This document shows, one piece after another, positions 1-32,000 of a stretch of DNA of 32,000 bases (the first letter of the stretch is position 1; each line of letters begins with the position of its first letter). A model generated the notes under the pieces. That model saw nothing but the letters and a program-made list of their open reading frames with translations, made no database searches and was not told the DNA's origin. The position numbers and the translations under genes are program-made. This DNA is from Aeropyrum pernix K1 (GTDB taxonomy: Archaea > Thermoproteota > Thermoprotei_A > Sulfolobales > Acidilobaceae), in contig NC_000854.2 in NCBI RefSeq assembly GCF_000011125.1, forward strand, positions 1,050,001-1,082,000, given 5' to 3'.

Positions 1-597
1 GCTGTTAATGAGGGTCTAGCCAGCTACTACGGCTTCTCTAACTACGGCGAGGACCTCCTGGGCGACGCCCTATCCTGCACCAGGAGGCTCGAGCCAGTGG
101 CGGACCAGATACTATACAATCTAGCCTACAGGACTCCAGAGCAGCGGCTCATACCCCTCCTACACCAGCACGGAATGACCCCCATAGCGTGGAGCCCCCT
201 CGCGAAGGGCGCCCTGGCAGGCTTCAAAGGCGAGCCCACCAGGGCCCAGGCGGGTGACCCCGTCTTCAGAACTGCCCTAGAAGATACTGGGCTGCAGGAG
301 GTCCTGGAGTCCGTAGCCCGGCGTCTAGGGGCGTCGAAAGCGTCTGTAGCCCTGGCTTGGGTAGCCTACAAGGGTGCCGTGCCTATAGTGGGGTGGAGGA
401 GGCCTGAGAGGGTTAGGGAGGCGGCCGCGGCCGCCAGGCTAAAGCTGAGCGAGGAGGATGTGGCATTGCTTGACGAGGCGAGCAAGCGCTACGTAACATT
501 GTGGGGCAGCAGCTATAGCCCCCCAGGCCTGCGGAGGATCAGGCTAATTCCCGGGGCGCTGCAGCGGCTCGCCATAAGGTTGTGGGGAGGCATCTAG
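1..597 (+). CDS. Aldo/keto reductase, C-terminal portion (5' end outside the window)
   Basis: Frame 1 is open from base 1 (AVNEGLASYYGFSNYGEDLL...), so the GTG at 97 in the ORF track is internal. The GFSNY and IAWSPLAKGALAG segments are typical of the AKR C-terminal half. The stop is TAG at 595-597. Confidence 0.7.
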   Translation, partial: AVNEGLASYYGFSNYGEDLLGDALSCTRRLEPVADQILYNLAYRTPEQRLIPLLHQHGMTPIAWSPLAKGALAGFKGEPTRAQAGDPVFRTALEDTGLQEVLESVARRLGASKASVALAWVAYKGAVPIVGWRRPERVREAAAAARLKLSEEDVALLDEASKRYVTLWGSSYSPPGLRRIRLIPGALQRLAIRLWGGI

Positions 598-1061
598 GCC
601 TGCGCGCTAGCAGTCATCCTCCTATGCTCCTCCATCATGCACCTGTCGACTACAACGTCTAACCCGGCGTCCAGCAGCTTCTTCACAGCCTCCTCCGAAG
701 CCGTACCCTTCTGGAACCAGACGACTATCCTCCTCCCCGCCCTCCTGGCGAGCCTAATGGCCTGCTCGGCGACCGCCTCAGCCTCTCTGGGGGGTCTGAA
801 GACGTCTACCACATCCACCTCGCGGGCTATCTCATCCGGTATCTCGTCGAGGCTGGGGTAAGCCTTCTCACCCAGTATCTCGTCGGCGGAGGGGTTAACC
901 GGTATTATCCTGTATCCAGCCTTTTTGAGGTACTCGGGGACCCTGTATGCATCCTTCTCAGGGTTCCTGCTGGCGCCGACCACAGCCACCACCCGGGCTG
1001 TCCTGAGGACCTCGAACGGATCCCTTATAGAGCCCTTCACCGATAACCACCCACACAACAT
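594..1061 (-). CDS. CoA-binding domain protein (YccU/PF13380-like)
   Basis: RVVAVVGASRNPEKDAYRVPEYLKKAGYRIIPVNP is the classic CoA-binding Rossmann motif. The ORF is open to ATG 1100, but ATG 1061 gives the usual ~24-aa lead before VAVVGAS and leaves the AT-rich box at 1091-1110 as promoter. The start is therefore ambiguous between 1061 and 1100. Confidence 0.7.
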   Translation of the reverse strand: MLCGWLSVKGSIRDPFEVLRTARVVAVVGASRNPEKDAYRVPEYLKKAGYRIIPVNPSADEILGEKAYPSLDEIPDEIAREVDVVDVFRPPREAEAVAEQAIRLARRAGRRIVVWFQKGTASEEAVKKLLDAGLDVVVDRCMMEEHRRMTASAQA

Positions 1062-1137
1062 TTGGGGTGGCCCCGGGTTTAAGTCCTCCAATATAAACAT
1101 CTATCTTAAACCACGGGCCAGTGAGGTTGCAGAGCGT

Positions 1138-1512
1138 ATGACTGGGGAGGGGTATAAGCAGGCCATCGTAGTCAGGAGAGACCTGGGGATGGGGAGGGGT
1201 AAGGCAGCCGCCCAGGCTGCCCACGCCTCGTGCGAGGCGGTGTTCCTCATACTAGAGAGCGGTAGGCCCGAGTGGAGGAGGTGGCTGGAGATGTGGAGGC
1301 TTCAGGGTCAGGCTAAGGTAGTTCTGAGGGTTGAAAGCCTGGCCGAGCTGCAAGAAGTATATAGCAAGGCTGTGGAGGAGGGCCTGCCCGCCTCTTTCGT
1401 CAGGGACGCTGGCAAAACTCAGCTGGAGCCTGGTACGCCTACTGCTGCGGCGGTGGGCCCCGCACCCTCTAGGTTAGTCGACAGGATAACTGGGGGGCTC
1501 AAGCTTTTCTAA
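1138..1512 (+). CDS. pth2: Peptidyl-tRNA hydrolase, archaeal/eukaryotic type (Pth2)
   Basis: KQAIVVRRDLGMGRGKAAAQAAHAS matches the Pth2 signature, and the ~124-aa size fits Pth2. ATG 1138 is preceded by GAGGT at 1123-1127 and ATATAAA at 1091-1097. The 71-codon upstream extension in the ORF track (925-1137) has no Pth2-like sequence and overlaps the divergent gene. Confidence 0.8.
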   Translation: MTGEGYKQAIVVRRDLGMGRGKAAAQAAHASCEAVFLILESGRPEWRRWLEMWRLQGQAKVVLRVESLAELQEVYSKAVEEGLPASFVRDAGKTQLEPGTPTAAAVGPAPSRLVDRITGGLKLF

Positions 1513-1528
1513 TCACATTTCAACCCGG

Positions 1529-2017
1529 CTACGGGGATATGAGATCGTGTATCTCGTCGCCCATAACTGTGGTGCCGCAGTAGACGCACCGGTAGGCTGG
1601 CGGGTCTTGGGAGACGAGCACCATCTTCGAAACAGCCTTCTCCCTCTCCTTCCTCGTTATGCAGGTGGGGTTGGGGCACCGTAGAACCCCTTGTGACTCC
1701 TCCGGCAGCTTTAGCTTAACCTTCTCGACTACCTTGTAGTCCTCTATAACGTTGAAGGTCGCCCCGGGTGCTATGATACCGAGGACCTCCAGGTCCCTCT
1801 GCCGGGGCTTGTAGCCCTCAATCTTTAGTATATCCTTTCTACCCAGCTTCGAGCTCTCGGCGTTTATAACCACCGCTATCCTCCACCTATAGCCCCTGGG
1901 CGGGAGAAGGCCCAGTGCCTTGAGCATGGTGAACGCCCTGCCTGGGGGAATGTGGTCTATCACCACCCCGCTCCTTATCTTCCTAACAAGCAGTCCCTCG
2001 CCCTCCACCACAATCAC
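1529..2017 (-). CDS. pyrI: Aspartate carbamoyltransferase regulatory chain
   Basis: It has an N-terminal allosteric domain (VIDHIPPG) and a C-terminal zinc domain, CPNPTCIT...YRCVYCG. Its start overlaps the pyrB stop in ATGA (2014-2017). Confidence 0.9.
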
Positions 2018-2952
2018 CCCCTCATAACCAGGTTCATGAGGGCCATCCTGACCCTCACACCCAACCTAGCCTGAGTGAAGTACGCCTGATACCTGCTGCT
2101 GTCGACGGAGAAATCTATCTCGTCCACACGGGGCAGCGGGTGCAGCACCTTCAACGATTCCTTCGCAAACGACTCCAGCAGGTCGAGGGTTACCCTATAG
2201 CTCCCCCTGAGGGATTCGTACTCCCTGGGGTCGGGTATCCTCTCCTTCTGTATCCTCGTCACGTAGAGGACATCCAGCTCTCCAAGCACGTCCTGCAGCC
2301 TCTCAACCTCAGTGTAGGGTACGCCCCGCTTCTCCAGGGCCTCGAGGACCTCCCTCCTAGCCCTCAGCTGCGGCGGGCTTATGAGGTATACATGCCTGGG
2401 GTTGAAGAGGGAGAGCCCGAGGATGAAGCTGCTGGCGGCCCTGCCGTAGCGGAGATCGCCGAGCACACCGTATGTTAGCCCGTCAACCGTGCCGAATAGG
2501 CTGTAAACCGTGTAGAGGTCCAGCATAGCCTGGGTGGGGTGGTGCTGGCGCCCGTCTCCACCGTTTATTACAGGCTTCTCCGCCACCTCCGCTGCATAGA
2601 GGGCTGCGCCCTCGTACCTATGCCTGATTACTATAGCGTCGGCGTACGAGTCCAGCATAGTTATCGTGTCGGCTAGGTTCTCCCCCTTGGCCACGCTTAT
2701 AGCCTCCTCGCCGCTTATGAGGAGCGTGGAGCCTCCAAGCCTTTTCACGGCAGTCTCGAAGCTCAGCCTAGTCCTCGTGCTAGGCTCGAAGAAGGCGAGA
2801 GCCACAACCTTACCATCCAGAGGCTTGGACCCGGCCTTAGACTCTATAACGTCAGCCTGCCTGAAGAGGAGCTCTAGGTCTCCGCGGGTGAAGTCGGTTA
2901 TGGATATTACATCGCGCCCTTTGAAAGGGTTCCCCGCCACCCGGCTAGCCAC
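2014..2952 (-). CDS. pyrB: Aspartate carbamoyltransferase catalytic chain
   Basis: The [13 protein letters not shown] carbamoyl-phosphate motif, HPTQ and HPLPR motifs are all present, and the 312-aa length fits. Confidence 0.95.
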
Positions 2953-2979
2953 CCGCAGATCATTCTAGGCCGGAGGGTT

Positions 2980-3786
2980 TTAGGGGAATATGGGTTGCAG
3001 AGGCTCCTCGCCCTCCCTGCCTATAATGTAGGGCGCGATCTCGACGTACTCCCTTATAACCGAGGTCTCTATCTTGGGGAGGAGGACCCTCTCAATCTGG
3101 AAGAAGCCGGCGTAGCTCAGCATCTTAACCTCTATCCTCACAGGCCTCATAGACCCCTTGCTGATTAGAACCTGCTTTATGCTTATAGCGCTCAGACTGT
3201 GCATGTCAAGCTTCCCCTTGAGATAGGGTATCCTAGCCCTCCCCTCAGCCATATCGGTCGCGTCAGCCACCTTGACAGTTCCAGCCTCCACAGTCAGCGC
3301 CTTCACATTAGGTGCTGTGGCATATATTGCGTGCATAACCTCTGACCTGAAGAACACCCTCTTCCTGGTGCTCCAATCCGGAAACACCTTGGAAACTATC
3401 CTGTCTATAATCCTTTCAGACATGACAGCCCCTATCAGCTCGTGGTTATCCCTGTGAACGCTGTTTCCAATATCGTGTAGAAAGGCCGCCAGGAGGACCA
3501 CCGCCTTAGCCTCTTCAACATCCTCTAGCGTGCCGTCCGAGAGTGTGGACGGTGTCACGCCGCTCTCTAGAAGCCTATCAAAAATCTCCAGCGCGGAGCC
3601 CGCAATTATCCTGGCGTGGACCGGTCCATGGTCGTTGTAGAGCAGCCTCCCCACAGCCATGACGTTTGACATGCGGAAGAGGGCCTGTATCTCCTGGTCC
3701 TCCTCGATCAGGTGGTATATGCTCGAGAGGACCTCGCTCTCCTTGACCTTCTCCCTAACTAGAGTTGGGGTTACCTGGACAGACAT
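2980..3786 (-). CDS. HD-domain metal-dependent phosphohydrolase
   Basis: HGPVHARI...AAFLHDIGNSVHRDNHE supplies the H...HD...H/D metal-binding pattern of the HD superfamily. The substrate is unknown. Confidence 0.65.
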   Translation of the reverse strand: MSVQVTPTLVREKVKESEVLSSIYHLIEEDQEIQALFRMSNVMAVGRLLYNDHGPVHARIIAGSALEIFDRLLESGVTPSTLSDGTLEDVEEAKAVVLLAAFLHDIGNSVHRDNHELIGAVMSERIIDRIVSKVFPDWSTRKRVFFRSEVMHAIYATAPNVKALTVEAGTVKVADATDMAEGRARIPYLKGKLDMHSLSAISIKQVLISKGSMRPVRIEVKMLSYAGFFQIERVLLPKIETSVIREYVEIAPYIIGREGEEPLQPIFP

Positions 3787-3792
3787 GCCATG

Positions 3793-4113
3793 CTAGCCCC
3801 CGCCAACCTCCTTTACCACCCACTCAACATAGCTCTCATTACCCCTAGAGACGTCGAGGGCAAGTATCTCGGGCACGCTGTAGGGGTGCATCTCTTTAAC
3901 AGCTTTGATGAGGCTGTCGAGCTTCTCCTCGCTAGTCTTAATAATCAGCAGGTCCTCATCGTCGAGGTTTATAGACCCCTCCCACCAGTAGTAGCTCTTT
4001 ATACCCCGGACAACGTTAACGCAGGCCGCCAGCCTCTGCTCCACAATCTCCCTTGCAAGCCTGTCTCCATCACCCTTGGGAGCAGTGACCAAGACAACCT
4101 TCACGCGCGACAT
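3793..4113 (-). CDS. cutA: Divalent-cation tolerance protein CutA
   Basis: The 106-aa product contains RLAACVNVV.GIKSYYWWEGSI...IIKT...HPYSVPEILAL, the canonical CutA1 pattern. Confidence 0.85.
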   Translation of the reverse strand: MSRVKVVLVTAPKGDGDRLAREIVEQRLAACVNVVRGIKSYYWWEGSINLDDEDLLIIKTSEEKLDSLIKAVKEMHPYSVPEILALDVSRGNESYVEWVVKEVGGG

Positions 4114-4196
4114 GGAACATCAACCCCCTAGGACGTGGGCCTCCAGAAGACATTGTCGGGGCCGGGGTTAAAATTATAGTTTAAGTGGGGCAGGGC

Positions 4197-5600
4197 TTAC
4201 CGCCTTGCCCCGCCCCTACGTAGGATATAGTGAATGGGCCTCTCAAGCGCTAGCTCGGCGACTTCTTTCAACGCCTCGGAAACGCTCGGGTGTGGGTGTA
4301 TTGTGAGGGCGAGGTCCTCCAGCGTAGCCCCCATCTCTATGGCCAGAGCGGCCTCGGCGATTATCTCCGAGGCGTGAGGCGCAGCCACGTGGAACCCGAG
4401 TATAGCGCGGCTGCTTCTATCGTAGACCACCTTAGCGAAGCACTCCCTGCAACCCTCGATCGCCCCCACCCTGGGAAGGCTAGCTAGGGGGAGCCTAGTC
4501 TCCGCGGCATCCACACCCGCCGCCCTAGCCTCCTCAAGCGTCAACCCTACAGTAGCCAGCTCGGGGTCTGTATACACTACGGCAGGCACTGCTTTGGCGT
4601 CGAAGGCGGCGGAGGAGTCGCCCGCAGCCCTCTCCGCGGCGACTACCGCCTGGAGGAACGCTCTATGGGCTAGGAGGGGGGGCCCGGTGACGTCGCCGCT
4701 GGCATACACCCCCGGTACCCCCGTCTCCAGAGTGGCACCATCCACCTGTATATAGCCGGCCTTGTCAAGCTTCACCCCCAGCTTCTCAAGCCCCACGTCC
4801 CCCGTGTTGGGCCTCCTCCCCACGGCCACGAGTATAGCATCGTACTCCATCTTGCCAACCCCGGAGACCTCGACAACCGCGTAGCGCTCGCGCCTCTCCA
4901 CAGCCTCGACCTTGCTCTTAGTGTGTATCTTCACGCCCTCAGCCCTCAGCCTCCTCTCCACGACTCTGGAGAAATCCCTCTGCATGTTAGGAAGTAGCCT
5001 GTCGAGAAGCTCCACTATGGTAACCTCGACCCCTAGCCTAGCCATGGCCGTGGCATACTCTACCCCAATGTATCCACCGCCAACTATGAGCATTCTACCC
5101 GGCTTCCTCCTCAGGCCGAGTATGGTTCTGTTGTTGTGTACAACCTCCCCGTCGGGCTCGAGACCAGGTATTGAGGCGGGGCTGGTGCCGAGGGCCAGAA
5201 CCAGCTTTGAATACCCTATGCTGCCCGACCCGTCAACCTCGACAACGCCAGGCCTTATCTTCGCCCTGCCCTTTACAACCTCAACACCGTAACCCTTGAG
5301 CAGCGTTGAAACGCCGTTTGAAACACCCTTAACAACACTATCAACCCACTCCATGAGGCCCTTGAAGTCCACGTCCACGCTGCCCTTGACGAACTTGAGC
5401 CTCGCTAGCGAGGCTACAAGACCTGCGGGGTGTAGAAGAGCTTTCGTCGGTATGCAACCATAGTTGGTGCACTCCCCGCCCAGGCTATCCATCTCCACTA
5501 GGGCGACGTTCAGCCCTTCCTGTGCAGCTCGGACAGCCGCTGGATATCCCCCGGGGCCTCCGCCGACAACCACGAGGTCGAACCTCTCCAAACCAGCCAC
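4197..5600 (-). CDS. lpd: Dihydrolipoamide dehydrogenase (E3)
   Basis: It has a GGGPGGY FAD motif, a redox-active disulfide GGECTNYGCIPTK, a second dinucleotide fold GGGYIGVE, and a C-terminal HPHPSVSE active-site His-Glu segment. The start is GTG. Confidence 0.9.
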   Translation of the reverse strand: MAGLERFDLVVVGGGPGGYPAAVRAAQEGLNVALVEMDSLGGECTNYGCIPTKALLHPAGLVASLARLKFVKGSVDVDFKGLMEWVDSVVKGVSNGVSTLLKGYGVEVVKGRAKIRPGVVEVDGSGSIGYSKLVLALGTSPASIPGLEPDGEVVHNNRTILGLRRKPGRMLIVGGGYIGVEYATAMARLGVEVTIVELLDRLLPNMQRDFSRVVERRLRAEGVKIHTKSKVEAVERRERYAVVEVSGVGKMEYDAILVAVGRRPNTGDVGLEKLGVKLDKAGYIQVDGATLETGVPGVYASGDVTGPPLLAHRAFLQAVVAAERAAGDSSAAFDAKAVPAVVYTDPELATVGLTLEEARAAGVDAAETRLPLASLPRVGAIEGCRECFAKVVYDRSSRAILGFHVAAPHASEIIAEAALAIEMGATLEDLALTIHPHPSVSEALKEVAELALERPIHYILRRGGARR

Positions 5601-5684
5601 CCCACATTTACATATGGATCTTTAGACGGCCAGCAGAGCTGTGACCAGTTACCTGGGTAAAAAGAGGGGGTGATAACCGAGAGG

Positions 5685-6923
5685 CTACCGGAATTCATAG
5701 TCCTCGGCGAAGAGGAGGGCGGGGTTCTCGAGCAGCCTCTTAACCTCCATAAGGAACCTGGTCGCGTAGGCACCCTCCAGGGCTCTGTGGTCGAAGCTTA
5801 GCGACACAAACCCAATTTTCCTCGGCTTGAGCTCTCCGTCAACGTAGACAGGCCTCTCGACCAGCCTGTGGACGCCTAGTATGGCAACGTTGGGCGGGTA
5901 TATCACGGGGAAGCCTATCACGCTGCCGATGCTGCCTACGTTGGTTATAGTGAAGGTTGCTCCCGACACTTCCTCAAGGCTAAGCCTCATCTCTCTAGCC
6001 TTAGCCGTGAGATCGGCTATCTCCCTCGCTATCGCGAACAACCCCTTTTTCTCAACGTTCTTTACAACGGGGACTACGAGGCCGTGTGGCGTGTCGACCG
6101 CGAACCCGATGTTCACAGCCTTCTTAACGACGATCTCCATCTTCTCCTCGTCGAACTCGGAGTTGACTAGAGGATACTTCCTGATAGCCTTTGCCACAGC
6201 CTTGAACACGAAGGGGAGGTAGGTCAGCCTAACCCCCTTCTCCTCGGCATCCCTCTTCAGGGCCTCCCTAAGCTTAGAGAGCTCTGTGAAGTCGACCTCC
6301 TCTGCAATATAGGCGTGAGGTATCTTCGACTTGCTCAGGCTCATAGACTGGGCCATGGACCTCTTGATACCCCTTACAGGTATCCTCTCCTCAGCCTCCT
6401 CTGCGACAGGCGGGGGTGCTTCAGGCTTGGGTGCCGTGGCGAGCATCGCAGCCGCCCTCCTGACGTCATCCTCCGTAATAGCACCCCGTGGGCCTGTGCC
6501 CCTCACTCTGGCTAGGTCTACGCCGAGCTGCCGGGCCAGCCTCCTAACCCTTGGCGGTGCTCTGACTAGAATGGCAGGGGCTGCTTGCGGGGGAGGAGCA
6601 GCCGCCTCCTCAGCCTTAGGAGGCTCGACTGTCGCAGAGGGCTTCTCCGCCGCCTCTGGCGCCTTAGGAGCCTCTCCCTCCTCAACCTCAATCTCAATTA
6701 TAGGATCCCCAACCCTAACCACGTCGCCCGGCTTGGCTAGAAGCCTCACAACCCTACCCGTGTATGGGGATGGTATTTCCACCGTCGCTTTCGCAGTCAG
6801 CACCCTGACTAGAGGGCTGAACTGCTTTACAACCGCCCCCTCCTCTACTAGCCACTCTACAATCTCCCCCTCGGCTATGCCCTCTCCAATATCCGGTAGC
6901 TTTACCTGGACAATCCTACCCAC
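5685..6923 (-). CDS. Dihydrolipoamide acyltransferase (E2) of a 2-oxoacid dehydrogenase complex
   Basis: It has an N-terminal lipoyl domain (LTAKATVEIPSPYTG with the lipoyl-Lys) and Ala/Pro-rich linkers. It also has a peripheral-subunit-binding domain (PRVRRLARQLGVDLARVRGTGPRGAITEDDV) and a catalytic domain with SFDHRALEGA. The SD-like GGTGAGGGGG lies upstream. Confidence 0.9.
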   Translation of the reverse strand: MGRIVQVKLPDIGEGIAEGEIVEWLVEEGAVVKQFSPLVRVLTAKATVEIPSPYTGRVVRLLAKPGDVVRVGDPIIEIEVEEGEAPKAPEAAEKPSATVEPPKAEEAAAPPPQAAPAILVRAPPRVRRLARQLGVDLARVRGTGPRGAITEDDVRRAAAMLATAPKPEAPPPVAEEAEERIPVRGIKRSMAQSMSLSKSKIPHAYIAEEVDFTELSKLREALKRDAEEKGVRLTYLPFVFKAVAKAIRKYPLVNSEFDEEKMEIVVKKAVNIGFAVDTPHGLVVPVVKNVEKKGLFAIAREIADLTAKAREMRLSLEEVSGATFTITNVGSIGSVIGFPVIYPPNVAILGVHRLVERPVYVDGELKPRKIGFVSLSFDHRALEGAYATRFLMEVKRLLENPALLFAEDYEFR

Positions 6924-6938
6924 TAGAGACCTACCCCC

Positions 6939-7916
6939 TCACCACTGCATAACTTCTGTTACTGCCCTGTATATCTTAGCGAGGTTAGGCAAGTAGAGCT
7001 TCTCGTGGGCTAGGGGGTATGGTGTGTCGTAGCTGGCCACCCTCTTAACGGGGCCGCGTAGCAAGTCTATGTAGTTCTCGCTAATGTATGCGGCTATCTC
7101 CGCGCCCGGGCCTAGTATCTTCCTAGCCTCGTGGACTATAACGAGCCTTCCAGTCTTCTCGAGACTCTTCACAACCATATCTTTATCCCATGGCTGGAGA
7201 GTTCTGAGATCGATTATCTCGATGCTCCAGCCCCTCTTCTCTCTGAGGAGCTCAGCAGCCTCCTTGGCCAGATGCACCATAGCGCCCCATGTTACTAGGG
7301 TGACGTCCGACCCTTCCTGGACAAGCCTAGCCTGGCCCAGGGGGATTGTGTAGTCGTTGTCCGGAACCTCCTCCCTGATAGTCCTGTAGATGCTCTTAGG
7401 CTCGAGAAATATGACGGCGTCATCGCTCCGTATAGACGATTTAAGCAGCCCCTTCGCATCGTAGGGTGTGGATGGCATGACGACGTAGAGGCCTGGAGTG
7501 TGGATGAAGTACGGCTCGTTGCTCTGGCTGTGGTGCATTCCCCCTCTTATGCCGCCGCAGCAGGGCCCCCTTATTACAAGGGGCACGTTATACATGCCAC
7601 CGCTCCTGAACCTATACCAGGCCGCATTGTTTACTATCTGGTCGAACGCCTCGTATATGAAGTCGATAAACTGTATCTCCGCAACCGGCCTAAGACCGTA
7701 CATAGCCATCCCTATAGCGAACGCCACGATACCCATCTCGGTGAGGGGAGTGTCTATAACCCTCTCCTCGCCGAACTCGTCGATGAGACCCTCAGTTACG
7801 AGGAAGACTCCCCCCCTCCTGCCAACGTCCTCCCCAAGCACAACAACACTCTTATCCCGCCTCATCTCCTCCCTGAGAGCAGTGTTAAGAGCCTGCACCA
7901 TGTTCATAACAGGCAC
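6939..7916 (-). CDS. 2-oxoacid dehydrogenase E1 component, beta subunit
   Basis: The 325-aa product has a typical transketolase-like pyrimidine-binding and C-terminal domain layout (VVLGEDVG..GGVF, IDTPLTE, EPK). It lies 14 bp downstream of E1alpha, with GGGGGGTGG upstream. Confidence 0.9.
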   Translation of the reverse strand: MPVMNMVQALNTALREEMRRDKSVVVLGEDVGRRGGVFLVTEGLIDEFGEERVIDTPLTEMGIVAFAIGMAMYGLRPVAEIQFIDFIYEAFDQIVNNAAWYRFRSGGMYNVPLVIRGPCCGGIRGGMHHSQSNEPYFIHTPGLYVVMPSTPYDAKGLLKSSIRSDDAVIFLEPKSIYRTIREEVPDNDYTIPLGQARLVQEGSDVTLVTWGAMVHLAKEAAELLREKRGWSIEIIDLRTLQPWDKDMVVKSLEKTGRLVIVHEARKILGPGAEIAAYISENYIDLLRGPVKRVASYDTPYPLAHEKLYLPNLAKIYRAVTEVMQW

Positions 7917-7930
7917 CGCACGCCACCCCC

Positions 7931-9118
7931 CTACTCCTTATAGCTCAGGCCCAGCTCCTCCATAGTTTTGAGCGTCTCCTCCAGATCCCGCTCCTCCTCC
8001 TGGATGAACCAGGGCTTCTCCCCGTATACGTTCTGGAAGAACACGTTCTCCGGCAGCGGGGGCTTCGCCAGCACCTTCCTCACTATCTCTTCAACCTTGC
8101 TATTCCACTCCTCCTCTATGCTGAGGGCCTCCTTCTCGGTCAATATACCCATGCTCTCCATGAACTTCCTCATCCTCCTCAGGGGTTCATACCTCTCCAT
8201 AATTCTCTCTTCCTCACTAGTCCTGTACCTTGAGGGGTCGTCGGCCGTTGTGTGTGGGCCAAGCCTGTATGTCACAGCCTCTATCAAGGTTGGTCCACCG
8301 CCTCTCCTAGCCTTCTCCGCCGCATCGCTGACAATCTTGTACACCACCATTACATCGTTGCCATCTATCCTAACGCCCGGAACCCCATATGCAAGACCCT
8401 TAACAGCCAGTGAGGGTGCGGCAGTCTGTCTCGCCCTGGGAACGCTTATAGCCCACTGGTTGTTCTGTATCACTAAAACCGCTGGAACCTTGAACACGCC
8501 AGCGAAGTTTAGCCCGGCGTGGAAGTCGCCCCTGCTGGTGGCGCCGTCGCCGAAGAATGTGAGGGTAACCGTATCCCTGCCCAGGTACTTCATCGCGTAC
8601 GCGGCGCCCACCGAGATGGGGATCTGGTTGCCCACAGGGACGGGGGCTGGCACCAGGTTATACTTCCTGTTTCCGAATATGGCGAAGTCGCTTCCCTTCA
8701 GAGGGTCGTCAGCGTTCGCCAGAGCCCTGTCGAGAATTTCCTCCTCGCTCATACCCCTGACCAGGTAGGCGCCGAGCTCTCTATAGCTGGGGAACACCCA
8801 GTCATCTCTCCTCAAAGGCTTCGCGGCGCCCACTGCAACGGCCTCCTGCCCCTTGTTTGGGGCGTGTAGCGCAACCTTACCCATCCTCTGCAGCTTCAGA
8901 AGCCAACTGTCGATAACTCTCGCCCTGACCATGTAGGTGTATATCTCTACAATCTCCCCCTCGCTGACCTTGGGAAGAAGTTCCTCGTCGACTACCCTGC
9001 CCTCCTCGTCGACTGCCCTCTTAAACCCCAGAGCATCTTCGAGGAGAGTCTTATACTCCTCCACAACGTTTTTCTCGACAGGCTTGAAAGGAGTATCAAT
9101 AAGGCCTGTTTTACTCAT
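7931..9118 (-). CDS. 2-oxoacid dehydrogenase E1 component, alpha subunit (TPP-binding)
   Basis: The TPP motif GDGATSRGDFHAGLNFAGVFKVPAVLVIQNNQWAIS (GDG-x-NN) is present. The ORF is open to ATG 9226, but that 36-codon extension is hydrophobic and contains a TATA-like box (ATAAATAG on the minus strand, 9153-9160). ATG 9118 (MSKTGLID...) is therefore preferred. Confidence 0.85.
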   Translation of the reverse strand: MSKTGLIDTPFKPVEKNVVEEYKTLLEDALGFKRAVDEEGRVVDEELLPKVSEGEIVEIYTYMVRARVIDSWLLKLQRMGKVALHAPNKGQEAVAVGAAKPLRRDDWVFPSYRELGAYLVRGMSEEEILDRALANADDPLKGSDFAIFGNRKYNLVPAPVPVGNQIPISVGAAYAMKYLGRDTVTLTFFGDGATSRGDFHAGLNFAGVFKVPAVLVIQNNQWAISVPRARQTAAPSLAVKGLAYGVPGVRIDGNDVMVVYKIVSDAAEKARRGGGPTLIEAVTYRLGPHTTADDPSRYRTSEEERIMERYEPLRRMRKFMESMGILTEKEALSIEEEWNSKVEEIVRKVLAKPPLPENVFFQNVYGEKPWFIQEEERDLEETLKTMEELGLSYKE

Positions 9119-9152
9119 ATTAAGGCCCGCTTTAATAGTAATTGCAAGTAGT

Positions 9153-9160
9153 CTATTTAT
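9153..9160 (-). promoter_or_regulatory. TATA-like box (ATAAATAG) for the 2-oxoacid dehydrogenase operon
   Basis: It lies 35-42 bp upstream of ATG 9118, inside an AT-rich patch (9111-9180) unlike the surrounding coding sequence. Confidence 0.35.
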
Positions 9161-9437
9161 CCATCCTAAATACAGTCTTATGAACACCGCCACACACTTA
9201 GGCCACCCAATGCCACTGGTTTCCACCGCCCCTCCATGGAGGCGTTAAACCCCGCTGAAGCCTGAAGACAGAGGGAGGGGAAGCCAGTTAACACGATAGT
9301 CTAACGGTGAGCCCCGGTCTTACGCTTCAAGGCCGAGTAGAAGGATAAACTGTGAGACCGAAGGCCGGTGGGCATGTAAAGACTCTCCAGCTATGACCCT
9401 CTAATAACTCCCTCCCAACCCCTATAGAACACCTTAG

Positions 9438-10619
9438 GTGCGGCTCTGTATGTCCACAAGCCAAGCCATATTTCCCTGGGAAGGCGATAATGTCAGGGCT
9501 GTGAGGGAGAGTGTAAGAGAGTTTGCCGAGAAGAAGGTTGCGCCTAAAGCTAGGGAGATCGACGCCACAAACACAGTCCCCGAGAGCCTATTGAGAGAAG
9601 GGGCTGAGATGGGGTTTTTCGCGCTCCGGGTGCCTGAAGAATATGGAGGCCCGGGTCTTAGCCTTCTCGAAAGTGTTGTGGCGATCGAAGAACTCTCAAG
9701 GGCCAGCAGCGGCTACGGCTTGATAGCGGTGGTCAGCGGCTCTATGGTAGTGCACCCTATACTGAAGTTCGCCAGCGAGGAGGTGAAAGAAAAGTATCTA
9801 TCTAGGCTGGCTAAGGGCGCCATAGGCGCTTTCGCCCTCACCGAGCCGTGCTGCGGAACCGACGTCGCCTCCCTCCACATGACTACCGCCAAGAGGGAGG
9901 GCGGAGAGTATGTGGTGAGCGGGCAGAAAATCTTCATCACCAACTCCGCCTACGCAGACTTCTTCATAGTTGCCGCACGCACCGGGAAGCTAGAGGAGAG
10001 GCACAGGGGTATTTCCCTCCTGATTGTTGACAGGAGTGACTGCGTCGAGGTTTCCAAGCTGGAGATGATGGGGTACAGGGGGAGCGGGACATCTATTGTA
10101 TATTTCAACGACTGTAGAGTACCCAGTGAAAACCTAATCGGACAAGAAGGCGGCGGGTTCAAGCTGGTCATGCACACCCTCAACGAGGGGCGGATCTCGA
10201 CCAGCGCCAGCGGCCTTGGAGTCATGCAGGCTGCCTTCGACGCTGCACTGAAACACGCAGGTGAGAGGGAGAGCATGGGCAGGCCTATAATAGAGCATCA
10301 GATGGTCTCCAGCATGATAGCGGAGATGCTGGTCAGGCTAGAGACGAGCAGGCTGCTCGTCTACACTGCAGCCCACAAGCTCGACACAAACAGTCCAGAC
10401 TACATAAAGTACGCCAGCCTAGCCAAGCTTCACACAGCCACGGCTGGTGTAGATCTGGTTAGAATGGCCATGCAAGTCCTAGGAGGCATAGGCTACAGCA
10501 GGGAGAGCGATGTGGAGAGGTACTATAGAGATATAAAGATGATAGAGATAGGTGACGGCACCAACGAGGTCCAGAGAATGGTCCTCACCAAGTTCCTCCA
10601 AGGCAGGATAAGACCCTGA
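9438..10619 (+). CDS. Acyl-CoA dehydrogenase (short/branched-chain-like)
   Basis: Both ACAD signatures are present: ALTEPCCGTDVASL and QVLGGIGYSRESDVERYYRDIKMIEIGDGTNEVQR. The start is either GTG 9438 or ATG 9450. Confidence 0.9.
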   Translation: MRLCMSTSQAIFPWEGDNVRAVRESVREFAEKKVAPKAREIDATNTVPESLLREGAEMGFFALRVPEEYGGPGLSLLESVVAIEELSRASSGYGLIAVVSGSMVVHPILKFASEEVKEKYLSRLAKGAIGAFALTEPCCGTDVASLHMTTAKREGGEYVVSGQKIFITNSAYADFFIVAARTGKLEERHRGISLLIVDRSDCVEVSKLEMMGYRGSGTSIVYFNDCRVPSENLIGQEGGGFKLVMHTLNEGRISTSASGLGVMQAAFDAALKHAGERESMGRPIIEHQMVSSMIAEMLVRLETSRLLVYTAAHKLDTNSPDYIKYASLAKLHTATAGVDLVRMAMQVLGGIGYSRESDVERYYRDIKMIEIGDGTNEVQRMVLTKFLQGRIRP

Positions 10620-10647
10620 GCCCCCATGCAACTTGCTTTCTCCTATT

Positions 10648-13763
<3,116 letters not shown>

Positions 13764-13793
13764 ACCTATCTACCCCGCGTTCGAACAACAGCC

Positions 13794-13801
13794 TATATAT
13801 A
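13794..13801 (-). promoter_or_regulatory. TATA-like box (TATATATA) for the methylmalonyl-CoA mutase operon
   Basis: This palindromic AT box lies 31-38 bp upstream of the GTG start at 13763, consistent with a near-leaderless archaeal transcript. Confidence 0.4.
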
Positions 13802-13850
13802 GCTCTCCGCTCCAAACAGGTTATTATTGTCGAACTAGAACGATTATAGC

Positions 13851-14723
13851 ATGCGGCTGGATACCCTATCCAAAACCGGTGGGGGTGTACAAGAGGCGTT
13901 GAGCGGTAGCGTGAGACTCTATTCGGAGGTCCTCAATAGGGAGGTGGAGGTGCCGGAGACGCCCCGAAGGATTGTGAGCCTCAGCCCGGCTATCACCGAG
14001 ACGCTCTACATGCTCGGACTCGAGGATAGGATTGCGGGCGTTAGCGTCTACGACCATAAGCCGCCCAAGGCCAGGGAGAAGCCGAAGGTCGGGAGCTACT
14101 ATAAAGTCAACATGAAGCTTCTGGAACAGCTGAATCCAGACCTCATACTCGTGACAACAGGCGCACAGAGAAGGATACTTGAGGACCTCAGCCGACGCTA
14201 CCCAGTCTACCCCATACCCCTTCCGGTGAGCGTTTCGGGGATTATAGACCAGGCTGTCCAGGTTGGCATAGTCACCGGAGCGTTAGAGGAGGCTTCAAGG
14301 CTGGAGACCGAGCTCCTCGACAAGGCCTCTAAACTAAGAGGTGCTGGCAGGGGTTTGAGGATATACTATGAGGTTTATCTCGGCGGTCCCGTCACAGCCG
14401 GGGCCCACACCTACATATCAGACGCGTTCAGGATAGCCGGGGTAGAAACCCCCTTCATGAGTGAGAGGACCACCTGGATCTACCAGCCGCCTCCAGAGAG
14501 GATTAACAGGTTCAAACCCCAATTCATACTCTACGAGTACAGCGCCTACGCCCCAACGACGGCAGAGAAGGTGAGGGGGGAGCTGGAGGCGAGAGGCGTG
14601 GATGTTGGTAGCGCAGAGCTGGTCCTCCTAGAGCCCGATACCCTCGCTCACTACGGCCCCAGCTTTATAGACACCATGCTAGACCTCCTGAAGACCCTGA
14701 GGGATAAGGCTGGTCTAGGTTAG
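13851..14723 (+). CDS. Class III (BtuF/FhuD-like, PF01497-type) substrate-binding-fold protein without a signal peptide
   Basis: PRRIVSLSPAITETLYMLGLEDRIAGVS and NPDLILVTTG match the N-lobe motifs of cobalamin/siderophore binding proteins. The first ~40 residues are hydrophilic, with no signal peptide or lipobox. An AT-rich TTATTATT box lies at 13822-13829. Confidence 0.65.
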   Translation: MRLDTLSKTGGGVQEALSGSVRLYSEVLNREVEVPETPRRIVSLSPAITETLYMLGLEDRIAGVSVYDHKPPKAREKPKVGSYYKVNMKLLEQLNPDLILVTTGAQRRILEDLSRRYPVYPIPLPVSVSGIIDQAVQVGIVTGALEEASRLETELLDKASKLRGAGRGLRIYYEVYLGGPVTAGAHTYISDAFRIAGVETPFMSERTTWIYQPPPERINRFKPQFILYEYSAYAPTTAEKVRGELEARGVDVGSAELVLLEPDTLAHYGPSFIDTMLDLLKTLRDKAGLG

Positions 14724-15211
14724 GCGAGGGCCTTGGAGGGTAGGGACGGGTCGTAGTAGACCTTGATACCCCTGAGTCTGGCTAGAACTTCGGCCATAAA
14801 CCTTTCAACCCGACCCCATTTCTCCCCCGGTATCCTAGTCTTCCTCAGGTGCTCCAGTACCTTAGCATAGCTCCTCATCCTCTCGTTAAGAAGGGTCCAG
14901 TTCACACCGGACAGAAGCCTCTCTATCTCCTCATCCCTAGGTAGAAGACCCGCCGCCATCATGAGAGAGAGTATAGGGTACCCCACGTAACCCCTGAACC
15001 TAGTGCCATTGTCGTCGCTGTAGGCATAAACCTGTCCCGCCCCACGAGGCTCAACCACCACGAGATACTCCCTTGGCCTGCCCGAGCTAGATACTCTAGC
15101 AACCCATACACCTGCCGAACCCCCTGCTAGGATCCTAACCCTCCTGTCTCCCAGAGCGGCGGCCGCCTCGAGGACCTTAATCGCGGGAGGCCTCCTTAGC
15201 GGCTTCACCAC
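14720..15211 (-). CDS. Hypothetical protein (163 aa)
   Basis: This long ORF has coding-like composition, a GTG start and a 35-nt overlap with the upstream gene. I recognised no motif. Confidence 0.5.
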   Translation of the reverse strand: MVKPLRRPPAIKVLEAAAALGDRRVRILAGGSAGVWVARVSSSGRPREYLVVVEPRGAGQVYAYSDDNGTRFRGYVGYPILSLMMAAGLLPRDEEIERLLSGVNWTLLNERMRSYAKVLEHLRKTRIPGEKWGRVERFMAEVLARLRGIKVYYDPSLPSKALA

Positions 15212-15809
15212 CGCACGACAGCACCTCGGCTAAGTATTTAACACCACACAGTTTTGACCTTTCGAAGCAAGCGAGTATGTCGCCAGATCCCTCCCGCCAA
15301 ACAGACTCAACAGTCCTATATAGACAGTCTAGGTCGAGGAGCCCCTCCGCCACCACGCTCCTGCTAATCCTCCCCAAGAGCCTCCTAGCACCATCAATAA
15401 GACCCTCTTGCGCCTTCGCCGCGGCAGCAGCCGCGATGAGGAGGGCTCTCACACGCTCATCCCTCCCACTCCTGTAGTAGATGTCCTCAAGCGCCTCGTG
15501 CGCCTCCCAATACCTCGCCTCCCCCATTAGACCCTCAACACTCACAGGGCCGGACGCCTTCTTGTCCAAGACATAGTATATCACCTCGACGCCGTCCAGA
15601 ACCCTATCTAGCTCGCCCTCAATGCTGAGGCAGTTATGAATGGCGTCCACCTCGATATGGCTTCTGGATATCCTCACGTTGACGCTCCTCACGCACGGCA
15701 CTCTCTCCTTTATAGCTTGTTTAAGCCTCTGAGCATCCCTCCACGGCTTCAGCCCCGGGTTTGAGAGGAATAGCAGAGTACGCCTAAAAGACCCGGCCTC
15801 ACCCGCCAA
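15177..15809 (-). CDS. Hypothetical protein with a DUF309-like helical domain
   Basis: GEARYWEAHEALEDIYY...RALLIAAAAAAKAQEG resembles the DUF309 core (aromatic-x-EAHExLE). The N-terminal ~90 aa are uncharacterised. The start is TTG, since the first ATG is 95 codons in. Confidence 0.45.
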   Translation of the reverse strand: MAGEAGSFRRTLLFLSNPGLKPWRDAQRLKQAIKERVPCVRSVNVRISRSHIEVDAIHNCLSIEGELDRVLDGVEVIYYVLDKKASGPVSVEGLMGEARYWEAHEALEDIYYRSGRDERVRALLIAAAAAAKAQEGLIDGARRLLGRISRSVVAEGLLDLDCLYRTVESVWREGSGDILACFERSKLCGVKYLAEVLSCGGEAAKEASRD

Positions 15810-15833
15810 CGCCAGAACACCTAGCTAATTTAA

Positions 15834-16643
15834 CTAGCCTAGAGCAGTATCTAGATACAACATTATTATAAAGCCGGCAAAGAAGCCTACGGTAGCCAGC
15901 TTCTCATTGCCGCTCCTATGCGACTCGGGCAACGCTTCATAGCTTACAACAAACACCATGGCGCCCGCTGCAAAGGCGAGGGCCGAGGCAAGCAGCCCCG
16001 GGCTATATCCTATTAATGCTGCTACAATTGTTGCAGCCACCACTTCGCTGAAACCACTGAGCATAGCCACCAGAAGAGCCAGGTATAGGCTTCCGGAGGC
16101 TGCGAAAACTGGAAGGGAAACTGCAAGACCCTCAGGAAAGTCCTGCGTGCCTATCGCAAGGGCTACAGCCAGGCCTTCGGATATGGCGTAGGAGGCTGCC
16201 GCACCTATAGACATCCCCTCAGGCAGATTGTGTATTATTATGGCCGTCGCCACCAGCCATGCAGCTTTGACTTTTCTCCTAAACGAGGGCGGCCCCTCGT
16301 ACCCCTTGATCAGGTGCTCATGAGGTAGAATCTCGTTTATTATATACACTGCTATGGCGCCTACTATGAACGATATTATTACGATCCCGGGTCCAGAGAT
16401 TTCGAGAGCAGGTAGCAGAAGGCTTGTAAAGCTCGCAACTATCATTATCCCGCTGCTAAACCCCATCCCAACGTCTAGGAGCACGTCAAGCCTCCCGCCA
16501 TGAGTCCTCGCCGCTAGCACTAGAAATCCGCCAAGGCTTGTCATGGCAAACGCGTACAGGGATAACAGAAACGCGGCTTTAATAGGGTTTCCCCCTGCGA
16601 TGCCGCTTATCAGGCCTGCTATAACCTCTAGGACTGGAGACAC
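15834..16643 (-). CDS. ZIP-family divalent metal (zinc) transporter, ZupT-like
   Basis: This polytopic membrane protein carries HNLPEGMSIG and QDFPEGLAV, the two ZIP metal-site motifs. Its GTG start is preceded by a strong GGAGGTG (minus-strand reading of 16651-16659). Confidence 0.85.
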   Translation of the reverse strand: MSPVLEVIAGLISGIAGGNPIKAAFLLSLYAFAMTSLGGFLVLAARTHGGRLDVLLDVGMGFSSGIMIVASFTSLLLPALEISGPGIVIISFIVGAIAVYIINEILPHEHLIKGYEGPPSFRRKVKAAWLVATAIIIHNLPEGMSIGAAASYAISEGLAVALAIGTQDFPEGLAVSLPVFAASGSLYLALLVAMLSGFSEVVAATIVAALIGYSPGLLASALAFAAGAMVFVVSYEALPESHRSGNEKLATVGFFAGFIIMLYLDTALG

Positions 16644-16911
16644 TAAGTCTCACACCTCCATCCCCAGACAGTCCTGCCACGCTATCTGGAACGTTCGGGT
16701 TTACTAAGTCTGTCCTCATACACAGTTTTATAGCGAAATCCATGCTCACATTACTTAGACACTTCAAAGGCTAAAAGCTCGAGAGATCACTGCCTAATAA
16801 ATAATCCTAATTCGCTTTATGTGGACGATCCTTCCCAGCAAAACCGGGTTTGTTAACAGCCTTAGCTTTATAACTCGACTAGCCAAACTATCGGTTAGAC
16901 GGGTGCATGCA

Positions 16912-17442
16912 ATGACAGGCTGTCTGAAAATTGGTCCTGGAGATGAGGCTCCAGATGTTGTGAATGTCGTTATAGAGATACCTATGAACAGTTCTGTTAA
17001 GTACGAGTTCGACAAGGAGGCGTGTATTGTTAAGGTTGATAGGTTCCTTTACACCAGCATGGTCTACCCCTTCAACTACGGGTTCATACCAGGCACTCTA
17101 GAGGAGGACGGAGATCCTGTTGACGTTCTAGTTATTAGCCGGGAGCCCGTTGCTCCCGGCTCGCTTATAGAGGCTGTGCCCGTGGCCGTGTTAGACATGG
17201 AGGACGAGGAGGGTCCGGACAGCAAGGTTGTTGCCGTACCCAAGGCCAAGCTGGACCCCCTATTCGCCAGCTATAAGGACGTTGGCGACATACCTGATGC
17301 CCTGAAATCCAAGATAAAGCACTTCTTCGAGCACTATAAGGAGCTGGAGCCTGGAAAGTGGGTTAGAGTGACTGGATGGAGGCCTGCTGCCGATGCGAAG
17401 GAGATTATAAGGAGGGCTATAGAGAGGTATAAGGGGGCGTGA
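16912..17442 (+). CDS. ppa: Inorganic pyrophosphatase, family I
   Basis: It carries the [10 protein letters not shown] signature, YEFDKE and [12 protein letters not shown] 16912 with GGGTG upstream gives ~176 aa, the normal PPase size. The upstream 31 codons in the ORF track look non-coding. Confidence 0.9.
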
Positions 17443-17485
17443 TGAGGGCTTAACGGCTCACGTTTTCTGGGAGAGTGTCGCACCT

Positions 17486-18244
17486 TTGAGGGCGATCACC
17501 CTCGCCAGCGTGCGTGTGCTTTTGTCTATGATTATGGCTACAGTTCTTCTAGCCGCTTTCACCGCCCCCACAGTCAATACACTTACACCTAGAGGTTCTG
17601 CGCTGTATGCTGTGGATGTAGTTGTAGTAGACGCCAGCACAGGATCTGCCCTGGGGTTCTCCCGGTTTGTCGTATCCGCCTACAGAGGGGGGGTCGGGGA
17701 TGTGGGTGTTATCTACTCTTCGGGGGTCTCAGTATCAGGGTCTAGTCTGGAAAGGCTGCTGGAGAGCCTCTACAACTCGCTAGAGGAGTGGGAGCCGAAA
17801 CCTTTCTCGGAGAGGCCTCCCATGTTTCTACTGCACGACCGTGTAGTGTATAGTGTCGACGGCATACCCTACACCTGCAAGCCAGGCAGCTACGCCACCG
17901 TTTCGTTCGTCTGGCCAACTAGAACAGGGCCTATAGCCGTTGAGGGGCACGTCCTCCTCTCCCAGGACGTAATAGCCAGCTTCTACCTAGTCTCCCAGCA
18001 GGCAGTGCTCACCCTTCCCAGGTCTGGGGAGGTGGCTATTAGGGTGGAGGTGTCGGGCTTCCTGGCAAGCTCCGACTCTCCTGTATGCGGAGAGCCCTTG
18101 ATCAGCAGTTCCGACAAGGCGGTTCTCGGCGGCTTCACGCTAGCAACAGTACTCCTAGCCCTGGCAAGCTACATACGCAGGGGAGCGCTGATAAGGGAGG
18201 CACTAGCCTCCGCTCCCTCGCCTCCGCCAGGAGGCGTCGCCTAG
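17486..18244 (+). CDS. Hypothetical membrane-anchored protein (N-terminal signal/anchor, C-terminal TM helix)
   Basis: It has an N-terminal hydrophobic segment (LLSMIMATVLLAAF) and a C-terminal TM helix (VLGGFTLATVLLALASYI followed by RRG). The start could be TTG 17486, ATG 17528 or ATG 17534. No family was recognised. Confidence 0.5.
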   Translation: MRAITLASVRVLLSMIMATVLLAAFTAPTVNTLTPRGSALYAVDVVVVDASTGSALGFSRFVVSAYRGGVGDVGVIYSSGVSVSGSSLERLLESLYNSLEEWEPKPFSERPPMFLLHDRVVYSVDGIPYTCKPGSYATVSFVWPTRTGPIAVEGHVLLSQDVIASFYLVSQQAVLTLPRSGEVAIRVEVSGFLASSDSPVCGEPLISSSDKAVLGGFTLATVLLALASYIRRGALIREALASAPSPPPGGVA

Positions 18245-18275
18245 GCGTCTAGGCTAGTCTATTTAAGCCCCCTCC

Positions 18276-18761
18276 GTGAAACACCTGAGAATCGGGCGTG
18301 ATGAGGCCTTGCCCCTAGCTCCCGCTAGAGTGCATGTTTATGCCTATGCAGGGGTAGCCCTGCTATTCCTCGCCGTTACAATAGGAGCCTTCACCAGGGC
18401 CTATGGAGCTGGCATGGGCTGCGGGCCCGACTGGCCTACCTGCAACGGAGAGATAGTACCTTTTACCAGCGATACAGCAACCCTGCTGGAATACTTCCAT
18501 AGGGTGGCGGCAGGCCTGGGCTTCGTTTTGGTATCCTACGCAGCCTACCTTGCTTTGAAGACGCCTGGGGACGTGAGCGTGAGGCTGTGGGCTATGGCAA
18601 CAGTGGTTGTCCTAGTGGCCCAGATAATACTGGGGGCGGTGGTAGTCTGGTATCACCTCAACCCGCCACTATCCGCCCTACACACAACCCTAGCCATAGT
18701 AACCGTGGCCCTAGCAACAGGGATGGCGGTTAAGCTAAGCCAATCTAGCGCCCGAAGCTAG
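18276..18761 (+). CDS. ctaA: Heme A synthase, compact four-helix variant (CtaA/COX15 family)
   Basis: GCGPDWPTCNG is the conserved Cys-pair loop of CtaA/COX15. The product has about four predicted TM helices and only ~145-161 aa, half the usual size. The start is uncertain (GTG 18276 or in-frame GTG 18330). Confidence 0.7.
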   Translation: MKHLRIGRDEALPLAPARVHVYAYAGVALLFLAVTIGAFTRAYGAGMGCGPDWPTCNGEIVPFTSDTATLLEYFHRVAAGLGFVLVSYAAYLALKTPGDVSVRLWAMATVVVLVAQIILGAVVVWYHLNPPLSALHTTLAIVTVALATGMAVKLSQSSARS

Positions 18762-18973
18762 GCTGTCCGGCCAGTCTATGAAAGAATAAGGGCGTGAAGG
18801 CCAGGATATCTAAGAAGGGTGCTGCCCCGGGGAGATCCCCGCTTCCCGGGGAGCTGTGACCCGAGGGGGGCTCCACCCTAGGCTCCACACTCCTCCAAAG
18901 CTCTCCTCTAAATATCTGACGTCACCTTTTAGCTCCGACAAGAGAGACTCTTTATATCGGTGGTGCTCCGGGT

Positions 18974-20101
18974 TTGCCTGTTAGAAGGCATATACTTGAG
19001 GACCTCCACAGGTCTCTGGGAGCTACATTCGGCGAGTTCGCGGGATGGAGTGTGCCCATGTCGTACGAGGGGACGTTGAAGGAGCATATGGCCGTGAGGC
19101 GCGAGGCCGGCATTTTCGACATTAGCCATATGGGTAGGATGATAGTGAGTGGGGAAGGGGCTACGGAGCTTCTGGAGAGGATCTACACTAAGAGGGTTTC
19201 CAAGACTAAAGTGGGGTTCATGAGCGGTCCTACGCTTGCGCTGAACGAGTATGCTAGGGTTAAGGACGACGAGATGCCCTACAGGCTTGGTGAGGAGGAG
19301 TGGCTCATAGTTCCTAACGCTGCTGTCGCCGATGCTATGCTTGAGTATTTCAGCAGCATTGCCTCCAGTATGGGGCTGAACGTCTCTATAAGGGACTTGA
19401 GAGAGAGATACGCCTTGCTAGCTCTCCAGGGTCCCGGCGCGGCGAGGGTTATGGAGGAGATGGGCGGAGGCGATCTCCTCGACCTCAAGCCTCTACAGTT
19501 TAGGGAGAATGCAGGGATAGCTGGTGTTACTGCATATATTGTCAGCAGGAGCGGCTGGACTGGGGAGGACGGTTTCGAGATAATTGCTGAGGTTGAGGCG
19601 GCTAAGAGGATATTCAAGGCGGCTGTGGAGGCAGGGGCTAAGCCCGCGGGCATAGCCGCCAGGGATACCCTTAGGATTGAGGCAGGCTTCGTACTCGGAG
19701 GACATGAGTATGGTGAGGACCCCTTGAGGTGGCCTTGCGCAGTCAGCCTCCGCTACGGTCTGGGGGCTATAGACTGGGGTAAGAAGGGTTTTGTTGGGGA
19801 GGCTGCTCTGAGGGCGTGCAGGCGAGAGGGTGTTAGGTGGATTAGAGTAGGCCTTGTTATGAAGAAGAAGTATGCTAGAATGATACCTAGAAGCGGTTAC
19901 AGGCTTTACGTAGACGATGTTGACGTTGGGTGGGTGACTAGCGGCACCTTCAGCCCTGTAATAGGAAGGGGTGTTGCACAGGCATACATAGACTCTAGAT
20001 ACGCCTACATAGGCGACACTATAGAAGTTGACGTTAGAGGCAAGAGGGGGGAGGCTAGGCTTCAGGAGTTCCCGCTAGTACCCCTAGGATCAAGAGGCTA
20101 A
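18974..20101 (+). CDS. gcvT: Glycine cleavage system T protein (aminomethyltransferase)
   Basis: The N-terminus, L..H..LGA.F.EFAGW.VPM.Y, followed by HMAVRREAGIFDISHMG, is the canonical GcvT start. The TTG start is preceded by GGTGGTG (18959-18965). Confidence 0.9.
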   Translation: MPVRRHILEDLHRSLGATFGEFAGWSVPMSYEGTLKEHMAVRREAGIFDISHMGRMIVSGEGATELLERIYTKRVSKTKVGFMSGPTLALNEYARVKDDEMPYRLGEEEWLIVPNAAVADAMLEYFSSIASSMGLNVSIRDLRERYALLALQGPGAARVMEEMGGGDLLDLKPLQFRENAGIAGVTAYIVSRSGWTGEDGFEIIAEVEAAKRIFKAAVEAGAKPAGIAARDTLRIEAGFVLGGHEYGEDPLRWPCAVSLRYGLGAIDWGKKGFVGEAALRACRREGVRWIRVGLVMKKKYARMIPRSGYRLYVDDVDVGWVTSGTFSPVIGRGVAQAYIDSRYAYIGDTIEVDVRGKRGEARLQEFPLVPLGSRG

Positions 20102-20117
20102 ACGGTGCGGAGAAGGT

Positions 20118-20468
20118 ATGAGTGGCGGGTTTTTCGAGGTATGCGGAAGCACAGAGATAAGCGTTGCATTGACTGCCTCGAAACTGGGATACACCAGGCT
20201 TCACGGACATGACATAACTGTCACAGCCTGCTACTGCGGCCCTCCCCTTGACACTGAGAAGATAGTGGCCGTCCTCGAAGAAGCTCTAGGCGCCGTTAGT
20301 AGGGGCAGCCTCGAAGAAGCTCTGGGGGAGTCTGGTGCTATAGCAGAGGACCTCCTTAGATGGCTGTCTCGCAGGCTTCCGGAGAGGATAGAGAGTTCGG
20401 TAATCTGCCTGCTAGAAGCGAGGTGGGGCAGGCTACCAAGGATTGTCAGGCTAAGGCTGAGGCAGTAA
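20118..20468 (+). CDS. Hypothetical protein, possibly a degenerate 6-pyruvoyl-tetrahydropterin synthase/QueD-like fold
   Basis: The 116-aa product has RLHGHDITVTACYCG, which resembles the (C)xxxLHGHxFxV strand of PTPS/QueD. AIAEDLLRWLSRRL resembles the PTSEVLAxWI helix. The upstream AAH and DHxxLN catalytic segments are not conserved. It lies 16 bp after gcvT and has an SD-like GGAGAAGG. Confidence 0.35.
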   Translation: MSGGFFEVCGSTEISVALTASKLGYTRLHGHDITVTACYCGPPLDTEKIVAVLEEALGAVSRGSLEEALGESGAIAEDLLRWLSRRLPERIESSVICLLEARWGRLPRIVRLRLRQ

Positions 20469-20482
20469 TACTGAACACCATC

Positions 20483-21034
20483 CTATACCTCAACGTAGGG
20501 AGGCATACACTCGAACCCCAGAGTAGCCAGCTTCAACCCACCCAGGCCGAGCTTCGCGGAGTAGCCTTCGGGTAGTGCAAGTGGCCCGCCTAGCCTACTC
20601 GCGAACTCTAGCCTCCCAGAGAGCAGGCTAGACCAGATCTCGAGAATATCCCTATCGTCAACGCGCCTAACATCCCCTACTCCCGCGGCTAGATCCACTG
20701 GCATCCTGCTGCTATAGAACCTCGATATAGGTGCTTCGCCGCACTTGCTATACAGTATCAGGCCGCCATATATGGTTGCGTACGCAGCCGCCCTCTCATA
20801 TTGGCTCTCCAGCTCCTCTATCGCCTCCGAACCCTCTAAGAACGCCTTAAACCCTATCTGGAGCACCCTGTAGACGGGCTCGCGGGCTATCCCTTCTAGA
20901 GGCTTTTGTCCTACTCTGACAACTCCAGCTATGATGAGGCAGCTGCCCTCAAAACCCAGTACAACAGGAAGTGAGACCCTGCATAGGGCATCCCCTATCC
21001 TAACCATGGACCCTGGCTCCAGCCTGCTAGCCAA
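20483..21034 (-). CDS. Hypothetical protein (175-183 aa)
   Basis: This is the last gene of a tightly packed three-gene minus-strand unit. The start is either TTG 21034 or ATG 21007. I recognised no motif. Confidence 0.45.
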   Translation of the reverse strand: MASRLEPGSMVRIGDALCRVSLPVVLGFEGSCLIIAGVVRVGQKPLEGIAREPVYRVLQIGFKAFLEGSEAIEELESQYERAAAYATIYGGLILYSKCGEAPISRFYSSRMPVDLAAGVGDVRRVDDRDILEIWSSLLSGRLEFASRLGGPLALPEGYSAKLGLGGLKLATLGFECMPPYVEV

Positions 21035-21063
21035 ACCATGACACCCGGCTGAGCCGCCCTTGG

Positions 21064-21567
21064 CTACATATAGCCCTCATCGACGCCCCTGGGTGCCCTG
21101 ACAGTCTGGGATAGCTGGTTCAGCTTTAAAACGGTGACGAGGAACATGTTGACCAGGGTCACAGAGGCATCAATAAGAGACTGTCTAGTTAGGCTGTCCG
21201 AGTATAGCTCTCTAGATATCAGTATGGTCTGTAGATCCCTGGGGTTCGGCTGCGCTATAACCCTACAGTGGGGGCACAGAGCTATCAAGTCTCTCACCAG
21301 CGATACGGCGAACTCCTCCCTAGCACCGGGCCCTAGCTTCGAAAGCGCCTCCCTATGCTTCTGCGAGAGAGCTATACCTATGGTGACAGCCACCACATCC
21401 CTCCCACGCGGCTTCTGTATAACCAGAGCCACCTTAACTGGCGCCTGTGTCTCGGCCTTGATGGCCCAGTCGAGAGGGGCGTTTTTTGGGAGGCTCTTCA
21501 CACTCACGTTGAACTCGTCAGCCAGCCACGCCAGGATCTTGTTCTTCAAGTCTAAAGGCTCATCCAC
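21064..21567 (-). CDS. Hypothetical protein (167 aa), possibly a YbjN/DUF2299-like alpha-beta fold
   Basis: The GTG start overlaps the upstream gene by 16 nt. The pattern KILAWLADEFNVSVKSLPKNAPLDWAIKAE...VALVIQKP...VAVTIGIALS is reminiscent of YbjN-type proteins. That is only a visual impression. Confidence 0.4.
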   Translation of the reverse strand: MDEPLDLKNKILAWLADEFNVSVKSLPKNAPLDWAIKAETQAPVKVALVIQKPRGRDVVAVTIGIALSQKHREALSKLGPGAREEFAVSLVRDLIALCPHCRVIAQPNPRDLQTILISRELYSDSLTRQSLIDASVTLVNMFLVTVLKLNQLSQTVRAPRGVDEGYM

Positions 21568-22358
21568 TCCCGATCACCCAGTATTCCAGTCTGCTCTCTC
21601 TCGACCCTCCTTATTAGGGCTGGCCCCGTTTTCAGCAGGAAGTCCTCCGCCTCGCCCACTTCACGATAACCCGCAACGAGCCTGGGATCGGCTGGAAGCC
21701 CAACCCTGCCTAAGCTTCCCTTAGCCAGCAGCCATAGCCTAAATCCTCCTGAAGAAACGATAGACTCTAGACCACCTGGGTCGAGGGTGCCCCCGCGCGC
21801 CCACCACAGCTCCCTGACAAAACCTATGGCCAGTGCCCTGGCCAGCTTGCCGCTCCACTCGCTATAAAGCTCGCTGGCCCTGGCCTCGACAGATTTGAGT
21901 ACGTCACGGGGGTTCAAGCCGGAGAGGGGGCTCCTCACAGCGGCTGACGCTAGGCTCACGTCCAGAACAGGCTCTAGGCTTTGAGAAAGCACGGCGATGC
22001 TCGAGGCTAGGCTGCTGTGAAGAATAGTCTCCATGAAGGCTTCAACCGGATCGCCAACATCTATCTTAGACCCTTTGACGGCAGACTCTATTACAACGGG
22101 GTCAACAGGGTCTCCAGCGAGGACCTCACCATCGAAAAGGACCCAGGGCACGCTCCATATGAGGCGTCCGCGCTCGTCCAGGGGGGCCTTTGCCTCGACT
22201 ATCTCCACCCTCTCTAGGAGGCCCTTCTCTCTTAGGCCTCTGAAGAGGCTGTAGCTCGAGGCGCACGTCTTGTGCACATAAATCTTAACCCTTATCCCCT
22301 GCAAAAGCAACCCCTTACCCAGGGGGTATGAATTAGAGTTTTTAGCACTAAACCCCAT
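21552..22358 (-). CDS. Glutaredoxin/thioredoxin-fold protein with a monothiol CxxS motif plus a ~170-aa helical C-terminal domain
   Basis: VKIYVHKTCASSY (CxxS) is followed ~38 residues later by SVPWVLFDGEVLAGDPVD. This matches the cis-Pro and G-G-x-dd pattern of glutaredoxin/NrdH folds. The start may be ATG 22358 or an in-frame TTG near 22310. Confidence 0.5.
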   Translation of the reverse strand: MGFSAKNSNSYPLGKGLLLQGIRVKIYVHKTCASSYSLFRGLREKGLLERVEIVEAKAPLDERGRLIWSVPWVLFDGEVLAGDPVDPVVIESAVKGSKIDVGDPVEAFMETILHSSLASSIAVLSQSLEPVLDVSLASAAVRSPLSGLNPRDVLKSVEARASELYSEWSGKLARALAIGFVRELWWARGGTLDPGGLESIVSSGGFRLWLLAKGSLGRVGLPADPRLVAGYREVGEAEDFLLKTGPALIRRVEREQTGILGDREWMSL

Positions 22359-22392
22359 ACTTTAACAGTGGTTAAAATAAGGGTGGACTGTT

Positions 22393-23154
22393 ATGGGTCT
22401 CGAGGTTAAAGGCCTGACGGCCAAGATCGGGGAGAAAGTTGTGTTGAACAAGGTCGACTTCGACCTCAAATATGGGGAAGTGCACGCGGTAATGGGCCCC
22501 AACGGCAGCGGCAAGTCGAGCCTCGGCTACGTTATAATGGGTAGGGAGATATATGAGGTTGTAGAGGGAGACATCCTCCTCGACGGCGAGAGTATAAAGG
22601 AGCTTCCTCCCGAGGAGCGGGCGCTCAAAGGCATCTTCATGGCGCAGCAGGACCCGCCTCAGATACCGGGTGTAAGGCTGAGTAGCCTCATAATAGCGTT
22701 CGTTAACAAACGCCTAGGCGCCCAGGACCTCAGCAAGCCCGCGGACCCCAAAATCGTCAAGAGGATGTACGAGTACGCCACAAAACTTGGCCTGGACAGG
22801 GAGATCCTGAACCGGGAGGTGAACGTGGGCTTCAGCGGTGGAGAGAAGAAGAGGAGCGAGCTACTTCAGGCTATGATATTCGACCCGAAAATCGTGATAC
22901 TCGACGAGCCCGACTCCGGTCTTGACATTGACGGTCTAAAGATAGTTGCGGAGTTTATAAAGCAGCTTAGAGACTCGGGGAGGGGTGTAATGCTAATCAC
23001 ACACTACGCCCGCCTCCTAAACTTTGTCGAGCCCGACAGGGTTACAGTGCTCTACAGAGGCTCTGTGCTGGCGAGGGGCGGAGCGGAGCTGGCTAGACAG
23101 GTTGAGGAGAAAGGGTACGCACAGCTCTACAGAATGCTGGCTAAGAGCAGGTAG
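22393..23154 (+). CDS. sufC: Fe-S cluster assembly ATPase SufC
   Basis: It has Walker A GPNGSGKSS, the ABC signature FSGGEKKR and Walker B ILDEPDSGLDID. There is no TM domain, and GGGTGG lies upstream. Confidence 0.92.
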   Translation: MGLEVKGLTAKIGEKVVLNKVDFDLKYGEVHAVMGPNGSGKSSLGYVIMGREIYEVVEGDILLDGESIKELPPEERALKGIFMAQQDPPQIPGVRLSSLIIAFVNKRLGAQDLSKPADPKIVKRMYEYATKLGLDREILNREVNVGFSGGEKKRSELLQAMIFDPKIVILDEPDSGLDIDGLKIVAEFIKQLRDSGRGVMLITHYARLLNFVEPDRVTVLYRGSVLARGGAELARQVEEKGYAQLYRMLAKSR

Positions 23155-23222
23155 AGGGATATATGTGACGATAAAAGGGGGGTGCGCCATAGTTTATTTA
23201 ACGGGGTTAAAGGTGGTGTGTC

Positions 23223-24653
23223 ATGGGTGAGATGGTAGAGCTTAAGAAAGAGCTCTTGAGGGATGTGGATCTCGCAGAGCGTCTCCTGGGGAGGGAGAGG
23301 CCTGTTAAGAGTGAGATCGAGATCAGGGGTAAGATCACTAGGAGCACTATAGAAGAGATAAGCAGGATTAAAAAGGAGCCGGAGTGGATGAAGAGGCTGA
23401 GGCTAAGGAGCCTAGAGCTCTTCTATAAGCTGCCCACGCCGAAGTGGCTGGTAGGCATAGATGTTATAGATCTTGACGAGATGATAGTTTACTCGAAGCC
23501 CGAGACTGAAAGGGCTTCGAGCTGGGAGGAGCTTCCGAAGGAGATTAGAGAGTTCTATGAGAGGCTAGGCCTGCCCGAGATAGAGGCCAGGTTCCTGAGC
23601 GGCCTGAGTGCGGTTTTCGACAGCGAGACGGTATATGCCAGGGTGAAGAAGTATCTCGAGGAGAAGGGCGTCATAGTAATGCCCATCGAGGAGGCTGTCC
23701 AGAAGTATCCTGACCTGGTTAAAAGGTATTTCATGAGAGTCTTCCCGCCGAGCGACCACAAGTTCGCGGCACTCCACGGCGCACTGTGGAGCGGGGGCAC
23801 CTTCATATATGTGCCGCGCGGCGTTAAGATCAGGGAGCCCATAGAGAGCTTCTTCCTTATAGGCAAGAGTGGAGAGGGCCAGTTCGAGCACAGCCTCATA
23901 GTGGCTGATGAGGGGGCCTATGTTGAGTGGATCGAGGGGTGCAGCGCCCCGAGGCTGACAAAGTTTAGCTTCCACGACGGCATGGTGGAGGCTTACGCCC
24001 ACAGGAACGCCACTATAAAGATCATAACTGTTCAGAACTGGAGCAAGGACGTGATAAACCTGAACAACAAGAGGGCTATAGCAGAGGAGGGCGCCAGGGT
24101 AGACTGGGTTGAGGGCAGCATCGGGAGCAAGATGACTTTCGTCTACCCAAGCACTATACTTAAGGGTGACAACAGCTCTAGTAGGAGCGCTGTGGTGACT
24201 ATAGCCAAGGGCCCCTACCTAAAGGACAGTGGAAGCAAGATGATTCATGTCGGCAGGAATACGAGGAGCCAGGTGATAAATAAGACGATAAGCGCTGACG
24301 GCGGCATCAACGTCTACAGAGGCATAATAAGGATAGTCAAGGGGGCGAGGAACGCCGTAGCTAACGTGGAGTGTGAGTCACTGATACTCGACGACAAGAG
24401 CAAGGCCCACACCTACCCGCATAACCAGGTGGACGAGCCCACGGCCAGCGTTAACCATGAAGCAACAACAGGGAGGTTGACAGAGCCGCAGCTCTTCTAT
24501 CTAACAAGCAGAGGTTTGACCGAGGAGGAGGCTAAGAGTCTGATAGTGCTCGGCTTCCTGGAGGACGTGCTTAAGGAGCTTCCGTTCGAGTACGCTAATG
24601 TGCTGACGAAGGTTGTAAGGCTCGAGTTCAGCGAGTATGGCGCATTCGGCTAG
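23223..24653 (+). CDS. sufB: Fe-S cluster assembly scaffold protein SufB
   Basis: The 476-aa product belongs to the SufB/SufD beta-helix family and has the C-terminal ...HEATTGRL.E.QLFYL.SRGL.EEEA... segment. It follows sufC, with AGGTGGTG upstream. Confidence 0.9.
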   Translation: MGEMVELKKELLRDVDLAERLLGRERPVKSEIEIRGKITRSTIEEISRIKKEPEWMKRLRLRSLELFYKLPTPKWLVGIDVIDLDEMIVYSKPETERASSWEELPKEIREFYERLGLPEIEARFLSGLSAVFDSETVYARVKKYLEEKGVIVMPIEEAVQKYPDLVKRYFMRVFPPSDHKFAALHGALWSGGTFIYVPRGVKIREPIESFFLIGKSGEGQFEHSLIVADEGAYVEWIEGCSAPRLTKFSFHDGMVEAYAHRNATIKIITVQNWSKDVINLNNKRAIAEEGARVDWVEGSIGSKMTFVYPSTILKGDNSSSRSAVVTIAKGPYLKDSGSKMIHVGRNTRSQVINKTISADGGINVYRGIIRIVKGARNAVANVECESLILDDKSKAHTYPHNQVDEPTASVNHEATTGRLTEPQLFYLTSRGLTEEEAKSLIVLGFLEDVLKELPFEYANVLTKVVRLEFSEYGAFG

Positions 24654-24700
24654 ACTATGGGTAACACAAAGTTGCTGAGGGTTTTAGAGCGTGGTGAGCC

Positions 24701-25876
24701 ATGGCTTCCAGTATTATAGCTAGAGAGGAACTTAGGAAGCTCGTTAAGGAGCTTCCCTTCCAGGAGATAGCCGATACACCCACGGTCAAGTACTACACCG
24801 ACTGGAAGGTCTACGAGAAGCTGATGGACCTTGACTACGCAGAGTCGGTGGACACTCTTCCAGAGCATATAGCTAGGAGTATACAGCATAAGCCTGCAAT
24901 CCACCTGGGAAGCGACTTAACAGTTGGTGTGCTGCCTAAGGGTGTCAAAGCAGAGAAGTTCGACCTAGAGACGGCGGCCAGCATGGAGGGTCTCAAGCCT
25001 TTCACCCTCGTCAGAGCTGACGGAGGTAGGATGCAGGCGTATCACGCCCTCCGGTTTAACCTCGGTGTGAAGATTACGGTAGAGCCGGGCACGGATTTCG
25101 GGAGCCTCGCTATAGCAAGCCTCGGCGGCCAGGGCTACCTGGGCCACCATGTAGTTATCGAGGTGGGCGAGGGTGCTAAGGGCGAGATAATCTACATAGA
25201 CTACAGTGTCTCCCCTGGTTTGAAGACCACCGTTGTGGAGGCCAGGATGGGTCGGGACGCGGAGGTCGAGGTGACCAATATAGTCCTTCATGGTAGTAGA
25301 AGCGCCGTTTACACGCTACGAGGCTTCGAGGTCCTCGACAAAGCATCTCTAGAACAGTACTACCTGATAAGCGGGGGCCGGATGACCAGGTTCCAGGATG
25401 ACAACCTGCTCGACGGCAGGCTATCCAGCCTAAAGGCTCTGGCCAGTACAGTTGCTAGGCCCAACACGGCCAGCGATGTCATAATAAGTAGCCTCCACAA
25501 CGGTCCCGAGAGCGATGGAGAGGTTAGGGCAAGGGGTGTTGTAGTGGGCAACGGCTATCTAGCCCAGCGTGGTGTAGCGATGCTGGGCGAAACCGCTAGG
25601 CTAGCAGCCTCCGAGGTGGAGAGCTATATATTTCTGTTGAGCGAGAAGGGCAAGGGGTACGCCGTGCCAGTGCTTGAGATACACACGGGAGAGATAACCA
25701 GGGCGGGCCACTCTGCCGCCGTAGCCAGCCTTGCTGAGGACACGATATTCTATCTAAAGAGCAGGGGCCTCGACGATAAGGATATAGTAACACTGGTAAT
25801 GGAGGGTATAACGAGGTTCTCAGGCGTCCTCGAGAAGATGGAAATACCTTTCAACTGGCTCATAAACCTTGAATAG
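24701..25876 (+). CDS. sufD: Fe-S cluster assembly protein SufD
   Basis: This is the second SufB/D-family paralog, with ...HSAAVASLAEDTIFYLKSRGLD... It sits directly after sufB, with GGTGA upstream. Confidence 0.85.
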   Translation: MASSIIAREELRKLVKELPFQEIADTPTVKYYTDWKVYEKLMDLDYAESVDTLPEHIARSIQHKPAIHLGSDLTVGVLPKGVKAEKFDLETAASMEGLKPFTLVRADGGRMQAYHALRFNLGVKITVEPGTDFGSLAIASLGGQGYLGHHVVIEVGEGAKGEIIYIDYSVSPGLKTTVVEARMGRDAEVEVTNIVLHGSRSAVYTLRGFEVLDKASLEQYYLISGGRMTRFQDDNLLDGRLSSLKALASTVARPNTASDVIISSLHNGPESDGEVRARGVVVGNGYLAQRGVAMLGETARLAASEVESYIFLLSEKGKGYAVPVLEIHTGEITRAGHSAAVASLAEDTIFYLKSRGLDDKDIVTLVMEGITRFSGVLEKMEIPFNWLINLE

Positions 25877-25894
25877 CTTGAATAGGATAGTCAG

Positions 25895-25925
25895 TGTTGG
25901 AGAAAATTGGAAGAATAAAGATATG
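25895..25925 (-). terminator. T-rich tract downstream of the coiled-coil gene (minus strand: CTTTATTCTTCCAATTTTCTCC)
   Basis: Read on the minus strand directly after the TAG stop (25942-25944), in the 65-bp convergent spacer with sufD. Confidence 0.3.
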
Positions 25926-25941
25926 TTTTGAAGGGAGGCTG

Positions 25942-28317
25942 CTACTCTCCCAGCCTCTGTCTAGCCTCTTCTAGCTTCATTTCAGCCTCGTTTAGCAGAT
26001 CCTCAGCCTGGCCTATAGCTTCTCTAGCCTCGCCCAGCTTTCCATCACCCAGTTTGTCCGTAGCATCCTGCAGCTTCTCAATAGCCTCTTCAATATTACT
26101 TCTCGCCTCTTCTATCAGGCGTAGAGCCTCCCTATCTCCCATTCTCCTCGCCTTGGCTTCAAGCATGGCTGCCTCTGTGTTGAGTTCAGCAGCCTTCTCC
26201 CGAAGCTCCTCTATTAGCCTCCTCAATTCATCTATTAGATCTCCTATTGCCTGCTCCACCATACTCCTTATATCCCTCACCATTGATACAGCCTCTTCTA
26301 TTACATCTCTGGCTTCTCCGAGCTTTTGTCTTGCACCATCTATATCACCCTCTTTCGCGAGGCTATCAGCCTCCTCTAGAAGACTCCTGGCCTGGTCGAG
26401 CTTCCCAAGGACCTCATCTATAGCTGCCTGTATCTCTTCAGTTAGTACACCAGCCTCTCTAGCCTTCTCTGCTATATCCTCGATCTCCTCCTGTAAATCT
26501 TTCACCCTGTCAAGCAGCTCTTCCACCTGGTTGAGGACCTCGGAAACGGCTTCCTGAGCGGCTTCAATAGCTTTCTCCGCAAGCTCCTTGGCTTCTTCAG
26601 CGATTGAAGCTGCTTCCTCGGCCAGCACTATAGCCTCGCCATAACGGCCATTACTGTAAGCCTCCTTCGCCGCTTCAAGCTTCTCCTTCGCCTCCTCCAG
26701 CCTGTTTAGAGCCTCTTCAACAGCCTCAGATCCTGATAGCTGGGCTGCCAGCTGGAGCTTCGCCTCAGCTTTAGCCAGCGCCTCCTCAGCCTCCTCTATA
26801 GCCTCCCTAGCCCGCTCCGCATATTCTTCGACCACCTCTAGTATAGCTTCAGCTGTATCGAGTTTGCTGTCGGCCTTTTCTAGGGCAGCCTCTGCCTGGG
26901 CTATCTTCTCCTTAGCCTCTGCAATCCTCCCCTCGTCCAGCAGGCTCCTCGCCTCTGCTAGCAGGGAAGAGGCTCTATCTATGAGAGCCCCAGCTTCATC
27001 CAGTATCTCCTGTACTTCGCCCTGGTTCGCACTGGCAGCCTTCTGCTGTAGCGTCTCGAGCTCCTCCATGAGCTCCCCGATTTCAATCTCAACCTCCGTT
27101 AACTCTGCAAGAACCTCTGCTGCTTCCGTCTCCTCAGCTTCCCTGGTAGTTGTAGTCGTTATGGTAGTGATGGTAGTCTCTGTTGCTGTTTCCACTGCCG
27201 TCCCAGTCTCGGTGGTCGGGCCGCTGAGGAGAATTACCTCTGCTGCCGAGGCTAGGGCCTGGGCCTTGGATAGGTAGCCTTGCGCTCTTGCAATCTCTCT
27301 CATTACCTCGCCAACCTTAGCTCCTTCTTGTAGGAGAATGTAAGCCCTGTCAAGCCTCTCCCTGGCCTTCGCAAGGGCTTCTTCAGCCTCCTCCAATAGC
27401 TTCTGCGCCTCAGGGTTTTGGTCAAGCTCAGCGCCGTACTCCCCTTTTATCGCCTCTATCTTGGCACCAACTTCCTGATAGATTGCCTCGAGCTTCTGCA
27501 ATCTAGCCTCCATTATCTTCTGGACTACAGCCTTACCAACACCGCTCCCGTGGTCTCCAAGAGTCGAAGTAGAGGCTGCTACACTTTCTAATATAGACCT
27601 TGCCAAGAGTATACCGCTGAGAGCGCTGTCAAGGGCTGCCTCCACCTCGCCACCATCTTCGGCCTCAATCTCCGCCTTCAACGTCTCGAGCTTGGAAGCG
27701 ACTTCGCCCAGTATTTCTATAGCACGCTCTACACCCACAGCCTGAGTAGAGCCGACTGCCGCTACCTCTATCGCACCAGCCGATTCAACTGCAGCCTCTA
27801 CAGCGACGAGTATGTCTACAGCTTTACCTGGGTCGCCCCTCGCAGCCTCTCTTAGGGCTTTCGCGAGATCAAGCAGTATAGGATCTCCCTTATCCTTCCC
27901 CAGCTTCTCGAGAACTAGTGATGCCCTTGCCAAAACCTCCCTTGTCTTAACCTGCTTGACCGCCTCATCGTCAATCCTCTCTGCTATTAAAAGTCCTATC
28001 TTTTCATTAATTGCCATTCCTAGCTCCGCGAGCCTCTCTGCCTCGCTGGGCGAAAGAGAACGTACATCTTCCAACGAGGCTATCTCCTCCACAATCTCCC
28101 TTTCATCTTCACTCAGCATCTGCAATAGCCAGGCATGCCTCTCTAGGACAAGCTTGAAATTTATAGAGAGGACCTCTAGGGCTATATATGGGCTAACGCT
28201 GAGATCTACATTAGCACCCCTGTTTTCCTGTGCTACTGCAACGGCTGGGGCCACGGTTGGTAGTAGTATAGCAAACACTAGTGCAACCCCAACCAGTCTC
28301 AAAACGCTAACACTCAT
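25942..28317 (-). CDS. Secreted Ala/Glu/Leu-rich coiled-coil repeat protein (791 aa) with a central Thr-rich linker
   Basis: It has an N-terminal signal-like segment (MSVSVLRLVGVALVFAILLPTVAPAVAVAQ) and no other hydrophobic helix. Long heptad-like helical sequence makes up the rest. Five to six copies of a ~45-aa module end in A-x2-L-x2-(E/D/N)G-x3-(E/G)A... A strong SD GAGGTGGG and a TATA-like box lie upstream. Confidence 0.75.
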   Translation of the reverse strand: MSVSVLRLVGVALVFAILLPTVAPAVAVAQENRGANVDLSVSPYIALEVLSINFKLVLERHAWLLQMLSEDEREIVEEIASLEDVRSLSPSEAERLAELGMAINEKIGLLIAERIDDEAVKQVKTREVLARASLVLEKLGKDKGDPILLDLAKALREAARGDPGKAVDILVAVEAAVESAGAIEVAAVGSTQAVGVERAIEILGEVASKLETLKAEIEAEDGGEVEAALDSALSGILLARSILESVAASTSTLGDHGSGVGKAVVQKIMEARLQKLEAIYQEVGAKIEAIKGEYGAELDQNPEAQKLLEEAEEALAKARERLDRAYILLQEGAKVGEVMREIARAQGYLSKAQALASAAEVILLSGPTTETGTAVETATETTITTITTTTTREAEETEAAEVLAELTEVEIEIGELMEELETLQQKAASANQGEVQEILDEAGALIDRASSLLAEARSLLDEGRIAEAKEKIAQAEAALEKADSKLDTAEAILEVVEEYAERAREAIEEAEEALAKAEAKLQLAAQLSGSEAVEEALNRLEEAKEKLEAAKEAYSNGRYGEAIVLAEEAASIAEEAKELAEKAIEAAQEAVSEVLNQVEELLDRVKDLQEEIEDIAEKAREAGVLTEEIQAAIDEVLGKLDQARSLLEEADSLAKEGDIDGARQKLGEARDVIEEAVSMVRDIRSMVEQAIGDLIDELRRLIEELREKAAELNTEAAMLEAKARRMGDREALRLIEEARSNIEEAIEKLQDATDKLGDGKLGEAREAIGQAEDLLNEAEMKLEEARQRLGE
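27145..27216 (-). repeat. Thr-codon low-complexity tract encoding TTETGTAVETATETTITTITTTTT (residues 368-391 of the coiled-coil protein)
   Basis: Direct translation of the minus strand shows an imperfect ACN/GGT-rich reiteration (ggtagt... on the plus strand). Confidence 0.8.
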
Positions 28318-28363
28318 GTTATCCCACCTCAGAGCTTCCGCAAAACCGGGTAAACTTGGTTCC

Positions 28364-28373
28364 TAATTTAAAA
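28364..28373 (-). promoter_or_regulatory. TATA-like box for the coiled-coil gene
   Basis: TTTTAAATTA on the minus strand lies ~47-56 bp upstream of ATG 28317, with SD GAGGTGGG in between. It is flanked by the inverted GTTCC (28359-63) and GGAAC (28380-84). Confidence 0.4.
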
Positions 28374-28416
28374 CCCCCTGGAACAACAGCTTTAGCGCCT
28401 GGTTCCACCTGGTGTG

Positions 28417-28426
28417 GGAACGTTCC
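28417..28426. promoter_or_regulatory. Perfect 10-bp palindrome GGAACGTTCC, a candidate operator
   Basis: It is read directly from the sequence and lies centrally between the two divergent promoters. It is one of six GGAAC/GTTCC pentamers in the 191-bp spacer. Confidence 0.4.
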
Positions 28427-28460
28427 GCTACTCGGGAAGTTTCGGGTTTGTAGCTATTCT

Positions 28461-28468
28461 TATTAAAA
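28461..28468 (+). promoter_or_regulatory. TATA-like box for the membrane wHTH gene
   Basis: TATTAAAA lies 41-48 bp upstream of ATG 28509. GGGGTG, an SD-like motif, sits at 28495-28500. Confidence 0.4.
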
Positions 28469-28508
28469 TCTTGCACCCAACAAGAGGACCCCCTGGGGTG
28501 TTCCCAGC

Positions 28509-29468
28509 ATGCTACTGGTGAAGAAGGCACAAGCCGGGAGGGCAATTGTGTTAGTCCTACTAATGGTTATCGCAGTACTGGCAGTCGGTCAACTCGCATT
28601 GGCCCAACAGGAAGCCTCTATAAATAGCGTTGAAGTCACCATTAGAGGGGATGGAGTAGCGGAGGCTAGAGTCCAAGCTGAGGCCGGGCCTGGTTTAGCG
28701 AGCATAGAACTGCCCGCGCCTCCTATAGTCACTACCATATTAGTTACTACCGCTGACGGGAATAGTATCCCGCCCATAGTTGAGGGGAACACGTTAATAG
28801 TCCCTCTAGAGGAGAAGACTTCGCTGGAAGTGTCATATATTGTGGATACAAAGGCTAACAATGGCGTGTTTAGCTTTGATGTTACCCCTCCTGGAGTGCC
28901 TGTGAAGCTTATCCTCGAACAGGGAATCATACTCTTAGGTCTTCCCTCCGGCATAACCTCCTACGATAAAAAGGATGGTACTCTAGAGATACTGTTCAGC
29001 GAGCCCTCAACCATCTCGTATGTCCCCGCAGAATATGCTGGAACCCAGCCAGCTGAGACGGCGACTGATGGAGGGGGTGAGGGAACAGGTACCGTAACAA
29101 CAGGAGCAGCTGAAACAACTGGAGTAAAGGGATCCTGGCAAATAGCAGCTGCCATCATCCTTGCCGCCGTTATAATAATAGCGGGAGGTGCGGTGCTCTA
29201 CATGTACAGGAAGAAGAGCGGTGGAAACGGTGTTGACGCGGTTGTGACGTCCCTAGACTCTACCGATAAGCTCATTCTTGATACTCTGAAAAACGCTGGA
29301 GGCACATCCGAGCAGCCAGCCCTACTCAAGGCCACCGGCCTCCCTAAATCTACGCTTTGGAGGAGGCTGAGAAAGCTCGAGGCTATGGGGTACGTCAGGA
29401 TTATCAAGAAAGGTAAGTCAAATGTCGTAGAGCTTGTGAAACATTACGAGAAGGAACAGGAGGAATAG
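28509..29468 (+). CDS. Single-pass membrane protein with an extracellular beta-rich domain and a C-terminal cytoplasmic winged-helix DNA-binding domain
   Basis: It has a signal/anchor segment (AIVLVLLMVIAVLAVGQLALAQQ) and a ~150-aa extracytoplasmic domain. A Thr/Gly-rich linker (about 29038-29135) and a TM helix WQIAAAIILAAVIIIAGGAVLYMY + RKK (29136-29207) follow. The C-terminus (about 29265-29438), DKLILDTLKNAGGTSEQPALLKATGLPKSTLWRRLRKLEAMGYVRIIKKGKSNVVEL, has a typical MarR/TrmB/ArsR-type wHTH pattern. Confidence 0.7.
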   Translation: MLLVKKAQAGRAIVLVLLMVIAVLAVGQLALAQQEASINSVEVTIRGDGVAEARVQAEAGPGLASIELPAPPIVTTILVTTADGNSIPPIVEGNTLIVPLEEKTSLEVSYIVDTKANNGVFSFDVTPPGVPVKLILEQGIILLGLPSGITSYDKKDGTLEILFSEPSTISYVPAEYAGTQPAETATDGGGEGTGTVTTGAAETTGVKGSWQIAAAIILAAVIIIAGGAVLYMYRKKSGGNGVDAVVTSLDSTDKLILDTLKNAGGTSEQPALLKATGLPKSTLWRRLRKLEAMGYVRIIKKGKSNVVELVKHYEKEQEE

Positions 29469-29588
29469 CCGTCTATAAGAGCTTAGGCTAAAAGCTTCCT
29501 ACGACCTATGGATATATACTTTAGGGGTTACTCTAGTAAACAACTCCACATTTAAATATTGTAAATTTGGCTACTGTGGTGGTTCCTC

Positions 29589-30773
29589 ATGAGCCAGCAG
29601 CCAGAGTGCAGGGTAGAGGGTAACTATATAATCGTTCCTAAGGGCCTGGTTAACGTTATCGTCGACGAGACTAGAATAAGCGGCGTTGACCCCAAGGGCG
29701 AGGCGACTATATACAGGGGCTACACTATCGAGGATATCGGCGAGCACGCCAGCTTCTACGAAGCAGCCCACCTAATACTATTCGGCAGGCTCCCCTGCGA
29801 CGAGGAGCTTAAAGAGATAAAGTCGAAGATTGACAAGTACAGGGGCCAGATTCCAGAGAAACTGTTCGACGCTATGAAGCACGTCCCAGTAACCCACCCA
29901 ATGTACTATGGAATATATGGCACAGCCCTCCTCGGCCAGTACTACGCGCCTGAGTGGAGGTTCGACGAGGACTTCCTGTACGACCATGCACTCAGGCTTA
30001 CAGCACAGCTGCCCGTAATCTTTACAACGGGCTGGAACCTTGCTCACCACGGCACCTTCCTCAGGCCTGATCCCAGCAAGGACCATGCCTGGGACGTGCT
30101 CAGAATGATAGTAATGAGGGAGCCGAGCGATATTGAGGCTAGAGCCTTCGAGTCAACCCTGGTACTCTACATGGACCACGGATTCAACGCCTCAACATTC
30201 ACCACAAGGGTCATAGGCAGCACGCTCAGCGACCTATACAGCGCAGTAGCCGGGGGGATAGCGGCCCTCAAAGGCCCCCTCCACGGAGGCGCCAACGAGA
30301 AGGCCATGGAGATGTTCCTAGACGCTATGAAGAAGGCTGAGGAGAAGGGCGTCCCACTATACGACTACATTGAGGAGTACATTAAAGAGAAGCTTGCCAG
30401 GAAAGAGAAGATAATGGGCTTCGGCCACAGGATCTACAAGCTCCACGACCCCAGGACTGATGTTGCGGCAAAGTTCGTCGCCAAGCTAAAAGACGGGGAG
30501 TTCTGGATGAAGGTACTGAAGAAGGCCGAGGAGGTTATGTGGAGGGAGAAGAAGATACCTGCCAACATAGACCTCTACACTGCAGTCCTCTACTACCAGC
30601 TGGGCATACCTATACCCATGTACACGCCCATATTCGCCATGGGCAGAGTCGTCGGATGGAGCGCACACTACATAGAACAGGTGCTAAACAACAAGCTGAT
30701 AAGGCCCACGGAGAAGTACGTCGGCCCAACAGGCCTCAAGTACCAGCCAATAGAGGAAAGATGCAGGAAATAG
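29589..30773 (+). CDS. gltA: Citrate synthase (or 2-methylcitrate synthase)
   Basis: The catalytic segments LHGGANE, GFGHRIYK..DPR and the C-terminal GRVVGWSAHYIEQ are present, and the 394-aa length fits. TTTAAATA at 29551-29558 and GTGGTGG upstream support the start. Specificity for oxaloacetate with acetyl-CoA versus propionyl-CoA cannot be told from sequence. Confidence 0.88.
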   Translation: MSQQPECRVEGNYIIVPKGLVNVIVDETRISGVDPKGEATIYRGYTIEDIGEHASFYEAAHLILFGRLPCDEELKEIKSKIDKYRGQIPEKLFDAMKHVPVTHPMYYGIYGTALLGQYYAPEWRFDEDFLYDHALRLTAQLPVIFTTGWNLAHHGTFLRPDPSKDHAWDVLRMIVMREPSDIEARAFESTLVLYMDHGFNASTFTTRVIGSTLSDLYSAVAGGIAALKGPLHGGANEKAMEMFLDAMKKAEEKGVPLYDYIEEYIKEKLARKEKIMGFGHRIYKLHDPRTDVAAKFVAKLKDGEFWMKVLKKAEEVMWREKKIPANIDLYTAVLYYQLGIPIPMYTPIFAMGRVVGWSAHYIEQVLNNKLIRPTEKYVGPTGLKYQPIEERCRK

Positions 30774-30800
30774 TCCAAAATAGCCCGGAGGAGGTCCCTA

Positions 30801-30820
30801 ATAATTCTTAATTTTTTAGC
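30801..30820 (+). terminator. Oligo-T tract (TTAATTTTTTA) downstream of citrate synthase
   Basis: The T6 run at 30812-30817 sits 39 nt after the stop codon. Archaeal RNA polymerase terminates at oligo-T stretches. Confidence 0.4.
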
Positions 30821-30844
30821 CTACACAGTATAACACTACCCACT

Positions 30845-31753
30845 TTACGAGCTTGCATCTCTGCTGATCGTTATCAACAAAAGCCCTGAGGCTACTGCCA
30901 CTATATCAAGAGCTGCTCCAGGGTTCCACTCACGGCCCCTCCAAAGCCTCTCCAACCATGTGATAGCATGTCGTACGCCCCACCTCTCGGAAACATGGAA
31001 GGCGACCCTGGCCTCCTCCCTAGCCATCTTGAACGCCCTCCCGCCGTACTTCTGGAATATGAGGGTGTCTCCATGCTCCGCTAACACTTTAAGGAGAGCT
31101 TCAAGCAGCGCCTCTTCGACGCTACGCCCCTCCTTCACCCTGTTTAGAGAGTGTCTATACGCTTCAAGGGTTATAGGATAACCTTTGGCCAGCTCTCTAT
31201 GAACCATGTCCCAAGAGTTCAGTTTGAGGAGGAGGGGGTACGGCGGGATGTCACGCTCGCCTCCAGAGGCCACGTCGGGCAGCTCGCCCCTATATCTACC
31301 CAGGTGTGAGGGGGAGAGCCGTCTTAAAATCTTGTAGTGGAGAAGGCTCTCCCTCCTCCCCGTGCAGCAGTAGATAGTGTCTCGAGCTGTCGTTACGAGC
31401 TCCTCAGGCTCGCTGCTCTTTGAGAGGGCTATTGCAACGGCGAGGGGGGCCATTAGCATGAAAGTTCCATATGCTATGTTACCCTTAAAGCGGGGGACGA
31501 CCTCCCTCAAGTACCTTTCCTTTACAGAGGCTATCACGCCTATAGGCCCGTTCTTCCAGGCCTTTAGACAGGCCCACGCAAGAAGGCGCGAGGATAGGGT
31601 TGCGTGGAGAACGAAATCTCCGAAGCTCTTGCCACCCTCGCTTGCATAGGGGGTTACGCCGCCTGGCTTCGGGTGTAGATACGGCTCCAGGACTGCTCCA
31701 TAGCTAAGTGTAGCGGCTAGACTGCAGTCCCCGTACATCCCGGCCCCAGCCAC
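30845..31753 (-). CDS. Triphosphoribosyl-dephospho-CoA synthase-like protein (CitG/MdcB family)
   Basis: AVLEPYLHPKPGGVTPY...G.SFGDF...S resembles the CitG N-terminal E..tPKPGLVd....G.H.DM motif, and the size is right (~300 aa). The start is GTG 31753 or ATG 31738. This call rests on motif memory only. Confidence 0.45.
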   Translation of the reverse strand: MAGAGMYGDCSLAATLSYGAVLEPYLHPKPGGVTPYASEGGKSFGDFVLHATLSSRLLAWACLKAWKNGPIGVIASVKERYLREVVPRFKGNIAYGTFMLMAPLAVAIALSKSSEPEELVTTARDTIYCCTGRRESLLHYKILRRLSPSHLGRYRGELPDVASGGERDIPPYPLLLKLNSWDMVHRELAKGYPITLEAYRHSLNRVKEGRSVEEALLEALLKVLAEHGDTLIFQKYGGRAFKMAREEARVAFHVSERWGVRHAITWLERLWRGREWNPGAALDIVAVASGLLLITISRDASS

Positions 31754-31808
31754 TGGCTATACCTATTACTGTCACAGGGGGATAAGCTAGATTTGGGCGG
31801 AGATATCT

Positions 31809-32000
31809 ATGGCCGGGGCGAGAGACTGCAGCGTCCTAGAAAGGCTGAGGGAAATTGCCCACCTCCACTTTATGAAGGAGGAGGAAGAGATAGTGTGCAG
31901 AGATATAGAGAGGATAGCGGGCTATCTTGGCCAGGTGTCGAAGGCTCTGGAGGAGTTAGACGCCGATCCAGAGCCCCTCTACCACGTTTGGGAGAGCCGG
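31809..32000 (+). CDS. gatC: Asp/Glu-tRNA amidotransferase subunit C, N-terminal part (3' end outside the window)
   Basis: The frame is open from ATG 31809 to the window end. LERLREIAHLHFMKEEEEIVCRDIERIAGYLGQVSKALEELDADPEPLYHV follows the GatC pattern (v..lA.La.l.l.eeE...f..dl..Il.y...l.e.d...veP..hv). Confidence 0.6.
   Translation, partial: MAGARDCSVLERLREIAHLHFMKEEEEIVCRDIERIAGYLGQVSKALEELDADPEPLYHVWESR

Follow-up and report, generated by a model that had tools for sequence, protein, structure and literature searches.

The window analysed here, a stretch of 32,000 nucleotides from the genome of Aeropyrum pernix K1, harbors two divergent genes that encode a secreted all-alpha protein of 791 amino acids without membrane anchor (25942..28317, minus strand; hereafter the partner) and a type-I membrane protein of 319 amino acids with a winged helix-turn-helix domain (wHTH; 28509..29468, plus strand; the regulator). 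According to the ORF list, both open reading frames, each with an ATG start, and the 191-bp control region between them (28318..28508) are present as the sequence-only reading had described. This spacer, delimited by the two ORFs, is kept in A. camini and partly in an Aeropyrum metagenome-assembled genome (MAG). Both ORFs are genuine genes. At 100% identity, the 319-aa product corresponds to A. pernix K1 BAA80712.1/WP_010866544.1, which is annotated as "Lrp family", and its assignment is based on the ORF, Pfam, AF2 and this identity. The 791-aa gene, identified by its ORF, hydrophobicity, AF2 model and homologues located beside regulators elsewhere, has also been called in further A. pernix assemblies and, with a product of 795 aa, in A. 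camini. Transmembrane regulators are known as a class. The present family, together with its partner and operator, is uncharacterised.

Architecture of the partner and the regulator

The partner is rich in glutamate (17.6%), alanine (17.3%) and leucine (12.5%). A lone hydrophobic peak at residues 11-29 (KD19 2.45) is followed by AVA|Q, the predicted cleavage site of a signal peptide comprising residues 1-29 (28231..28317, minus). Beyond this peak, no segment exceeded 1.61 in the KD19 scan, indicating that there is no second anchor and that the protein is indeed signal-peptide-bearing and otherwise anchorless. The N-terminal helical domain (residues 30-365; 27223..28230, minus) is the part best kept among orthologues according to alignment and hhalign, and it is 38% identical to the partner of the Aeropyrum MAG across 330 aa (E 7e-40). 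In profile comparisons with hhalign, the 791-aa protein matched Pyrodictiaceae partners with 98.7% probability (E 5e-16; reversed-sequence control far lower) and partners from tandem-type loci with 92% probability (E 7e-7; above the reversed-sequence control), whereby homology outside Aeropyrum and the Pyrodictiaceae is a matter of moderate profile scores for compositionally biased helical sequence. A Thr-rich linker (residues 366-392; 27142..27222, minus; AF2 pLDDT < 50 at 368-391) leads to C-terminal repeats (residues 393-791; 25945..27141, minus), in which motif copies and the AF2 model delineate about four units of 98 aa. Each unit contains the helical hairpin motif "LLxEAxxLxxEGxhxxA", of which the protein has five copies starting near residues 307, 438, 532, 632 and 734. 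The AF2 model consists entirely of helices (pLDDT ~90 in the repeat region) that alternate between ~60 and ~28 residues, a pattern compatible with spectrin-like or antiparallel hairpin bundles. The description as an Ala/Glu/Leu coiled-coil repeat protein thus holds for composition, helices and repeats, but a coiled coil is not established given this alternation. A comparison of the model with PDB folds gave no significant match.

The regulator is composed of a signal peptide, a beta-sandwich ectodomain, a Thr/Gly linker, a transmembrane (TM) helix, a 17-residue tether and a C-terminal wHTH, an order on which Pfam, AF2 and the KD19 scan all agree with the earlier description. Its two hydrophobic peaks begin at residues 13 and 212 (KD19 2.96 and 2.88). 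The first belongs to the signal peptide (residues 1-32; 28509..28604, plus), with predicted cleavage at ALA|QQ. The extracellular domain (residues 33-175; 28605..29033, plus) was modelled by AF2 at 33-173 with a pLDDT of ~90 and matched the N-terminal beta domain of M1 aminopeptidases in Foldseek (E 2e-5). It corresponds to no family in Pfam; every Pfam match in 44 members of the regulator family falls in the wHTH. The Thr/Gly-rich linker (residues 176-211; 29034..29141, plus; AF2 disorder at 179-211), which ranges from ~30 to >100 residues among homologues, is the second of the Thr-rich linkers that had been noted in both proteins. It is followed by the TM helix (residues 212-231; 29142..29201, plus), which is supported by the second KD19 peak, an AF2 helix at the same residues and the positive-inside rule.

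The cytoplasmic wHTH (residues 249-309; 29253..29435, plus) begins ~17 residues from the membrane. Pfam identified HTH_24 at residues 249-297 (E 3.6e-9, above the cut-off) and DUF7343 (30.3 bits compared to a cut-off of 27.6), and AF2 modelled residues 251-309 with a pLDDT of ~88. Hence, TM helix and wHTH, the absence of which had been named in advance as a possible refutation, were both found. Among solved structures, the DNA-binding domain of Pyrococcus horikoshii FL11/PH1519 is closest in sequence (E 0.003), and the motif "GLPK[ST]TLWR" is near-invariant throughout the family. In 29 regulator homologues, the ectodomains contain 98 N-x-S/T sequons in total, whereas the cytoplasmic parts are free of them, and we counted 98 lysine and arginine residues in the 15 positions after the TM helix compared to 27 in the 15 before it. 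The predicted N-out/C-in topology is backed by these sequence data.

Conserved adjacency and box arrays at partner promoters

A search for the regulator family returned 331 clusters at E<=1e-10 and 1554 matches at E<=1e-3, and the proteins among the matches listed are mostly full-length (280-430 aa). Nearly all members examined are adjoined by a secreted helical partner, which is usually sequon-rich. The partner gene is divergent from the regulator gene in the window as well as in loci L001-L004, L007, L008, L014 and L038, lies downstream in tandem in L016-L029, L039, L040 and L045, is convergent in L032/L034 and L053, and precedes the regulator gene on the same strand in L041, L049-L051 and L054-L056. 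In two lineages (L031 and the L010 group), the regulator has no adjoining partner. The pair co-occurs in Aeropyrum, Acidilobaceae, Pyrodictiaceae, Hyperthermus and many metagenomic lineages, so that the lack of conserved synteny, which the earlier note had named as a refutation, was not observed; adjacency persists down to ~20% identity. Regulator and partner are therefore a conserved archaeal gene pair.

In the A. pernix control region, a Shine-Dalgarno-like GAGGTG (28325..28330, minus), as judged from sequence, lies 7 nt 5' of the partner ATG. The putative TATA-like element of the partner, TTTTAAATTA (28364..28373, minus), has an identical counterpart in A. camini and a near-identical one in L001. 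A box scan placed box 1 (GTTCC, 28359..28363) directly downstream of this element and box 2 (GGAAC, 28380..28384) on its other side, so that both form an inverted repeat around the TATA element with centres 21 bp apart, likewise in A. camini. Box 3 (GTTCC, 28402..28406) is followed by boxes 4 and 5, which constitute the perfect palindrome GGAACGTTCC (28417..28426), a candidate core operator. The palindrome occurs twice in the window compared to 0.02 expected copies, is identical in A. camini and has variants with a 1-nt spacer in L001 and L002. A degenerate box (GTTTC, 28439..28443) precedes the putative TATA-like element of the regulator, TTATTAAAAT (28460..28469, plus), of which ATTAAAA is retained in A. 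camini. Box 6 (GTTCC, 28500..28504), between an SD-like GGGGTG and the regulator ATG, is not kept in A. camini according to the spacer comparison. All boxes are given without strand.

Arrays of such G[GA]AAC/GTT[CT]C boxes are found directly 5' of the partner TATA-like element in 24 lineages. Partner promoters contain a mean of 3.7 boxes (n=24) compared to 0.37 in control promoters of the same loci (n=159), and at least three boxes are present in 19 of 24 partner promoters and 2 of 159 controls (Mann-Whitney P 3e-19), in a pooled test in which some loci are related and part of the data served for the first derivation of the motif. In an unbiased scan of eight divergent spacers, GGAAC was the top 5-mer and was found in all eight, with 39 observed occurrences compared to 3.4-3.9 expected (P ~1e-25 to 1e-27). 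Five lineages fetched once the motif was fixed (L051 and L053-L056), which are part of the set of 24, have 5, 3, 3, 2 and 3 boxes, respectively. In tandem loci, the boxes reside in the gap between regulator and partner, directly 5' of the partner TATA-like element, and none were found upstream of the regulator gene. The densest box cluster of the whole locus lies 50-130 nt 5' of the partner start in ~24 of 28 loci. The array thus follows the partner promoter in every gene arrangement. These box arrays at partner promoters are a new observation.

A proposed membrane-held regulator of the partner gene and its alternatives

Architecture, topology, conserved adjacency and the conserved boxes at the partner promoter support the proposal of a cell-surface regulation module made from the sequence. 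We think it probable that the two genes form an envelope-signalling module, in which a transmembrane transcription regulator controls the neighbouring envelope-protein gene. After signal peptide cleavage, the beta-sandwich domain of the regulator would reside outside the cell, while the TM helix and the ~17-residue tether would keep the Lrp/MarR-like wHTH at the cytoplasmic membrane face. The regulator would thus act as a one-component system that remains in the membrane. The G[GA]AAC/GTT[CT]C boxes are most likely the binding sites of its wHTH, which would set the output of the secreted helical-hairpin (glyco)protein from those around and upstream of the partner TATA element. Repression by occlusion of TBP/TFB would be the favoured sign because boxes flank the TATA element on both sides; activation from the upstream boxes is an alternative. 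A change outside the cell, in the envelope or in the partner protein itself, might shift the ectodomain to another conformation or oligomeric state and thereby alter DNA binding. A role of the partner protein itself as the signal sensed by the regulator is speculative. Another factor could read the boxes, and the half-site centres of the palindrome are only 5-6 bp apart, which is unusually close for a wHTH dimer.

The 17-residue tether implies that the promoter must approach the membrane to within a few nanometres. Both genes encode Sec substrates, and therefore co-translational insertion would hold the locus at the membrane, where the tethered regulator could reach it; this may be the reason for the lasting gene adjacency. 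Conversely, reaching DNA from the membrane with such a short tether is awkward in the AF2 model, and the protein might instead be a latent membrane factor from which cue-triggered cleavage frees the ~9-kDa wHTH as a soluble regulator acting on the same boxes. The protease type proposed for such a release is site-1/site-2-type or M48-type, triggered by an extracytoplasmic cue. The long disordered extracellular linker in the AF2 model and in homologues would be a plausible protease target, and a gene for a zinc-ribbon plus Peptidase_M48 protein adjoins the module in tandem-type loci, even in L019, where it has switched to the other side. However, this adjacency may reflect gene order inherited within a single clade, and no protease gene lies beside the pair in Aeropyrum or Pyrodictiaceae loci. 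Moreover, the freed product would be a lone wHTH without obvious dimerisation domain, and characterised transmembrane regulators such as ToxR, CadC and ArnR work without release (PMC10269533, PMC6396743). We consider proteolytic release unlikely.

It is more doubtful still that the regulator is mainly a structural anchor, whose beta-sandwich docks or assembles the partner and whose wHTH is a protein-interaction module or a non-specific DNA/nucleoid tether, with a different transcription factor reading the GGAAC boxes. The partner itself is anchorless, and the pairing is kept in all gene orientations, including operon-like tandems, as expected of physically interacting proteins; the near-invariant recognition helix in very divergent members could also mean a conserved non-DNA ligand. 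Yet DNA-binding HTH families match the wHTH above their cut-offs, and its alignment with the FL11 DNA-binding domain extends through the recognition helix. Joint inheritance of a conserved operator and a conserved recognition helix would be predicted for a dedicated regulator-target pair, and contact between ectodomain and partner is conjectural. An ordinary soluble Lrp/AsnC-family regulator beside an unrelated hypothetical protein by chance, suggested by the GenBank and UniRef name "transcriptional regulator, Lrp family" and by the HTH_24 and AsnC-type HTH matches, is already refuted by the lack of a RAM/AsnC_trans_reg domain in Pfam, by the position of the HTH at the C-terminus behind signal peptide, ectodomain and TM helix, and by the partner adjacency kept to ~20% identity together with a common cis-element.

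Comparison with known systems

The wHTH of the regulator resembles that of P. horikoshii FL11 (PDB 2e1c, 1ri7), with which its HTH_24-type domain can be aligned across 50 residues that include the recognition helix. In contrast to FL11 and other Lrp/AsnC proteins, the regulator lacks the C-terminal RAM domain for ligand binding and oligomerisation, is membrane-embedded and has its HTH at the C-terminus. The partner, in turn, is reminiscent of EzrA and spectrin in that its C-terminal half alternates long and short helices with a period of ~98 residues in the AF2 model. The EzrA match in Pfam was below the cut-off and Foldseek matches to EzrA and spectrin were weak; homology to EzrA is not claimed at such scores, and EzrA is a cytoplasmic protein anchored by an N-terminal TM segment, whereas the partner is secreted.

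The gene arrangement recalls the CpxP-CpxAR/Spy system of envelope stress in Gram-negative bacteria, in which a secreted all-alpha protein is divergent from a membrane sensor/regulator with a common control region and feeds back on the extracytoplasmic domain of the sensor. Cpx signals through a two-component phosphorelay whose response regulator is soluble, and CpxP has ~150 aa with LTXXQ motifs, whereas the partners described here span 300-1100 aa and carry "xG(N)hT/SxA" hairpin repeats. The likeness consists of the divergent all-alpha secreted protein and the common control region; feedback is known from the Cpx side alone.

The one-component transmembrane signalling architecture claimed from the sequence is present according to Pfam, AF2 and the KD19 scan, but it belongs to the one-component transmembrane regulators (TTRs), an already recognised class that includes archaeal members (PMC10269533). 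Membrane-located DNA binding by TTRs is known from bacteria and, for ArnR and ArnR1, from Sulfolobus (PMC10269533, PMC6396743). The regulator shares with ToxR, CadC and TcpP a single membrane pass, a cytoplasmic winged-helix DNA-binding domain, an extracytoplasmic sensor domain and the absence of a phosphorelay; such regulators are often encoded beside a partner and near the target promoter, as in the co-component pairs ToxR-ToxS and TcpP-TcpH (PMC10269533). However, the topology is reversed: ToxR-type proteins have an N-terminal OmpR-type wHTH (Trans_reg_C) and a C-terminal periplasmic domain, whereas in the A. pernix regulator a signal peptide and the N-terminal ectodomain precede a C-terminal Lrp/MarR-like wHTH. 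Furthermore, its partner is large, secreted and helical instead of small, membrane-anchored and lipocalin-like, and unlike ToxR-type proteins it would act on an archaeal TATA/TFB promoter.

ArnR and ArnR1 are membrane-bound activators of the archaellin promoter in Sulfolobus acidocaldarius. They are likewise crenarchaeal HTH regulators that work from the membrane through boxes in the promoter of a surface-structure gene (PMC6396743; PMC13286277). We detected no sequence relationship between the A. pernix regulator and ArnR, in which the HTH is N-terminal and cytoplasmic, the TM helices are C-terminal and a sizeable ectodomain is absent. While the target of ArnR is the archaellin gene, the proposed target of the A. 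pernix regulator is the adjoining gene for the secreted helical protein.

The gene pair and its two products

The divergent arrangement proposed in the sequence-only reading is confirmed. A gene for a 791-aa secreted protein, here called the partner (25942..28317, minus strand), and one for a 319-aa membrane protein, the regulator (28509..29468, plus strand), lie at exactly the positions and on the strands given there and share a 191-bp spacer (28318-28508). Gene calling recovered both genes from other assemblies of A. pernix as well as from A. camini, whose counterparts are 795 and 314 aa long with a spacer of 187 bp. The pair is flanked in Aeropyrum by sufC/sufB/sufD on one side and by citrate synthase and citG on the other, neither of which looks related to it. 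A draft A. camini contig (BBBZ01000008; L013:1208-2381) carries sufD in two pieces of 183 and 198 aa, which probably reflects a sequencing frameshift because the complete A. camini genome has an undivided sufD of 391 aa. Long Ser/Ala-rich open reading frames on the plus strand (25928-26557, 26864-27277, and 27812-28366) are produced by the GAG/GCC-rich codons of the partner and were discarded as shadow ORFs. A scan of the whole window returned no Rfam or tRNA match.

The regulator is identical (100%) to BAA80712.1/WP_010866544.1, named "putative transcriptional regulator, Lrp family". Pfam and NCBIfam scans revealed no RAM (AsnC_trans_reg) domain, so the name is inaccurate. A helix-turn-helix of the HTH_24/AsnC type does occur in the regulator, although at the C-terminus (residues 249-297) as opposed to its N-terminal position in the Lrp/AsnC family, and the match to an HTH_AsnC-type domain reached 17.6 bits, below the cut-off of 27. 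A soluble Lrp-family regulator is thus ruled out by the missing RAM domain and by the embedding of the protein in the membrane, and our finding corrects the database annotation.

Hydropathy analysis showed two strong hydrophobic peaks in the regulator, starting at residues 13 and 212. An AlphaFold2 model built from a five-sequence alignment begins with a helix, followed by a confidently predicted beta domain (residues 33-173, pLDDT about 90), a disordered Thr/Gly linker (residues 179-211), a transmembrane helix (residues 212-231, hydropathy peak score KD19 of 2.88), a short disordered tether, and a confidently predicted winged helix-turn-helix (wHTH; residues 251-309), beyond which the chain stops after 10 residues. 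The beta-rich ectodomain and linker as well as the membrane helix and C-terminal wHTH read from the DNA are therefore all present. Pfam matches above cut-off identify the wHTH as HTH_24 (residues 249-297, E 3.6e-9) and DUF7343 (residues 251-309), and HTH_24/MarR_2 was matched by 42 of the 44 family members scanned. By sequence, the cytoplasmic part has its closest solved relative in the DNA-binding domain of P. horikoshii FL11; the alignment spans the recognition helix, whose motif "PK[ST]TLWR" is nearly invariant across the family. The orientation of the protein follows from 29 homologues, in which 98 N-x-S/T sequons fall between signal peptide and transmembrane helix and none after it, and in which Lys and Arg number 27 within the 15 residues before the helix versus 98 within the 15 after. 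These distributions bear out the N-out/C-in topology suggested earlier.

The ectodomain matched no Pfam family in any of the 44 members scanned. In its model, it looks similar to the beta domain at the N-terminus of M1 aminopeptidases (Peptidase_M1_N; Foldseek E 2e-5, 13% identity, TM-score 0.28 when normalised to the 319-residue query), and no M1 catalytic domain is present in the regulator. As judged from the predicted structure, this is a fold resemblance only, and the ectodomain would represent a new extracellular domain family.

Residues 11-29 of the partner, after which AVA|Q follows, are its single hydrophobic stretch; no anchor comes later in the chain, as expected of a protein with a signal peptide that is otherwise anchorless. 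Its composition is rich in Glu, Ala, and Leu, and it has neither Cys nor sequons. AlphaFold2, run without an alignment, predicted an all-helical protein, in the C-terminal half of which (pLDDT about 90) helices of about 60 and 28 residues alternate. The sequence repeats a hairpin motif, "LLxEAxxLxxEGxhxxAxxxhxxA", with copies near residues 307, 438, 532, 632, and 734. Of the initial description as an Ala/Glu/Leu coiled-coil repeat protein, the helical nature, composition, and repetition stand, whereas the model does not support a canonical two-stranded coiled coil; the partner is better described as a putative secreted helical-hairpin repeat protein. The predicted helix-length pattern is compatible with a spectrin repeat/EzrA-like fold. 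In family scans, matches to EzrA, Rad50, SMC, and similar helical proteins were all sub-threshold, and that to EzrA (35.6 bits against a cut-off of 39.6) does not place the partner in the corresponding family. Foldseek found no fold match in the PDB at E<=0.001. The exact 791-aa sequence is absent from the protein cluster table, and a word-index homology search with it yielded no relatives, low-complexity words having swamped the candidate list. The experimentally characterised S-layer protein of A. pernix is given as UniProt Q9YEG7 in a 2026 preprint. The regulator adjoining the 791-aa gene is Q9YB86, so the S-layer gene probably occupies a different locus; judged from the accessions, the partner is unlikely to be the S-layer protein.

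Conservation of the pair

A HMMER search with a regulator profile matched 1554 proteins with E<=1e-3, of which 331 reached E<=1e-10. Among the matches listed, most are full-length proteins of 280-430 aa that share the layout of the regulator. Homologous loci were sampled from reference genomes and MAGs (Aeropyrum, Acidilobaceae, Pyrodictiaceae, Hyperthermus, Desulfurococcales, and Thermoproteota) and from metagenomes, the latter scanned with a 16-sequence alignment; distant representatives were added later. Querying the word index with a profile of 44 family members retrieved nothing further.

In nearly every locus with enough flanking DNA, a gene for a helical secreted protein adjoins the regulator gene. 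These neighbours are 299-1115 aa long and have a signal peptide, no other hydrophobic segment, and a helix-favouring composition. The pair is divergent in Aeropyrum, Pyrodictiaceae, and Hyperthermus, tandem with the partner downstream in a large metagenomic clade (the tandem clade), and convergent in two lineages, while the partner lies upstream on the same strand in others. Adjacency is hence kept across lineages with variable orientation, in line with the proposed co-occurrence in related genomes, and chance adjacency was rejected. The Aeropyrum and Pyrodictiaceae partners align with an hhalign score of 135 (E 5e-16) against 45-50 for reversed-sequence controls, which provides a solid sequence-level argument for their homology. 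With scores of 61-63 against control values of 27-39, the argument for homology to the tandem-clade partners is moderate.

An adjacent partner is missing in two lineages, the L010 group and L031. The former (L010:175-1206 and the related L042-L044, L047, and L048) is a clade without a helical partner, in which a protein of 343 aa that carries a DUF7343/MarR-type wHTH at its N-terminus precedes the membrane wHTH gene and a convergent thioredoxin-like membrane protein comes after it. Another contig, L029, carries two copies of the module (438-2733 and 5947-8832); in one of them a partner-like gene comes before a wHTH-like gene, and in the other the order is inverted, so the pair is able to duplicate as a whole.

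The lineages also differ in potential glycosylation. Outside Aeropyrum, the regulator ectodomain has 4-7 N-glycosylation sequons and the adjacent partner usually 10-38, frequently within hairpin turns that read "xGN[YLIV][TS]xA". Regulator and partner of Aeropyrum have 0-2, and the turns of the partner read "EGR", "NGR", "EGD", or "DGK" where orthologues have "GN[YLIV][TS]". In eight loci outside Aeropyrum (L004, L007, L008, L024, L025, L027, L045, and L056) the C-terminus of the partner is a tail rich in Ser or Pro, frequently "...PP(I/V)TPPGxSKxKP" or "...MPxPPxPxxKP", which may be a sorting or attachment signal; the A. pernix partner has no such tail.

Candidate operator boxes at the partner promoter

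When the A. pernix spacer was aligned with those of A. camini and an Aeropyrum MAG, conserved blocks emerged, among them GGAACGTTCC. Across eight divergent spacers, GGAAC/GTTCC occurs 39 times compared to 3.9 expected, and GGAAC was the top 5-mer of an unbiased scan (P about 1e-27, in 8/8 spacers). In A. pernix, two boxes (28359-28363 and 28380-28384) form an inverted repeat on both sides of the TATA-like TTTTAAATTA of the partner. Another box is located at 28402-28406, followed by a perfect palindrome that is a candidate operator (28417-28426), a degenerate box (28439-28443), and a further box (28500-28504).

No GGAAC was found upstream of the regulator in the tandem clade, which by itself would speak against a conserved operator, but in these loci the boxes occur upstream of the partner. 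They are located in the short gap between the stop codon of the regulator and the start of the partner, directly upstream of the partner's TATA-like element. When each locus is searched over its full 2-17 kb, the densest G[GA]AAC cluster maps 50-130 nt upstream of the start of the partner in about 24 of 28 cases, and the distant loci L051 and L053-L056, obtained after the motif had been defined, show the same arrangement. The 24 partner promoters pooled contain a mean of 3.7 boxes, whereas the mean is 0.37 for 159 control promoters taken within these loci, and at least three boxes are present in 19/24 versus 2/159 (Mann-Whitney P 3e-19). Since this placement is found in all gene arrangements, the element tracks the partner promoter irrespective of gene order.

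The window contains a second perfect GGAACGTTCC at 12310-12319, with 0.02 copies expected by chance. The gene for the large subunit of methylmalonyl-CoA mutase (minus strand, 12066-13763) encloses this copy, which is upstream of the gene for the B12-binding subunit at a distance of about 216 nt and could be a secondary site or a coincidence.

A putative membrane-held circuit and its relation to known systems

The simplest account of these data is that the membrane-tethered wHTH would bind the equally conserved boxes and thereby control the partner gene. The boxes flanking the TATA-like element suggest repression, in which TBP/TFB would be excluded, and the upstream array might permit activation or cooperative binding. 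Input would be supplied by the ectodomain, which might respond to the partner protein, to some other component of the envelope, or to a physical stimulus. Strict adjacency makes sense here because a membrane-held regulator cannot diffuse. Since both products are Sec substrates, insertion coupled to their translation would keep the locus at the membrane. The interpretation of the locus as a cell-surface sensing and regulation module is supported within reach of computation, and family-wide synteny and the candidate operator extend it.

We regard as speculative, and somewhat unlikely, a closed-loop version in which the ectodomain is a receptor docking the anchorless partner glycoprotein between membrane and S-layer. 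Its occupancy would be relayed through the single transmembrane helix to the membrane-held wHTH and on to the partner promoter in cis, yielding a "surface-occupancy" homeostat.

Alternatively, the wHTH might be freed from the membrane protein by proteolysis. A gene for a zinc-ribbon plus Peptidase_M48 protein adjoins the pair in the tandem clade (L022:4883-5827, L025:4922-5848, and L019:8451-9476) and is still adjacent in L019, although on the opposite side of the pair, making this neighbour a possible lead for proteolytic control of the regulator. In another rival reading, the membrane protein would be mainly structural and serve in docking. The reversed type-I topology and the very short tether of the regulator bear more generally on how a membrane-bound factor reaches DNA.

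To our knowledge, studies of archaeal transcription factors tethered to the membrane are few, and how archaea sense and maintain their envelope is poorly understood. Our literature search found no publication on the regulator family, its ectodomain, the partner, or the boxes. With a 319-aa regulator, a candidate operator, and a defined target gene encoding an uncharacterised type of secreted helical (glyco)protein that is widespread, the module offers a compact and directly testable entry into archaeal envelope signalling.

Transmembrane transcription regulators (TTRs) form a recognised class, of which a census counts 1,384 in archaea and lists four for A. pernix K1 (PMC10269533). They are defined by a predicted DNA-binding domain, at least one transmembrane region, and regulation of transcription from the membrane (Demey et al. 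2023). The regulator has the first two (HTH_24 and DUF7343; residues 212-231), and the conserved boxes at the partner promoter point indirectly to the third, making it a candidate TTR. Archaeal examples cited in the articles consulted are ArnR and ArnR1, and the ArnR family has an N-terminal HTH and C-terminal transmembrane helices (PMC6396743; PMC13286277). The regulator shows the opposite order to both, namely signal peptide, ectodomain, transmembrane helix, and C-terminal wHTH, which sets it apart from the ArnR family. ToxR-like receptors combine an N-terminal OmpR/PhoB-type wHTH (Trans_reg_C), a transmembrane helix, and a C-terminal periplasmic domain; the regulator has no Trans_reg_C match and a reversed domain order. 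The module would work like ToxR/CadC-type one-component systems, yet it is not a member of that family, whose defining domains were absent when tested. Although not a member of the CpxP family, the partner is, like CpxP, divergently encoded, secreted, and helical. If true, the surface-occupancy homeostat would be an archaeal counterpart of CpxP-CpxA feedback, accomplished by one protein and widespread in hyperthermophilic Thermoproteota.
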